64,000 bases of DNA from Alphaproteobacteria bacterium (GTDB lineage Bacteria > Pseudomonadota > Alphaproteobacteria > Rs-D84), in NCBI GenBank assembly GCA_017443235.1, contig JAFSOV010000016.1:9525-73524 (forward strand). The letters run 5' to 3'. Below, in pieces: positions 1 through 64,000 of the stretch (the first letter of the stretch is position 1; the number at the start of each line of letters is the position of its first letter). Position numbers and translations under genes: made by a program. The notes under the pieces were generated by a model. The model saw nothing but the letters and a program-made list of their open reading frames with translations, was not told where the DNA came from and did not search any database.

Positions 1-1
1 T

Positions 2-481
2 TTCAGGTGTATCGAACGTGATTCACGTTTGTCCTATGCGGTGGCGGTGGCGATTATTGATACTTTGGCCGCGTACGGGATTGACGCAACAATTAAATGG
101 CCCAATGATATACTTATCGATGGGAAAAAGGTTGCCGGTGTGTTGATAGAATACGCGGGCCGATTCGTTATTGTGGGGATTGGGATAAATGTGCATTCAA
201 ATCCAACGGTGGATGAATATAAAACAACCAAGTTGGATAAATACGCCGATGTGGAATTGCCGGACCTGATGGCGCGATTGGCCAAGAAATTAGACAAATG
301 GATGGCGGCGGAATTCGATTCGGTGCGTCTGCGATGGATGGAATCGGCGGCGGGATTAAATGGTTTGGTAAAATATCGTGGCGAAATGGTCGAATTGATT
401 GGCATAAACGACAGCGGTGCATTGGTTGTTCGGCGCGGCGCGGAATATTTCTTGGTTCACGGCGATGAAATTTTGATGTGA
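2..481 (+). CDS. birA: biotin--[acetyl-CoA-carboxylase] ligase BirA, C-terminal part (5' end lies outside the window)
   Basis: The frame is open from position 2. The KWPNDIL...GKKVAGVL motif and the C-terminal domain are typical of BirA. Confidence 0.7.
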   Translation, partial: FRCIERDSRLSYAVAVAIIDTLAAYGIDATIKWPNDILIDGKKVAGVLIEYAGRFVIVGIGINVHSNPTVDEYKTTKLDKYADVELPDLMARLAKKLDKWMAAEFDSVRLRWMESAAGLNGLVKYRGEMVELIGINDSGALVVRRGAEYFLVHGDEILM

Positions 482-603
482 TGAACACCGCGGTTTTCTG
501 GTGTTTTTTATAAAATGCTTGACTTTTGATGCAATTTGTGATACCATGCTGGACGTCAAAAGAGAGATTTGTGTTCACACGTTGGTGTGAATTTTTTTTA
601 TGC

Positions 604-630
604 CGCACGTCTGTGCGGTTTTTTTCTTGG
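604..630 (+). terminator. hairpin gccgcacgtctgtgcggt followed by a T-run, downstream of birA
   Basis: A GC-stem inverted repeat followed by TTTTTTT. Confidence 0.4.
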
Positions 631-646
631 CACAAAAGGAAGGAAT

Positions 647-1057
647 ATGAATTTTAGCGTGAAAGAATCGCCCAGCAAAACTATGGCGTTGGCGTATCGC
701 ATTGCACGTGTTGTTTATGCGGAAACATATGCGCGTTCTTTGATTGTTGTCGAGGCATTGACATCTATGATTGCAAATTGTGCACGGAAAAATAATCGTG
801 ATATTTGTGATGTAATAACTGATGCGAATATATTCGAATCGCTGAATCCCGATTCGATGCGTCATATGGAGATGAATATCGATTCGAATCGACGCGAATT
901 TCAAATGTGTGTGCGAATCGCGGTGCGTATGTTGCACGGGCATTTGCCGGATATGTGCCGTGGCGCGACAATGTTTCATCGCGCAGAATTATTACCCGGT
1001 TGGGCAATCGCACGCGGATATATCGCAGACATAGATGGAATTTTATTTTACGCATAA
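647..1057 (+). CDS. cell wall hydrolase (SleB/CwlJ-like Hydrolase_2 family); probable phage endolysin
   Basis: The AGGAAGGAA RBS precedes the ATG at 647. The motifs ARVVYAE...ALTSMIANCARKN...DICDVI resemble SleB-type hydrolases. It is followed by a small membrane protein, which suggests a lysis cassette. Confidence 0.55.
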   Translation: MNFSVKESPSKTMALAYRIARVVYAETYARSLIVVEALTSMIANCARKNNRDICDVITDANIFESLNPDSMRHMEMNIDSNRREFQMCVRIAVRMLHGHLPDMCRGATMFHRAELLPGWAIARGYIADIDGILFYA

Positions 1058-1069
1058 TCTTTTTAAGGT

Positions 1070-1264
1070 TTGAATATGAGCAAATTCATTAGTGGTGGTT
1101 TTTTTGCGAATCGCAAAACACAAATTATGACGGTTGTTGGTTTTATATCTGCATTGGCCGCGTATTTGGTTGGCGATTCCGATTTATTCGCGCTGATTCA
1201 GGCATTGATTGCGGTTGGCGGAGTATATATGTTGCATAAATCAAAACAAAACAAAGGAAAATAA
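1070..1264 (+). CDS. holin-like small membrane protein (two predicted TM segments)
   Basis: A 64-aa hydrophobic protein lies immediately downstream of the hydrolase, in the position of T7 gp17.5. Confidence 0.35.
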   Translation: MNMSKFISGGFFANRKTQIMTVVGFISALAAYLVGDSDLFALIQALIAVGGVYMLHKSKQNKGK

Positions 1265-1265
1265 T

Positions 1266-1922
1266 ATGGAAAATATACCAGAAAAATTTCGTAAAGACGA
1301 TGGAACATTAAATACAGATGCACTTATAAAATCTTATACGGAATTGGAAAAGAAAATTGGAACGATGATTTCTGTGCCCGATGAAAATGCAGACGAATCG
1401 GCGGTATGCCGCTTTCGCCGTGCGATTGGCGTGCCGGACAGTCCCGATGAATATCCGCAAAATGAAATGTTTGATGATGAAAATGTGCGACAAGAATTTC
1501 ATAAAATTGGTTTAACAAAAAACCAAGTTGAAAAAATTTATGACATCGCACAAAAATTTTTATCGCCTGTGGTTAATGAAATTTTATCTGTGAAACAAGA
1601 ATCAAATGCGATGTCTGAATTAAAAAAATTCTTTGGTGATGATGAAAAAATGTATGATGCGTTTGTTGCAATAAAATCGTTCGGTGAAAGATTTTTACCC
1701 GCCGATGCGTTTAATGAATTGTGCTCTACACCCCAGGGAATTCAAGGTGTGTACAAGATGATGCAATCAATGGAACCATCGGTGCAAACGGATTCGTCCG
1801 ATACGAAAATTTTATCTGATGAAGAATTGCGTCGTATGATGCGTGATCCAAAATATTGGCGTGATCATGATGCGGAATATGTTCGTAAAATTGAAAACGG
1901 TTTCAAAAAATTATATTCGTGA
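1266..1922 (+). CDS. podovirus scaffolding-like protein (gp9 position)
   Basis: AAAGGAAAA RBS. The protein is acidic and helical and begins MENIPEKFRKDDGTLNTDALIKSYTELEKK. It lies upstream of the capsid gene as in T7-like synteny. Confidence 0.4.
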   Translation: MENIPEKFRKDDGTLNTDALIKSYTELEKKIGTMISVPDENADESAVCRFRRAIGVPDSPDEYPQNEMFDDENVRQEFHKIGLTKNQVEKIYDIAQKFLSPVVNEILSVKQESNAMSELKKFFGDDEKMYDAFVAIKSFGERFLPADAFNELCSTPQGIQGVYKMMQSMEPSVQTDSSDTKILSDEELRRMMRDPKYWRDHDAEYVRKIENGFKKLYS

Positions 1923-2041
1923 TGCAATTTTTTTAATAAAAAATAACTTTTCTTCTTTACTAATTTTTTTCTTTAATATAAAATATAAAACAAGAACAAA
2001 AAGAATTTGTTCTATCCAAAAAAAATAAAAAGGAGAGAAGA

Positions 2042-2347
2042 ATGGCATTCACATTCTTGAAGACTGCGGCAAAGAAACCTGCTGCGAAAAAGCCTGCTGC
2101 CAAGAAACCGGCGGCAAAGAAACCAGCCGCGAAAAAACCGGCTGCGAAAAAACCTGCGGTTAAGAAAGTTGCTGCGAAAAAACCGGCTGCGAAAAAAGTA
2201 GCGGTTAAAAAAGTTGCTGCGAAAAAGCCGGCTGCGAAAAAAGTAGCGGTTAAAAAAGTCGCCGCAAAAAAACCGGTTGCAAAGAAAGTCGTTGCGAAAA
2301 AACCGGCTGCAAAAAAAACATGTGCAAAATGTGCCAAAAGAAAATAA
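2042..2347 (+). CDS. histone H1-like lysine/alanine-rich DNA-binding protein (tandem AAKKP repeats)
   Basis: AAAAGGAGAGAAG RBS. A 101-aa protein made of about 18 [10 protein letters not shown] pentapeptide repeats, reflected in a 15-nt DNA periodicity. Confidence 0.7.
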
Positions 2348-2369
2348 TGGTATTGCACTGAGTATATAA

Positions 2370-2397
2370 ATGCCCGCATGTCGGGCATTTTTGTTTT
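2370..2397 (+). terminator. rho-independent terminator after the H1-like gene
   Basis: atgcccgcatgtcgggcat followed by tttttgtttt. A second hairpin, tcagtcagattttttgtctgactga, follows at 2410-2440. Confidence 0.6.
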
Positions 2398-2573
2398 GTG
2401 AAAAATTTCAGTCAGATTTTTTGTCTGACTGAATTTTTTCCTTGGACAATCCACATTGTGGACCCGTTTGAATTTATTTTCGGCGCCGTACGCGGCATAA
2501 CCACAAATAAATTTTTGGTTGGGCGATAATGATTCGCCTGGATTTCAATTTTGATTAAACAAAAGGAATAATA

Positions 2574-3392
2574 ATGTCTGTTTCCATAGATCAAGTATTT
2601 GTGAAACAATTTGAAGCGGATGTTCACCTTGCGTACCAACAGATGGGGACAAAACTGCGTTCAACGATTCGCAGCAAATCGGGCGTTGTCGGTGCATCCA
2701 CAACTTTTCAAAAAATTGGTAAAGGCACGGCCAGTACCAAATCACGTCACGGCATCGTTCCGGTAATGAACCTTAATCACACTCCGGTGGAATGCACATT
2801 GCAAGATTACTATGCCGGCGATTGGGTTGATGCATTGGATGAATTGAAAATCAATATCGATGAACGTCGTGTGGTTGCATCGGCCGGTGCATATGCGTTG
2901 GGTCGCAAAACCGATGAATTGATTGTGAATGCAATGAACAGTGCAACCGGATATGTTGGTGATTATTCAACCGGTCTTACCAAAACATTGATTTTAACCG
3001 CATTGGAAAAACTGAATGAAAATGATGTCCCAGATGATGGCCGCAGATTCGCAGTCGTTGGTGTAAAACAATGGAATGAATTGTTGGGTATCACAGAATT
3101 TTCTTCGGCGGATTATGTCGGTGAAAATATGCCGTTTATCAATGGATGTGAAACAAGAAAGTGGCTTGGTATCACATGGGTTATGTACAACGATTTGCCG
3201 GTTCCGGCCGCTACACATCGTGATTGCTTTATCTATCATGCGTCCAGTGTTGGTCATGCGTGCGGTCAAGAAGTCAAAACGGATATTACATGGCACGGTG
3301 AACGTGCCGCACATTTCATCAGCAACAGTATGTCCCAAGGGGCGGTGCTGATTGATAATGACGGTATTGTTCGTGTCAAGTGCGGTGAATAA
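2574..3392 (+). CDS. T7 gp10-like major capsid protein (short form, 272 aa)
   Basis: The FVKQFEADVHLAYQQ...RSKSG...TFQKIGKGTAS pattern parallels T7 gp10 LKVFGGEVLTAF...RSISSGKSAQFPVLGRTQAA. Its position between the scaffold and tubular protein A matches T7 synteny. Confidence 0.6.
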   Translation: MSVSIDQVFVKQFEADVHLAYQQMGTKLRSTIRSKSGVVGASTTFQKIGKGTASTKSRHGIVPVMNLNHTPVECTLQDYYAGDWVDALDELKINIDERRVVASAGAYALGRKTDELIVNAMNSATGYVGDYSTGLTKTLILTALEKLNENDVPDDGRRFAVVGVKQWNELLGITEFSSADYVGENMPFINGCETRKWLGITWVMYNDLPVPAATHRDCFIYHASSVGHACGQEVKTDITWHGERAAHFISNSMSQGAVLIDNDGIVRVKCGE

Positions 3393-3416
3393 AACAAATA
3401 ATCCAAGGGGTAAAAA

Positions 3417-3647
3417 ATGGCTTTTCAAAATAAAAATTTATCTGTGATTGCGTATGCCAATGGGTTCACACTGTGGCATTATGCCGCCAATGAAACATTG
3501 GCAACGATTACGGCAAGTGGCTACTTTAACGCGGTTAAAACGTTGATGAACACCGGCGATATGGTTTTAATCAATGCATCCGATAAAACGTCAATCAAAA
3601 AAATTGCGGTTGGCGACAGCGCGGTGACCACTGCGGCATTGGATTAA
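3417..3647 (+). CDS. small phage protein between capsid and tail tubular A
   Basis: GGGGTAAAAAATGG RBS. A 76-aa ORF in the operon context. Confidence 0.3.
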   Translation: MAFQNKNLSVIAYANGFTLWHYAANETLATITASGYFNAVKTLMNTGDMVLINASDKTSIKKIAVGDSAVTTAALD

Positions 3648-3713
3648 TACCTTGTTTGTTTGTATGTTGATAAAGGGGTCGATTTCGGCCCCTTGTATTT
3701 TTCTTGGGGGGAA

Positions 3714-4235
3714 ATGATGCTAACAAAAATAGATTTATGTTCAATGGCGTTGTTAAAATTGGGTGAAAACCCGATTCAATCTTTGTCGGACGATACAACG
3801 GCCGCAAAATTGGGACGTACATTGATTGATTTTGTAATAGATACTTTATTGGCGATGCACCCGTGGCGTTTCGCGTGTCATACATACACGGTTGTCAAAG
3901 ACGAAAATGGTGATTTGAATATACCGGCGGATGTTTTGCGTATTCTTAAAACAAATGCGCGTGTTGTTGATAATAAGATTATATCGGATTCGTCTGCGGT
4001 GGATGTTACGGCAATTCGGCGTGTTTCGCCCGATAGTTTTCCAAGTTATTTTTCATCGTTGGTGGCAACAAAACTGGCCGTGGAATTTTGTATTCCGTTG
4101 ACATCAGATCAAACCGTATTTCGGACATTGGTTGCATTATATGAAACAGAATTACAAACGGCGAAATTCATAGACAGTACAACTTCGATAAATCCTGCGA
4201 TAGAAAACTTTTCGTTGTTGGACAGTCGCTTTTAA
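3714..4235 (+). CDS. tail tubular protein A (T7 gp11-like)
   Basis: The N-terminus LCSMALLKLGENPIQSLSDD..AAKLGRTLIDFVIDTLLAMHPWRF parallels T7 gp11 [55 protein letters not shown] RBS. Confidence 0.6.
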   Translation: MMLTKIDLCSMALLKLGENPIQSLSDDTTAAKLGRTLIDFVIDTLLAMHPWRFACHTYTVVKDENGDLNIPADVLRILKTNARVVDNKIISDSSAVDVTAIRRVSPDSFPSYFSSLVATKLAVEFCIPLTSDQTVFRTLVALYETELQTAKFIDSTTSINPAIENFSLLDSRF

Positions 4236-4252
4236 TACCAAGGGGTGTAAAT

Positions 4253-5959
4253 ATGGGAAACTTTATCAAAACGCAAACGTCGTTTGCCAACGGCGAAGTA
4301 TCACCAAATTTTTTTGCGAATTCCAATATCAACGGACTTTCGCGATTGGAAAATATGGACGTGATACCCGGGGGCGGCCTGCGTCGTCGGCCCGGATTAA
4401 AAAAGATTGCCAAATTGTCGGCAAATGCGCGATTGGTTCCGTTTTCAATTTCTGAAACGGAACATTATGTGTTGGCGATAATGAATGGCCTGGTTCGCAT
4501 TTTTTCGGGTGATTCGTTTGTCCAAGATGTATTTGCGCCGTGGTCGGGTGCGGATGTGGGACTGGTCCAATACGCACAACGTTTTGGAACGATGATTTTC
4601 GTTCATCCAGATTACAGTCCCAGAATTTTGTACCGTGATAACGGTATTTTTAAGTTTATGAATTTTTCGTTCTCGTCATCCGATGGTGGCGAAAATGTCG
4701 ATATGCCTTTTATGCGTTTTGAAGATTCGAATAACATAAGTATCACAATCACTATGGTGGGCAGTACGGCGCACCTGAATACGAATCAAGATTTTTGGAC
4801 GGCACAAAATGTTGACGGCCATTTATCCCTTTTGGGAAAAACTTGGTTGATAACATCATATATTGGACCGCGCGAGGTCACCGCGGCGTGTAATGGTATT
4901 TTTACAATACCAAATTCACCAATCATCGATTGGCAAGAAGCCGTATTCAGCCCACGTCGTGGATGGCCAACCAGTATAACTTTTCACCAGAATCGGTTAG
5001 TGTTTGGTGGTTCAAAATCTTGGCCGGGTGGTGTGTGGATGTCGCATGTTGGCGAACATAAAAATTTTAATACCGGCACAGGTTTGGATGACGAAGCGAT
5101 ATGTTTCACACTGTTGTCATCACGACGTCAACATATTTGCACATTGGTCAGCAGTGACAATTTGCAAATCCTTACATCCGAAGGTGAATGGGCGGTTTCA
5201 AATAAACCATTGACCCCGGAATCAGTGAACATAAAAATGCATACCACAATCGGGTGCATCGCGGACAGATATTTGCCGCCCCAAGAAATTGACGGTTCAA
5301 CAATATTTGTGTCGAACAATAAACACGATATACGACAAATGGTTTTGGACGATTTGGGTCAAAATTACCGGGCCGATAATTTGTGTGCATTGGCGGAACA
5401 TATAATGAACAATCCAATTGATATTGCATACAATAAAACAGATAAAAAACTGTTTGTTGTTATGTCAAATGGCGAAATGGCCGTGTTAAATCGAAATACT
5501 GAATTGGGAATTTCCGGATGGGGACACTATATAACCGCGGGTGAATTCAAATCTGTTGCGGTGTCCAATGGCAATACATACGTCGTGACGGAACGCGATT
5601 CGGAATTTATGTTTGAAAGATTCGATGATTCAAAAATGATTGATGCAGACGAATATCCATACACTTCACGTGCCTGTGGATTGCCGATAATGACGTCTGG
5701 ACATAACGCGAAATATACAAGGATTAAAAAGATTGTCGCACGTGTACACAATTCGAAAACTTTATTTATAAACAATTTTCGAACCGCATTTCCAAATGAA
5801 GTTTATGTTGATGGCGCATCCGGATTTTCGGGCGATATGTCAGTAAATGTTTTGGGAACACTGCGTGATATGGTGGACAGTCCATGGGAAATATCAACCA
5901 GTGATGAATTACCATTGACCGTATTATCGATAACAATATATGGCCGATATCAAATATAA
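4253..5959 (+). CDS. tail tubular protein B (T7 gp12-like)
   Basis: The N-terminal FANGEVSPNFF..GLSRLENMDVIPGGGLRRRPGL resembles gp12 GGISQQPDILRYPDQGSRQVNGWSSETEGLQKRPPL. It follows gp11 as in T7. Confidence 0.6.
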   Translation: MGNFIKTQTSFANGEVSPNFFANSNINGLSRLENMDVIPGGGLRRRPGLKKIAKLSANARLVPFSISETEHYVLAIMNGLVRIFSGDSFVQDVFAPWSGADVGLVQYAQRFGTMIFVHPDYSPRILYRDNGIFKFMNFSFSSSDGGENVDMPFMRFEDSNNISITITMVGSTAHLNTNQDFWTAQNVDGHLSLLGKTWLITSYIGPREVTAACNGIFTIPNSPIIDWQEAVFSPRRGWPTSITFHQNRLVFGGSKSWPGGVWMSHVGEHKNFNTGTGLDDEAICFTLLSSRRQHICTLVSSDNLQILTSEGEWAVSNKPLTPESVNIKMHTTIGCIADRYLPPQEIDGSTIFVSNNKHDIRQMVLDDLGQNYRADNLCALAEHIMNNPIDIAYNKTDKKLFVVMSNGEMAVLNRNTELGISGWGHYITAGEFKSVAVSNGNTYVVTERDSEFMFERFDDSKMIDADEYPYTSRACGLPIMTSGHNAKYTRIKKIVARVHNSKTLFINNFRTAFPNEVYVDGASGFSGDMSVNVLGTLRDMVDSPWEISTSDELPLTVLSITIYGRYQI

Positions 5960-5978
5960 AAAAACAAAAGGATAAAAA

Positions 5979-6326
5979 ATGGGACAAGTTATTTCAGATG
6001 TGAAAGATATTTTGAATTACCAAGAGGGCAAGAAAAAAACTGCATCGACCCGCAAAAAAATTTTAAGACAAATGGCCACGGACGAAAATACCAAACAAAA
6101 CCTTGTAAAAAAAGTCTTGGCAACCCAACGCGCAAAATATGGGGCGTCGGGGATGAAAACCCGTGGCCAAACCGAAGATGCGGTTTTGACACGGTTAAAA
6201 CAAGAAACAGAACAACCATATAATGAAAAAAAGCAATCCAATTTGAACAAATTAAAAAATACGCGTGCCAAGAAAAAGAATCTGTTATTGTCGGCATTGG
6301 AACATATGGAAAAATTGGTCGGGTAA
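5979..6326 (+). CDS. small basic protein (possible internal virion protein, gp13 position)
   Basis: A 115-aa lysine-rich protein following tubular B. Confidence 0.3.
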   Translation: MGQVISDVKDILNYQEGKKKTASTRKKILRQMATDENTKQNLVKKVLATQRAKYGASGMKTRGQTEDAVLTRLKQETEQPYNEKKQSNLNKLKNTRAKKKNLLLSALEHMEKLVG

Positions 6327-6327
6327 G

Positions 6328-6921
6328 ATGACGGAATATAACCAATTTTTGGATTCTTGGAATTCAGTATTGGGATTGGTCACGCCCGCGCATCACCATC
6401 GTATGACAAATTTTTTGACCGATGTGTTAGAAGGTGAAAATCATCGTGGTTTGTTGATGGCATTCCGGCATTCGGGAAAATCCACGATAGTCGGGATTTT
6501 TGCAACGTGCGTCCTGTTTCTGCGCCCCCAAACGCGTATTCTTATTTTGTCGGCCCAGACACACCAGGCCGCCCGAATGGTTATGCATATAAGAAACATT
6601 TTGGAAAATCATCCATGGTGCCAAGATATGATTCCAAAAAATCGTCGTGAATGGGCAGAAAATAAAATAACCATAAATCGCCCAATTGGCATTCGCGAAC
6701 CATCGGTACTGTGCCAAGGAATATACGGAAATATAACCGGTATGCGTGCAGATTTGATAATTTGTGATGATGTCGAGGTTCCAAATACATGCAACACCGC
6801 ACGAAAACGTGCGGCGTTGCGTGAAAGATTGCGTGAATTGGATTTCGTGCTGTCCCCAAATGGTACAATGATTTATATCGGGACACCGCACACATTGGAT
6901 ACCATATATCGTACGGTTTAG
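6328..6921 (+). CDS. terminase large subunit, N-terminal ATPase fragment (split gene)
   Basis: Walker A FRHSGKST and Walker B ADLIICDDVE. The fragment ends LDTIYRTV* after motif III, and no nuclease domain follows in this ORF. Confidence 0.7.
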   Translation: MTEYNQFLDSWNSVLGLVTPAHHHRMTNFLTDVLEGENHRGLLMAFRHSGKSTIVGIFATCVLFLRPQTRILILSAQTHQAARMVMHIRNILENHPWCQDMIPKNRREWAENKITINRPIGIREPSVLCQGIYGNITGMRADLIICDDVEVPNTCNTARKRAALRERLRELDFVLSPNGTMIYIGTPHTLDTIYRTV

Positions 6922-7583
6922 TCCGCAGAATCGGTATGTGGTAAAGAACTGGTAATCTTGTGCAATCGGCGCAGTAATTTTTGTCCTTCGTCACCGAACA
7001 TCGGCAGGTATGTTTCATAATCCAACATATCAACCTGAAGCTGTGCACGTGCGCGTTCGTTTATCGGTTTTGCCAAGATTTCGTTTGCATTGTCCCAAAG
7101 TTTATATGCCCTCTGGGTGCGGATAATCATATCAAATTTCTTCAATGCTTCGGGATTGTTATTCAATATGTTCTTGATGGAATTTGCCCAATCAGGACCA
7201 AATTTTTTAACAACCGGGTTTTGCATAAATTCATTCAATTTATCTTGGTCCGGTTCAAAATCATCAATTGCATTTATAAGTTCTGCCATATCCGCAAACG
7301 GCACATCGGTCGCATTTGCGCCTTCGTTCATCATACCACCATAGGGCAATAATTCGCGTGCAATTGAATTCATGGGCGTTTTGCCATCACGCAAATTTTT
7401 TATGTGTTGCGCCAACATTTTGCCGGTGGGTAAATCGGCCATTTCATTCAATACTTCATCGGTGGCCTCGTCAACAAAGACACGATTCACCGCGCCCCAC
7501 CCGCCGACAATAACGTGCGCCTGGCGATACAGATTCAGTAATTTTTGTGCGATTACGCTTGCTTTGGCTTTCATCTCGTTCAA
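6918..7583 (-). CDS. hypothetical protein (221 aa) inside the terminase-interrupting insert
   Basis: A clean ORF ending 4 bp inside the terminase-N stop. I recognise no family for it. Confidence 0.45.
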   Translation of the reverse strand: MNEMKAKASVIAQKLLNLYRQAHVIVGGWGAVNRVFVDEATDEVLNEMADLPTGKMLAQHIKNLRDGKTPMNSIARELLPYGGMMNEGANATDVPFADMAELINAIDDFEPDQDKLNEFMQNPVVKKFGPDWANSIKNILNNNPEALKKFDMIIRTQRAYKLWDNANEILAKPINERARAQLQVDMLDYETYLPMFGDEGQKLLRRLHKITSSLPHTDSAD

Positions 7584-7601
7584 TCCCTCCGTTGGATGGT
7601 G

Positions 7602-8612
7602 TTATTCTGTGGTGACCATAATAACCTTGTGCATAGTTTGCGCAGAAATTTTTTCTTCGGGCGACACTATTTGGCCATAAATTTTGCCTTTGGAATCTTG
7701 ACGTACTATGGCGATTTGTGCGACCAACGTTTTATCATCACTCAGCGTTTTGAAATCGGTATCAACAAACACCGCCAAATCACCAACCGCGGGCACCGAT
7801 TTAACATCTGCAAAAACATAGGAACGTGCCGGAATAAACCCGCCCAGACGTTTAGAATTTGGAATAAGGGCATATACGCCGCGGCGGCCTTCAAGATTTG
7901 CCGGCGCCGCAATCATTGTTGAATCAGATTTTTTGAATGCAATTCCTTTGCCTTCGGGTTTGCCGAAGACCGGAACCAATTTTTTGCGCGCATTATCATA
8001 CAATTTGGCACCATACAAATGTCCCTGCATATCGCCCAAATCGGCAGCGGAATCCCCAGGAACCAGAACGGCCCGTACGCGTTCTTTGACCTTGTTCATT
8101 TGTTTGGTCAGTTCGCCAGATTTATATAAATCTGCGATTTTATCGAACATACTGTCCACAGAATGCGCAAATGAGCGCGCCAATGGTTCAATTTCATTTT
8201 TATATACTTCGCGTTGGCCGACCTCTATCTTGTGATACACAGACAGTGTCATTCCCGCATCTTTGGCGGCCTGGGCAATGGTTTTGCCGGCCTGTTGACG
8301 TATTTTGCGCAGACCACTGCCGAATACTTTCAATCCGCTGTCTTCATTATCGTTCATACGGCGTTTGATTTCATTTTGCCATTTTGCGGCGACTTCGTCT
8401 GTGTCCTTGATGAATATATCGGACAATTTGCACCCCAATATATTGCATATATTTAACAATTGTTTTTGGTTCAGGCGGCGCACACCTTTTTCAATCTTGG
8501 AAACCGCCGACAACGACAATCCCGACCGGCGTGCCAGTTCTGTCATCTTCATACCCGCGGCCAGACGAATGTTGCGAATGTTATTTGGAAAAATGATTTC
8601 TTCTTGGGCCAT
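7602..8612 (-). CDS. XRE-family repressor with two N-terminal HTH domains and a C-terminal LexA/CI (S24)-like beta domain
   Basis: Two HTH_XRE-like segments: IRNIRLAAGMKMTELARRSGLSLSAVSKIEKG and LRKIRQQAGKTIAQAAKDAGMTLSVYHKIEVG. The C-terminal VGDLAVFV...KTLVAQIAIV resembles the LexA C-domain, but I do not see a GDSM catalytic Ser motif. Confidence 0.6.
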   Translation of the reverse strand: MAQEEIIFPNNIRNIRLAAGMKMTELARRSGLSLSAVSKIEKGVRRLNQKQLLNICNILGCKLSDIFIKDTDEVAAKWQNEIKRRMNDNEDSGLKVFGSGLRKIRQQAGKTIAQAAKDAGMTLSVYHKIEVGQREVYKNEIEPLARSFAHSVDSMFDKIADLYKSGELTKQMNKVKERVRAVLVPGDSAADLGDMQGHLYGAKLYDNARKKLVPVFGKPEGKGIAFKKSDSTMIAAPANLEGRRGVYALIPNSKRLGGFIPARSYVFADVKSVPAVGDLAVFVDTDFKTLSDDKTLVAQIAIVRQDSKGKIYGQIVSPEEKISAQTMHKVIMVTTE

Positions 8613-8683
8613 ATAAAACTCCTTGGGATAAATCTTGACAAAATCATAGTCAATTTTAGAAAACTTGGCAAGGAAAAAGTTTA

Positions 8684-8725
8684 ATGGTGGTTAGTGTTAG
8701 TGATTAGTGTAAGTGGTTAGTAACA
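8684..8725. repeat. TTAGTGG heptad repeat block (inverted partial copy of the 62521-62625 element)
   Basis: ggtggttagtgttagtgattagtgtaagtggttagtaacactaa. Its reverse complement contains actaaccacttacactaa, which is identical to 62608-62625. Confidence 0.6.
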
Positions 8726-10267
8726 CTAATTCATATCGTCGGGTATTTCGTTCAGGTCGATAGGCATTGCATCATTGGTTTGCGGTACGGGTGCGCCTTC
8801 TTCGGCAAATTGGATGCCACCACGGTTCGCCATATCGTTCAGGTTATCAAACAAACTGAATTCCGGCAAGAACGCCAATTTAATGGTATCTGTTTTTCCG
8901 TGGCGGTTTTTGCCGATAATGACATCGGCTTTGCCTTTGGATTTTTCCATACGATTTTGCCACGAATCAACAGACCTTTCATTCGGGGCACCCGAAAGAC
9001 GGTGCGACGGGTCGCGATTCGCCAAATAATATTCTTCACGATACGTGAACATAACAATGTCCGCGTCTTGTTCAATAGAACCGGATTCACGCAAATCCGA
9101 CAATTGCGGGCGTTTATCATCACGCATTTCAACACTGCGCGATAACTGCGACAGGGCGATAACCGGAACCTCAAATTCCTTGGCCAACATTTTAAGGGCG
9201 CGCGTTATTTCGGACAGTTCTTGGACACGATTATCTTTGTTTTTCCCGCCCGGCGAAGTCAATAATTGCAGGTAATCAATCACAATCAGCGCAATTCCGT
9301 TATATTTGCGCGCCAATCTCCGCACGCGCGTGCGAATCATTGGCACCGACATCCCCGGTGTATCGTCAATGAACAATGGAATACGACTTATCGCATCGGA
9401 AAATTGCGTCATTTTAAGAAAGTCTTCATCGGTCAATGAACCTTCGCGCATCGCACTGGACGGGATGCGTGATTGCGAAGACAAAACACGTGCCGCCAAT
9501 TCGGATGCACCCATTTCCAGGCTGAAAAACGCGACCGCGCCGGTATACTGCGGGTTGGCGCGGCCCGAAAATATCGCGTTTGCCGCATTGAATGCAATAT
9601 TCATGGCCAATGTCGTTTTACCCATACCCGGACGCCCCGCGATAATCAACAGGTTTGATTTGTGCATACCACTTATTGCGGAATCTAAATCGGTCAATCC
9701 CGTTGTCAATCCGGACAATTTGCCGTCCGCCTTGTATGCGATTTCGGCCTCAACCAGTGCGCTTTTTAACGCGTTGGCAATCGGTGTGACATCACGCCCG
9801 GAATCACCACTTGTCGCCATATTGAACAGCATTTGTTCCGCATTTTCGATTTGGGTCGTCACCGGTTTGTCCAAATCTTCGACAAATGCGTCATCGGTTA
9901 TATTTTGTCCAATTTGAATCAGTTCGCGGCGCATCGCATTTTCATGCACGATTCGTCCATATTGTTCAACGTTCACAACCGTTGCGCCCGCGCCCGCCAA
10001 TTGTGTCAAATAATCGATTCCGCCCACAGATTCCAATGTTCCCTGTTGGTCCAGATAGTTTTTAACGGTAATTATGTCGAACGGTATTCCGGCCGCAAAT
10101 TGGCGCATCGCCAAACGATATATTTCTTGGTGGGCGGGATGGGAAAAATCTTCGGCTTTCAAAAATTCGGAAATTTTTTCCAGTGCGCGGTTGTTGATAA
10201 GCACCGCCGCCAAGACGGCCTGTTCGGCCTCCATATTCGTTGGTAAAGTTTTGGGAGTAAAGTCCAT
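8726..10267 (-). CDS. dnaB: DnaB-family replicative DNA helicase
   Basis: A full DnaB N-domain plus the RecA-like domain with Walker A GRPGMGKTT and the SLEMGASELAARVL and IDYLQLL motifs. At 513-515 aa there is no room for an intein. Confidence 0.85.
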   Translation of the reverse strand: MDFTPKTLPTNMEAEQAVLAAVLINNRALEKISEFLKAEDFSHPAHQEIYRLAMRQFAAGIPFDIITVKNYLDQQGTLESVGGIDYLTQLAGAGATVVNVEQYGRIVHENAMRRELIQIGQNITDDAFVEDLDKPVTTQIENAEQMLFNMATSGDSGRDVTPIANALKSALVEAEIAYKADGKLSGLTTGLTDLDSAISGMHKSNLLIIAGRPGMGKTTLAMNIAFNAANAIFSGRANPQYTGAVAFFSLEMGASELAARVLSSQSRIPSSAMREGSLTDEDFLKMTQFSDAISRIPLFIDDTPGMSVPMIRTRVRRLARKYNGIALIVIDYLQLLTSPGGKNKDNRVQELSEITRALKMLAKEFEVPVIALSQLSRSVEMRDDKRPQLSDLRESGSIEQDADIVMFTYREEYYLANRDPSHRLSGAPNERSVDSWQNRMEKSKGKADVIIGKNRHGKTDTIKLAFLPEFSLFDNLNDMANRGGIQFAEEGAPVPQTNDAMPIDLNEIPDDMN

Positions 10268-11111
10268 GTCCAATATACTATATGAAAAAAATGTTTTTTC
10301 AACGCCTTTTTTATGCGGGTATGCCGAATTAAAAATTCCAATACTGGATTCAAGCGGAAATTCGGCATGGCCGGCGGTTTTTCCGCCTGAAAAAATTGCC
10401 CAAATCAGGGATACGGTCGGTGAAAGGCATTTTTCGGCGCAAATGATGCTGGATTATGTGTCGCCTGAAAAAATCCGCCTGGATCCCGGGACAATACATT
10501 TTTATGAAGACGAATTTGACCCACACACCGCCCGCATCGGGGACGATTTAATGTCGGGTGCGGCAATTTATTGGGACCCATCGGGTGGCCGCCGCGGCGC
10601 CGATAACAGTGTTTGTGCATTGATTTATCGTGACGATAAAAATCGCCGCGTCTTTATACACGATATTATCTATGTTGTTGTGCCAGATGAAATAGATTAT
10701 CCATTGGCATATCAATGTGACCGGATTATCGAATTTGTGCGTCACAGCAATATGCACCAAATTGCATTGGAAACAAATGGTCTTGGGGCGGCATTACCCG
10801 AAATTATGCGTGACATCATAAAGCGTAATGGTGGCGGAATAAATCTGCGCCCAATAACAAATTCGCGGCGCAAAGAAGACCGTATATTGGACGCATTGGA
10901 ACCATTAATGTCAACGGGTCGATTGTTCGCCCATCGGCGAATCACCCAAACCCCATTTATTACAGAAATGTTGGCATGGTCGCCATTAGGCGGATGCGAA
11001 CACGATGACGGTTTGGATGCGGTTGCCGGTGCAATTACGTGTCCGCCGGTACCTGTGCGCCCAACCTTTGGTGGTGCGCGGTATATGGCAAACACAGATT
11101 TCAAAATTTAA
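10266..11111 (+). CDS. terminase large subunit, C-terminal nuclease fragment (split gene)
   Basis: It starts exactly at the dnaB start on the other strand. The AIYWDPSGGRRGADNSVCAL...HDIIYVV...ETNGLG...DDGLDA pattern is the RNaseH-like nuclease domain of large terminases. Confidence 0.65.
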   Translation: MSNILYEKNVFSTPFLCGYAELKIPILDSSGNSAWPAVFPPEKIAQIRDTVGERHFSAQMMLDYVSPEKIRLDPGTIHFYEDEFDPHTARIGDDLMSGAAIYWDPSGGRRGADNSVCALIYRDDKNRRVFIHDIIYVVVPDEIDYPLAYQCDRIIEFVRHSNMHQIALETNGLGAALPEIMRDIIKRNGGGINLRPITNSRRKEDRILDALEPLMSTGRLFAHRRITQTPFITEMLAWSPLGGCEHDDGLDAVAGAITCPPVPVRPTFGGARYMANTDFKI

Positions 11112-11132
11112 TACATAACAAAAGGAAAAAAT

Positions 11133-12359
11133 ATGAAATATGATTTACAACAAATGTACAATCGCGCGATAAATATGCGTGAACCTTGGTTGCGTCGTTG
11201 GGCGGATGCGCGCCGTTATACCATGCCATCAACCGATGAAGATTTGGCGACACTGTTTGATGCGACCGCATCGGACGCGGCCGACAATTTGGCGGCGTGT
11301 ATGTATTCGCTGTTGACGCCCCCAGAATCTTTGTGGTTAAACCTTGTTCGTGAAAGCGATGATTCGCCCGACCCAGAAATCGCAACCGCGGCATTGCGTG
11401 CGAATTTGAATGATTCGAATTTTTACACAACGATTCATCAATGCTATATGGATTTAGTGACATTGGGGACGGCGTGCCTGTTTATGGCGGAATCGCCCAT
11501 TGGCACGGCCAGTGCGTTTTCATTTACGGCAATTCCAATTTCTGATATTGCAATTTTACCGGATGCGATATTTCATACAACAACGCTTTCGGCGGCGGAA
11601 ATTTCGCGCCGTTATCCTGAATGGACACCGCCACGCGATATAATGAAAAAAATGCAGCAAGATGCGGAATACAGACTTCGCCTGGTCCAATCTTTGGTGG
11701 GTACTGAATTTACCGCGTGGATTGACGTTGGCGGCGACTTTGAAAACAACATAGTGTCGCGTGGGACATTCGAAACGAATCCTTATTTGATTTTCCGTTG
11801 GTCGGTGGCCAGTGGTGAATTATACGGTCGTGGCCCGATTTTGCGCGCTTTGCCGGACATCAAAACCGCAAACAAAGTTGTCGAATTGGTTTTGAAAAAT
11901 GCAACAATCGCGGTCAGTGGCATATGGCAGGCCGATGATGACGGCGTCATAAACCTTGGCAATATCAATTTAACACCGGGTGCGATAATACCAAAAGCCG
12001 TGGGCAGTTCGGGCCTGACGCCACTTGCGTCGGGTGCAAATTTTGATGTGTCGCAAATTATTTTGAAAGATTTGCGCGAACGTATCCGGCACACTTTATT
12101 GGCGGACAGAATCGGTTTGTTATCTGAAAAAGAAATGACCGCAACAGAAATCTTGGCGCGCAATGCGGATATGCTGCGCATTTTGGGTGCGACATATGGG
12201 CGTCTGTTGCATGAATTTATACGGCCACTGTGCGACCGCGGATTGCAAATATTGGCACGGCGGGGCGTGATTGACAAGATATCATTGCACGGTGATGCAG
12301 AATTGAAATACATCGCGCCCATCGCGCAAATGGTTGCAGAAAATAATACAATAATTTAG
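11133..12359 (+). CDS. head-tail connector (portal) protein, T7 gp8-like
   Basis: ELYGRGPILRALPDIK and TATEILARNADMLRILGATYGRLLHEFIRPLCDRGLQILARRG parallel the T7 gp8 central and C-terminal regions. Confidence 0.6.
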   Translation: MKYDLQQMYNRAINMREPWLRRWADARRYTMPSTDEDLATLFDATASDAADNLAACMYSLLTPPESLWLNLVRESDDSPDPEIATAALRANLNDSNFYTTIHQCYMDLVTLGTACLFMAESPIGTASAFSFTAIPISDIAILPDAIFHTTTLSAAEISRRYPEWTPPRDIMKKMQQDAEYRLRLVQSLVGTEFTAWIDVGGDFENNIVSRGTFETNPYLIFRWSVASGELYGRGPILRALPDIKTANKVVELVLKNATIAVSGIWQADDDGVINLGNINLTPGAIIPKAVGSSGLTPLASGANFDVSQIILKDLRERIRHTLLADRIGLLSEKEMTATEILARNADMLRILGATYGRLLHEFIRPLCDRGLQILARRGVIDKISLHGDAELKYIAPIAQMVAENNTII

Positions 12360-12370
12360 TGGTGATAAAT

Positions 12371-12577
12371 ATGGAACGTATAGAAATCGCATATGCGCGC
12401 ACGTTCGGCGGCGCATCGGGTGCGGTCGTTTTGGAACATCTGCGCAAGATTACGATTGAACGGTCGTTGGGACCAAATGCGTCTGAATCAGAACTGCGCA
12501 GTATCGAAGCCCAACGTGCATTGGTTCATAAAATAGAACAATTGGTATTACGGGGGCGTGAAAATGCAAAAACATAA
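12371..12577 (+). CDS. small phage-associated protein
   Basis: A 68-aa ORF overlapping the next ORF. It belongs to the module by context. Confidence 0.3.
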   Translation: MERIEIAYARTFGGASGAVVLEHLRKITIERSLGPNASESELRSIEAQRALVHKIEQLVLRGRENAKT

Positions 12578-12821
12578 TGGACTGGCAAATATAATTGATA
12601 CACTGCGCAGTGGATGGTTTTTAATTGCGTTTATTGGTGGTATGATTTATTGGGTCGCGCGCCAAGATAATGCATTGGTGGAACTGGACCGATTGACGGT
12701 TCGTATGACAACACTGGAAAATCGCACAACGGTGTTGGAAACCGGAATAGGCCAATTACAATTAAAAATAGACGGCATCAAAGAAGACGTCACTTTGATA
12801 AAAACTGCGGTTATAAAGTAA
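12558..12821 (+). CDS. small membrane/coiled-coil protein (phage module end)
   Basis: An 87-aa protein with an N-terminal TM helix and a coiled coil. It is followed by a strong terminator. Confidence 0.3.
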   Translation: MKMQKHNGLANIIDTLRSGWFLIAFIGGMIYWVARQDNALVELDRLTVRMTTLENRTTVLETGIGQLQLKIDGIKEDVTLIKTAVIK

Positions 12822-12827
12822 AAGAAA

Positions 12828-12866
12828 ATCCCGCGCATTTATGTGTGCGGGATAATTTTTGTTTTT
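12828..12866. terminator. bidirectional rho-independent terminator
   Basis: atcccgcgcatttatgtgtgcgggat followed by aatttttgttttt. Confidence 0.65.
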
Positions 12867-13014
12867 AGCAACCACCGGTCGCGGCGCCAATCCATTTAGA
12901 AACAGAAATATCTTTGTGTAACAAGAAATGATATTCGCAATTTCCAGATTTATATGCACCTGTGCAGGCGGCCAAAGTCAAAACAGCAAACAATGCCAAG
13001 ATAACTTTTTTCAT
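12865..13014 (-). CDS. small cysteine-containing lipoprotein (49 aa; entericidin-like architecture)
   Basis: Not in the ORF track because it is under 60 aa. It translates as MKKVILALFAVLTLAACTGAYKSGNCEYHFLLHKDISVSKWIGAATGGC, with a lipobox LAAC and an AAAGGAGAA RBS. Confidence 0.4.
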   Translation of the reverse strand: MKKVILALFAVLTLAACTGAYKSGNCEYHFLLHKDISVSKWIGAATGGC

Positions 13015-13092
13015 TTGTTCTCCTTTTATGCTTTTAACGCATTTATGATTATATTCATATATTGGGATTTTACAAGTATTTTTTATTGGTTG

Positions 13093-13434
13093 CTAAAATG
13101 CCTGTTTAATCCATTTGATATGAAATCCGTGGATTATTATTACGTCGAAACGTGCATCGCCCATCCACCGTTTTTGCAACAGGTATGTTTCCGCCGCCGC
13201 GCGCAGACGCTTTATTTGTGTCCATGTAATTGCATCAAATCCCGCCGATATGGTTTTGCGTTTTTTGACCTCAACAAAAATAATTAAATTTCCGCGTTTG
13301 GCAATTATATCTATCTCGGCGCGGCCCGTGTGGCGCCCCGTTGTGTATCGCCGCCGGACAATTCGAAACCCGTGCAGCATTAAATATGCGCACGCAACGA
13401 TTTCTGCAAAAATCCCGATTTTATAAGAATCCAT
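13093..13434 (-). CDS. yraN: YraN-family (UPF0102) endonuclease
   Basis: KIGIFAEIVACAYLMLHGFRIV...EIDIIAKRGNLIIFVEVKKR are typical YraN motifs. Confidence 0.75.
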   Translation of the reverse strand: MDSYKIGIFAEIVACAYLMLHGFRIVRRRYTTGRHTGRAEIDIIAKRGNLIIFVEVKKRKTISAGFDAITWTQIKRLRAAAETYLLQKRWMGDARFDVIIIHGFHIKWIKQAF

Positions 13435-13440
13435 TTTTTA

Positions 13441-14262
13441 TCAAAACGCATAAGATTTTGCCGCAAAATTATCGGTCGCACTTTGCATATTTGCCGCGTT
13501 GTCTTCCGTCATACGTCCGCAATCAACCAATTCCAATTCGCCGTAATATGCGGTCATCATCGGGTCATATGCGTTGTCCGAACTGACCCATTTGTCGGTG
13601 CCTGAATTTGGATTCCCGTATTTGTCCAATACGTTTTGCCACCAAGACCAAATTTTCTTGTCGCGTTGGTTTGCAAATTTTTCTGCATCGCCTTCGATTT
13701 CATCAACATCGTTTTTATAAACAATTTTCCATACGACGTTGTCGGTGGCGTTGCTGGTAAAATAAACGTCAATTGTTTCACCGGTCACATTCCGTACCAA
13801 ATGCAATTCGGCCGCATACAAAACACCACGATTCCGCGCCAAAGAATTTATACACGCATTTAATTTTGCGGGTACATAAACCCCACTGCGCCGGCATTCA
13901 TAATCCAGGTTATATTTCCAATCTGGATGCATAGAATAAACAACACTGTCCTTTGGGCGATTTGTGTACAGCCCATTTTCGCGTGCGACCAATTGGGCCT
14001 CGTCAAAATTCATACCCAACATTATACCCGCGATATCAAACCCGGAAACCGCGGTGGGCCCATCGCCGGTGTTTATCGATACGGCGTCCATACGGCACGC
14101 GGCATCGGTATAATCATTTGTTTCAATCGCATATTCATCAAAATTGTCGTATTCATCTGTTTCGGGAAATTCTTCATAATTAAATACATCGTCATCCGGT
14201 GCAAACGCCGGATTTGCCAAGGCACAGCATATAACACACAATAATATCCACAAACGTTTCAT
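13441..14262 (-). CDS. secreted acidic hypothetical protein
   Basis: A signal peptide MKRLWILLCVICCALANPAFA. I see no recognisable domain. Confidence 0.5.
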   Translation of the reverse strand: MKRLWILLCVICCALANPAFAPDDDVFNYEEFPETDEYDNFDEYAIETNDYTDAACRMDAVSINTGDGPTAVSGFDIAGIMLGMNFDEAQLVARENGLYTNRPKDSVVYSMHPDWKYNLDYECRRSGVYVPAKLNACINSLARNRGVLYAAELHLVRNVTGETIDVYFTSNATDNVVWKIVYKNDVDEIEGDAEKFANQRDKKIWSWWQNVLDKYGNPNSGTDKWVSSDNAYDPMMTAYYGELELVDCGRMTEDNAANMQSATDNFAAKSYAF

Positions 14263-14267
14263 ATCAT

Positions 14268-14921
14268 CTATTCCCCATCAAACATTACATCGGTCACGTG
14301 AAATACGAACACCAGTGCCGGGTCAATACCACTTAACAGTGCCTTTTGAACCTCGTCAATGTTGCTGTACAATCGACCAACCGTGCCGGCATCTTGAATT
14401 TTTATGTACATTGTGCCGCGCGTGATTGTTGGGACCGCGTTCATATCATTTGGTTTATACCACGTTTTTAATTCATAATCAACATGCCAATAATTACTGT
14501 CCACCGGTTTGAAAATTTCATTAAAAACACGCACAGTCCTGCGTGCACCGTTCGATGCCAATTCCCGAATTTCCGGCACAAAGTCCCGTTCCCATCCGTT
14601 CATAACGTTTGAATTTGACATTTGTCTAATAATTGCGGTGTTTCCGCGTGTACGCTGGGCAACATTTTCAACGTCCGGGATAACATAGAAATATTCCGTG
14701 ACAAATTTTTGAATCAACCAATTGCGCATCTTGCTTTCACCCACCTCATATGTGGTGCGTGGCATTCCGGTTTGGTTGGTTGCACTTAAACCCGTGCGAA
14801 AGAAATATGGTTCAATGGTTTCTTGATTAATTGTATTATACATTACGCCCGCGATATATATCATCGCGAACACTGCGAATATCGTGGCCAATCCAATAAT
14901 GTATCCAACCAGTTTTTTCAT
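14268..14921 (-). CDS. membrane-anchored periplasmic protein, paralog A (possible NTF2-fold, VirB8/Tim44-like; speculative)
   Basis: One N-terminal TM segment followed by a soluble domain. It shares an ...W..Q.F.TE.F.V... pattern with the next gene. Confidence 0.45.
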   Translation of the reverse strand: MKKLVGYIIGLATIFAVFAMIYIAGVMYNTINQETIEPYFFRTGLSATNQTGMPRTTYEVGESKMRNWLIQKFVTEYFYVIPDVENVAQRTRGNTAIIRQMSNSNVMNGWERDFVPEIRELASNGARRTVRVFNEIFKPVDSNYWHVDYELKTWYKPNDMNAVPTITRGTMYIKIQDAGTVGRLYSNIDEVQKALLSGIDPALVFVFHVTDVMFDGE

Positions 14922-14922
14922 A

Positions 14923-15657
14923 TTATTCCCTGTATGCATTGAACCCCGCTATATAGTATCCCAAGGTTTGCGGATAACGTGATGCGTCATATGCAACCTT
15001 GACATACGCAATGATATCAAAATTTCCGTTTGTGTTGGAATAAACCCGCCCCCGTGCAACCCACGTGCCGCCGTTTTGCGTTATCGTGCCACCGGGAAAT
15101 ACGGTGATTTTATTTGGGTCAATATACAACCGCTCGCCGGCCGATTCGTATGCACGGTATTGCGGTAATACATCTGTCACAAACTTTTGATACATACTTT
15201 CCCCAGAAACGCAATATATATCACACCCGCCAACACTTGCAAAAGTATTCGGTACGCGCCGCGTGCATTCAGTTTCACGGTTGCAACGTTCCCAATTTCG
15301 CGCATTTTTTTCTGTATTGCCGGTCACGGTGAACCATTTTTCGGTAAATATGCCAACCAATGCACGCTGCACAGATTGATAATACGGAATATTTTTTTCA
15401 CCCCTTGGCCGACCAATCAATTGCCATTCGCCGCGCGCACTGTCCACATAAATCACAAAAGGATTAATTGTTTGATTGCGCCGCATCCACGGCAACGCAA
15501 CACAGGCACAAATAATAACAATGAATGCGATAGCAGACCATATTCCCATCGTCCGGGAAACGGCAACCCGCTTTCCCGCCGGAAAGGCCGACGTGTCAAA
15601 ATCGTCTGGGTAATCCAATGCTCTCTCCTTGGGCGTGTATGGTGCGCCGTTATGCAC
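14923..15657 (-). CDS. membrane-anchored periplasmic protein, paralog B
   Basis: A TM segment IWSAIAFIVIICACVALPW followed by a soluble domain. It is co-oriented and tightly packed downstream of bamA. Confidence 0.45.
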   Translation of the reverse strand: MHNGAPYTPKERALDYPDDFDTSAFPAGKRVAVSRTMGIWSAIAFIVIICACVALPWMRRNQTINPFVIYVDSARGEWQLIGRPRGEKNIPYYQSVQRALVGIFTEKWFTVTGNTEKNARNWERCNRETECTRRVPNTFASVGGCDIYCVSGESMYQKFVTDVLPQYRAYESAGERLYIDPNKITVFPGGTITQNGGTWVARGRVYSNTNGNFDIIAYVKVAYDASRYPQTLGYYIAGFNAYRE

Positions 15658-15796
15658 GATATACCATAATGCATGCGCACGGACTAAGTTTTAATTCATT
15701 TGTGTCGTAACCAACACCAACCGGTTCGCGGTCGTAAATCTGGCCACAACCCGCCAATGCCAATCCAACAAACAATCCAATAATAATTTTTTTCAT
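15650..15796 (-). CDS. small lipoprotein (48 aa)
   Basis: MKKIIIGLFVGLALAGCGQ lipobox with a GGGGGAAAGGA RBS. It lies directly downstream of bamA. Confidence 0.4.
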   Translation of the reverse strand: MKKIIIGLFVGLALAGCGQIYDREPVGVGYDTNELKLSPCACIMVYRA

Positions 15797-15864
15797 ATCC
15801 TTTCCCCCATGTTTATTTCGATTATAAGAAAATTTTGCACAACGGGTCAAGTGCAAATAATACA

Positions 15865-18123
15865 CTAAAACTGGGTTTCAAATGATAACAGGAAACGCCG
15901 TTCACGGTCATGTTTGCCCATCTTTAATGGCCAACCCCAACTGAAATTCATTGGGCCCATTGGCGTGTTCCAATAAATACCGAACCCGGCGGATGTGCGA
16001 ATACCGCTGTCGATATAATTGGGTCGCCCAAGGTACGTGTCTTCACGGGATGGCGGTTTGCCCAAAACACCATAGTCCGCAAACACAAAACCCTTTATCT
16101 GGTATTCATCGGGAATAAATATCGGGAAATTTAATTGGGTTGAACCGTTGACCTTCCACATACCACCAAGTGCATAGGAATTATAGTACCAATTACGACT
16201 GCCTATGCCGGCAATTTCAAACCCGCGCATTGATTCGCCGCCCAAGAAATACCGATACACACGCGGGACATAATCATCACCAATCGATTGAATATATCCA
16301 AAATCCAGTGATGTTTTTAATTGCCACCGGTCATCCAAGAATTTCACCATTGCGGTTGCATCCGCACTGTATCGCATAAATGTTTCGGTGCCACCGAATC
16401 CAGTGTACGCCACACCCAAATTCCCGACCAAACCGGTATGGGTATTTTGTTCAAAATTCGTATCCAGGTTATAGTACTTCAAATATGTTCCCAATGTGTA
16501 CAGGCGCGCATTTTGCCATCCACCAATTTGTAAATCATAGTTTTGATCAAAAGATGCCGACAAACGCAGGGTCTGGGACCAATGGTCGGTCAATTGCCAC
16601 CCAAGCCGCCCCGCAATGGTAAGTGAATCGCGGTCATAACCAAATCCACCCAAATGTTTATAGTTATACATTGTGTATGAAACATCAAACCCGGCGGACA
16701 ACGCACGCCCAAACAGGAACGGTTCGGTAAAACTGAATAATGCCTGTTTTTGATATTGTGCGATGGAACCACGCAATTGCACCGTTTGGCCACGTCCCAT
16801 AAAATTATTTTCTGTGATACCGGCATCCAACATAAATCCGTTTATATTTGACCAACCAAAACCGCCCGACAATTCGCCGGTGGGTTGTTCTTCAACCTTG
16901 ATATCCAAATTCATCATATTGGCATCGGCGATGCGACTTGGTACCATTTGCACATCTTTGAAATAACGTGTCCGCATCAAACGTTGGCGTCCCTGTTCAA
17001 TTGTTTGTAAAGAAAATGGGTCGCCCGCGCGCATAGGAATCAATTGATTTATCACCGAATCAAACGTCCGTACATTTCCCAAAATGTTTATAGAATTCAA
17101 ATAAATTCTGTTTGTTTTTTGAATTTTGAAATCTAAATCTATGGTGCGCGCATCATCATTTTTTGTTGGCACTGGTTCAACATTTATAAACGCGTACCCA
17201 TAATCTGCAACCGCACCACGCAGGGCCGAAATACTGGATTCCACTTTATCAACATTATATGTATCGCCATTGGAAATGGTCAACGCATCATATAAAACAT
17301 CATCCGGCACATCGTCAAACGGATTATCAATACTCAATTTTCCAATTTTGTATTTTGGGCCTTCTTCAACATTAAATACCACAGAATAATACTCGCGGTC
17401 GGGTGTAAAAGTTCCCTTGGCATTTTTTACCTGGAAATCGACATAACCATTACGCAGGTAAAATTGGCGCAACATTTGTTGGTCGTATAATATACGATCT
17501 TCATCGTACACGTCAAATTGTGACATAAAACGCCACCATGCGTGTTCGCGTGACAATATTTCACCGCGCAGTGTTCGTGAACTGAATTTTTCATTGCCTT
17601 CGAAATCAATGTCACGAATATATGTCGGGTGACCTTCGGTAATTTCATAAACAACATTCACACGATTATCATCCAACGATATTTTCTTGGGTTCGATTTT
17701 CGTCCCGAAAAAGCCCTTGCGTTGATATACGGTCAACATCCGTCCAACATCAGCGCCAATCACAGATTGATCAAATGCAGAACGCTCTTTTAATTTTATC
17801 TCTTTTTTCAAATCATCGGTTGAAACCTCGTCATTACCTTCGACCGTCACCATATTCACAATTGGTGCCTCGGTAATATTTATTTTCATTACGTTTCCAT
17901 TCATTTGAACCGAAACATTTGAAAAATATCCGCTTTCTTGTAATTGCTTGGCAATTTTGTTTGTGCGTTCGGTCGTGATGTTTTCGCCAATTTTGACATC
18001 GGCCAATATTCGCACAGATTCCGCATCCATACGATTGTTGCCCACCACATCAACGCGCGAAAGCGTCGCCGCGCCCGCGGGCAATGCAAAAATCATCAAA
18101 AACAGGAACAAATATTTCTTCAT
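15865..18123 (-). CDS. bamA: outer membrane protein assembly factor BamA (Omp85)
   Basis: A signal peptide, POTRA repeats, and a C-terminal barrel ending ...LLSFETQF. Confidence 0.9.
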   Translation of the reverse strand: MKKYLFLFLMIFALPAGAATLSRVDVVGNNRMDAESVRILADVKIGENITTERTNKIAKQLQESGYFSNVSVQMNGNVMKINITEAPIVNMVTVEGNDEVSTDDLKKEIKLKERSAFDQSVIGADVGRMLTVYQRKGFFGTKIEPKKISLDDNRVNVVYEITEGHPTYIRDIDFEGNEKFSSRTLRGEILSREHAWWRFMSQFDVYDEDRILYDQQMLRQFYLRNGYVDFQVKNAKGTFTPDREYYSVVFNVEEGPKYKIGKLSIDNPFDDVPDDVLYDALTISNGDTYNVDKVESSISALRGAVADYGYAFINVEPVPTKNDDARTIDLDFKIQKTNRIYLNSINILGNVRTFDSVINQLIPMRAGDPFSLQTIEQGRQRLMRTRYFKDVQMVPSRIADANMMNLDIKVEEQPTGELSGGFGWSNINGFMLDAGITENNFMGRGQTVQLRGSIAQYQKQALFSFTEPFLFGRALSAGFDVSYTMYNYKHLGGFGYDRDSLTIAGRLGWQLTDHWSQTLRLSASFDQNYDLQIGGWQNARLYTLGTYLKYYNLDTNFEQNTHTGLVGNLGVAYTGFGGTETFMRYSADATAMVKFLDDRWQLKTSLDFGYIQSIGDDYVPRVYRYFLGGESMRGFEIAGIGSRNWYYNSYALGGMWKVNGSTQLNFPIFIPDEYQIKGFVFADYGVLGKPPSREDTYLGRPNYIDSGIRTSAGFGIYWNTPMGPMNFSWGWPLKMGKHDRERRFLLSFETQF

Positions 18124-19175
18124 AATCCAAATACCCGTACCAAATCATTCCACATTGTCAATGCGAATACAAATGCCAAGAACACCCATCCGCAAATGAT
18201 AACAATTTCCATTCCTTTGCCACCCAATTTTTTGCGGGTTATGCCTTCTATTATCAAAATCAGTAAATATCCACCATCCAACACCGGTAACGGCAACAGG
18301 TTTATAACACCCAAATTCACCGACAGCAATGCGATAATTGCCATCAATGCAAAGAACCCGTTGGCCATGGCCTGGCCGGAAACCTGGGCAATGGTGATGA
18401 ATGAACCCAATTGCCGCGAAGAACGGTCACCGGTAATAATCTGCTTTAATACGGTCAGTAATGTCTTAGATTGATAATATGTTTCGCGTGCACCGGAATA
18501 CAACGCGCCAAAGAATCCTTTTTTGCGGAATTCGGTCTTGCTGCCATCTGCGACCAGGCCCCAACGTTCTGCGGGTGCCAATGCAACCTCGACAATTTTA
18601 CCCTGGCGGGCGACCGTTACGCGCGCCGGCCGCGAACCCGCCAATTCTTTGGCAATGACCAATTCACCCCAATTTGTGATTTTCGCGCCATCAATTTGAA
18701 CGATTACATCGCCCGAACGCACGCCGGCATTGAACGCGACACTTTCACGAATAACTTGGCCCACCACAGGCAATTGAACGGTGCGCGGTTTGAACATAAA
18801 AATGCTGGAATAAATCGACCATGCCAAAATAAAATTCATAACCACACCGGCGGCAATAATAATAAATTGCTTCCACGCGGGCGCAGAAAGATAGTGCCCA
18901 ACCTTTTTATCCGCAGGCAATTCATTGTATTTTTTGCGGTTGAACATATCTTCTTGGCCATAAATGGAAACATAACCACCCAACGGCAAACAGGAAATTT
19001 TCCAAACGGTTCCGCGCCGGTCGGTCCATTTTACAATTGCGGGTCCAAACCCAATAGAAAACGCATCAACACGAACGCCCGCCCAACGCGCCGCCAAAAA
19101 ATGTCCCAATTCATGTATAAAAACCACCACACCCAAAACAATCAACAGTGCAATAATGGTCGTTATCGTATGCAT
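18120..19175 (-). CDS. rseP: RIP metalloprotease RseP (site-2 protease)
   Basis: HELGHFLAARWAG HExxH motif in a TM region, a PDZ domain, and a C-terminal LDGG motif. Confidence 0.85.
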   Translation of the reverse strand: MHTITTIIALLIVLGVVVFIHELGHFLAARWAGVRVDAFSIGFGPAIVKWTDRRGTVWKISCLPLGGYVSIYGQEDMFNRKKYNELPADKKVGHYLSAPAWKQFIIIAAGVVMNFILAWSIYSSIFMFKPRTVQLPVVGQVIRESVAFNAGVRSGDVIVQIDGAKITNWGELVIAKELAGSRPARVTVARQGKIVEVALAPAERWGLVADGSKTEFRKKGFFGALYSGARETYYQSKTLLTVLKQIITGDRSSRQLGSFITIAQVSGQAMANGFFALMAIIALLSVNLGVINLLPLPVLDGGYLLILIIEGITRKKLGGKGMEIVIICGWVFLAFVFALTMWNDLVRVFGL

Positions 19176-19194
19176 TTCCTTCCGTCCTTTCTTT

Positions 19195-19845
19195 TTATGC
19201 CAAAACCGCCCAGATTATGGGCAACACGTAAATCCAACCGTCAAATCGGTCAATAATTCCACCGTGGCCACCCAAAATATGGCTGTAATCTTTGATATGC
19301 AATTTGCGCTTTACAAAACTTGCGGTCAAATCGCCATATTGCGACAACAACGCAATTCCAATTCCAATCCAAACCAATTGCGAAACAAAAGTTCCCAATA
19401 CCCAATGACCGTATGCAATTGCCGCAGCGGTTCCGCCAATTATGCCAAAAATCTGTCCCGCCCATGTTTTGTGTTCTGAAATTCTTTCCCACATTTTATC
19501 GCCACCAATTTGTCCGCCAAAGAACCACGCGCAAATATCGGTCGCGCATACAATTACCAAAATCATCAAAATCAACATAGGCCGCCGCGCCAATGTCAAC
19601 AAAGACACAAAATCAAATCCCAACAGGCCCAAGAATAACAAAAATATCGCGATGTTTGTGCCATTAAACATCACATCGCGTGGTGCACGCCAAAGGCAAG
19701 CCAAAAATTCCACAATCATCGCCAACGCAATGCCGATGCAAAGCCAATAAACGCCCGGGATGCCGATGCGTTCCAATAACGCCGCAATGACGATAACCGC
19801 AAAAATTCCACCCGCCACTAAAATCCTGTTCATTGTTTCTGACAT
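19195..19845 (-). CDS. cdsA: phosphatidate cytidylyltransferase CdsA
   Basis: The C-terminal signature KRKLHIKDYSHILGGHGGIIDRFD. The start chosen is the MSETMNRIL Met immediately after the uppS stop. Confidence 0.8.
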   Translation of the reverse strand: MSETMNRILVAGGIFAVIVIAALLERIGIPGVYWLCIGIALAMIVEFLACLWRAPRDVMFNGTNIAIFLLFLGLLGFDFVSLLTLARRPMLILMILVIVCATDICAWFFGGQIGGDKMWERISEHKTWAGQIFGIIGGTAAAIAYGHWVLGTFVSQLVWIGIGIALLSQYGDLTASFVKRKLHIKDYSHILGGHGGIIDRFDGWIYVLPIIWAVLA

Positions 19846-19855
19846 TTTGATTCCT

Positions 19856-20623
19856 CTATTTTTTACGTCCAGAATAATTTGCCTTCTTCCCGCCCCCGAA
19901 ACGGCGATTGCGTTTGGCATATTCATCCAAAACAAATTGCCACAGTTTTGTGGATTTTACCAATTCCGGCCAATGCTCTGGCACAAACAGTAATTCCGCA
20001 TACGCCAATTTCCACAGCAAGAAGTTTGAAATTCTAAATTCATTGCTTGTTCGCACCATAAGGTCAATAGGTAATAAATCCCCGGTATCCAAAAACGTTT
20101 CAAATGTTTCGCGTGTGACGGATTCGCCCGCGGCAATTGCGGCATTGGCGGCATTCACAATTTCGTCTTGTCCGCCATAATTCAATGCAAAAACAACCGT
20201 TCCACCGGTGTTTTCCGCGGATTCAGCCTCTAACCGGTCGCACATATCGGCCAATTTTTTTGGCAACCGTTCGCGGGTTCCAATTACGCGATAACGCAGA
20301 TTTTTTTCAATCGCGTGTTTCAAATTCTTTTTCAATTCCGAATAGAACAAATCCATCAAGAAATCGACTTCTTCTTTGGAACGATTCCAATTTTCGGTTG
20401 AAAATATAAAGAAAGTAATTGTCGTGACACCGCGCGCAATAAACCAATCAACCAAGTTTTCAAAATTCGATATACCCGCGCGATGCCCCATCAGTGGCGG
20501 CAAACCGCGCGATTCTGCCCAACGGCGGTTGCCATCGCAAATGAACGCGATATGCTTTGGAACCTTGACCGGTGTGGCCGACACAGACTTTTTCTTGAAT
20601 AATCTTAACATTTTTATACCCAA
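19856..20623 (-). CDS. uppS: undecaprenyl-diphosphate synthase UppS
   Basis: HIAFICDGNRRWA...FSTENW...RLPKK motifs. Confidence 0.85.
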   Translation of the reverse strand: MGIKMLRLFKKKSVSATPVKVPKHIAFICDGNRRWAESRGLPPLMGHRAGISNFENLVDWFIARGVTTITFFIFSTENWNRSKEEVDFLMDLFYSELKKNLKHAIEKNLRYRVIGTRERLPKKLADMCDRLEAESAENTGGTVVFALNYGGQDEIVNAANAAIAAGESVTRETFETFLDTGDLLPIDLMVRTSNEFRISNFLLWKLAYAELLFVPEHWPELVKSTKLWQFVLDEYAKRNRRFGGGKKANYSGRKK

Positions 20624-20653
20624 TGTTTAATATTAAATGATGCGCCACAAATA

Positions 20654-21214
20654 CTACACAGACATAATATCTGCTTCTTTTTGTTTTGCAATAGAATCAA
20701 CCTCGGCCCCGCGGGTATCGAATACTTTTTGCAAATCGGTTTCATATTTGCGTTGGTCGTCTTCGGAAATTTCTTTGTCGGTGACGGCGCGTTTGATTTT
20801 TCCCATCGCATCTTGGCGAATGTTGCGCATAGAAATCTTGGCTTCTTCGGCGTATTTACCGGCAACCTTGGTAAGCTCGCGCCGACGTTCTTCGGTCAGT
20901 GGCGGCATATTCAGGCGAATAACCGCACCCGCGCTCATTGGGTTTAATCCCAATCCAGAATCACGAATCGCCTTTTCAACGGCGCCAACATTCGACATAT
21001 CCCACACGGTCACGGCCAACGTTTGATTGTCGGGCGTTGAAACGGTCGCCAATTGATTCAACGGCATATCAGAACCGTACGTATTCACACGCACCCCGTC
21101 CAGCAGGTGTACAGATGCGCGTCCGGTACGCAAACCGGCGTATTCGCCCCGCAAAACTTCGATTGTCTGGGCGGTTTTTTGTTCGACTTCGGCCTTTAAA
21201 GATTGATAATCCAT
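20654..21214 (-). CDS. frr: ribosome recycling factor
   Basis: A 186-aa protein that is clearly Frr. It lies upstream of uppS-cdsA as in the conserved cluster. Confidence 0.9.
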   Translation of the reverse strand: MDYQSLKAEVEQKTAQTIEVLRGEYAGLRTGRASVHLLDGVRVNTYGSDMPLNQLATVSTPDNQTLAVTVWDMSNVGAVEKAIRDSGLGLNPMSAGAVIRLNMPPLTEERRRELTKVAGKYAEEAKISMRNIRQDAMGKIKRAVTDKEISEDDQRKYETDLQKVFDTRGAEVDSIAKQKEADIMSV

Positions 21215-21256
21215 ATATAAAACTCCTTATGCTTAAGTTTAGGTTAGCAAATCTAT

Positions 21257-21285
21257 TTGACATTTGGCAAGAAGAAATATAGAAT
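21257..21285 (+). promoter_or_regulatory. sigma70-like promoter for tRNA-Ala
   Basis: TTGACA, a 17-nt spacer, then TAGAAT. The tRNA 5' end lies 13 nt downstream. Confidence 0.45.
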
Positions 21286-21298
21286 ATCTTTCCGTTAT

Positions 21299-21374
21299 GG
21301 GGTTGTAGCTCAGTTGGTAGAGCACTTGCATGGCATGCAAGGGGTCGTCGGTTCGAGTCCGATCAGCTCCACCA
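21299..21374 (+). tRNA. tRNA-Ala (anticodon GGC)
   Basis: A cloverleaf with a G3:U70 identity pair, the anticodon loop ATGGCAT, a GGTTCGAGTCC T-arm and encoded CCA. Confidence 0.9.
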
Positions 21375-21520
21375 CGAAATTTTGTTAGCCTGCGCGAAAA
21401 AGCGCAGGCTTAAAAAATTTCAGTGTCTCGCCGTAGCATTGTTCGGAATGCAACCGAATATTTCCGTATTTATCGGCGAAGGCGGACAGAATTCTAGAGA
21501 GTTTATTTCGTTAGCAAAAA

Positions 21521-21547
21521 TCCGCCACTCGGCGGATTTTTGGTTAA
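21521..21547 (+). terminator. hairpin with T-run (aaaatccgccactcggcggattttt)
   Basis: A perfect 9-bp stem followed by TTTTT. It is one of two hairpin-containing tandem units downstream of the tRNA. Confidence 0.4.
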
Positions 21548-21709
21548 GAAAATTGAGTGTCTCGCCGTTCCGCTTACGCTATCGCCCCGGCAAGATTTGG
21601 CATAATTGGCGCTTGCGCCACGAAGCCTTGGCGAAGTGGCGGAGGCGGACCAAATATATAATGTGCTATAAAATTTGACATCTATCTTATTTTATCCTAT
21701 ACTGCCCGT

Positions 21710-22330
21710 ATGCTTTACATCGTACGCCATGGACAAACCGATTGGAACCTTGAAGACAAAATTCAGGGTGTTGCCGATGTGCCATTAAACGCAACCGGAC
21801 GGGCCCATGCATATAAAGTCGCGGAAAAATTGAACATTTTCCAAATTCAAAACATTGTTTCATCTAACCTGGGGCGGGCGCGTGAAACGGCGCAAATAAT
21901 CGGCGATAGATTGCACATTACGGTTGATTATGATGCGCGCCTGCGTGAATATGATTTTGGAAAATTGACGGGGTTAAAACGCGCGGAAATTGACCCATTG
22001 GCCGTGCAAATGTTCTTTACCAACCCGGCCAAATTTGACGCAGAAAGATTGGAAGATGCCTTTGCACGTGTTGCGGGTTTTATGAAAGAAAATGATTATA
22101 ATAAAAATACTTTGGTTGTCACGCATGGTGGGGTTATAAACTTTATAATGTGTTATTTGGAAAATCGGGACACTTTCCACGCGCATTCATACCTTGATAA
22201 ATGTCTGAATGTGAAAATCGATAATGCGGCCGTGTTGCGCATCAAAGATTATAAATCTGGTATGACAATACTTAAAAACACAAGGTTTTTCAAATTGCCC
22301 CAGTTTTATAAATTACCAAAATCACGCTAA
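21710..22330 (+). CDS. histidine phosphatase family protein (phosphoglycerate mutase-like)
   Basis: N-terminal LYIVRHGQTDWN catalytic motif and an internal TLVVTHGGVI motif. Confidence 0.6.
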   Translation: MLYIVRHGQTDWNLEDKIQGVADVPLNATGRAHAYKVAEKLNIFQIQNIVSSNLGRARETAQIIGDRLHITVDYDARLREYDFGKLTGLKRAEIDPLAVQMFFTNPAKFDAERLEDAFARVAGFMKENDYNKNTLVVTHGGVINFIMCYLENRDTFHAHSYLDKCLNVKIDNAAVLRIKDYKSGMTILKNTRFFKLPQFYKLPKSR

Positions 22331-23097
22331 TTCCCGGCCGGCAGATATATTTTATACGGCACATATTCATGGGGCGTTGCCGATATTTCTACCATAGGCT
22401 CGACTATGTCATTAGGTGAAAACCTGGCAGTTTGTGCCCATAGCCCTCGAACATATCCATCCGTCCCTATTCTAAATTGATATCCCACATGATCACCAAC
22501 GGTTATCTGGGTTCCTGTCTGTCGCTTTACAAACGCGTTTTCTGTGGGTGCGCTATACAGGAATGAAGCACTATGAACTGGTGGAGTGCCACTTTTAGAT
22601 GTTATATTTATAATATCGCCACTTTTTACATGAATATAATCAAAATAGCAACGATTGCCAGCCGTCTCTACCTTTCCGTCTACCCCACGAATTGTTCCCT
22701 GATGAATGTTTGATTTATTTAAAATATTTTTCGGACGTTGCGACATTAATTCCATTAGCAAACAATCTTTGGTCGGGTCATCATCAACCCAAGATATACA
22801 TTGAAACTCACTGTCTATTGCGTTTTGAACCCCTGTGTTCATTGTTTGTGCGTCAATCAGAGCGTTGCTTTGTTCGACGTATGCGCCAGCGGAATCATAG
22901 ATTTCTTTTGTACCAACTTCACCCTCCGTGCCGGTGTTGGTAAGGACCTGAGATGCGCCCGTCGTGCGTTCAATTGTGTCTTGTTTTTGCGTTAGTGCCG
23001 AATCGACATATGATTTTGTTGTTGGTACAGTTTCCCCCGCCGCACCCGCAGAAAACACCGCCAATGCACCGATTATTGATATAAAAAAACGCCGCAT
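22327..23097 (-). CDS. secreted hypothetical protein
   Basis: A signal peptide MRRFFISIIGALAVFSAGAAG. The N-terminal TKSYVDSAL motif is shared with the 36466 protein. Confidence 0.45.
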   Translation of the reverse strand: MRRFFISIIGALAVFSAGAAGETVPTTKSYVDSALTQKQDTIERTTGASQVLTNTGTEGEVGTKEIYDSAGAYVEQSNALIDAQTMNTGVQNAIDSEFQCISWVDDDPTKDCLLMELMSQRPKNILNKSNIHQGTIRGVDGKVETAGNRCYFDYIHVKSGDIINITSKSGTPPVHSASFLYSAPTENAFVKRQTGTQITVGDHVGYQFRIGTDGYVRGLWAQTARFSPNDIVEPMVEISATPHEYVPYKIYLPAGN

Positions 23098-23126
23098 ATT
23101 CCCACCCCTTTTCATGGAAACAGTCT

Positions 23127-23322
23127 ACAAAAAAGGTACGTTTTTTGTGGCCACCCATAAGGTTTTAAAAAATCAAGTAATTTCAATGCTCGAATTTTCG
23201 GGAAAAAAGCCTGGACAAAAACGTACGTTTATGTCCATCACTTTTTTTAGAAATTGCGATTCAGTAAAATCAATTACTTACAAAACGTGACCCCTGGTCA
23301 CAAAAAACGTACCTTTTTTATG
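23127..23322. repeat. palindrome-flanked non-coding repeat element, copy 1
   Basis: ACAAAAAAGGTACGTTTTTTGT at 23127 and its reverse complement at 23297, plus a central palindrome GGACAAAAACGTACGTTTATGTCC. The core TTTTTTTAGAAATTGCGATTCAGTAAAATCAA is shared with 36133-36175. Confidence 0.6.
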
Positions 23323-23355
23323 GCCAGGTCAGGCAGAAAAACTGCGGAATATCTA

Positions 23356-24276
23356 CTAAATCAAATACCAAACATACGCCACATAGGAAACCAAGAATAT
23401 TATTCCGCCCACGCGGGTCAGTTTTGCGCCACGCGCCGTGAACATCATCAACATTACAACCGCCATCATCGCAATTGCACCGTCGAATATAAACGCCGGA
23501 TTAAATGGCAACGGGTGTATCGCCGCCGCCGTTCCCAAAACAAACAGTATGTTAAATATATTCGACCCAACAATATTACCAACCGCCATATCATATTCGC
23601 GCTTTAACGCGGCGGCAACGCAAACCGCCAATTCGGGCAAACTGGTGCCCAACGCGACCAATGTCAATCCAATAACGCGATCGGACACACCCACGCGTGT
23701 CGCGATATCCATTGCGGAATCTACGGTCAAATTGCTGCCCAGAACAATGGCGGAAATACCCACAATTATCATCAATATTGTCATCGGTATGGAAAATTGT
23801 TTGATTTCAGGTTCCGGTTCATTTGAACGTCGCGCCATAATAACAGTATAGGTAATAAACCCGGCGAACATTGCCAAGAATATAAATGCGGCAATTCGCG
23901 ATACAGACCCAAACCATATCCCAAACCCAACCAGCAATAATGTTATCAGTCCAACAAACGGTAATTCATACTTCTTGGTGTTTTTATGTATCGGCAATGC
24001 GCCAATCAACGCCGTTATGCCCAGTATCAGGAAAATGTTCGTAATATTACTGCCTATGACATTACCAATTGAAACGCCGTCTGAGCCCTTTAATGCGGCG
24101 GCGATACTGATTGCGGCCTCGGGCGCACTGGTACCAATGGCGACAAGCGTTGTTCCAATTATGATTGCCGGAATATGGAACCTGCGCGCAACGCCTGCGG
24201 CGGCATCTACAAACGCGTCCGCCCCGCGCACCAATAACACAAACCCGATAATCAACAAAATCAAAGATTCAATCAT
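23356..24276 (-). CDS. CaCA-family Na+/Ca2+ antiporter (YrbG-like)
   Basis: Two alpha-repeats with GTSAPE/GTSLPE motifs and about 10 TM segments. Confidence 0.75.
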   Translation of the reverse strand: MIESLILLIIGFVLLVRGADAFVDAAAGVARRFHIPAIIIGTTLVAIGTSAPEAAISIAAALKGSDGVSIGNVIGSNITNIFLILGITALIGALPIHKNTKKYELPFVGLITLLLVGFGIWFGSVSRIAAFIFLAMFAGFITYTVIMARRSNEPEPEIKQFSIPMTILMIIVGISAIVLGSNLTVDSAMDIATRVGVSDRVIGLTLVALGTSLPELAVCVAAALKREYDMAVGNIVGSNIFNILFVLGTAAAIHPLPFNPAFIFDGAIAMMAVVMLMMFTARGAKLTRVGGIIFLVSYVAYVWYLI

Positions 24277-24369
24277 ACCAAATAATGTATCATAAATTCA
24301 CTTTGTTTGAAAGACTTTTTGTGATAGAATATATGTCGATAAATTAAAACTTTGGGGGAGATAAAAATT

Positions 24370-27300
24370 ATGCCAGAAAATAATGTTCGTGATAACAATG
24401 CCCGTCGTACGACCGATGATAACTTGATTGCGTTGGCCAAGAATATAGCACGCGCATATCGTGAAATTGGTATTTTGACTGAACGTGAATATAACGTGGT
24501 TCGGCGCACAAACAATCTTGATGCAATAAACGATATTATTGGCGATATTCCCAATATGGAATCGGAACAAAAATTGCAATTCTGCAAAAGCTTTGTCGCC
24601 GATGATACAGAAAACTTTAATGGCGCAACCCCGGCAATATTGGCATATGCGTATATGGCGACGCGTAATGAAAATACGCCGATGGCACGTGCATTGGCCG
24701 CGCGCATTGATGATATGTCCGCAGATTTTGCAAATTCCGGTGGTATGGTTTTGGAAACCGGAACAAAATGGCCGTTGGTTGATATTACGAACATTGCCGA
24801 TGTATACGAAGGTTTTTCTGATGCGTTAAATGCGCGTATTGCGGATTTAGATGCGGGGGCGGATGCCGAAAAAATTGCCCAGATGAAATCTAACCTGGCG
24901 CAAATGGAAACGGTGATTGCCGATTACGACCGTGCGTGGGGATTGGACAAAGTTCATGATACCGAAGCCCTGGAATATGGTAAACGTTGGGATAAATTGA
25001 ACGATGCGTTAAATCGTGCCGGATTGTTCGCGGCGACCAAGGATGCCGTAAAGAAATATAATTTTACAGATGAACACGGTGATGTTATTCCACAAATCTT
25101 GGAAAACGGTGAATTGGACCAAGAAGGTCGTGCGGCGGCGATTTTGGATTTGGCGCGCGGTGATATTGCGCGTCGCCGCATTAGTACCGCAAACAAAAAA
25201 CTTGATGCGAACGAAATTGAACAAGAATTAAACGATGAATTTTTGTTCAAATTGTACGAAACGGCAAATGCCGACAAAATCGTCAAAATGGCCCAAGAAA
25301 ATCCAGAGGTCTTTACAGACCAGCAAAGGCGGAATGATTTTGTTCGTGAAATGATGTCCCAAGGTGGCGATATTTCAAATACGGCGTACAATGCGGCGTT
25401 GGATTCGAATGCAAATGCCGTTGCCGGTTGGGCGCCGCGGTTAAAGGCAAAATTGGGCACGGCCGCAGACAATGTTGGTGGATTATGGAATAAGATTTTT
25501 AACAAGAATCACGATGTTGATAGATTAAACAATGTTCGCATTGCGCCCCAAACCATTGATAAACGTCAAAAACGCATTGAATTGTTCAAACGTGTGTTAA
25601 AGGGATTCGCCAGTGGTTTTGTCGCCAGTATGATTATTACAACAATCGCGACTGCGGCGGCGGCAACGGCCGGAATATCGATGGCGGCATCTATGGCGGC
25701 AATTGGGATTGTGACCGCGATTGGTATGGGCGTTGTCCAGGTTAATCGTTGGCGTCGTCGTCAACAAGATGCGGGTTTGCCAACCGATATTCACGCATTT
25801 TTGGCGGATAAACGTCTTGTTACATCGCTTGGTGTGTCGGCAATCGCCGTTGTTGCGATGTGCTTTGGTGCCGGCGGGATGGCGGATGCCGCAATGGCAT
25901 TGGGTTACGGCGCGTTGGCGGCGGGTGGCGCCAAGAACGCAATCGAATCATATCGTGATGCGCGTGATTCGCGTATGTCGGTTGCGGAATCTGTTGCGTG
26001 GGCAATCGCAAATGCGGGCGCGGTTGTTGCCGGTGGTTTAACGGGTCGATATACTGCAAACGCGGCAATAAATGCATACAATAATGCAAACCCAGAAAAC
26101 ACAATTTTCCAAAACCAGGAAACGCGAACAATTGAACATACGAATACTACAACCGAAACGCGGACTGAATATACCCAAGATGCATTGGATAACGCAGAAA
26201 AAATCGCACGTATGTGGTATCGTGATAACCCGGATATATTGCAACAACGTGTTGATGCAATAAATGCGTATAACGCGGAACACGGGACAAGCATTGATCC
26301 GTATCGTGCAATTATGATAAATGGCGATGCGGGCGGTCAAACATTTGATAATATGCGTCTGCATGTGAACAACAGTCATCTGGATGCAAATATCAATGAT
26401 GTGTACAGTCACGGTCACCATCGTGTCTTGACCGATGCATGGGGGCGCGCACATGGTTTTACCGGCGAAGAATTGAATGCGGCGGCACGTCTGTTTAATG
26501 CCGATGGTTCGGTTAACGCAAACGGTATGGATGTGGTGTCGCGTCTTGATGGCGTGGTAAGTGAAACCAACACGGTGGGTGCTGTCCCGGGACGCCCGGT
26601 TCAAACAGATGGTTATTTCAAACCAAATGACCCAGAGGGATGGACAACATATACCGATGGTCGTCCGGCAACGGTTGAAAATATATATGATACAACCGAA
26701 ACCACATATGAAAATCTAACAGATTATACGCGTGCGCGCGGTGACGGTATGGCGGCGTTTGGAAATTATAATCCGCGTGAACGCAAAACCACACTGCGTG
26801 ACCGTATCGGTGCGTTCTGGGATAAAATAAATCAAGACAAAAAAGAGAATCCGGTCATAGAACCCGTCTTGACCGATGAACCAAAGGACGAATCACGGGA
26901 TGATAATCCATTTATTCCTGTTGTATCGTTTGTTAACGATAAAGACAAAGATAAAGCAGAAACACCGGTCATAGAACCCGTCTTGACCGATGAACCCAAA
27001 GATGAAAAGGTCGATTTTGACGATGTGTTTCCTGGGCCGGGTGATGTGGTTGATACAGAAACGGTTTATACATTGGACCCGGAAAATACCCCGGTCATTG
27101 AACCTGTGATTGAAAACGTGGAACAACCGGTTGCCCCGGTGGCGGACGACAAAATATTGGCAATCACTCGGTCCCAGGCGAAATCTTGGCATGATTTACA
27201 TGCGCGTTTAGAAAAAAATCAAAAGAAATTAAGCAAGAGTCCACACGGTTCCAAGGCGGACAAACTGCACGCCGAAGAATCAAAATTGCAGTATCTTATC

Positions 27301-28614
27301 AATAAACTGCGCAATGAATTGGGACATTATGATGATGATACAATAGAACGCGCTGCGCGCGAGGCTTTGCTGCGTGAAGACCTGAATGCAAAACAGGCGT
27401 TGGTTGCCGCGGGTCCGGGTGCGGGCGCGACCAAGTGGGACGAATTGGATTGGCGCGGTGAAATTGCAAAACTGGACCATAAAATAAATAAAAAGATAGA
27501 ACAATGGGGCGATGACATAGAATCTGGCGCGCGTGCGGATAAATCCAAATTGCGTTTCCCGACACCGGTTCCGGGCGTGCAACGCCAAAAGAAAGATGCA
27601 CGCGGGTATGTGAAATTGCCGACCGAAAATGAATTGCATCCACGCGCGGATGAAATTGTTGTTGAACCACGCAATGAAAAACCGATTCAGGTCAAAGATG
27701 CGGAACCTAAGCCGACACGTGCAGAACGCAGGGCGGCCCGCCGTGAACAAAAAATGGAACAAAAGGCCAAACGGCGCGCGGAACACGAAAGAATTGCCGC
27801 ATCTTTACCGCAAAAGGTCGAACGGTTCAATTTGTTTGGTGCATTAAAGCGCGCATTGGGCAAAGTTTCAAAAAATGACAAGCCTGAACGCGAATACTTT
27901 GTCCCGGAATCGTTGGAACAATTGGTGTATGATGCGAACCTTATCGCGGAACCCATTACAACGATTCGTGGTGTGCCGGTGCGACTGATTGATTTGGGTG
28001 GCAATGACAATCCAATCACACAAAATTACGAGAGGCCGATTGTTGTTGTTGAAATTAAACAAAATGTCGTTCGTGACGGTATGCCCCAGACGGATTTAGT
28101 GCGTGTGCCGTTCTATCTTGCAACCGGGACGGAATATCATTCTTATCGTCCAACCGGACATTGGTATCCGTTGTCCATGCTTCGTTCCGATAAAAGTACC
28201 AGAATTGAACAGGATTACAATGCCCCGGAATTAGAGCATATTGCCAAAGCGTTGGATAAAAAAATTGGCGACGTACGTAACTGGCGTGATAATACGTTGA
28301 CGCAAAAACGCGAATCGGCGGGTCGGGTCGGCTTTGTCGGTGGTGCAGACGCAATGCAACATGTTAACCCAGAATTGGTAAATAAAATTGTCGCAGAATC
28401 TGTGTGTGGTACCAGGTCGCTGTATAATTACAGTCCGGAATACGTTGCGGTTGCACGCGATTGGATGTTGGACGCATTGGCGGACATTGAATCGCCGGAT
28501 TGGGCGGAACGCAAACGCAAGTTTGGCGGTGGTATCAAAAACATTGCCCATCGTGCATTAAATCGTTTTGGGTTTGGACGTGACGATTACGAAGATGACG
28601 AATACGAACATTAA
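24370..28614 (+). CDS. giant hypothetical protein (about 1415 aa), candidate secreted effector
   Basis: GGGGGAG RBS. A central cluster of hydrophobic/TM segments, C-terminal tandem PVIEPVLTDEPKDE repeats, and an acidic tail. Confidence 0.6.
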   Translation: MPENNVRDNNARRTTDDNLIALAKNIARAYREIGILTEREYNVVRRTNNLDAINDIIGDIPNMESEQKLQFCKSFVADDTENFNGATPAILAYAYMATRNENTPMARALAARIDDMSADFANSGGMVLETGTKWPLVDITNIADVYEGFSDALNARIADLDAGADAEKIAQMKSNLAQMETVIADYDRAWGLDKVHDTEALEYGKRWDKLNDALNRAGLFAATKDAVKKYNFTDEHGDVIPQILENGELDQEGRAAAILDLARGDIARRRISTANKKLDANEIEQELNDEFLFKLYETANADKIVKMAQENPEVFTDQQRRNDFVREMMSQGGDISNTAYNAALDSNANAVAGWAPRLKAKLGTAADNVGGLWNKIFNKNHDVDRLNNVRIAPQTIDKRQKRIELFKRVLKGFASGFVASMIITTIATAAAATAGISMAASMAAIGIVTAIGMGVVQVNRWRRRQQDAGLPTDIHAFLADKRLVTSLGVSAIAVVAMCFGAGGMADAAMALGYGALAAGGAKNAIESYRDARDSRMSVAESVAWAIANAGAVVAGGLTGRYTANAAINAYNNANPENTIFQNQETRTIEHTNTTTETRTEYTQDALDNAEKIARMWYRDNPDILQQRVDAINAYNAEHGTSIDPYRAIMINGDAGGQTFDNMRLHVNNSHLDANINDVYSHGHHRVLTDAWGRAHGFTGEELNAAARLFNADGSVNANGMDVVSRLDGVVSETNTVGAVPGRPVQTDGYFKPNDPEGWTTYTDGRPATVENIYDTTETTYENLTDYTRARGDGMAAFGNYNPRERKTTLRDRIGAFWDKINQDKKENPVIEPVLTDEPKDESRDDNPFIPVVSFVNDKDKDKAETPVIEPVLTDEPKDEKVDFDDVFPGPGDVVDTETVYTLDPENTPVIEPVIENVEQPVAPVADDKILAITRSQAKSWHDLHARLEKNQKKLSKSPHGSKADKLHAEESKLQYLINKLRNELGHYDDDTIERAAREALLREDLNAKQALVAAGPGAGATKWDELDWRGEIAKLDHKINKKIEQWGDDIESGARADKSKLRFPTPVPGVQRQKKDARGYVKLPTENELHPRADEIVVEPRNEKPIQVKDAEPKPTRAERRAARREQKMEQKAKRRAEHERIAASLPQKVERFNLFGALKRALGKVSKNDKPEREYFVPESLEQLVYDANLIAEPITTIRGVPVRLIDLGGNDNPITQNYERPIVVVEIKQNVVRDGMPQTDLVRVPFYLATGTEYHSYRPTGHWYPLSMLRSDKSTRIEQDYNAPELEHIAKALDKKIGDVRNWRDNTLTQKRESAGRVGFVGGADAMQHVNPELVNKIVAESVCGTRSLYNYSPEYVAVARDWMLDALADIESPDWAERKRKFGGGIKNIAHRALNRFGFGRDDYEDDEYEH

Positions 28615-28666
28615 AAATCACGGGTACATACCCGTGATTTTTTTAGAATAAAATCTGTTTTATCTT

Positions 28667-29641
28667 ATGAAGATTTGTGATATAATGTCCAGTATGAAAA
28701 GAGGGATTTTAAGTTTTTTGATTGCGTCTGTTGTGCTGAATGCCGCGCCCGCGGTGGCGAATTGGCAATATTCCGGTGAATATACGTATGATATGAATTC
28801 GTACGACAATGGCGGCCGCGCAAGTGTTTCTGTTCGTGGCGGTATGACGTACGCAATGTCAAAAATGCATAATGATGTTGGATCTGTGGTTTATTCATAT
28901 TGTGTGGATCCCGCAACCGGTGAATTATCCGCAACGGAATCTGATGGTTCGTGTGCATCGGGATTGGAATACGCCGGCACGGGCAGTTTGGGCTCGCTAG
29001 GTATGGGCAAATTGGATGAAATCGCGTTCAGTGGCGGGGCCAGTATCGGTTGGATTTTGCCCGAACATCCACAATGGCGTATGGAATTGGGTTGGGACCA
29101 TTTTGCCGAGGTTGATTATAACGAAACCCCGCTGTTTCATGGTGATATGAAGGTAAGCAATGGTTCGGTCGATCGTGGGTTTGCCGCCGGGTCTGTGCAA
29201 TCGACCATGTCCACAGATTTGATAAGTGTGATGGCGTTCTATGATTTCTTTGATGGGTATGTCAAACCGTTGCGAACGATGATTCCGTACGTTGGAATCG
29301 GGTTTGGTTATGCCGATACAAAAACCGTTATGAATTTTGCCGATTTGTATGGAAACCTGTCGGATTTTGAAGATTTGACCAACTTTGGCGAATTGGATGG
29401 TGGCGTTATTCATTTCTATAAATCAACAACCAATACGTCAAATATCGCAGGTGTTGCGGCGTTGGGATTTTCATATGGACTGATTGATAATTTGTTCTTG
29501 GATTTTGGCGCGCGCGTTTCTTATATTCCGCGGGTTAAATACCGTCTGGTCAATTCAGACGACAGTCGCCATATGGATTGGTTCAGCGCCAAAAATCTAA
29601 TCTATGCCAATGTTATGATTGGTGTGCGTTTGGAATTCTAA
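28667..29641 (+). CDS. outer-membrane beta-barrel protein
   Basis: A signal peptide, alternating amphipathic strands, and a C-terminal ...GVRLEF aromatic terminus. Confidence 0.5.
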   Translation: MKICDIMSSMKRGILSFLIASVVLNAAPAVANWQYSGEYTYDMNSYDNGGRASVSVRGGMTYAMSKMHNDVGSVVYSYCVDPATGELSATESDGSCASGLEYAGTGSLGSLGMGKLDEIAFSGGASIGWILPEHPQWRMELGWDHFAEVDYNETPLFHGDMKVSNGSVDRGFAAGSVQSTMSTDLISVMAFYDFFDGYVKPLRTMIPYVGIGFGYADTKTVMNFADLYGNLSDFEDLTNFGELDGGVIHFYKSTTNTSNIAGVAALGFSYGLIDNLFLDFGARVSYIPRVKYRLVNSDDSRHMDWFSAKNLIYANVMIGVRLEF

Positions 29642-29647
29642 TCGTTT

Positions 29648-31177
29648 TTATTTTACGCCGTATTTGCCACGATTGATGGGACGGTATGATAATGCTTCGG
29701 CCAAATCGGGCATTTCGATATTGGGCGCCCCGCGCAGGTCGGCAATCGTGCGCGCAATGCGTTTGATGCGGTTATACCCACGTGCAGACATCCCCATCTT
29801 TTCCGCCGCGGTATTAAGAAAGTTTGTCATTTCGTTAGAAAGCGCGGCGTATTTTTCCAAATCTGCCCCGTCCAGGCGTGCGTTCACATAACCTTGACGT
29901 GAAATCTGGGCGGCGCGTGCACGCGCGACACGTTCGCGTATTGTTGCACTGGATTCCGCCGGTGTGGAATCACCCGTTTTCATTTCCCATGGATTTACCG
30001 CATCAACATCAACGTGCAAATCAATTCTGTCCAACAACGGCCCGGAAATCTTGTTTTGATACGCCTCGGCACAACGGGGCGCGCGGGAACAAGACAATGC
30101 GGCATTGCCCAAATGCCCGCACGGACATGGATTCATTGCTGCAATCAATTGAAATTGGGCCGGGTATGTGGCATTGCGGCGCGCACGTGAAATCATAATC
30201 TTGCCAGATTCCATTGGTTGCCGCAGTATTTCCAACGTCGCGCGATTAAATTCCGGCAATTCGTCCAAAAACAAAACGCCATTGTGTGCCAAAGATATTT
30301 CGCCCGGTCGCGCATCGGACCCGCCACCCGCCAATGCGACGGGACTTGCCGTGTGATGGACACTGCGGAACGGACGATGCGACATCAATGTCTTGCTGTC
30401 CAATCCGCCGGCAATAGAATAAATAATCGATGTTTCCAACATTTCGTCTGCGGTCGGCTTTGGCATAATTGTCGCCAATCGCGATGCCAACATTGTTTTG
30501 CCCGACCCCGGGGGGCCAACCATCAACATTGCGTGTCCGCCCGCCGCGGCGATTTCCAATGCGCGTTTGGCGGCCGCCTGGCCATGAACTTCGGCCATAT
30601 CAATGTTGGTTTCGTTTGATTCGTTTATCTGGGGCATATCGGGCGCGCAAAGTGGGCATTTGCCATTAAAATGATTTATCAATTCCAACACATGATGCGG
30701 CGCCAAAATATTCTCGTGTCCGGCCAGGCGTGCTTCGCCGCCCTGGTCGCCGGGACATATAATTCCAAATTTATTCTTGCCGGCCCAAACACTGGCCGCC
30801 AAGACGGCGTTTGTTTTAACGATTGCGCCGTTAAGGCCGACTTCGCCGATAATGATGTATTTAGACAATTCGTTTTGGGGCAATATATCAAACGCGCACA
30901 GAATTCCGCACAATATGGGTAAATCAAAATGTGCGCCACTTTTTTCCACGTCCGCCGGCGACAGGTTCACCGTCAAACGTTTGGGCGGCAATTGCAACCC
31001 CAACGCAGAAAGAACGTTCACAATGCGTTCCGCGGATTCTTTGACCGCCCGATCGGCCAGACCGATAATCTTAAAATCTTGTTTCCCCAGGCCGGCGGAA
31101 ATCTGCACCTGGACATCGATTTTTGTCGCGTCCATTCCGTTAAAGATAATAGAATTCAAAGAAATCATGATTTTCAC
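29648..31177 (-). CDS. comM: YifB/ComM-family Mg-chelatase-like AAA+ ATPase
   Basis: Walker A GPPGSGKT, Walker B VLFLDELPEF, and a C-terminal ChlI-like domain. Confidence 0.85.
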   Translation of the reverse strand: MKIMISLNSIIFNGMDATKIDVQVQISAGLGKQDFKIIGLADRAVKESAERIVNVLSALGLQLPPKRLTVNLSPADVEKSGAHFDLPILCGILCAFDILPQNELSKYIIIGEVGLNGAIVKTNAVLAASVWAGKNKFGIICPGDQGGEARLAGHENILAPHHVLELINHFNGKCPLCAPDMPQINESNETNIDMAEVHGQAAAKRALEIAAAGGHAMLMVGPPGSGKTMLASRLATIMPKPTADEMLETSIIYSIAGGLDSKTLMSHRPFRSVHHTASPVALAGGGSDARPGEISLAHNGVLFLDELPEFNRATLEILRQPMESGKIMISRARRNATYPAQFQLIAAMNPCPCGHLGNAALSCSRAPRCAEAYQNKISGPLLDRIDLHVDVDAVNPWEMKTGDSTPAESSATIRERVARARAAQISRQGYVNARLDGADLEKYAALSNEMTNFLNTAAEKMGMSARGYNRIKRIARTIADLRGAPNIEMPDLAEALSYRPINRGKYGVK

Positions 31178-31251
31178 ATTATAGACTTGCCATAATTGAA
31201 TTCAAGTTCTAAAATGCGAAACGTAAAATTTTTGAAAAGAAAGGAAAGATT

Positions 31252-32130
31252 ATGCCAACTAAACCTAAAAATCGTGCACGTGAATGGTTTGATACACTGT
31301 TTTACGGTATTCTTATTGCCGTTGTATTTCGCAGTTTGTTTTTGGAACCGTTTAATATTCCATCGGGTTCAATGATACCGTCTTTGCACATTGGGGACCA
31401 TATTTTTGTGACCAAATGGTCGTATGGATATTCGCGTTATTCTTTCCCGTTTGGTTCGTGGCGGCTTTGGAATGGCCGCGTATTCAAGAAAATGCCCAAG
31501 GTTGGCGATGTTATTGTCTTTCGTAATCCAAAAAATGAATCTGTGGATTTTGTAAAAAGATTGGTTGGATTGCCGGGTGACCGCGTTCAGGTCAAAAATG
31601 GCCGCCTGCACATAAATGGGCAAATTTTGGAACGCAAAAATCCGCGGCCGTATATCGTTGCGGTTTTGCCACGTTCTTTGCGCCGTGTTGGATATTTCCG
31701 CGATAATATGACGGTGCGTGGCAACAAGATTTTGGTTGATAATAAACCGGTGGATTTTAATTACACCATTGAATACAAAGATGACCGGGTATGTCGTGCA
31801 AATGAACGTTTGTGCGGTGTTTTCCCCGCCACCGAATATACCGAGGTTTTACCAAACGGTGTCGAACACAGTATCATAGAATTTTCGGACAGCGAGTATA
31901 TGGATAACACCGCAGAATACACCGTTCCAGAAAATCATTTGTTCTTTATGGGCGATAACCGCGATAACAGCAATGACAGTCGCGCCGATGTTGGCTTTGT
32001 ACCAATGGAAAACGTGTTGGGACGCGTGTGGTTTATTTGGTATTCGCACAATTATGCGTCACCAATGATTGCATTTTGGAATTGGGATGCTAAGATGCGT
32101 TTTGACCGGTTCGGCCAAGGTGTACATTAA
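31252..32130 (+). CDS. lepB: signal peptidase I
   Basis: IPSGSMIPSL catalytic Ser box and a GDNRDNSNDSR box. Confidence 0.85.
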   Translation: MPTKPKNRAREWFDTLFYGILIAVVFRSLFLEPFNIPSGSMIPSLHIGDHIFVTKWSYGYSRYSFPFGSWRLWNGRVFKKMPKVGDVIVFRNPKNESVDFVKRLVGLPGDRVQVKNGRLHINGQILERKNPRPYIVAVLPRSLRRVGYFRDNMTVRGNKILVDNKPVDFNYTIEYKDDRVCRANERLCGVFPATEYTEVLPNGVEHSIIEFSDSEYMDNTAEYTVPENHLFFMGDNRDNSNDSRADVGFVPMENVLGRVWFIWYSHNYASPMIAFWNWDAKMRFDRFGQGVH

Positions 32131-32141
32131 AAGGACAAAAA

Positions 32142-32774
32142 ATGAAGTTAAAATATAAATTCAAAGATGATGCATTACTGGATTTGGCAATGACCCAAAG
32201 TGGTGCAAATATCGGTCATAATAACGAAAAATTGGAATTTGTTGGCGACCGCGTGTTGGGCCTTTCGGTGGCGACATTGCTGTATAAAATGTTCCCAACG
32301 GAAACCGAAGGTGAATTGGCGCGTCGCTTTGCGGTTTTGGTTTCGACCGATACATTGGCGGCCGTCGCGATGAAGATGGAATTGGATAAATCTTTGCGCC
32401 ACGGTCATTTCACGGGCGGCCGCAAACGTCACCTGATTGCGAATGCGATGGAGGCGGTCCTTGGCGCCATGTATTTCGACAGTGGCTTTGAAGAAACATC
32501 CAAATTTATCGCGGAAATTTGGCGCCCATTGGCCGCGGCCGAGGCCGAAGCCCCCAAAGATTCAAAAACTAAATTGCAAGAATATGTGCAAAAACACGAC
32601 AATGGCGCATTGCCGGTATACGAATTTCTGGATGTCACTGGTCCGGCGCACAGCCCGATTTTCACCGCAAATGTGACGGCAATGGGGCAAAGTGCGACCG
32701 GTTCAGGCACATCAAAAAAGGCGGCCAGTATCGCGGCCGCGGCGGGATTGTTCAAAAAACTTGCAATTTCGTAA
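32142..32774 (+). CDS. rnc: ribonuclease III
   Basis: EKLEFVGDRVLGL signature plus a C-terminal dsRBD. It is adjacent to lepB. Confidence 0.85.
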   Translation: MKLKYKFKDDALLDLAMTQSGANIGHNNEKLEFVGDRVLGLSVATLLYKMFPTETEGELARRFAVLVSTDTLAAVAMKMELDKSLRHGHFTGGRKRHLIANAMEAVLGAMYFDSGFEETSKFIAEIWRPLAAAEAEAPKDSKTKLQEYVQKHDNGALPVYEFLDVTGPAHSPIFTANVTAMGQSATGSGTSKKAASIAAAAGLFKKLAIS

Positions 32775-32816
32775 TTTGGTAATTACAATCGAACGGACAT
32801 AAACAAAGGAATAAAG

Positions 32817-33176
32817 ATGTTTTCAATTTTATTGGTTTTATTGATTATTGTGGCTGTATTTATGACGGGTATTATCCTGTTGCAAAAATCTGAGGGCAGT
32901 GGTATGTCCGGTTCGGCCGCGGCGTCTATGTTTGGCGGGGCGTTGACCGGTGCGGCGGCGGGAAATTTCCTGACGAAACTGACCACTTGGTTGGCGGTTT
33001 TGTTCTTTGTTTTGTGCGCGGCGTTGGCGATTGTTTCGGCCAAATCCGGAATCGGTGATGTGCAAAGCGGTCTGCGTGAAGAATTGGCGGCGGATGAATT
33101 GGCGGGTGAACCGACACCGGCACCGCAATCAAACGTTCCGGCCACGCCGGCCGAACCTGTATCGGTTGATAAATAA
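32817..33176 (+). CDS. secG: preprotein translocase subunit SecG
   Basis: Two TM helices, an LLQKSEGSGM motif, and a Pro/Ala-rich tail. Confidence 0.7.
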   Translation: MFSILLVLLIIVAVFMTGIILLQKSEGSGMSGSAAASMFGGALTGAAAGNFLTKLTTWLAVLFFVLCAALAIVSAKSGIGDVQSGLREELAADELAGEPTPAPQSNVPATPAEPVSVDK

Positions 33177-33191
33177 CAATTTTACGGTTAA

Positions 33192-33217
33192 AAAAACGCC
33201 CAATCGGGCGTTTTTTT
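33192..33217. terminator. bidirectional terminator aaaaaacgcccaatcgggcgttttttt
   Basis: A perfect hairpin flanked by an A-run and a T-run, between convergent genes. Confidence 0.65.
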
Positions 33218-34382
33218 ATATCGAGACACGACCCTGTTCCATATTGTTTTTAAGTTTTTGTATCTGTTCCAATATATCTTTGCGAATATTTACCACACCA
33301 CCGTTTGCACGTGTTTCGGCATCCATAATAAATGTGTTAACGGTCGCGCGCAGTGTATTGTTCTTGGATTTTTCGGTGTCCAATCTGCTTTCTAATTTTG
33401 CAATTTTATCTTCTAATTCACGAATCTGGCGCAATTGTTCATCATATGCGCTGCGCATTTCGCGTTGCGATTTTTCTGCCGCGCCTAAATCGCGTTCCAT
33501 TTTTTCATATTGTTGTTCCATTTTCGCCAACCTCAAAGATGCCGCATCTTCAAATTGCTGGGTATAGTTTCTAAATTCAAGGTTTAAGATTTTTTCCATA
33601 GAATATTTTTGTTTTAACGCCCGTTCAACTTCAAACAATTGTTCTACGTCTTGGGCGGTTATGCCGGAACCCGGGCGCGCAGACAAATTCCGGGCAATGT
33701 CACACATTATGTGCGCGATTTCCGGCAAAGTTGCTGCCCCAGATTTTTGTATGTTTTCGATATTTGGAAAATCTTTTGACATTTCGGCATCAATTGCTGA
33801 ATCGACGCGCACCATTTGGTCATTTAGCATTTTCATCAATTCCGTTGGGGCATCTTGATAGTATTTTGATTGTTTGTTATCGCCAATGATACGTGCAAAT
33901 GTGTACACGTCAACCGGTTTTGCCGCGGGATTTGTCGCAATCATATAATTTATATCTGTTCTAAGCGAACTATCGCCTTGCATTTGTGATTCAATGCATT
34001 TAAGTAACCGCAAAGCAAATGTCGGATTTTTTATCTTGCCATTCTGGCACAGCATCATAATATTTTGGCAATAATTTTTTAAGTTCTGGCGGCCATAACT
34101 ATCTGCATACCAAACGGTAATGGTTTTGACCATATTCAAGAAATCGACCGCCGCCGGCGAATTATCATTCCGTGCATCCCAATATTGTTTAAATAATTTT
34201 CTACTGTTGGGGCCCATGCTCTGGGCAATGTGCGAAATTTGTTGTTGCAAATTCTGGACGTTCAAATCGTCTTTCACCATATTTGGGAAATAACCGACAT
34301 GGTCTTCACGATTATCTTGGGCCGTAAAGAATGTTTGCAAAAATTCGTTCAGGTCCATATATTTTGCTTGTTCGTTTGGCAT
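33216..34382 (-). CDS. hypothetical protein with C-terminal coiled coil (effector-like)
   Basis: A 388-aa protein with no recognised domain and a long C-terminal heptad region. Confidence 0.5.
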   Translation of the reverse strand: MPNEQAKYMDLNEFLQTFFTAQDNREDHVGYFPNMVKDDLNVQNLQQQISHIAQSMGPNSRKLFKQYWDARNDNSPAAVDFLNMVKTITVWYADSYGRQNLKNYCQNIMMLCQNGKIKNPTFALRLLKCIESQMQGDSSLRTDINYMIATNPAAKPVDVYTFARIIGDNKQSKYYQDAPTELMKMLNDQMVRVDSAIDAEMSKDFPNIENIQKSGAATLPEIAHIMCDIARNLSARPGSGITAQDVEQLFEVERALKQKYSMEKILNLEFRNYTQQFEDAASLRLAKMEQQYEKMERDLGAAEKSQREMRSAYDEQLRQIRELEDKIAKLESRLDTEKSKNNTLRATVNTFIMDAETRANGGVVNIRKDILEQIQKLKNNMEQGRVSI

Positions 34383-34403
34383 TAAACCCTCCTGTTTATC
34401 TAA

Positions 34404-34769
34404 TTATTTCACTTTTCTACCAAACATACGCGCGAACAGTCCGGCCTTCTTGGGCAATTTAACCCATTCGCCTTTGTCGTTCCTGAAATAATGATTATCA
34501 CGATACCCATAACAGTTATTTTTTATCGTGTGCAATGCCCTGAAATTTTTAGAATACACATCGTTAAAAGTTGCTTCTTTGCCATTCGCGTTCACATAGA
34601 TTTTATTTTTATCAAATACAATTTTGAAATCGCCTGCATTAGATTTTCCCATGATTGTTTCCAATTGGTTTTGCCCGACCGGTTGAATGTCAACATCAAA
34701 ATTGCGTCCTTCCATAACAGACCGAACGGTTGCGACAATAAATTTTTCAAATTTTTCTTGTGCGTTCAT
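34404..34769 (-). CDS. hypothetical protein (121 aa)
   Basis: A clean ORF with an RBS. No family assigned. Confidence 0.4.
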   Translation of the reverse strand: MNAQEKFEKFIVATVRSVMEGRNFDVDIQPVGQNQLETIMGKSNAGDFKIVFDKNKIYVNANGKEATFNDVYSKNFRALHTIKNNCYGYRDNHYFRNDKGEWVKLPKKAGLFARMFGRKVK

Positions 34770-35191
34770 TTTGTATGACTCCTTTTTTTCAACGATATTG
34801 TATCACAAAGTGGCAAAAAGTTCAATTAAAATGGCGTATGTGCATTTTTTCTGGCGCACCCAAACATTGCCTTGATAAACAATAAATAAAATCAAAAAAA
34901 TCTCCATCTGTCGATTTTTTAAGATTTTCTTAATTGTTCATCTGCGTATTGTGTGCTGCGCCGATACCGGGCTCGCACACATCCTTCTGGGTGCGCGTGC
35001 AACAGAAATTAAAAACCGACCACAAATGGTCGGTTTTGAATTTCTGGCGCGCCCTAGTGGACGATTTCCGAATTTTACATTATGAAAAACTGCGGAATTT
35101 GGCGGTAAATTGGAATTGGGCGTTGCCAATGGCGGCATAGTTTGTCTATACAAGTATTAAAAAAATCGTTATAAAAAATATTATATTTTTC

Positions 35192-35220
35192 TTGACAAAG
35201 TGTATACAATCGTATACAAT
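35192..35220 (+). promoter_or_regulatory. sigma70 promoter with direct-repeat operator (GTATACAAT x2) for the TA operon
   Basis: TTGACA, a 17-nt spacer, then TACAAT. The spacer and the -10 contain tgtatacaatcgtatacaat. Confidence 0.5.
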
Positions 35221-35244
35221 ACAAACATATAAAGAAGGTAAACT

Positions 35245-35529
35245 ATGATATTGCAACAACATGAAGTGTTCAGTAAATGGTTAAAGAAACAAACTGTTGA
35301 TGTTCGAACAGCGGTTTTTATGAGATTGACCCGTGTTGCAGAAGGTAATATCGGTGATAGTAAATCTGTTGGTGATGGTGTCTTTGAGTTAAGGATATTT
35401 CATCGTCCTGGATACAGAATTTATTATGTAACACGCGGTGAAGAAATAATCATACTTTTATGTGCTGGTGATAAATCATCACAAAAAAGTGATATAGCAA
35501 AAGCAAAACAATTAGCAAAGGAGGTATAG
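35245..35529 (+). CDS. addiction-module killer protein (HigB/RelE-ParE superfamily toxin)
   Basis: A 94-aa protein. VFELRIFHRPGYRIYYVTRGEEIIILLCAGDKSSQKSDIAKAKQLAK is typical of the TIGR02683-type toxin. It lies upstream of an HTH antitoxin and overlaps it by spacing. Confidence 0.65.
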   Translation: MILQQHEVFSKWLKKQTVDVRTAVFMRLTRVAEGNIGDSKSVGDGVFELRIFHRPGYRIYYVTRGEEIIILLCAGDKSSQKSDIAKAKQLAKEV

Positions 35530-35531
35530 AT

Positions 35532-35843
35532 ATGGCAAAAGCAAATGTAACTAATTTTGATGTTGCTGAATATTTGGACAGCGAAGAAGCGATCGCAGCA
35601 TATCTTTCTGCCGAATTAGCCGAAGGTGACCCAAAGTATATTAAAATTGCATTGGCAAACATTGCGCGTGCGCGCAACATGTCTGCTTTGGCAAAAAAAG
35701 CGGGGTTGAGTCGTGCCGGGCTGTATCGGGCATTGGAACCAGATAGTCGTGCTGAATATGCAACAATTCAGAAAATAATGAATGCGTTAGATGTTCAATT
35801 GGTTGTTAAACCGCGTTCAAATCCTATGCGCTTAGCGGCGTAA
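35532..35843 (+). CDS. addiction-module antidote protein (HigA-family HTH antitoxin)
   Basis: A 103-aa protein. The AEYLDSEEAIAAYL...IARARNMSALAKKAGLSRAGLYRAL HTH matches TIGR02684-like antitoxins. Confidence 0.65.
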   Translation: MAKANVTNFDVAEYLDSEEAIAAYLSAELAEGDPKYIKIALANIARARNMSALAKKAGLSRAGLYRALEPDSRAEYATIQKIMNALDVQLVVKPRSNPMRLAA

Positions 35844-35873
35844 TTTGTCTATACAACGTCAAACTTCCGAACT

Positions 35874-35900
35874 AAAAAGCCCCGGATTTTCGGGGCTTTT
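35874..35900. terminator. bidirectional terminator aaaaagccccggattttcggggctttt
   Basis: A perfect GC hairpin flanked by A-runs and T-runs, between higA and tRNA-Arg. Confidence 0.6.
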
Positions 35901-35918
35901 ATGTGTTCTAAAAATAGA

Positions 35919-35995
35919 TGGCGCACCCAGAAGGATTCGAACCCTCAGTCTTCTGATCCGTAGTCAGACGCTTTATCCAGTTGAGCTATGGGTGC
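35919..35995 (-). tRNA. tRNA-Arg (anticodon ACG)
   Basis: The reverse complement folds as a cloverleaf with acceptor GCACCCA/TGGGTGC, anticodon loop CTACGGA, T-arm GGTTCGAATCC, and CCA. Confidence 0.85.
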
Positions 35996-36103
35996 AACGC
36001 ACATTATTTTATATCAAAATATTACGATTGCAAGAAAAAATTTATTTTCTGGCTTTTTCATCATTGTTCGGGATAACCAGCCTGTGAATTTGGTCAAATT
36101 TTT

Positions 36104-36220
36104 TTATGCGAACTGGTCAAAAAAAACGAACGTTTTTGTCCAGTGTTTTTTTAGAAAAAATTATTCAGTAAAATCAACAAATCTAAAACCCGCAAAATGG
36201 GGGGACAAAAACGTTCGTTT
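36104..36220. repeat. palindrome-flanked non-coding repeat element, copy 2 (next to tRNA-Arg)
   Basis: CTGGTCAAAAAAAACGAACGTTTTTGTCCAG, then TTTTTTTAGAAAAAATTATTCAGTAAAATCAA, then GGGACAAAAACGTTCGTTTTTTGT. The architecture matches 23211-23322. Confidence 0.6.
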
Positions 36221-36465
36221 TTTGTTATCATTATAAACATAAAACAACACCGTCAGGCACGACAAGAGAGTCGTCATCCCGCGGAAAAAAGCCGTCATCC
36301 CGTTGTAAAACGGGATCTGGTGGTTCACGACGAGACTGACAAGATCCCGGCCTGGACCACCCAAAAAATGCATTCGCATTTTTCGGGGCCCGGTGCGCCG
36401 GGATGACGAGAGAAAGGCGGTATGACGGTGGAGAGATTAACAAGCAAGCAAAAAGGAAGGGAAAT

Positions 36466-36978
36466 ATGAGGATTTCAATTCTTACCATTGGTGCGGTTGC
36501 ATCAATTATCGCAATCAATTCAGTTTCGGCGGATACAACATCAACCGTTACATCACGGGGATATGTTGATGCCGAAGTCGCAAAAAAGCAAAACATTATC
36601 CCAGAAGCATATATGAATTACGAAGAAAATGGCACTGGTGAAACCGTTGTCACATATACCAATAATGCCGGCGTACTTGGTGAACGTGAAATTATGAATA
36701 GTATTTACGATTATGATTATACTATGCCCAAACATAGTGACTGGTTGGTTAGCGCCGGCGCACTGGATGAAGCAATAAAACGGAACAAGTACGGGGTGTA
36801 CAATGTGGCGCAGAAGATTTGCACAGAATGGGTTGCCGGTCAGGCACAAACAGATGCAAATTGTCTACTTTGGGATTTGGTGCCGGTTAATATCAATTAT
36901 GAAAAATGTTACAGTAATCATGACTGCGCAATTAACGCGTGTTGTAGAAATAATGTTTGTGGTGATTGTCCAACTTAA
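36466..36978 (+). CDS. secreted cysteine-rich hypothetical protein
   Basis: AAGGAAGGG RBS. A signal peptide MRISILTIGAVASIIAINSVSA and a C-terminal Cys cluster CYSNHDCAINACCRNNVCGDC. Confidence 0.5.
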   Translation: MRISILTIGAVASIIAINSVSADTTSTVTSRGYVDAEVAKKQNIIPEAYMNYEENGTGETVVTYTNNAGVLGEREIMNSIYDYDYTMPKHSDWLVSAGALDEAIKRNKYGVYNVAQKICTEWVAGQAQTDANCLLWDLVPVNINYEKCYSNHDCAINACCRNNVCGDCPT

Positions 36979-36979
36979 T

Positions 36980-37546
36980 TTACCGCCCGCGATAGAGTTT
37001 GTTAAAATGCATTCTGCATACGGATTTATAATTTGAATCACCCAGGGCGAATTGTTCGCCGGCGCGCACAACGCGGCCGTTTGCATCGAACCGCAAATGG
37101 TGCGTTGCCATATGCAAACACCCCGGCATTTGACAGTTGGATTTCAGCAGGTGTAATTTCGCGCCCACTTCTACCAATCGTTTTGATGCCGGGAACATTT
37201 GTTCGTTGCTGTCCACCATTAAACCATAGCACATAACAATTTTACCCTTGGCATCGGCAATATATACCAACCTGTCGATGTCGGCGGGCGTAAAGAATTG
37301 AACTTCGTCCACCAATAACACCTGGGTTTCCGGTTTTATTGTGTATTCATCCAGTCCCCTTAACGCCAATGCGTCCACGTTCAATCCAATTCGCGATGTT
37401 ATCTTGGTTGCGCCGAAACGCGTGTCCATTGCGGGTTTTATAACCTCGGTCGCGATGCCGTTTTGCTTATAGTTATATGCGTTTATAATCAGTGCCGCCG
37501 ATTTTGAACTGCTCATCACGCCATAATGAAAATGCAGGTTTGCCAT
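36980..37546 (-). CDS. tdk: thymidine kinase
   Basis: P-loop GVMSSSKS, a DEVQFF motif, and C-terminal zinc-ribbon cysteines. Confidence 0.85.
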   Translation of the reverse strand: MANLHFHYGVMSSSKSAALIINAYNYKQNGIATEVIKPAMDTRFGATKITSRIGLNVDALALRGLDEYTIKPETQVLLVDEVQFFTPADIDRLVYIADAKGKIVMCYGLMVDSNEQMFPASKRLVEVGAKLHLLKSNCQMPGCLHMATHHLRFDANGRVVRAGEQFALGDSNYKSVCRMHFNKLYRGR

Positions 37547-37572
37547 TTCTTTTTCTCCTTTCATAAAACCCG

Positions 37573-38505
37573 TTAGATAACCATAGATTCCAATTTTTTA
37601 ATTCTTTTATCCACGGGCGGGTGTGTCGCCAATATTTCGCCCAGGAACGCCCGCCGGCCCAACGGGTTCGCAATGCAAACCGATGCCATCGCGCTTTGCC
37701 CCGCCAAAGATTTTACATTTGAATTGCCCGATATCTTTCGCAATGCGTTTGCCAATGCAATCGGGTTGCGCGTTATATAGGCGCCGGTCGCATCCGCCGC
37801 ATATTCGCGCCGACGTGAAATTGCCATGCGCAATATGGGCGTGATAATTACATTAAATACAGTAAACGCCAACCAAACCATCATTATAACCGCGGCACTG
37901 TTATTTTTTTCATCACTGCGCGGGGTGTGATATGTTATGCCGCGCAGAATCGCGTCTGCGATAAACACCGTGACACCAATACCCGTTATTATAAACATAT
38001 CCAATCGTATATCGCGATTGCCAATATGTGCCATTTCGTGTGCAATTACACCCTCCAGTTCCGTGCGGTCCAACTTTTGAATAATTCCGCGGGTCAGTGC
38101 AACCGTTGCATCACGCGGGGTGCGCCCCGTTGCAAATGCGTTCAGGCCATTATCATTCATCACATACACACGTGGCGTGGGCAACCCGGCCGCCAACGCA
38201 ACATTTTCAACCGATTTATAGATATATTTATAATCTGGGTCGGTTTCGTTTATCTGTTTGGCACCGGCCATAGAAAGCATCATAGAATCGCCAAACGCCC
38301 ATGATATAAGTGTCCATATTATACACACCGCAAACGTAGGCACCGCAACCGCAATCGCGGTATTTGCCGCGTCATTCGCCGGTTGCACAATCCAAGTGAA
38401 CAAAAACACCAATGCGACAAATATAACCGGAAACAAAATCACCAAGATTGCGGTCTTGATATTGTTCGCGCGAATATGGTCATAAACTGTTTTGATTTTC
38501 TTCAT
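37573..38505 (-). CDS. htpX: protease HtpX (M48 family)
   Basis: HEMAHIGNRD zinc motif and N-terminal TM helices. Confidence 0.85.
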   Translation of the reverse strand: MKKIKTVYDHIRANNIKTAILVILFPVIFVALVFLFTWIVQPANDAANTAIAVAVPTFAVCIIWTLISWAFGDSMMLSMAGAKQINETDPDYKYIYKSVENVALAAGLPTPRVYVMNDNGLNAFATGRTPRDATVALTRGIIQKLDRTELEGVIAHEMAHIGNRDIRLDMFIITGIGVTVFIADAILRGITYHTPRSDEKNNSAAVIMMVWLAFTVFNVIITPILRMAISRRREYAADATGAYITRNPIALANALRKISGNSNVKSLAGQSAMASVCIANPLGRRAFLGEILATHPPVDKRIKKLESMVI

Positions 38506-38564
38506 AGTGAAAATGGTATTAAAAAAAATAATCTATATCAACACATTTATTTTTTTACAAAAAT

Positions 38565-39443
38565 ATGATAAAATGCAGTATGCGATTAAAAATGATGGCG
38601 TTTTTATCGGTCTGCCTTTTTTGCGCGGTGGTTGCGCATGCCGGTTTTTTGCAACCAACGGAATTCCCCAAGGTTGTTGATGATTTGTCTTTTGTTGACC
38701 GAATGATGTTAAGAAGCGCAGATTACGATACACTGGAAAGTGTGTATGATGCAAATGGAAATTGTGTGTCGGGATGCGCATACGTTATGCCAAAATGGGA
38801 AGACCAATTGGCCGCGACCGAACGTTGGAATCGTATGGTGCATCAAGAATTGATAGACGAACATGGATACACCGAAAATGACGATGGTTCGTTGACCCCG
38901 CCACCGACAGATTATGAATATTATGATGAACAACCAACGGTTGAATTTCCATCGGGTTCGCCCGATACATCATACGTCGTGGAAAATTCAAATTGTGCAA
39001 CCCGAAATTCGTCTTTTGCCGCGGTTGATATTCCACGCGGCAATCCGTTGGGGTATATCGCATGTATAACATCCCCATATGGCCCACGCAGTCTTTTTGG
39101 TCGCAGTTTTCATCATGGTATGGATTTTAATACAAGAAGGGGAACACCCGTCTATGCGCCGGCAAACGGTGTTGTGGAATGGGTGTGCCGCGGCAGTAAA
39201 TCATGTGGAAACGGTCTGCAAATCAAACACGCCAATGGTTATTCTACGCGATATTGTCATTTCGATTATGTGGCGGTAAAGCAGGGTGACACTGTGTCGG
39301 CGGGCTGTTTAATTGGAAAAAGTGGCAACACCGGCCAAAGTACCGGGCCGCACCTGCATTATGCGGTTTTGAAAAACGGGACCGCCGTCAATCCCATTGA
39401 TTATATCGAGGCCGGTCATAAAAGTTGTTATGCTAAGAATTGA
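38565..39443 (+). CDS. M23-family metallopeptidase
   Basis: HHGMDF...TPVYAPANG...GNTGQSTGPHLHYAV motifs and a signal peptide. Confidence 0.75.
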   Translation: MIKCSMRLKMMAFLSVCLFCAVVAHAGFLQPTEFPKVVDDLSFVDRMMLRSADYDTLESVYDANGNCVSGCAYVMPKWEDQLAATERWNRMVHQELIDEHGYTENDDGSLTPPPTDYEYYDEQPTVEFPSGSPDTSYVVENSNCATRNSSFAAVDIPRGNPLGYIACITSPYGPRSLFGRSFHHGMDFNTRRGTPVYAPANGVVEWVCRGSKSCGNGLQIKHANGYSTRYCHFDYVAVKQGDTVSAGCLIGKSGNTGQSTGPHLHYAVLKNGTAVNPIDYIEAGHKSCYAKN

Positions 39444-39801
39444 TTTGCCGGAATTTAACGGCGAAACTGCCATTATTTAACGGGGTACACGATATTATAT
39501 AAGGGCTAAGCACACTGTCGCGAACCCAATCTTGGAATTTTATTTTCAATATACCACTGGCGCCGGTAATAATGGTCGCGCTTTTAGTGCCGGAACGCGC
39601 AATTTCCATAATTTCACCCCATGCCTGTTCAATGGTGTGCATATGCAAATCCAATGTCGTATGCGATGGAATTTTGACCGGCTTTGGAATCCGCTGTGAC
39701 AGGTGCAATTCACCGCGCACACGCCGGCGTGTGTCGTTATCATCGGGCGCAAATGGCGCGCCAATCATATCAGCAATATCTTGATCGGTAAGTTTTCGCA
39801 T
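39433..39801 (-). CDS. Smr-domain protein
   Basis: LDLHMHTIEQAW (LDLHG-type) Smr motif. Confidence 0.7.
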   Translation of the reverse strand: MRKLTDQDIADMIGAPFAPDDNDTRRRVRGELHLSQRIPKPVKIPSHTTLDLHMHTIEQAWGEIMEIARSGTKSATIITGASGILKIKFQDWVRDSVLSPYIISCTPLNNGSFAVKFRQINS

Positions 39802-39802
39802 A

Positions 39803-40528
39803 TTATTTGTCTAACTTTTTGGCCCAATCGCTTTCGGGAAAGTTCAATTTCAACATTTCCGCATACCCATCCGCTTGCTGCGGCAGGCCGATTGCCGTAT
39901 ATGCCTCGGTCAGTCTGTACATTGCTTCGGCCGGCATAACGGTCTCTGGTGCATCGGTAATAATGGATTGGAATTTTGTAATCGCCGCGCCCCAATTTTC
40001 TTTCTTCATATCGTTGCGCGCAGAATACATAACTTTGCCGGCAATATAGTTCTTTAAGATATTGATTTTATTTTTTGCGTTTTGTGCATACGGCGAACGG
40101 GGAAACCGGTCAACCAATTGTTGAAATTGTTGCAACGCATATACCGACATTCCCGGTTCGCGGCGAACATCACTGACCTGGCGATAATAACACATTCCGC
40201 GCAGGTATAATACATATGGAACATCACTGTGCCCGGGGTGGAACCGCATAAACCGGTCGGTGGTAAGCAATGCGCCGGCAAAATCATCGTCCAGATATTG
40301 CGAATATGCCGCCATAACCAGGGCATCTGCGGCCCAGGGACTGGCCGGGTATTGGGTCTCGATGGTTAAGAATTTTTCCGCCGCGTCATCATAGTCTTTA
40401 TCTTCGAATTCCGCATACGCCGCGTCATACAGGTCTGCCAACGGTTCTTGGGGAACGATTTTTTGTGTGTCGCCGGCGCATCCCGCCAGAATTCCCCCCA
40501 CCAAAGTCGCAAAAAATATTTTTTTCAT
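39803..40528 (-). CDS. bamD: outer membrane assembly lipoprotein BamD (YfiO)
   Basis: Lipobox LAGCAG and TPR-like repeats. Confidence 0.75.
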   Translation of the reverse strand: MKKIFFATLVGGILAGCAGDTQKIVPQEPLADLYDAAYAEFEDKDYDDAAEKFLTIETQYPASPWAADALVMAAYSQYLDDDFAGALLTTDRFMRFHPGHSDVPYVLYLRGMCYYRQVSDVRREPGMSVYALQQFQQLVDRFPRSPYAQNAKNKINILKNYIAGKVMYSARNDMKKENWGAAITKFQSIITDAPETVMPAEAMYRLTEAYTAIGLPQQADGYAEMLKLNFPESDWAKKLDK

Positions 40529-40563
40529 TTCTTTTAATCCTGTCTTGATTTTGTTATACCCGG

Positions 40564-42045
40564 ATGAGTATAATCCAAACTATGAAACTTGGCAAACATA
40601 TTTTCGGGGTCGGCGTTATGACCGGGATAAGTCGCGTATTTGGGTTCGTCCGCGATATGCTGATTGCGCGCGTGTTGGGGGCGGGGCGGCTGTCTGATAT
40701 ATTTTTGGCGGCGTTCAAATTGCCGAACCTTTTTCGCGATTTATTGGGCGAAGGCGCATTGTCCGCGATATTTATTCCTATGTACGCCGATTCACGGCAC
40801 GACGAATCGTTTGCGAAAAATGTGTTTTCTTGGTTGGCGGTTGTGTTGCTTGGCATAACCATCATATTTGAAATGTTTATGCCGATTGTGGTTTGGATTT
40901 TGGCGCCGGGCTTTGCAGACGTGCCGGGTAAAATGGAATTGACGGTCGTTATATCGCGCATAATGTTTTTCTATGTGATATTTATTTGCAGTGCGGCATT
41001 TTTGTCCGCGGTATTAAACGCATTCTCGCGGTTTATGTTGGCGGCATTTATGCCGGTAATGTTAAATATAATGTTGATTGGGGCGTTATTGGTGTCTATG
41101 CACATCGGCGCTTCAAATACTGTTTTGTATATAATGGCGGGAACGGTCGTTGCATCCGGGATAATCCAATGTTTGGTATTGTTGGCGCGCATACGGCATA
41201 AACACTTTGGATTGCATTTGGTTGTGCCGCGTATGACGCCGGGAATCAAGACGATGTTCAAACGATTCGGGGTCAGTATTATTGGCAATGGTTTTTATCA
41301 AATAACAATTATTCTGGGGACATTGGTGGCAAGTTTCGAAAGCGGCGCGGTTTCGTGGCTTTATTATTCTGACCGTATTGTTCAATTGCCGTTCGCAATG
41401 ATTGGTTTGGCGGTTGGAACGGTTTTGATGTCTTCGATTTCAAACGCGTTGGCGGATAAAAATATGCGCAGTGTTTATATTCAACAGAATTCGTCTATGC
41501 GGCAATCTATGATGTTGATAATGCCGTGCGTGGCGGGATTGTTCGTGTTGGCGGAACCAATTATAAAATACCTGTTTGAATATGGGGTGTGGACACCGGA
41601 ATCAACCCACGCGGTCGCCATTGCAATAATGATTCAGGTTTTTGTTTTGCCGGCCATGTTGATAAGCCAAATTTACAGTAAAACCCTGTACGCATCCCAA
41701 GATGTCAAAACACCGGTTAAAACCAGTATAACGTCATTGGCGGTTGCGTCTGTGATATATGTTGCGCTGTTCTGGTTTGTTGGATATTTGGCGATACCAA
41801 TTGGCGTGGTGGCCAGTGGTTATGTTAAAAACTATTTATTGGGACGTGCGTGTCGTCGGCGTGGCCTGACGCGGATGGATTCGCGGACCGTACGTGCGAT
41901 AGTATTGTTTGGGGGACTGTCGGCGGTGCTGGGGGTGGCGTTGTGGTTTGTGCCGATAACCGGGATTATTTCATTGGGATTGGCGATTGTGGGCTTTGGT
42001 GTTATTTATTTGCCAATTGCATTTTTGATGAACAGAAAAATATAA
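40564..42045 (+). CDS. murJ: lipid II flippase MurJ
   Basis: The N-terminus GVMTGISRVFGFVRDMLIARVLGAG...FLAAFKLPNLFR is canonical MurJ/MviN. Confidence 0.85.
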   Translation: MSIIQTMKLGKHIFGVGVMTGISRVFGFVRDMLIARVLGAGRLSDIFLAAFKLPNLFRDLLGEGALSAIFIPMYADSRHDESFAKNVFSWLAVVLLGITIIFEMFMPIVVWILAPGFADVPGKMELTVVISRIMFFYVIFICSAAFLSAVLNAFSRFMLAAFMPVMLNIMLIGALLVSMHIGASNTVLYIMAGTVVASGIIQCLVLLARIRHKHFGLHLVVPRMTPGIKTMFKRFGVSIIGNGFYQITIILGTLVASFESGAVSWLYYSDRIVQLPFAMIGLAVGTVLMSSISNALADKNMRSVYIQQNSSMRQSMMLIMPCVAGLFVLAEPIIKYLFEYGVWTPESTHAVAIAIMIQVFVLPAMLISQIYSKTLYASQDVKTPVKTSITSLAVASVIYVALFWFVGYLAIPIGVVASGYVKNYLLGRACRRRGLTRMDSRTVRAIVLFGGLSAVLGVALWFVPITGIISLGLAIVGFGVIYLPIAFLMNRKI

Positions 42046-42114
42046 CAAAATAAAGTTGAAACTTCGCTTTTTATATGATAGAATACATTGCATAAGAATG
42101 TAAGGAGTCCCATA

Positions 42115-42969
42115 ATGAAAAAATTGGTATCATTGGCGGTATTGACCGCTTTGCTTGCGGCATGTGCCGAAACGACTAAACCGGCCGAATATGGAACGGA
42201 TGGGTTTGGTGAAGAAACACTTGCCACAGAATCTTTTAATGACACATATTTGATGGCGGCCGCGCCCCGTTACTATATCGGTAATGCGTACAAGGTTGAA
42301 GATATTCAATATATTCCAACCGAAGATTATGCATATAATCAAACCGGTATGGCGGGTATAATTCCAACCGAATTAAACGGCACCAAGACCAGTAATGGCG
42401 AAACATACGATATGAATCAAATGGTCGCAACAAGTAAGACTTTGCCATTGCCAACAATTGCCAAGGTCACGAATTTAGAAAATGGTCAATCGGTTACGGT
42501 TCGTGTGAACAATCGTGGGCCATTTGTGAATACACGTATTATGGACTTGTCGCCGGCGGCGGCGGGTAAAATTGGGCTGACCAATCAATCCAAGGTCCAA
42601 GTTCAGGTTTTGCCGGAACAATCCATTGCGGTTAAAAATGCAACAATTGGTGACAAGGTGACAACCGCGGTCGAAGAAGAAACAACAACAACCGTTACCG
42701 CGCAACCGGCACCGGTCGCAAGCGCTTCCGGCGATTACAGTGTCCAAGTCGCGGCATTCTATGCCGAAGACAGTGCCAACGCATTGGTTCAAAAAATGCG
42801 TGCATATGGTGACGCAACCGTCGTCAAAGAAGGCGATATGTTCAAGGTTCGCATTGTGAACCTGGATGCGCCGTCTGCCCGTCGTGTTATCGATACATTA
42901 CGCAGCAACGAAGGTATGGCACCGGGTCTGTTAAAGAACGGTCGTTGGATAAATGCGGACAGCATTTAA
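42115..42969 (+). CDS. rlpA: septal ring lytic transglycosylase RlpA-like lipoprotein (DPBB + SPOR domains)
   Basis: AAGGAG RBS and a lipobox LLAAC. The DPBB region is TSNGETYDMNQMVATSKTLPLPTIAKVTNLENGQSVTVRVNNRGPF, and there is a C-terminal SPOR-like domain. Confidence 0.75.
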   Translation: MKKLVSLAVLTALLAACAETTKPAEYGTDGFGEETLATESFNDTYLMAAAPRYYIGNAYKVEDIQYIPTEDYAYNQTGMAGIIPTELNGTKTSNGETYDMNQMVATSKTLPLPTIAKVTNLENGQSVTVRVNNRGPFVNTRIMDLSPAAAGKIGLTNQSKVQVQVLPEQSIAVKNATIGDKVTTAVEEETTTTVTAQPAPVASASGDYSVQVAAFYAEDSANALVQKMRAYGDATVVKEGDMFKVRIVNLDAPSARRVIDTLRSNEGMAPGLLKNGRWINADSI

Positions 42970-43017
42970 CCCATAAAATTTTGGTTATTCAATCCCCATC
43001 ACGCGATGGGGATTTTT

Positions 43018-43536
43018 TTAACGCGAATTTTCGCCCATTTGATGTAATTTTGCAATGCTTTGCATCATATCTTGGGCGGTGCCAAGTGATTTGTATTTTA
43101 CACCGGCCTCGTCAAACATTTGAAACGATATACTAAGTGAATCGCGCCATCCCGGAATCTGCCTGTCGGGGTCGGGATCCAAATAAATTATTTCCCGAAT
43201 CCCACTTTGAATTATGGAACCCGCACAACGTGTGCATGGTGCCATTGTTGCATATAAAATTCCCCCGTCCAATCTGGTCCCATTTCGGCCCGCATTTAGC
43301 AGTGCGTTTTCTTCGGCATGAACAACAAAGTCATATTTTGTTGGGCGCGTCCATCTGGTTGGAACGTTATCTTTGATGCCACGCGGAAATCCGTTATACC
43401 CCATGGACAGTATCGTTTTATTTGGGCCAACAATTACACAACCAACCTTGGTACTGTTATCTTTGGACCATGTGGCGATAAGTTGCGCCATCTGCATAAA
43501 TCTGTAATTCCATTTATCATTGAACGTAAATTCCAT
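43018..43536 (-). CDS. dCMP deaminase (ComEB-type cytidine/deoxycytidylate deaminase)
   Basis: HAEENAL...PCTRCA zinc-binding motifs. Confidence 0.8.
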   Translation of the reverse strand: MEFTFNDKWNYRFMQMAQLIATWSKDNSTKVGCVIVGPNKTILSMGYNGFPRGIKDNVPTRWTRPTKYDFVVHAEENALLNAGRNGTRLDGGILYATMAPCTRCAGSIIQSGIREIIYLDPDPDRQIPGWRDSLSISFQMFDEAGVKYKSLGTAQDMMQSIAKLHQMGENSR

Positions 43537-43647
43537 AATGGTGCCTTTTTATGTTACGTTCTCTCTCTAATGATACAACTTACAATAACTCGGCGAATTT
43601 TCAAGTTTTTTGTTCACTTTTGAAATTTGTGTGTTATGCTTGTCGCT

Positions 43648-44541
43648 ATGACAAAGACATATTCTGGATTTATCGCAATTATTGGCCCGACAAATGCCGG
43701 GAAAAGTACCCTTATGAACCAAATTATGGGGCGCAAGGTGTCGATTGTTTCGCACAAGGTTCAAACCACGCGAACAAACCTGCGTGCCATTAAAATGGTG
43801 GGCGCGCGGCAATTGATATTTGTGGATACCCCGGGTATTTTTCGCCCCAATCGGCGACTGGACCGGGCGATGGTGGGTGCGGCGATGGACGCGTTGTCGG
43901 ATGCCGATGCGGTATTGCTGATTATCGATGCGACCAAGGGATTGACCGATACGGTGTGCGGTTTAATTGAAAAAATTCGCGAACATAAAAACCTGTTTGT
44001 GGCATTGAACAAGACGGACCGGGTGAAAAAGCCTGAATTGTTGCCGATTGCCGCAGAATTAAATAAAATGGCGCAATTTCGTGAAATATTTATGATTTCT
44101 GCCTTAAAGAACGATGGGGTCGCGGAAATGTTAAAATCTTTGGCATCCGTTATGCCGGAATCCCCATATTTGTTTGATGCGGTGGACAGTGTCGATGTGC
44201 CGGATAACCTGTATCTGGCGGAATTGACGCGGGAAAAGATATATCGATTTATTCACCAAGAATTGCCGTATCACATAAATGTTGTGACTGAACGCGTTGA
44301 TGTCGATGATGATGGCGTTTTGGACATATACCAAAAAATAGTGGTGGCCAGTGATACCCACAAAAAGATTGTTGTCGGGCGCGGCGGCGCGCAATTAAAG
44401 CAAATTGGAACGGCCGCCCGTCACGATATCCAAAACCAATGGGGGGTAAATGCACGTCTGCATTTGTTTGTGCGGGTCGAGGAAAATTGGGAAGACACGG
44501 CGGAAAATTACACCGACCAAGGTCTGGAATTCAAAAAATAA
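43648..44541 (+). CDS. era: GTPase Era
   Basis: GPTNAGKSTL G1 motif, a DTPG motif, and a C-terminal KH domain. Confidence 0.85.
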   Translation: MTKTYSGFIAIIGPTNAGKSTLMNQIMGRKVSIVSHKVQTTRTNLRAIKMVGARQLIFVDTPGIFRPNRRLDRAMVGAAMDALSDADAVLLIIDATKGLTDTVCGLIEKIREHKNLFVALNKTDRVKKPELLPIAAELNKMAQFREIFMISALKNDGVAEMLKSLASVMPESPYLFDAVDSVDVPDNLYLAELTREKIYRFIHQELPYHINVVTERVDVDDDGVLDIYQKIVVASDTHKKIVVGRGGAQLKQIGTAARHDIQNQWGVNARLHLFVRVEENWEDTAENYTDQGLEFKK

Positions 44542-44552
44542 AGGAATAAAAA

Positions 44553-44948
44553 ATGAAAAAAAATGTAAAAAATTTAACTTTGTTGTCGCTGTTGGCGTTG
44601 ATGGGTTGTGCAAACAACAAAAATATTGTGACCGATGCAACAATGAAACGTGCGGTTTTGCGCGATGTTAAAACGGGTCGCGAACGTGTGTATGATGCAT
44701 CCAATGATGATGCGATGAAGATGGTTTTAATATGGTTGGCACCGGGCGATACGGTGACATTAAGGTCACACGATTATGCGCGTGGTACGTTCTTTACACC
44801 GGAAAATTCGCAACTGTTATACAATGATGCCGAATTGGCCCGCAGAAAAGATTTGTTCGAACGTGAAAAAATCAGACAAATGGTTAAAATTGAATTTGCA
44901 AAACAAGAAGAAATGAGACGCCAAATACGGAATAACAATCAAAAATAA
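44553..44948 (+). CDS. lipoprotein, hypothetical
   Basis: Lipobox LALMGCAN. Confidence 0.45.
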   Translation: MKKNVKNLTLLSLLALMGCANNKNIVTDATMKRAVLRDVKTGRERVYDASNDDAMKMVLIWLAPGDTVTLRSHDYARGTFFTPENSQLLYNDAELARRKDLFEREKIRQMVKIEFAKQEEMRRQIRNNNQK

Positions 44949-46597
44949 TGCTGCATACATCGGATTTTGATTTTGAATTGCCAACGGAATTGATAGCATC
45001 GCATCCATTGGAACGGCGCGATGCTTCGCGTATGTTGGTGGTCGTGCCAAATTCCCCTCTGACCAGAGGGGTGGTGGGTGAAACCCACCGGGGTGTCGCA
45101 CTAGAAGATAAACACATCCGGGATTTTTTGGATTACATTCAACCCGGCGATGTTGTTGTGTTTAATAATTCGCGTGTTATACCGGCGCGCTTTGATGCGG
45201 ATGGTCACGAAATCACGTTGCACACCGCGGTCGATGATAAAAATTGGTGGGGGCTGTGCAAGAAATTTAATAAAATACATATCGGCGACACATTGACTAT
45301 GTGTGACGGTACGACAATAACCGTTATGGATAAAGACGATGAAAGTGGCCTGTTGCTGCGCTTTAATTGTGACAATGTTTTTGATGTGTTGGGGCGGGTT
45401 GGAAAAATGCCGTTGCCACCATATATGAAACGCGAAGCCGAAATCGCGGACAGCGCACGTTATCAAACCGTCTATGCCGACCCGTTGGGGTCAATGGCGG
45501 CGCCAACCGCGGGTTTGCACTTTACCGATGAATTGATGCGCGAAATAGAATCGCGTGGCGCGAAAATTGTAAAGATAACTTTACATGTTGGTGCGGGCAC
45601 ATGGATGCCGGTCAAGACGGAAAATTTAAATGAACATAAAATGCACAGTGAATGGTGCTGTATCACGCCGGCCCAGGCGGAAATTATAAACAACGCCACG
45701 CGTGTAATCGCGGTCGGCACAACAACACTTCGCACCTTGGAATCCGCCGCCAAAGTTCCCCTCCCCGGAGGGGTGGCGGGTAGCACCCGCCGGGGAGGGG
45801 GTAAAAAGGATATTTGTATGAATTTGCCTGCAAACCACAAATTAAAATCTCGTGCGCGCGAATTACGCAAGGCCGGCAGTTTGCCCGAGGCATTATTGTG
45901 GAATGAAATAAAGGGCAAGCGCATATGCGGATTAGATTTTGATAGACAACATGTAATTGGTAACTATATCGTAGATTTCTTTTGTTCAGCCACAGGTTTC
46001 ATTATTGAAATTGATGATAAAACACACGAACTGAAAGGCGAATACGATGAGAAACGTGACGCATATCTTAAAAGTCTTGGGTTAACGATTATGCATATCC
46101 CGGCCTCGGATGTTTTGCAAAATCCTGCGGCGGTGGCCCATTGGATAGAAAATACTGTATCAAATACCCCCACCCCGTCGCCGTTCGGCGCCACCCCTCC
46201 GCCGGAGGGGAACTTGCCACATATGGAAAAAAATAAATTTTCAATCGCCTGTGGGTCATTGCAGACCGGGATGTGTGCGGAATTTGCAGAAACCAAAGTT
46301 CCCCTCCCCGGAGGGGTGGCGGGTGAAACCCGCCGGGGTGGGGCGCGTGTTGCACCGATTTGCCAAACCACCGATATTTTTATCACACCGGGATATAAAT
46401 TCCGTGCGGTTGATGTGTTGTTGACCAATTTTCACTTGCCAAAAAGTACACTGTTTATGTTGGTGTCGGCGTTTTCGGGGCTTAGTGAAATGAAGGCGGC
46501 GTACCGGCACGCCATCGCCGAAAAGTATCGTTTTTTCAGTTATGGCGATTGCTGTTTATTATTTAGAAAGGATTGCGAAAATGTCGTTAAAATTTAA
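44948..46597 (+). CDS. queA: S-adenosylmethionine:tRNA ribosyltransferase-isomerase QueA carrying in-frame insertions (549 aa against about 350)
   Basis: DFDFELP...VVFNNSRVIPAR...MAAPTAGLHFT...VIAVGTTTLRTLESAA | about 196 inserted aa | ICQTTDIFITPGYKFRAVDVLLTNFHLPKSTLFMLVSAF...KYRFFSYGD. Confidence 0.8.
   Translation: MLHTSDFDFELPTELIASHPLERRDASRMLVVVPNSPLTRGVVGETHRGVALEDKHIRDFLDYIQPGDVVVFNNSRVIPARFDADGHEITLHTAVDDKNWWGLCKKFNKIHIGDTLTMCDGTTITVMDKDDESGLLLRFNCDNVFDVLGRVGKMPLPPYMKREAEIADSARYQTVYADPLGSMAAPTAGLHFTDELMREIESRGAKIVKITLHVGAGTWMPVKTENLNEHKMHSEWCCITPAQAEIINNATRVIAVGTTTLRTLESAAKVPLPGGVAGSTRRGGGKKDICMNLPANHKLKSRARELRKAGSLPEALLWNEIKGKRICGLDFDRQHVIGNYIVDFFCSATGFIIEIDDKTHELKGEYDEKRDAYLKSLGLTIMHIPASDVLQNPAAVAHWIENTVSNTPTPSPFGATPPPEGNLPHMEKNKFSIACGSLQTGMCAEFAETKVPLPGGVAGETRRGGARVAPICQTTDIFITPGYKFRAVDVLLTNFHLPKSTLFMLVSAFSGLSEMKAAYRHAIAEKYRFFSYGDCCLLFRKDCENVVKI
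45054..45100. repeat. GC-rich palindromic element, diverged copy (in-frame in the queA N-terminal region)
   Basis: CCCCTCTGACCAGAGGGG TGGTGGGTGAAACCCACC GGGGTGTCGC encodes an extra SPLTRGVVGETHRGVA. Confidence 0.6.
45757..46342 (+). mobile_element. in-frame insertion in queA: a nested DUF559/Vsr-like endonuclease domain flanked by GC-rich palindromic elements
   Basis: Palindromic elements at 45757-45801 and 46300-46342 (CCCCTCCCCGGAGGGG TGGCGGGT-GAA/AGC-ACCCGCC GGGG...), with a partial copy at 46194-46210. An internal RBS AAAAAGGA and an ATG at 45818 start the DUF559-like sequence ARELRKAGSLPEALLWNEIKGKRICGLDFDRQHVIGNYIVDFFCSATGFIIEIDDKTHE...LGLTIMHIPASDV. Confidence 0.65.
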
Positions 46598-47693
46598 TTT
46601 GATTGCAACCGATGGAAATGCGCGGCGCGGATGCGTGGAGACCGCGCACGGAACATTTCAAACCCCAAGCTTTATGGCGGTTGGCACGGCGGCAACGGTC
46701 AAGGCACTTACCATGGACCAGGTTCGCGCGACCGGAACCGAAGTTATTTTGGGCAACACATATCATTTAATGATGCGCCCGGGCGGTGATTTGGTGGAAA
46801 GAATGGGCGGTCTGCACAAATTCGGTGGTTGGCACGGCCCGATTTTGACCGACAGTGGCGGGTTCCAGGTTATGTCGCTGTCTAATCTGGTCAAGATGAA
46901 AGAGCAGGGTGTAGAATTTACATCGCACATTGACGGCGGAATAAAACATTTCCTGCGCCCCGAAGATTCTGTGCATATTCAACATCAACTTGATTCAAAT
47001 ATCACAATGGTTTTGGATGAATGTTTACACCTGCCGACTACGCGGGAACGTGCGGAAAAAAATGTAGATATGGTGACGCGTTGGGCGGCGCGCAGTAAAA
47101 ACGCGTTCGTTGACCGACCGGGTTATGGAATTTTTGGCATTGTCCAAGGTGCAGATTTCCCAGACCTGCGCGAAAAATCTGCGCGGGAATTGACCGCAAT
47201 TGGTTTTGACGGATATGCGATTGGCGGCCTGGCCGTGGGTGAACCCCAGGAAGTCATGTTCAAAATGATTGAAACCGTTGCGCCAATGTTGCCAACCGAC
47301 AAACCGCGGTATTTAATGGGCGTTGGCACACCACTTGATATTTTGGGTGCGGTGGAACGCGGGGTTGATATGTTTGATTGTGTTATGCCAACACGCGCAG
47401 GCCGTACGGCAATGGCATTTACGCGCCATGGCACAATGAATATGCGCAACGCGAAATATCGTGATGACGCGTCTCCAATCGATGACAAATGTGGTTGTCC
47501 GGCGTGTAAACTTTCGCGCGCGTATTTGCATCACTTGATAAAGTGCAATGAAATTTTGGGCGCGACATTGTTGACACAACATAACCTTTGGTTCTATCAA
47601 GACCTGATGCGTGGCATCCGCGAAAGCATAGAGCAGGGGCGTTTCGCCGAATTTAAGGCGGAGTTTATAAAAAATTACACAGGGGAAAACTAA
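46581..47693 (+). CDS. tgt: queuine tRNA-ribosyltransferase
   Basis: ATDGNARRG...TPSFMAVGT... and a zinc site CGCPAC...H. It overlaps the queA end. Confidence 0.85.
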   Translation: MSLKFNLIATDGNARRGCVETAHGTFQTPSFMAVGTAATVKALTMDQVRATGTEVILGNTYHLMMRPGGDLVERMGGLHKFGGWHGPILTDSGGFQVMSLSNLVKMKEQGVEFTSHIDGGIKHFLRPEDSVHIQHQLDSNITMVLDECLHLPTTRERAEKNVDMVTRWAARSKNAFVDRPGYGIFGIVQGADFPDLREKSARELTAIGFDGYAIGGLAVGEPQEVMFKMIETVAPMLPTDKPRYLMGVGTPLDILGAVERGVDMFDCVMPTRAGRTAMAFTRHGTMNMRNAKYRDDASPIDDKCGCPACKLSRAYLHHLIKCNEILGATLLTQHNLWFYQDLMRGIRESIEQGRFAEFKAEFIKNYTGEN

Positions 47694-47752
47694 ATTGTTG
47701 ATTTAATTTTTCAAATGTTGAAATATTCTTTCATAAAACGAAAGGATTCAAC

Positions 47753-48736
47753 ATGGCAAAAAAAGAAATCGAAGTAATTGACCGCGGTGGCGCAAAAACC
47801 GTCGCGAAAAAAACATCTGTGGTGACGCATGCAAAACGTGTGTTTTTAATTGTTAGTGTTTTATGGCTGACATTCGTTGCGATATTCCCGTTATATGTAA
47901 AATCGCACTATGCGTCGCCGATAAAGAAATCGATTGTTGTGTCAATGTTCTTTGATTTGCAACGCAACATTGTCGAACAGTATGAAAAATTACTTGGCGG
48001 AATCAAGAATGCAATCAATTTGGAAAAACCGGTTGGCATCGCGATTCAAAAGGTAAAAATTGTTGAATCCCAGGTTGATAAAGTGACCGATACCACGGCA
48101 CGCGCCAAAGAACAAACCGCCAAGGTCAAAGAACAAACATCCGGCGTGCGCGCATTGACCGGTTTGGCAAATAAATTTGGCGTGAAAACCGACGCGGTTG
48201 ATAATGTTGTTGATAAAGCCGACGGCGCCGTTGACAAGGCGAATGCCGCGGTGGACAAGGTTGACAATGTCGCAAAAATGGTGAACGAAAAATTGGACAC
48301 CGTTGAAAAAGAATTGGTCAAAGTCACACAAATCGAAGTCGATAAAATGATTGATGAGGCCGTCAAGAAACAAATCGACAAAAACACCGGCGGATTGGGA
48401 ACGACATTATTGACCAATTATGGAATCAAACACGTGTATCCATGGCGTCCGTCATCGTGGCCGGTTGCGGTTAAAATCTATAACGATTTGGAAAAATCCA
48501 ATGTTGGCGTGGTGCAAATTTTGACCCGCACAGTGAACAAATATTTCGGCTATGTTGCGTGGGGATTGGTAATTGCGGCATGGGCATTGGGCCTTTATAT
48601 CTGGATGTTTATATACAAGAAATACAAGGCCACAATTGCACCGTTCATTGTTTGCCCACGTTGCGGTCACGCGTTTGCCGACCGTCGTACGGCAATGAGT
48701 ATGTTGAAAATGCTGCAACCGTGGAAATGGTTTTAG
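47753..48736 (+). CDS. membrane protein with repetitive VDKAxxAVDKV coiled-coil region
   Basis: N-terminal and C-terminal TM segments, central KEQT/VDKA repeats, and a C-terminal CPRCGH motif. Confidence 0.5.
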   Translation: MAKKEIEVIDRGGAKTVAKKTSVVTHAKRVFLIVSVLWLTFVAIFPLYVKSHYASPIKKSIVVSMFFDLQRNIVEQYEKLLGGIKNAINLEKPVGIAIQKVKIVESQVDKVTDTTARAKEQTAKVKEQTSGVRALTGLANKFGVKTDAVDNVVDKADGAVDKANAAVDKVDNVAKMVNEKLDTVEKELVKVTQIEVDKMIDEAVKKQIDKNTGGLGTTLLTNYGIKHVYPWRPSSWPVAVKIYNDLEKSNVGVVQILTRTVNKYFGYVAWGLVIAAWALGLYIWMFIYKKYKATIAPFIVCPRCGHAFADRRTAMSMLKMLQPWKWF

Positions 48737-48766
48737 TAAAACGCCCCACATGGGGCGTTTTTCGGA
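48737..48766 (+). terminator. rho-independent terminator aaaacgccccacatggggcgttttt
   Basis: A perfect hairpin plus a T-run. Confidence 0.65.
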
Positions 48767-48822
48767 ATATTTATTTTTTACTTGCAAAAAAGAAATTTGT
48801 ATGTAAAAATATCCCACGCAAT

Positions 48823-48899
48823 GCGAGCGTAGCTCAGTTGGCTAGAGCGCAACCTTGCCAAGGTTGAGGTCGAGGGTTCGAGCCCCTTTGCTCGCACCA
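48823..48899 (+). tRNA. tRNA-Gly (anticodon GCC)
   Basis: A cloverleaf with acceptor GCGAGCG/TGCTCGC, anticodon loop TTGCCAA, T-arm GGGTTCGAGCCCC, and CCA. Confidence 0.9.
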
Positions 48900-49104
48900 G
48901 ATATTTTGGAACCACCCGAAAGGGTGGTTTCTTAAATATCTCGTGCAAAGGGGCGAGAACCCGCAGGGTTGCGAGGCGAGGTGGCGACGCCACCGAAGTA
49001 CTTTGCTCGCACCAAAATTTTAAAAACCACCGTTAGGTCGGTTTTTTATTTTATGGCAATGGTGGGATTTTTATTCTAAGATTTGATTATCTAAAGGGGT
49101 TTTT

Positions 49105-50214
49105 ATGACACAGATATTATCAGAAGTTAATTTGGATTACAGCGATATTTTAATTCGACCAAAAATGGGTATAAACCTGAATTCGCGACGCGATGTGAAC
49201 CTGACGCGGGTTTTCAAATTCAAACACGGACAAACGCGCACCGGCCTGGGGGTGTTCAATGCCAATATGGCGACGGTTGGGAACTTTGTTATTGCCAAGA
49301 AATTGTTGGCGCGCGGTATGTTCGCAACGCTGCATAAACATTATGGTGTTGATGAAATTGGTGCGTTTCTTGAATCTTGCCGGGCAGACAATGTTTCGTG
49401 TGATAATCTGTTTGTAACAATTGGACTTAAAAATGCCGACTTGGAAATTCAAAAACTGAAAGATTTGGAATCAAAATATAAATGGGGTGCGCCACGTAAT
49501 ATTTGTATTGATGCGCCGAATTTCTATATTCCAAATGCGTTGGATGTTTTGGCACGTGTGCGCTACGAATTTCCGGACAGTGTTATTATGGCGGGTAATA
49601 TCGCCAGTGGTGATATATGCCTGAAACTGCTGGATTATGCGGACATTATTAAATGCGGTATTGGGTCTGGGTCTGCGTGTTTGACGCGCCGGCAAACGGG
49701 TTGCGGAACACCGATGGTATCACTGATTTTGGAATGTGCCGATATTGCGCATTCTGTGAACGGGCATATTTGTGCAGATGGTGGCATTGTTGATGTCGGT
49801 GATATATGCAAGGCATTTTGCCTTAATGCAGATTTTGTTATGGCGGGCGGAATGTTTGCCGGCACGGACGAGGCCGCGGGCGACATCATTGAAAAACACT
49901 TTGAAACGAACGAAATAATTGATGGCGCGCGCGCCGTTCAAACAAAATATTTCAAGGCGTACTATGGTATGTCATCTGAATATGCGAACAATAAATTCGC
50001 CGGTGGCATGGCGGACTATAAAACATCCGAAGGGCGCGAATTATTGATACCATACACCGGCCCAATTGATAAAATCTTGCAAGATATTACCGGCGGAATC
50101 GCATCGTGTTGCACGTATGTCGGCGCGACATCGGTTAAACACCTGTCAAAGTGCGCCACAATTATTCAGGTTCACAATCAATTAAATCGCGTATTTGAAA
50201 AATATTCTGTATAA
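49105..50214 (+). CDS. guaC: GMP reductase (IMPDH/GuaC family)
   Basis: DILIRPK...ANMATVGNF...GIGSGSACLTR...GMSSE parallels E. coli GuaC throughout. Confidence 0.8.
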   Translation: MTQILSEVNLDYSDILIRPKMGINLNSRRDVNLTRVFKFKHGQTRTGLGVFNANMATVGNFVIAKKLLARGMFATLHKHYGVDEIGAFLESCRADNVSCDNLFVTIGLKNADLEIQKLKDLESKYKWGAPRNICIDAPNFYIPNALDVLARVRYEFPDSVIMAGNIASGDICLKLLDYADIIKCGIGSGSACLTRRQTGCGTPMVSLILECADIAHSVNGHICADGGIVDVGDICKAFCLNADFVMAGGMFAGTDEAAGDIIEKHFETNEIIDGARAVQTKYFKAYYGMSSEYANNKFAGGMADYKTSEGRELLIPYTGPIDKILQDITGGIASCCTYVGATSVKHLSKCATIIQVHNQLNRVFEKYSV

Positions 50215-50286
50215 CACTGGGCAATATTTATAATTGTCAAATTTGATTTTTTGTGATAAAATACGCCATAGAAATAGGGGCGTATT

Positions 50287-51796
50287 ATGAAACAGGCACG
50301 GAAAACAAAACTTACGAAATCTGCGTTGGGGATTGCAACGGCCGCATTGGTTGCGGGCGGGGTCGCGGTGCACGGTGGCAAACAAAAAGCACGCGCCAAA
50401 TCAACCGTGCCGAATGAACAAGACGCTACGCCCAATCGGGGGGAAATACAGAAAAATTTGACATTTGGTGAATACAAAGAAATGTTGGCACCGGTCACGC
50501 CTTATATTATGTTGGAATTGATTTTGAATGAAGGAATAAAATTGGATAAATCCGGCAAATACTGCATCCCATATAAAGATTCACGCGGTGTTTGGACAAT
50601 TGCGTTTGGCGTCACCACAACACGTGACGGTAAAAAGGTCACCAAGAAAACAAAACCGATTCCAATTGAACGTGCGTGGGATGAATCTATACACTTTTTG
50701 GAATCGCGCGAGACATATTTTTTTAATGTATTGCTATGATGTCGGGTGTGAAAATTTGCATTTGGATAATGCGGCGCGTGCGTGCGCGTTTGCGTCGGTG
50801 TTCTATAATTCCGGAACAAAACTTATGGAAGAACCAAGTGATAAAAATCACCGTGAACGCAATGAAACCCTGCGCAATTTATACAAAGAATACGGCGATA
50901 ATATCACCGCGGATATGGTACGCGAATGCTTTTCTAAATATCCAATTGTTGCGCCACGTTCATTTGGCGCGCGCGCAATTGCCGGTGCGTCGGACAAAGA
51001 ATTGGCGGACATCCTTGGAATCTATACGGTTGGTGGTCGTGGCCTGTGGTCGCGGCGTTGGCTAGAAGGTCAAATCTTGATGGGAAATATTACGCCCGAA
51101 GACTTTTTGAATTTGCCCGAACAAAGTCTTTATGAATTCTTTCGGTTGATGGGCGAAACACGTGAAGTGTTTTGGATTGGTAAAGACCAAGATACAAAAA
51201 TAAATATGCAAACTTTGCCTGCATTTAAGCAATGGATAAAAAATCCGGTCACGCACGATGGCAAAACAAAGTTTTCCGGTAAAACAATTGGGCAGATGTT
51301 GGAACGTATGAACCCAACCATATTGGCCCAGTTTGATGACGGCAAATATGAATTGGGCGATATCAAACAATTTGATGGACGCCCGAATGTGAAATCAATG
51401 ATGGATTCGTTATATTTCTTGGCAAATGCGGATTTCTTGGCGGGTGATTATGAATCCGCCGCGGAAAAGTTCGAAACTTTGGCGGAAAAAAATCCAAACA
51501 ATGCGCAAATCTTTAATGATTTGGCCGCGACATATAACAATATGGGTGAACACGAACGCGCATTGGCCGCGGTAAATCATATTATCAAAGAAATCAAAGA
51601 CAAATCCGCATTTGCGGCGGCATATTATAATGCCGGTGTTGCGCGCGAATCATTGGGTGAATTGGACAAGGCATTGATAAATTATAATAAAGCAATCGAA
51701 AACGGAAATAAATCGCCACGCGTTCCCGATGCAATTAAACGTGTTGAATTGAATAAAAACCTGGCAAGGCGAAATACCGGTCAAATCCACGTTTAA
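50287..51796 (+). pseudogene. lysozyme (GH24, phage-type) with C-terminal TPR domain, reading frame broken at a T7 homopolymer
   Basis: Frame 1 reads LNEGIKLDKSGKYCIPYKDSRGVWTIAFGVT up to a stop at 50739. The +1 frame continues LMYCYDVGCENL...AFASVFYNSG followed by TPR repeats. The T-run is at 50718-50724. Confidence 0.55.
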
Positions 51797-51903
51797 TCAA
51801 TAAGATGTTAACGGTTTTTATGTTTGCAGTACATTGCATAATATGATACAATATACATCATAGATTTTATACAACAAGCAACAAATTAAAATGGAGGAAT
51901 AAA

Positions 51904-53502
51904 ATGAGAAAACTAACAATCTTAACATCTATATTGGCATTGGCCGCATGCAGCAGTGGCGGCGGCGGTGGACATAACCCTGGATATGCCCACGGCGCAG
52001 CCAGCACCCCAGTGACAGGGCCAACATTTACGGATGGTATTTATACAAATACTGAAAATAATGACAATGTCACGCAAATGAAAACCCAGGTTATAGTCGA
52101 TTCTAATGGGCATTCCGTTGCCCCGACATTGTCACGTGGTGGCAGTATTCGTTCAGGATCTATTCAAGACACAAACGGAAATTCATACAATGTCTATGAT
52201 TTGGAAGATGTAAAATTAAATGTTGCAGATGAAAATGCTGGTTGGTTAAAGATTGGATTGGCGGATGATGGGGCCATCAAAGATATCACTTTGTCCAGTG
52301 GCGGTGTAGAATCGCAATTGGCGCGTGAAGGCACAACAAATCAATTCCGTGGACCAATTTTTGAATATGTTCCAAACGATGACGACAGAGCGTCGTATCG
52401 CATAGTCGATGGTACAGATTTTGGGGAATTTGTAAATATAGAAGGTTTTGCTGATACATTGGATGACAACGGTCACGCAACAATGGCTACATTGGAATTG
52501 ATTGCGTCCAACAAGAATTTAACCGGTGGCCATTGGAATTATATTGATGAAAGAATGGATGTCACAACAAATAAACATATTACCGCAGGTAATTCAAACG
52601 CCGTGGCATTGCAATATTCTGATTTTGGACATTTTAACCCAGTGTACAGAAGTAAACATACGGAATTGGATGCAGATGTCTTGGCGGCCATACGTGAATA
52701 TGGTGCGGATATCGAGGCGGCATTATTGGCGGGTAATACGACCGAGTTTAATAATTTATTAGAAACATCTGGGCTTGACCGGGATGGCAAAGACAAATAC
52801 CGTGATAATGACGAATTTGCCGCGAAATTGGGTCAGGCAAATTATCAACTGTTCGCCGGTGGATACGCAATTGGCGCCGATGGTCAATTGATAGAAGGCG
52901 GATCATTTGATGCGCCGGTTGGTGCAACGTTTACCGGAACAGGCGTTGGGCGTGTTTATACCAGTATTCATGCAAATGCCGATGGAACCGAAGATGAATA
53001 TAAAAATGCCGTGTTGGCGCAATATGGCATCACCGGTGATGGTCATGATATAGTGAAAAGTTTCACGACCAGTTCGGCACAATTAGAAATTGATGCAAAC
53101 GGAAACCAGACTTTGGAAATGGTGTTTCCAGATTTTTATACCGTAACTGCAACCCAAACCGCCGGTGGAGTTTCAAATGTGACATTAACGGCCGATAATG
53201 ACAAACTTGCGCAGATAGAAAAACAATACAGAAAAACAAGTGATGTTGCGTTGCCGGATTATGGTGAAACGCCCCCGACACACCAGGTCACCAGTAATGG
53301 CACCACAGACGCGCCAGAAACGGCATTTATTCCCGGATACTATGGCGTTGGATCTGTATCCGAAGCGGCCGGTTTGGTGCGATATGCTGAAGAAACAAAT
53401 GATATCGAGGTCACAAACACAACTGACCCGGATAACCCGGAAATCAAAACCTTTACGCGTGAATTTGAATTCCAAGGCGCGTACGGTATGAAGAAAGACT
53501 AG
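51904..53502 (+). CDS. surface lipoprotein (SLP-type; Slam substrate candidate)
   Basis: Lipobox LAACSSGGGGGHNPG, a poly-Gly linker as in TbpB/fHbp, and a beta-rich protein ending FEFQGAYGMKKD. Confidence 0.5.
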   Translation: MRKLTILTSILALAACSSGGGGGHNPGYAHGAASTPVTGPTFTDGIYTNTENNDNVTQMKTQVIVDSNGHSVAPTLSRGGSIRSGSIQDTNGNSYNVYDLEDVKLNVADENAGWLKIGLADDGAIKDITLSSGGVESQLAREGTTNQFRGPIFEYVPNDDDRASYRIVDGTDFGEFVNIEGFADTLDDNGHATMATLELIASNKNLTGGHWNYIDERMDVTTNKHITAGNSNAVALQYSDFGHFNPVYRSKHTELDADVLAAIREYGADIEAALLAGNTTEFNNLLETSGLDRDGKDKYRDNDEFAAKLGQANYQLFAGGYAIGADGQLIEGGSFDAPVGATFTGTGVGRVYTSIHANADGTEDEYKNAVLAQYGITGDGHDIVKSFTTSSAQLEIDANGNQTLEMVFPDFYTVTATQTAGGVSNVTLTADNDKLAQIEKQYRKTSDVALPDYGETPPTHQVTSNGTTDAPETAFIPGYYGVGSVSEAAGLVRYAEETNDIEVTNTTDPDNPEIKTFTREFEFQGAYGMKKD

Positions 53503-53519
53503 GTGTTGTTTGGTTCTGT

Positions 53520-54896
53520 ATGGTAAAAAAACTTATTGTTTTATTGATGTTGATTCAGCCCATGTTTGCGTGGGCTGAATCGCATAATGATGGTGCGATT
53601 GATGATTCGGACGAACAAAAATCCATTATGGAAATCACGATGTCGCCAGTTGATGCTGTAAAAATTGCCGGAAATTTGGTTTATGAAGGCAAATACAATA
53701 GCGCTTTACAGATTTTGACTAAAATGCCACAAACCGGTCAAAACGCGGTGGAAATTGAACGGTGGTATTTGATTGCGCAAATCGAGCAACGGCGTGGCAA
53801 TATTGATGAAGCAATTAAAATCTATCGCAAATTGTTGGACGAGCAACCCGATTTGGTCAAGATTCGTTATGAATTGGCTCAGTGCTATATGTTGCAAGAA
53901 AAATGGTATCGTGCCGATTATCATTTGCGCCTTGCGATGGCGGGAAACGATATTCCCGATGGTGTAAAACGCAGTATGATGTATTATCGATATGTTATTC
54001 GGCAAAATAAAAATTGGAATGTGTGGTTTAACTTTGGCGCCGCCCCCGATAATAATATAAACCAGGTTGCCGGTGGTGAAGAATGTATCACTAACGAATG
54101 GGGCGTGTTTTGCCGCCAATTACCCGAACCGATTTCTGCGGTTGGATACAATATGACTTTGGGTGGCGATTATGAATTTAAATTAAGCGATCATTGGCGC
54201 TGGAAAAACGACGCGAATTTATACGCAAACGTTTATAATAAACACGAATACGATGATTTATACTTTGGGGTATCGTCTGGCCCGCGCTATGTGTGGCAAA
54301 ACGGCGATATTTGGTTGGCGGGAATCGGTTTGCGGCGACTTTATGGTTGGGATGGGTACAATTGGTCATATGGTGGCAAGATAGATTTTAATTACGATTT
54401 ATCACGCCGTTGGGCAACGGGATTAAACCTTAGTTTTACGAATAATGTGTATGATGAATTTGCAGATTATATGAACGGTCAAACATATTCTGCAAATCAA
54501 AGAATTTCTTATTCGTTTGATGCATCAAAATATTTAATTCTGCGCGGCGGGGTTGCACGTGAAAATGCGGCCAGTGATATATATAAAAATTGGCGATATA
54601 TGGCGTCTTTGGGTTTCGGCGCAGAATTGCCGTGGGGATTTCACGTATATCTGGAACCGTCCGTTTCGTGGACAAATTATGATGGGGCGCGTTGGGCGGT
54701 TAAGAAAAATCATTTTACACAAATTACCGAACACGATGTAACGCAAAGATATACGATATCATTGTCAAACAATAAATTCGATATATGGGGATTTGTGCCG
54801 ACAATAACATTCGGCTATACGCGGCGCGATTCAAATATTAAAAATCGTGGGTACGACAAAATGGTGGTGGAATTTACTATGCGCCAAAGATTTTAG
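53520..54896 (+). CDS. Slam-family (surface lipoprotein assembly modulator) outer membrane protein: TPR plus a DUF560-like barrel
   Basis: A signal peptide, N-terminal TPR repeats (IERWYLIAQIEQRRGNIDEAIKIYRKLL...), and a C-terminal barrel ending ...VVEFTMRQRF. It lies immediately downstream of the lipoprotein. Confidence 0.6.
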   Translation: MVKKLIVLLMLIQPMFAWAESHNDGAIDDSDEQKSIMEITMSPVDAVKIAGNLVYEGKYNSALQILTKMPQTGQNAVEIERWYLIAQIEQRRGNIDEAIKIYRKLLDEQPDLVKIRYELAQCYMLQEKWYRADYHLRLAMAGNDIPDGVKRSMMYYRYVIRQNKNWNVWFNFGAAPDNNINQVAGGEECITNEWGVFCRQLPEPISAVGYNMTLGGDYEFKLSDHWRWKNDANLYANVYNKHEYDDLYFGVSSGPRYVWQNGDIWLAGIGLRRLYGWDGYNWSYGGKIDFNYDLSRRWATGLNLSFTNNVYDEFADYMNGQTYSANQRISYSFDASKYLILRGGVARENAASDIYKNWRYMASLGFGAELPWGFHVYLEPSVSWTNYDGARWAVKKNHFTQITEHDVTQRYTISLSNNKFDIWGFVPTITFGYTRRDSNIKNRGYDKMVVEFTMRQRF

Positions 54897-55060
54897 CGCG
54901 ATTGTTGTGATATGAATTTCTTGAATTCGATTAGGTAATTTTCCAGTGCAATTTTTTCATCGGCCAACACATTTTGCACGTTGCCACCGGTGGTCACATA
55001 TTGTAATAACCATTTACCATTTTTATCGTCCCATCTTATTGGATAGATGTTTTTAACCAT
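54893..55060 (-). CDS. small hypothetical protein (55 aa)
   Basis: Not in the ORF track. It translates as MVKNIYPIRWDDKNGKWLLQYVTTGGNVQNVLADEKIALENYLIEFKKFISQQSR, with an AAAGGAAAAAAG RBS. Confidence 0.25.
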   Translation of the reverse strand: MVKNIYPIRWDDKNGKWLLQYVTTGGNVQNVLADEKIALENYLIEFKKFISQQSR

Positions 55061-55081
55061 TTCTTTTTTCCTTTCATTTTT

Positions 55082-55645
55082 TTATTCTTGGATGATGCCG
55101 CGCCGGGCCAATGCCGTGACCAAATCCGGATAATGTTCCACGCGCCCCCTCAGGTGATGATTATACGGCGTATCCGGATTAGAAATCATCGCAACATCGA
55201 TACCGTTTGCCAAGCAATCCGCAACCACAATCGGTGAATCATCAAAGCATAAATCAATTCCGTAATTGCGCAGGGCATCAATCTTGGGTTTATAATTCAC
55301 GACCTGATTTCTGGCGCATTTGATACCGGCGCAGTTTAATTGACCAATATCCATATCCGCCGTGGCAATCGGGCGTTCGGTGATAAAATATACATCTGTA
55401 TCGGGCCGCGCCATTATCATATTTAGCATTTTTGGCAATTCCTTGTTCAACACCGGCATATCGCGTAATTCCACGGAATCAAATGCCGCCATTATTTCAT
55501 CTGCGACATGTTCAGGGACACATTGGTATGGGTCATATGATGTCAATAAATTAAAATCGACCCCGCTGCGCGCGCATATATTGCGTATCATAATTGCTGT
55601 ATTGAAAACCGTGTTATCTAAATCGATTGCGATTTTTAATATCAT
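55082..55645 (-). CDS. HAD-superfamily 5'(3')-deoxyribonucleotidase-like protein (NT5C family)
   Basis: The N-terminal KIAIDLDNTV DxD motif, which is typical of NT5C. Confidence 0.5.
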   Translation of the reverse strand: MILKIAIDLDNTVFNTAIMIRNICARSGVDFNLLTSYDPYQCVPEHVADEIMAAFDSVELRDMPVLNKELPKMLNMIMARPDTDVYFITERPIATADMDIGQLNCAGIKCARNQVVNYKPKIDALRNYGIDLCFDDSPIVVADCLANGIDVAMISNPDTPYNHHLRGRVEHYPDLVTALARRGIIQE

Positions 55646-55889
55646 ATCGCTTCCTTGGTTTGCGCCATTATACATACGGAACAGGGCGCCGCCAAGTAAA
55701 ATTTAAGGTTTTTTTAATAATTACTTTGACAATTGAAATAAAAACATGCATAATGGGCGCGTGCAACGTGGAACAGATATGAAAATGAACGGCAAGAAAT
55801 TTTTGTAACGGCGGTGCGACCATAAAGTAATTTACGGGCGCACCTTTTCGGTGCCCCGTTTTTTTAAGAAAAACAAAAAGGAAAAACGT

Positions 55890-57359
55890 ATGTCAGAAAA
55901 TGCAACAACAATGTCCACAAACGAATTGACGGCCCGTCTGCAAAAGGCTGAAAACATCCGCGCCCGTGATGGCGTTGTATGGAAAGATAAATTTGACCGT
56001 ACGCATACAATTGCGGAATCACGCGAATTGGCGGATGGTACGGCGGTAAAACTTTGTGGACGTGTAACGGCGTTGCGGTGGCTTGGTAAATTAATGTTTG
56101 GGCGCATTTATGACATAAATGGTGAAATTCAGTTTTCTATGTCGCGCGAAGAACTGGGTGAAGAAAACTATAAATTTATGAAGGCCAATGTTGATATGGG
56201 CGACTTTATCGGCATTACCGGTGAATTGTACCATACAACCGCCGGTGAATTGACGGTGCGTGTGTCGCAATATGAAATCTTGGCCAAGGCGTTGCGTCCG
56301 TTGCCGGAAAAATTCCACGGTTTAACCGATATGGAAACGCGTTATCGCCAACGTTATTTGGATATTATTTCGAATCCGGAATCGCGCGCGGCACTGCTGG
56401 GGCGGTTCAAAATGACGCAACATCTGCGTGACTTTATGAACGACCATGGATTTTTAGAAATTGAAACTCCGATTATGCAAAATATCGCGTCCGGTGCGGC
56501 GGCGCGCCCATTTACAACACACCACAATGCGTTGGATGCGGATTTCCAATTACGTATTTCGCCGGAATTATTCTTAAAGATGGCGATTGGTGCGGGATTT
56601 GACCGTGTCTATGAAGTGGCCAAGGATTTCCGTAACGAAGGCATGGATGCGATGCACCTGCAAGAATTCACTATGATTGAATGGTATGCCGCATATTGGG
56701 ATTACAAACGTAATATTGAATTTACCTGGGCATTGGTTCAAGATTTGATTATGCGCGCACGTGGCACATTGCAAATTGAATACCAAGGAACCAAACTGGA
56801 CTTTTCAAAATATGAAATGATAGATTACACCGCAAAAATGAACGAATTTTTCGGGTGCAACATTTTGGACTTTGACGATGTGGACGTTTTGCGTCAAAAA
56901 TTGGTTGATGAAGGCATGTTCCCAATGGATGAATTGGAAGACTTAAAGTCATTGGCGACATTGGTTGACTATGTGTATAAACGCAAAATCCGCGACAAAA
57001 TTGTTCAGCCAACAATCCTGTACAATTATCCAACGTATATGGTACCATTGGCGCGGCACAACAATGATGACGACCGCCGTTTGGATATGTATCAATTATT
57101 GGTTGCCGGCGGCGAATTGTGCAAGGGTTATTCAGAGTTGGTGAATCCAATTCAGCAAGCCAAGGCATTTGAAGACCAGGCAAAAAGTATCGAAGGGGGC
57201 GAACAGGAAGCATTTAATCCCGACAACGACTTTGTTCGTGCGATGGAACATGGTTTCCCGCCGATTTCCGGTGTGGGTATGGGAATTGACCGACTGGCCG
57301 CGATTGTTTTTGACCAACCAACACTGCGCGATGTCATATTGTTCCCGATTATGAAATAA
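55890..57359 (+). CDS. lysS: lysine--tRNA ligase (class II)
   Basis: An N-terminal OB fold, then class II motifs ...FLEIETPIM..., ...EFTMIEWY... and ...GGELCKGYSEL...GMGIDRL. Confidence 0.9.
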   Translation: MSENATTMSTNELTARLQKAENIRARDGVVWKDKFDRTHTIAESRELADGTAVKLCGRVTALRWLGKLMFGRIYDINGEIQFSMSREELGEENYKFMKANVDMGDFIGITGELYHTTAGELTVRVSQYEILAKALRPLPEKFHGLTDMETRYRQRYLDIISNPESRAALLGRFKMTQHLRDFMNDHGFLEIETPIMQNIASGAAARPFTTHHNALDADFQLRISPELFLKMAIGAGFDRVYEVAKDFRNEGMDAMHLQEFTMIEWYAAYWDYKRNIEFTWALVQDLIMRARGTLQIEYQGTKLDFSKYEMIDYTAKMNEFFGCNILDFDDVDVLRQKLVDEGMFPMDELEDLKSLATLVDYVYKRKIRDKIVQPTILYNYPTYMVPLARHNNDDDRRLDMYQLLVAGGELCKGYSELVNPIQQAKAFEDQAKSIEGGEQEAFNPDNDFVRAMEHGFPPISGVGMGIDRLAAIVFDQPTLRDVILFPIMK

Positions 57360-57363
57360 GAAA

Positions 57364-58746
57364 ATGAAACCAGATATAAATCTTTTGACCGCAGACCACG
57401 ACCGACATAATATTGCCTTTATTGACAAGGCGCGCGCCGTGGGTCGTATAAATGACGAGGCGGCGGAATATATGACGCGACTTTACAGTGACGGTATGCG
57501 TTCCTATCGCGAGGTTTTTCATGTCTTGGGCAAATGTTTCGGCGCGCCCAAGGCGGCGGTGACGGAATACGACCCCGTGACGGATTTGCCCGTTGATAAA
57601 CCGATTAAGATTGCGGACATAAACCCACTGTCATCGTATTTGGTGAATCACCGTTTGGACGCAGACCCAATGCGAAACCAATTCTTTACGTCGGGTGCAT
57701 CGCATAAAATTGATTTGTCTGTGTCATCAATTGTGACGGTCATTGTCGCCGCCCAGAAAGACGTCGAACGTGCGATGGACAAGGTCACCGGTAAATATTA
57801 TCGTTTCTTTACCGAAGATGTTATCGATTCTGTGTGGCATGTTTTGTCGGGCGCGCGTGGTGAAAAATATGCGGGTGCGGTAATCGAAAGAATTCGTAAA
57901 TATTTTGCCACGCGGTATGTGACAGACGCGTCTGAGGCGGTTTTGTCCATCGTAGATGACGCAGATAAAAAATTGATTGCAAACCTGGTGCGCGAATTGG
58001 ACCAGATTAAAAAACCGCATCACCACTTAAACGATGTTTGGCGCGTAAAATGTTTATTTGATTTGATACCCCAGGCACGCACCTTTATCGAACGGTTGAA
58101 TGTTATGATGCCGGAACGGGTGCTGACGGTGCGTGACAAATTCTATGACATTGGCAATCCGCGCAATTATCGTGATTCCAAGGTTATCGTGAACATCGGC
58201 ACACCGGATTGTGTTATCCCCATGGAGATTATATGCCAGGTTCGCACGTTCTTTGAATTTGAACGCAAAACGCACGAATATTATGCACTGATTCGCGAAA
58301 ACCCAAATATGGAAAATGCCAAAATTGAAAAAGAATTGGCGGAATTTATGGAAAACGGAATCCGTGAATACAACCTTATGATATGTAATTGCTTGGACGA
58401 TTTGTTTGACCGCGTTGGGTGGAATATTTTATACAGTCGCGCCGGCGATGTCACATTGTTCGAAGGTTTCCCGCGCGAATGCAAGTTATATTACCCCGCA
58501 AATATGTTGGAAACTATATTCAGCAAATTGGACCGTGCGGTCAAGAATGAGATTTTTCATATCACCAATTCATCATCAAAATTGGATTTGACCCAACAAA
58601 TTGCCATTTTCCGTTTTATGGCGCGTTTTATCTTGGTTTCGGCACTGCCGCGTGCGCGTGCGGGTGCGAATATTCCGGGCGACGGTTTGGCGGCCCGTCT
58701 GTTTAATTTTGTTATGAACGAAGTTTATCGGTATTACAAGAAGTAG
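57364..58746 (+). CDS. hypothetical protein (460 aa), effector-like
   Basis: A clean ORF with no recognised domain. It is co-oriented immediately after lysS. Confidence 0.45.
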   Translation: MKPDINLLTADHDRHNIAFIDKARAVGRINDEAAEYMTRLYSDGMRSYREVFHVLGKCFGAPKAAVTEYDPVTDLPVDKPIKIADINPLSSYLVNHRLDADPMRNQFFTSGASHKIDLSVSSIVTVIVAAQKDVERAMDKVTGKYYRFFTEDVIDSVWHVLSGARGEKYAGAVIERIRKYFATRYVTDASEAVLSIVDDADKKLIANLVRELDQIKKPHHHLNDVWRVKCLFDLIPQARTFIERLNVMMPERVLTVRDKFYDIGNPRNYRDSKVIVNIGTPDCVIPMEIICQVRTFFEFERKTHEYYALIRENPNMENAKIEKELAEFMENGIREYNLMICNCLDDLFDRVGWNILYSRAGDVTLFEGFPRECKLYYPANMLETIFSKLDRAVKNEIFHITNSSSKLDLTQQIAIFRFMARFILVSALPRARAGANIPGDGLAARLFNFVMNEVYRYYKK

Positions 58747-58878
58747 GGCGGGCCGGGGACAAATATCCTTTTGGTCACATATGATATTTTCTTGATTTTA
58801 CATTTTTATTGTGACAAGATTTAACCAGATGCAACTGGGCTCGGTTGAATCATAACAAAGGTAGCAAAGGAAAAAAAG

Positions 58879-59223
58879 ATGCGCCAAGGTAAAGTAAAAT
58901 GGTATAACGGCAAAAAATGTTTCGGCTTTATTGCGCCGGACACGCCAAATGAAGACGGCAATACAGATGATGTTTTTGTTCATTCCAGTTCTTTGAAAAA
59001 TGCAGATTTGCGTTTCCTGAACGAAGGCGATATTGTTGAATTTGAAGAAGAAGTTCGTAATGGCAAATTGTCTGTGACAACAATTAAATTGATTCAACGC
59101 GATGAAGAATCTGCAAAAAGATTCCAAGAACGTCGCGCCGAACGCAGACGCGCCCGCGAAGAAAGAAAAAGTCGCGAAGAACACAAAGAAAAAAAATCCG
59201 GCTTTGCGTTTTGGAAAAAATAA
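58879..59223 (+). CDS. cold-shock domain protein with basic C-terminal tail
   Basis: GKVKWYNGKKCFGFI...DVFVHSSSL CSD motifs and an Arg/Glu/Lys-rich tail. Confidence 0.8.
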   Translation: MRQGKVKWYNGKKCFGFIAPDTPNEDGNTDDVFVHSSSLKNADLRFLNEGDIVEFEEEVRNGKLSVTTIKLIQRDEESAKRFQERRAERRRAREERKSREEHKEKKSGFAFWKK

Positions 59224-59230
59224 AAATTTT

Positions 59231-59258
59231 AATCCCGCCTATGCGGGATTTTTTTACG
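59231..59258 (+). terminator. rho-independent terminator aatcccgcctatgcgggattttttt
   Basis: A perfect hairpin plus T7. Confidence 0.65.
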
Positions 59259-59280
59259 GACATCCCCGCCCACCAATAAC

Positions 59281-59370
59281 ACCCGTCGCGGCCGCGGCAT
59301 ATCTCGCTGTGGCGCAAGCGTAAGCGGATGCCGGGACGGACCGACCACTAACACTAACCACTATTTATTT
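59281..59370. repeat. dispersed element copy: CCCGTCGCGGCCGCGGCA...GCCGGGACGG hairpin plus a CCACTAACACTAACCACTATTT heptad tail
   Basis: It shares its 5' 19 nt, GCCGGGACGGAC and the CACTAACCACTATTT tail with 62627-62680. Confidence 0.6.
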
Positions 59371-59422
59371 GATTTTATAACATCTTGGTGTAAAATATGC
59401 TTATACAACAAAGGAGTTTTAT

Positions 59423-59968
59423 ATGTGGACGGCAATTGGTATTGTGGCGGTTTTGGTTTTGTATATTATCGCGGTTTATAATGGTCTTGTTTCCCGCCGG
59501 AACCAGGCGCGCGAGGCATGGGCAACAATCGACACGCAATTAAAACGGCGGTATGATTTGATACCGAATTTGGTGGAAACGGTACGTGGCGCGGCGGCAC
59601 ATGAAAAAGATACTTTATCTGCGGTAATTGCGGCCCGCAACAGCGCGATGTCCACAAATCCATTGGATGGTGCGTCGGCCGAACGTGGATTGACCGGTGC
59701 ATTGAATAAGTTGTTCGCGTTGGGGGAAGCATACCCGACACTGCGTGCAAATGAAAATTTCTTGGAATTGCAACGCGAATTGACGGATACAGAAACCAAG
59801 ATTCAATCGGCACGTCAATTTTATAATACGGTGGTAATGGCACTGAATACCCAAATTCAACAGTTCCCATCAAACATTGTTGCGCGTATGTTTGGTATCA
59901 CGCCGGAAAAACTATTTGAAATGGATGAAACCGAACGTCACGCCCCAAAGGTCAGTTTTAATAAATAA
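59423..59968 (+). CDS. lemA: LemA family protein
   Basis: An N-terminal TM segment plus a conserved LemA core (YNGLVSRRNQAREAWATIDTQLKRRYDLIPNLV). Confidence 0.8.
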   Translation: MWTAIGIVAVLVLYIIAVYNGLVSRRNQAREAWATIDTQLKRRYDLIPNLVETVRGAAAHEKDTLSAVIAARNSAMSTNPLDGASAERGLTGALNKLFALGEAYPTLRANENFLELQRELTDTETKIQSARQFYNTVVMALNTQIQQFPSNIVARMFGITPEKLFEMDETERHAPKVSFNK

Positions 59969-59991
59969 CTTTTTATTAAGCAAAAATAAAA

Positions 59992-60017
59992 ACACCCGCA
60001 ATTGCGGATGTTTTTTT
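59992..60017. terminator. bidirectional terminator acacccgcaattgcggatgttttttt
   Basis: A hairpin with a T-run. It lies between convergent genes. Confidence 0.6.
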
Positions 60018-60033
60018 ATCGTAACATCTTGGA

Positions 60034-60423
60034 TTAAAATTCGGGACGTTCGCGCATATCACGGCGCATCGCACGTTTCACCGCGCGGAATTCTTGTTCG
60101 GTCACGCATCCATTTGCATCAGCGTCCGCAACCGCCAATGCTTCCTGCATTTTTGGACATTTAACAGACGTCGTATCCAAACACCCATTCACAAATACCG
60201 AATGCATATGCGGCATTTTTGGACCGTGTTTGTGACATGGGCACACAAAAAAGAATGCGACCAAGAATCCCAATATAAACATTCCGCCCAAATAGAACGC
60301 CTTTTTCATTGGGGTGCATTTGCAACCGCAATGCATTTCATGCAGTTCTGGTGCCGGCGCGACGGCGGGTTTTACGACCCGTTTTGTCGTGGTGCGTTTA
60401 GTTGTTTTTGTTGTCTTTGGCAT
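60034..60423 (-). CDS. Cys/His-rich membrane protein with C-terminal EF-hand-like loop
   Basis: AAAGGAAGGA RBS. It has a TM helix, HCGCKC and CPCHKHGPKMPHMH motifs, and a DADANGCVTEQEF motif that fits the EF-hand loop consensus. Confidence 0.4.
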   Translation of the reverse strand: MPKTTKTTKRTTTKRVVKPAVAPAPELHEMHCGCKCTPMKKAFYLGGMFILGFLVAFFFVCPCHKHGPKMPHMHSVFVNGCLDTTSVKCPKMQEALAVADADANGCVTEQEFRAVKRAMRRDMRERPEF

Positions 60424-60488
60424 ATTTCCTTCCTTTGGTTTTGACGAATTCATTCTATAAAAATTAAATTTTAATGTCCAGAATTTTT

Positions 60489-60510
60489 TTGAAAAATCAA
60501 ACGCCCCAAA
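60489..60510 (-). terminator. terminator hairpin aacgccccgtttggggcgtt downstream of rnj
   Basis: A perfect hairpin with a T-rich tract on the minus strand. Confidence 0.5.
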
Positions 60511-60521
60511 CGGGGCGTTAA

Positions 60522-62354
60522 CTATTTTTGAACGAAATGCACACTGTATTGTGGCTTCTTATCCGCCCCCAGTGATGCCCGCACAACCTTGTTCGCGGCG
60601 GCCTGAACCGCCCGGGCCAGGTTATCTTGTGATTTCCTTTCGGCCTTGGACAATGCGTCAATTGCCCGTGTTATTTCAATCTGGATTTGACGTTTCATAA
60701 ACCCGGTTGTGTCGGATTCGAATATACCGGCACTGGAAACCTCAGGCGTGCCCTTTAGAAATCCGCGCTTATCAACCGGCAAAGTCACGAATATCGCGCC
60801 GTTCGAAGCAATTTTCTTGCGGTTTTTATAGACTTGGTCATTGGCACTGCGCTCGGTTTCGCCCTCCATAACAACGAATCCGGTTTCTATTGTTTCGCAA
60901 ACATATGGTTCTGCGCCGTCCGCCAACGCGACCATTTCGCCGTTGCGAACCAACATCATATGTTTCGCGCCGCCACGTTCCATTGCCATTTTCCCGTTCA
61001 GCATTTCATTGATATAATCGCCATGCATCGGGATTGAAACCTGGGGATGAACCATATCATAGAACCGTTCGAATTCTGGGCGTCCGGCATGGCCACTGGC
61101 GTGGACGTGGTCGGTATCGTAAATCGTGTGTGTGCGAATTCCCATCCGTGCCAATTTGTTATACAGGAACGATACATCCTGTTCGCGGCCCGGAATAATA
61201 ATAGAACTGAACACCACCGTATCGGTCGGCATAAGTTTCATTTCCTTTACCTGGCCACGGCACAGACGTGTCAGCATTGCAAACTTTTCACCCTGGGACC
61301 CGGTCAAGAATATCGCCTGTTTTTCGGCCGGCAAATCTTTGATTTCCGAAAATTGATACACATCGTCTTCGTTCAGGTATTTGAATTCGATTCCAATTTC
61401 GCGGAATTCGGGCAGGCCGACATATGGGACGGGACTTGGGTTGCTGCGTTCTTTGATTGCGGCAACGCGGCCCGCGGCATGTGCGGCATCGGCAAACATT
61501 TTCATCCGGGCCAGGCTTCGCGAATAACCGGTGACAATAACACGCCCCGGGGCATTCCGCATAATTTCGGTCAATGTGTCGCGAACCTGAATCTCGGTCG
61601 TTTGAACGGTTTGTCGCGCAGACGAAGTAGAATCGCACACGCACGCCAACAATTTCGGGTCGGCCCCAATTTCACGCAAACGCGCATAGTCGGTTCCCGG
61701 CTCAATCGGGTTGTCATCGTTGAACGTCCAATCGCCGGTATGCAGAATTTTCCCGGCACCGGTTTTGATAATCAACATTTGCGCCTCGGGCACAGAATGG
61801 CTAACGTGGAAAGTTTCAATTGTAAAAGGTTTCAAATCCAACGTTGCGCCGGCGGCATCAAATTCCACAATGTCGCGCTTTGGGTCAAATTCCAATTCAA
61901 TTCCGCGGAACGTGCGGCGCAGAATTTCCGCCGGGAATCGCGTGCAGTAAATTGGTTTCTTGAACTTTGGCCAAATGTACTTCAATGCACCAATATGGTC
62001 TTCGTGGCCGTGGGTCACAACAAATGCAACCACGTCTTTCTTGCGTTTTTCAAGCCAAGTTGTGTCGCAATATTGCACGTCGCCGGCACCGATTTCTTCT
62101 TCCAGAAATCCCATACCGCAATCGATGACCAAGAATTTACCCTTATATTTATACAGGTACATATTTTGCCCGACGTGTTCCAATCCGCCCAGCGCCATAA
62201 AATAAACCTTGTCATCGTTTTCGTCTGATTCCGGGTTAGTGTGTTTTTTTGAATCATTCGCCCGGTCGGCGGAAACATGAACCGTCAAATCTTCGTCCGC
62301 GGTATCAATATCTTCGACCACTTCTGGTTCAATATGTTTATGTAATTTAACCAT
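60522..62354 (-). CDS. rnj: ribonuclease J (beta-CASP metallo-beta-lactamase RNase)
   Basis: VVTHGHEDHIGAL motif and beta-CASP motifs, with an N-terminal acidic extension. Confidence 0.85.
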   Translation of the reverse strand: MVKLHKHIEPEVVEDIDTADEDLTVHVSADRANDSKKHTNPESDENDDKVYFMALGGLEHVGQNMYLYKYKGKFLVIDCGMGFLEEEIGAGDVQYCDTTWLEKRKKDVVAFVVTHGHEDHIGALKYIWPKFKKPIYCTRFPAEILRRTFRGIELEFDPKRDIVEFDAAGATLDLKPFTIETFHVSHSVPEAQMLIIKTGAGKILHTGDWTFNDDNPIEPGTDYARLREIGADPKLLACVCDSTSSARQTVQTTEIQVRDTLTEIMRNAPGRVIVTGYSRSLARMKMFADAAHAAGRVAAIKERSNPSPVPYVGLPEFREIGIEFKYLNEDDVYQFSEIKDLPAEKQAIFLTGSQGEKFAMLTRLCRGQVKEMKLMPTDTVVFSSIIIPGREQDVSFLYNKLARMGIRTHTIYDTDHVHASGHAGRPEFERFYDMVHPQVSIPMHGDYINEMLNGKMAMERGGAKHMMLVRNGEMVALADGAEPYVCETIETGFVVMEGETERSANDQVYKNRKKIASNGAIFVTLPVDKRGFLKGTPEVSSAGIFESDTTGFMKRQIQIEITRAIDALSKAERKSQDNLARAVQAAANKVVRASLGADKKPQYSVHFVQK

Positions 62355-62520
62355 TTAATAAAATCCTTTATTTATAGTTTAACATTTCCGCAATCACGCG
62401 AATTCATTACCAATAGAGCAGGCGCTTTATTTGCAGTGAATCTGTGATTGCGGGGCTGTGCGGTGCTATATCAACCGCACCACGCGACAAATAATACACG
62501 GTTTTTATCAAAAACACAAG

Positions 62521-62680
62521 GAAAATAGTGATTAGTGGATAGTGTTAGTGGCTAGTGATTTCTGGAATAAGTTCATAATTACAAACTAATTCTAAAACCA
62601 ACTAACCACTAACCACTTACACTAAAACCCGTCGCGGCCGCGGCACCAATGGTGCCGGGACGGACTAACCACTATTTCTG
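62521..62680. repeat. dispersed element, full copy: TTAGTGG heptad palindrome plus CCCGTCGCGGCCGCGGCACCAATGGTGCCGGGACGG hairpin plus a CTAACCACTATTT tail
   Basis: The left arm GTGATTAGTGGATAGTGTTAGTGGCTAGTGATT and the right arm AACCAACTAACCACTAACCACTTACACTAA are inverted heptad arrays. A GC hairpin follows. The element abuts the ackA stop. Confidence 0.65.
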
Positions 62681-63931
62681 CTTTTCGTTCATTTTGGCAA
62701 ACGAATATTGCATTTTCAAATGGTTGGCATCGTATGTTTTGTTCATAATGCCAATTGTGTCTTCCACAATAACAATTTCTTCGTTTGTTGGAATCATAAA
62801 GATTTTTACGCGGCTGTCGGGCGCGGAAATTTCGCATTCGCCGGCATCCAAACGCGCCAGTGCCTTGTCGTTCTTGGCCGGGTCAATTTTGATGCCCAAT
62901 TCTTCCAATCCTTCACAATATTTTGCACGCAGGTAATTATCGTTTTCACCAACGCCCGCGGTAAAGACCAACGCGTCAACATGTCCCAGTTCTGCCATAA
63001 ACGCACCGATATATTTTTTGACATTATGAACTTCGATTTCCAACGCCAATTTACAGTCCGGATTTGTTTCGCGGTTGCTTTCGACATCGCGGCGGTCGGC
63101 AAAGCATTTTGTAATCCCCATCAAACCGGAATCTTTGTTCATATGTTTGGTCATTTGTTCCGGGGTCAGTTTCAATTTCTCCATAACATACAGCAACGCG
63201 CCCGCATCAACGTCACCTGGCCGTGTGCCCATAACCAAACCCGCGGTCGGTGTCATCCCCAGTGTTGTATCAACCGCAATACCGTTTTTAATTGCAACGC
63301 CCGATGCGCCCGAACCAATATGCATAGTAATCAGGTTGCATTTGTCCGCCGGCTTGCCCAGCATTGCCGCCGCGCGTTTAGAAACGTACAGGTGGCTGGT
63401 CCCGTGGAAACCATAGCGTCGCACCCCAAGGTTTTTATACCATGCCTCGGGTATTGCATATCTGTATGAACTTTCCGGCATAGTTTGCAGGAACGCGGTA
63501 TCAAACACGGCGACCTGGGTCGCATTTGGCAACATTTGGCGCGCACTTTCGATTCCCATCAGTGACGCCGGAATATGCAGCGGCATCAAATCGCGCCAGT
63601 TTTGAATTTCACGCATAACTTCGTCGGTAATTTCAACGGAAGACGCAAATTTAGAACCGCCCATAACCACGCGGTGTCCAACACCGCGAATTTCGTTCAT
63701 ATCAACCGATGCATCGCGCAACATGCCCATAACAACACCCAATGCATCGTTATGATTTTTCATAGGTACTTCTTTTTTTTGTTTTGTCCCATCGGGATAT
63801 TTTTGTGTGATAAAAGAATCTGGCGAACCAATTTTTTCGACATTACCGCCGACAACTTGTTTTTTAGAATCCGCATCAAAGATTTGATATTTCAAACTGG
63901 ACGAACCACAGTTCAAGGCCATAATATACAT
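62672..63931 (-). CDS. ackA: acetate kinase
   Basis: MALNCGSSSLKYQIFD, ...HLGNG-like and ...VFTAGVGEN motifs. A C-terminal extension of about 25 aa runs into the repeat element. Confidence 0.85.
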   Translation of the reverse strand: MYIMALNCGSSSLKYQIFDADSKKQVVGGNVEKIGSPDSFITQKYPDGTKQKKEVPMKNHNDALGVVMGMLRDASVDMNEIRGVGHRVVMGGSKFASSVEITDEVMREIQNWRDLMPLHIPASLMGIESARQMLPNATQVAVFDTAFLQTMPESSYRYAIPEAWYKNLGVRRYGFHGTSHLYVSKRAAAMLGKPADKCNLITMHIGSGASGVAIKNGIAVDTTLGMTPTAGLVMGTRPGDVDAGALLYVMEKLKLTPEQMTKHMNKDSGLMGITKCFADRRDVESNRETNPDCKLALEIEVHNVKKYIGAFMAELGHVDALVFTAGVGENDNYLRAKYCEGLEELGIKIDPAKNDKALARLDAGECEISAPDSRVKIFMIPTNEEIVIVEDTIGIMNKTYDANHLKMQYSFAKMNEKQK

Positions 63932-64000
63932 ATTCTTTCCTTTTGGTTGAAATTAAAATGAATTATTACGGGGGCCAGTTTAGCACCCACCCCCATGAAT

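Follow-up and report, generated by a model that had tools for sequence, protein, structure and literature searches.

A putative extragenic mosaic repeat family on a heptanucleotide microsatellite scaffold with GC-rich hairpin cassettes in uncultured gut Alphaproteobacteria

Near position 62.5 kb of the 64-kb stretch of DNA analyzed here (the window), a composite element of about 150 nt lies between the genes ackA and rnj. Read along the minus strand, it is made up of a head of heptads, a GC-rich hairpin cassette (H1), a left heptad array, an AT-rich core (S) and a right array, followed by TTTTCC and the rnj promoter region (Table 1). A second copy, at 59.3 kb between csp and lemA, carries a cassette with a longer interior (H1L) between heptads, and its plus strand continues after H1L with ACCGACCACTAACACTAACCACTA. 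The third, at 8.7 kb, contains heptads only and is located between the dnaB stop codon and a double-HTH gene, within a split T7-like terminase; contigs from three independent assemblies terminate within this array. All copies that we examined are intergenic, and coding overlap is limited to stop codons. At 62.5 kb, where the initial annotation had placed an overlap with the C-terminal extension of ackA, the overlap consists of the stop codon TAG (62672-62674), which is the TAG of the first head heptad, and extends no further into the gene. The dnaB stop codon (8726-8728) is in the same way the TAG of the inverted unit in the 8.7-kb copy. The large terminase gene of this T7-like prophage or prophage remnant is itself split over about 6265 to 11111: the N-terminal ATPase part lies at 6265-6921 and the T7 RNaseH-like nuclease part ends at 11111, both on the plus strand, with a 218/221-aa open reading frame, a 336-aa double-HTH protein and DnaB encoded on the opposite strand within the split.

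Table 1. Modules of the repeat copies and of probable related cassettes, with positions in the window where the module occurs there
Feature	Position	Strand	Remark
Head heptads AAATAGTGGTTAGT	62664..62677	minus (ackA/rnj sense)	TTAGT at unit end abuts hairpin
H1 cassette CCGTCCCGGCACCATTGGTGCCGCGGCCGCGACGGG, GC-rich imperfect hairpin with NotI site	62628..62663	minus	
Left heptad array TTTTAGTG TAAGTGG TTAGTGG TTAGTTGG	62596..62627	minus	holds 18-mer common with 8.7-kb copy
S core, AT-rich degenerate palindrome TTCTGGAATAAG ... CTAATTCTAAAA, 37 nt	62559..62595	no strand	
Right array, five heptads, inverted (CACTA) on sense strand	62525..62558	minus	
H1L cassette, outer stem as in H1, interior 30-31 nt	59282..59339	minus	
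Heptads flanking H1L, on plus strand ACCGACCACTAACACTAACCACTATTT	59340..59366	minus	adjoin native lemA promoter
Degenerate heptad tail on other side of H1L, on minus strand TGTTATTGGTGGGCGGGGATGTCCGT	59257..59281	minus	adjoins csp terminator
Heptad-only copy, five or six TAGTG units, then inverted unit GTTAGTAACACTAA	8684..8728	plus	
Probable related cassette cAGTG + GTCTCGCCG...GGCGGAC, imperfect hairpin	21420..21487	plus	directly 3' of terminator
Probable related cassette gAGTG + GTCTCGCCG...GGCGGAC	21555..21650	plus	directly 3' of terminator
H2 cassette TCCCACTTCGCACGCCGTGCTTCGTGGGACAAGG			same TTAGT junction rule
H3 cassette TCCGTCTGCGCTATCGCTCCGTCGCGACAAGG			same TTAGT junction rule

Most of what the initial annotation had described at these sites was borne out. 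With up to two mismatches allowed, the heptad pattern TTAGTGNTTAGTG gives 14 matches in the window against 2.6 expected, a number reached in none of 100 shuffles, and a density scan over the 64 kb places heptad clusters only at 8684-8727, at 59340-59366 and at 62525-62558 / 62596-62627 / 62664-62677, which are exactly the three sites originally named and are not expected by chance. By Tandem Repeats Finder, the period is 7 at 62525-62557 and 62596-62625 and 6/13 at 8687-8721 and 59344-59363, some of the array units being 6 nt long. The GC-rich hairpin noted in the 62-kb and 59-kb copies, with differing loops, is real as well: the 18-mer CCCGTCGCGGCCGCGGCA is found exactly at 59282 and 62628 (0.03 expected), both hairpins end in TGCCGGGACGG, and the interior measures 7 nt in H1 and 31 nt in H1L. 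Similarly, the 18-mer said to be identical in the 8.7-kb and 62-kb copies (TTAGTGTAAGTGGTTAGT) is found without a mismatch at 8704-8721 (+) and 62608-62625 (-), for an expectation of 0, which speaks against a chance match, and the 8.7-kb copy does lie in the terminase insert. What did not survive was the idea of heptads and hairpin fused into one unit. The two are separable: a second H1L copy (and third hairpin) just past the window end, at 3468-3525 of contig L001 between DUF378 and rpsU, differs by 1 mismatch and has no heptads after it. The hairpins at 21420-21487 and 21555-21650 are, judging by sequence, probably further relatives; the interior of the latter is 81% complementary to that of H1L, and modules like them follow TTAGTG in the relative L127 and hold the position of H1 in L001. 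Another GC-rich double-hairpin repeat of the window, "family A" (CCAAAGTTCCCCTCCCCGGAGGGGTGGCGGGT..ACCCGCCGGGG), has three copies within 1.3 kb at 45-46 kb (45048-45098, 45750-45800 and 46293-46343); its copies are without TTAGT flanks, and we set it aside as unrelated. TTAGT occurs 21 times and ACTAA 23 times in the 64 kb, against about 56 per strand by a rough uniform estimate, and a large share of these occurrences falls inside the repeat elements; L129, a relative without the family, has 1 and 3 occurrences, respectively, in 22 kb.

The copies are not unique to the three window sites, since further ones are present in related genomes, and by these comparisons the 62.5-kb element is one copy of an extragenic mosaic repeat family found in a few uncultured gut Alphaproteobacteria species. 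The family is assembled from three building blocks, namely heptad arrays, an AT-rich palindromic S core between inverted arrays, and at least four types of GC-rich hairpin cassette, which are always in one orientation and directly 3' of TTAGT. The H1 core is identical at 34 to 36 of 36 positions at 10 loci in 5 or more species. At all 11 independent loci, the orientation of H1/H1L relative to the heptads is constant and the 3' flank resembles TGTTAGT; the 5' flank is an exact TTAGT at 7 of the 11 and has 1-2 changes at the others, with TCGGT, CCTAT, ATTAT and TTAAT as the H1 variants. H1 is present as a single copy at 11/11 loci, so that inverted doublets of the REPIN type are not the predominant unit. 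Other cassettes can be strung together, as in the L142 mosaic, where five consecutive cassettes with GTTAGT joints are preceded by five heptads. Better-kept S copies (ATCTGGAATAA..TTATTCCAGAT) are found at three or more independent loci; with intact flanks, S sits between inverted heptad arrays, which form terminal inverted repeats around a short non-coding core (<~300 nt in all), the L132 rpsU copy being without the right array. The S copy of L226 folds as DNA with z = -4.46. Heptad arrays at related loci reach 5 or more units, and near-identical paralogous copies stand at unrelated loci in several species. In terms of density, we counted three H1/H1L copies and three heptad loci in about 74 kb of the window genome, and three loci in 22 kb of L131.

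The strongest evidence on the nature of the family comes from orthologous sites. We compared the rnj neighborhoods of the relatives L127, L129, L131, L132 and L253-L256, whose DNA identity to the window species is about 90% for L127, about 84% for L129 and about 83% for L131 and L132, with L253-L256 more distant. Between L131 and L132, which are 98% identical, the number of heptads differs at three loci (2 vs 5, 4 vs 3 and 5 vs 4), and the left array of the window's 62.5-kb copy, with its four TAGTG-type heptads, has one unit fewer in L132. The ackA-rnj site holds the composite element in the window, L131 and L132 and a plain terminator (aaacggcgcg..gcgccgttt) in L127 and L129; the element stands in the place of that stem-loop, and the terminator of L127 and L129 is followed by the same promoter, cttgt(a/g)-N17-tattat, as in the element-bearing relatives. 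Between csp and lemA, the terminator of L127 and L129 leads straight to the TTGATT..TAAAAT promoter and the stretch corresponding to 59257-59366 is absent, while in the window about 110 nt of degenerate heptads, H1L and heptads separate the terminator T-run from that promoter. The rpsU-DUF378 site is empty in L129 (aaataccta|acaaaaaacgcc), holds H1L in L001, five heptads, a long S and four inverted heptads in L131, and four heptads and a short S with no right array in L132. At the 3' end of an ABC-transporter gene, between the flanks gtgattat and tgTTAGTGgTTAGTG, H1 occupies the site in L131 (with 2 heptads) and L132 (with 5), and a different module of about 100 nt is found in L001. The filled and empty rpsU-DUF378 sites are compatible with a TA(A) duplication, but since TA is also part of the element ends, such a duplication cannot be told apart here, and this comparison yielded no unambiguous target-site duplication. 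The element is located after a gene end or terminator and before the native promoter that serves the following gene.

Among the three readings originally offered (a mobile element, a structured RNA, or iterated sites for a regulator), the mobile element is the best supported, given the filled, empty and replaced sites, the variation in unit number and the paralogous copies. We therefore favor, with a probability of roughly 60%, the view that these are extragenic mosaic repeats on a heptamer microsatellite with hairpin cassettes, selfish DNA of the REP/BIME/MITE kind; the element behaves like selfish intergenic DNA and not like a gene or a regulator binding site. Its scaffold would be a (TTAGTGG)n heptanucleotide microsatellite, and slipped-strand mispairing, which has been proposed for other heptamer microsatellites (PMC4692102), best explains in our analysis how heptads are gained and lost. 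The GC-rich cassettes (H1, H1L, H2, H3 and others) would be accommodated inside the arrays in their fixed orientation, directly 3' of TTAGT, and elements would spread and be exchanged at the DNA level, either through an enzyme analogous to RAYTs and IS200 transposases that acts site-specifically on the hairpin with its TTAGT, or through ectopic gene conversion via the homologous heptad flanks. Elements would then survive in the narrow gap that separates a promoter from the end or terminator of the gene before it. With a TAG in every unit and a period of 7 bases, all three frames are closed within three units and insertion at a gene end would be tolerated; such a stop-codon filter may explain why copies are found flush against gene ends. 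Some copies have probably been put to use, for instance the ackA-rnj element at its terminator site. As for the mobilizer, a RAYT or IS200 gene was sought without success: a motif search for RAYT-like HUH/Y proteins in about 300 kb of lineage DNA had no match, which is weak negative evidence, Y1_Tnp (PF01797) is in no gene table of the window or of the relatives' loci, which cover the genome only in part, and no parent insertion sequence with the element's termini was present in the lineage DNA examined.

Could the elements instead be cis-acting RNA structures kept by selection, as terminators or as 3'-end stabilizers against exonucleases? Their repetition would then reflect recruitment, whether convergent or by duplication, in place of selfish spread. 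The fold of the 62.5-kb copy counts in favor of this explanation. As RNA, the whole element reaches -70.1 kcal/mol compared with -39.4 for shuffles (z = -8.07), and as DNA its fold has z = -6.83. In the predicted structure, both the head and the left array are paired to the right array, which makes the element one long branched hairpin with H1 as a side branch and a U-rich tract (UUUUCC) after it; the composite hairpin is followed by TTTTCCTTGTGTTTTT and H1, on the sense strand, by TTTTAG (UUUUAG in the RNA). Most copies are at gene 3' ends, next to terminators, and REP elements have terminator and stabilizer roles. Because the element occupies the ancestral terminator site, such a role is plausible for ackA, and the stable hairpin with its U-tract suggests that the ackA-rnj element now probably ends or stabilizes the ackA transcript. 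The element is also 93% identical between the window and L131, a higher value than for the conserved rnj leader next to it (87%) or for the genome background as aligned (83%), and differs between L131 and L132 by one 7-nt indel; this 93% fits constraint or recent exchange as well as it fits selfish spread. However, most copies adjoin an intact conventional terminator and would thus be redundant as terminators, copies can face either way with respect to the flanking genes, and some are outside the transcript, downstream of a terminator. A terminator scan called neither H1 nor the composite hairpin. For a structured RNA, as initially suggested, the covariance check that had been proposed came out negative on the hairpin: the H1 stem is 97% paired over ten copies, with 0 compensatory changes and three copies with uncompensated breaks, and we accordingly dropped H1 as a conserved RNA fold. 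A known RNA family was dropped as well, with no Rfam match over the whole window at the gathering threshold and no relevant one within 59150-62750 up to E = 5. For the family as a whole, we consider selection for RNA structure unlikely, although it fares best among the alternatives.

Two further observations concern the same neighborhood. It had been proposed that the element created the C-terminal extension of ackA. The protein has 419 residues vs 415, its four additional residues being due to a TAA>GAA change at the former stop; the TAG that now ends the gene lies in TAGTGGTTA, which is also present in L127 without the element, and we rejected an element-made extension for this reason. On the other side, the 5' leader of rnj (62355-62440, minus strand; RNase J starts at 62354) is conserved in its own right. 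A long stem, CCCCGCAATCAC ... GTGATTGCGG, encloses the conserved loop ACTGCAAATAAAG ... TATTGGTAAT; the leader is shared by 8 relatives, the most distant having an RNase J identity of 82%, with compensatory changes in 7 of 20 predicted pairs, and matches no Rfam family. Judged from these alignments, it is a candidate autoregulatory leader.

A more specific version of selfish spread is that the heptad arrays act as landing pads, where a site-specific enzyme, such as a single-strand HUH/RAYT-like nuclease, reads TTAGT at the foot of a DNA hairpin and inserts, excises or swaps diverse cassettes. Such a system would resemble, on a small and non-coding scale, the capture of attC cassettes by integrons or the mobilization of REPs, with the microsatellite as a reiterated target. 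Both the landing-pad scheme and this analogy are speculative, and we hold either to be improbable in this specific form.

The third of the original readings, that the heptad arrays are iterated protein-binding sites with one dimer per 7-bp unit (operators, centromere-like sites or nucleoid-organizing sites), has a precedent in the ribbon-helix-helix protein omega of pSM19035, which binds contiguous WATCACW heptads in direct and inverted orientation; its parS sites and operators consist of 7-10 contiguous 7-bp repeats of mixed orientation, and 4 or more contiguous units are needed (PMC9499535). The window arrays likewise have at least 4 contiguous 7-bp units, direct or inverted, the commonest unit, AACCACT, is one position off WATCACW, and an (ATTAGTG)n array is equivalent to the omega heptad AATCACT (PMC9499535), which occurs twice in the right array of the 62.5-kb copy and a third time in the 8.7-kb copy. 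Each of the three copies in the window ends within about 5-15 nt of a predicted -35 hexamer, and the one at 8.7 kb lies ahead of a regulator gene in a prophage-like cassette. Nevertheless, WATCACW as such is not matched, since most units read AACCACT, AGCCACT or ATCCACT and only 2 of the 5 in the right array AATCACT. The neighboring promoters are native and function in relatives without arrays, many members lie in 3' UTRs, between a stop codon and a terminator and not at promoters, and the arrays are present or absent and variable in length between strains. In the gene tables around the copies, small open reading frames apart, no ParA or ribbon-helix-helix Pfam family appears and no cognate gene was seen nearby, and the embedded hairpin cassettes would stay unexplained. 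The omega sites differ, moreover, in that the present arrays are chromosomal, at many loci and often in 3' UTRs, polymorphic, and with no cognate protein seen. Protein binding may apply to some arrays, but it does not fit a polymorphic, chromosomal family rich in 3'-UTR copies, and as an account of the family we regard it as quite improbable. Two related ideas were also rejected: that of an element-borne promoter, with (CCACTAA)n before the -35, as the same promoters are found in element-free relatives and many copies are not near promoters, and that of DnaA boxes, CtrA boxes or CcrM sites, to which the likenesses are poor by eye.

Returning to selfish mosaic repeats as the preferred reading, the family can be classified as combining known kinds, a REP/BIME/NIME-like mosaic on an STRR-like heptamer microsatellite, and its closest known analogues are such mosaics and the heptamer repeats of cyanobacteria or Xanthomonas. 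REP/BIME elements of enterobacteria and REPINs of Pseudomonas are mobilized by RAYT transposases that recognize a motif plus a hairpin (PMC3116915). Like these, the present elements are short imperfect palindromes rich in GC, whose 5' foot carries a short conserved motif; they are strictly extragenic, most of them at gene 3' ends near terminators, and they form strain-variable mosaics that may serve as terminators or stabilizers. They differ in their foot motif (TTAGT, not GTAG or GTGG), in forming single cassettes of fixed orientation inside a heptad microsatellite instead of inverted doublets, in having several unrelated hairpin types on one foot motif, and in that about 300 kb of lineage DNA revealed no RAYT gene. 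Neisserial intergenic mosaic elements (RS units with dRS3 repeats between them) and Rhizobium RIME are built from hairpin units on a short linker. The likeness lies in different short hairpin units on one conserved linker, in intergenic position and in strain-variable module content; here, however, long tandem arrays are formed by the linker itself, a unit of 5-7 nt, the sequences are unrelated, and the lineage is a different one. Heptanucleotide microsatellites are represented by STRR of Calothrix and Nostoc, GGGAATC of Xanthomonas and GTGATTA of Helicobacter pylori, the last being the same repeat as ATTAGTG, and in Xanthomonas and Nostoc they vary between close relatives and form inverted pairs (PMC4692102). 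They have in common with our arrays the head-to-tail 7-nt units, the intergenic location, the length variation between close relatives and the occasional inverted pairs able to form stem-loops, but they are not reported with hairpin cassettes at a fixed unit position, and the G-quadruplex potential discussed there does not apply to TTAGTGG. Finally, the elements resemble MITEs in being non-coding and shorter than 300 nt, in having a core enclosed by inverted termini, and in occurring in several copies, with filled as well as empty sites and a strong single-strand fold, whereas the termini here are heptad arrays of variable length and not fixed inverted repeats, with no clear target-site duplication and no parent insertion sequence found.

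As far as the searches reach, the family appears to be limited to a single genus of uncultured Alphaproteobacteria from gut or rumen, and to a few species within it. No member was detected in about 22 kb each of L129 and L253-L256. An ackA protein identical to that of the window is encoded on 20 metagenome contigs, of which several stem from studies of the ruminant gut, and RNase J homologues of 82-96% identity are found in Alphaproteobacteria MAGs. A search of metagenome contigs for CCGTCCCGGC-N6-36-TGCCGCGGCCGC gave at least 120 stretches; among the matches listed, 8 have a G+C content below 0.52, and 6 of these 8 are real family members. The 18-mer CCCGTCGCGGCCGCGGCA had at least 120 matches in genome contigs, which we take as chance because they come mostly from GC-rich taxa; none of the few checked carries the rest of the hairpin. 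TTAGT plus the start of H1 matched 12 times in IMG/VR, in no case with the rest of H1, and BLAST of the element against GenBank phages had no match. Just past the window end, a tRNA 3' end and its upstream terminator aaaaaccgacacaaggtcggttttgatttttggtggggccacaggga are partly duplicated (L001 ~5990-6470, L131 ~4620-4860); the copies, which bracket 200-400 nt, look in sequence like the scar of a small integrated element.

TAGTG heptads as such are more widespread. Four consecutive NNTAGTG units occur in at least 120 IMG/VR contigs, with a GC content of 0.26 to 0.71 among the matches listed. Arrays of 7 or more TAGTG heptads are present in 49 IMG/VR contigs compared with 21 and 20 for two control pentamers, and an inverted partner array lies within 300 nt in 14 of the 49, compared with 3/21 and 0/20 for the controls. 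As the controls also yield arrays, heptad arrays and palindromes are a general phenomenon in which TAGTG is only moderately enriched (about 2.3-fold). Inverted (R/N)NTAGTG arrays with spacers of 24-126 nt are found between structural genes of phage contigs with GC 0.43-0.69 (L277-L414, e.g., L283 608-731, L344 3882-4130 and L362 3217-3360), and for 62 of 186 IMG/VR arrays, an open frame of at least 100 codons that lies upstream is directly closed by the array, a count without a proper control. The TAGTG heptad palindromes of many phage contigs, whose GC content differs widely, may represent a widespread insulator module that combines a stop in all three frames with a hairpin. That there is no family at all, but an ordinary microsatellite beside unrelated GC hairpins, could appeal to the frequency of heptamer microsatellites (arrays of 7 or more units with arbitrary pentamers are in 20-21 IMG/VR contigs each), but eleven independent loci share hairpin, orientation and the TTAGT / TGTTAGT junctions and the other cassettes obey the same junction rule, so that this explanation, a very improbable one, is in effect already refuted by that rule.

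Established views of gene regulation or of mobile DNA would be left unchanged by these findings. On the practical side, if our reading is true, the repeats would break metagenome assemblies, as illustrated by the three contigs that end in one array, heptad lengths would serve as strain-resolving markers, and operon annotation would be affected, since the repeats can replace native terminators. For the uncultured gut and rumen alphaproteobacterial lineage, a repeat family would be added that joins a hypervariable heptamer microsatellite and REP-like cassettes by a strict rule, 3' of TTAGT and in one orientation, and this junction rule would point to a sequence- and structure-specific mechanism that can be searched for.
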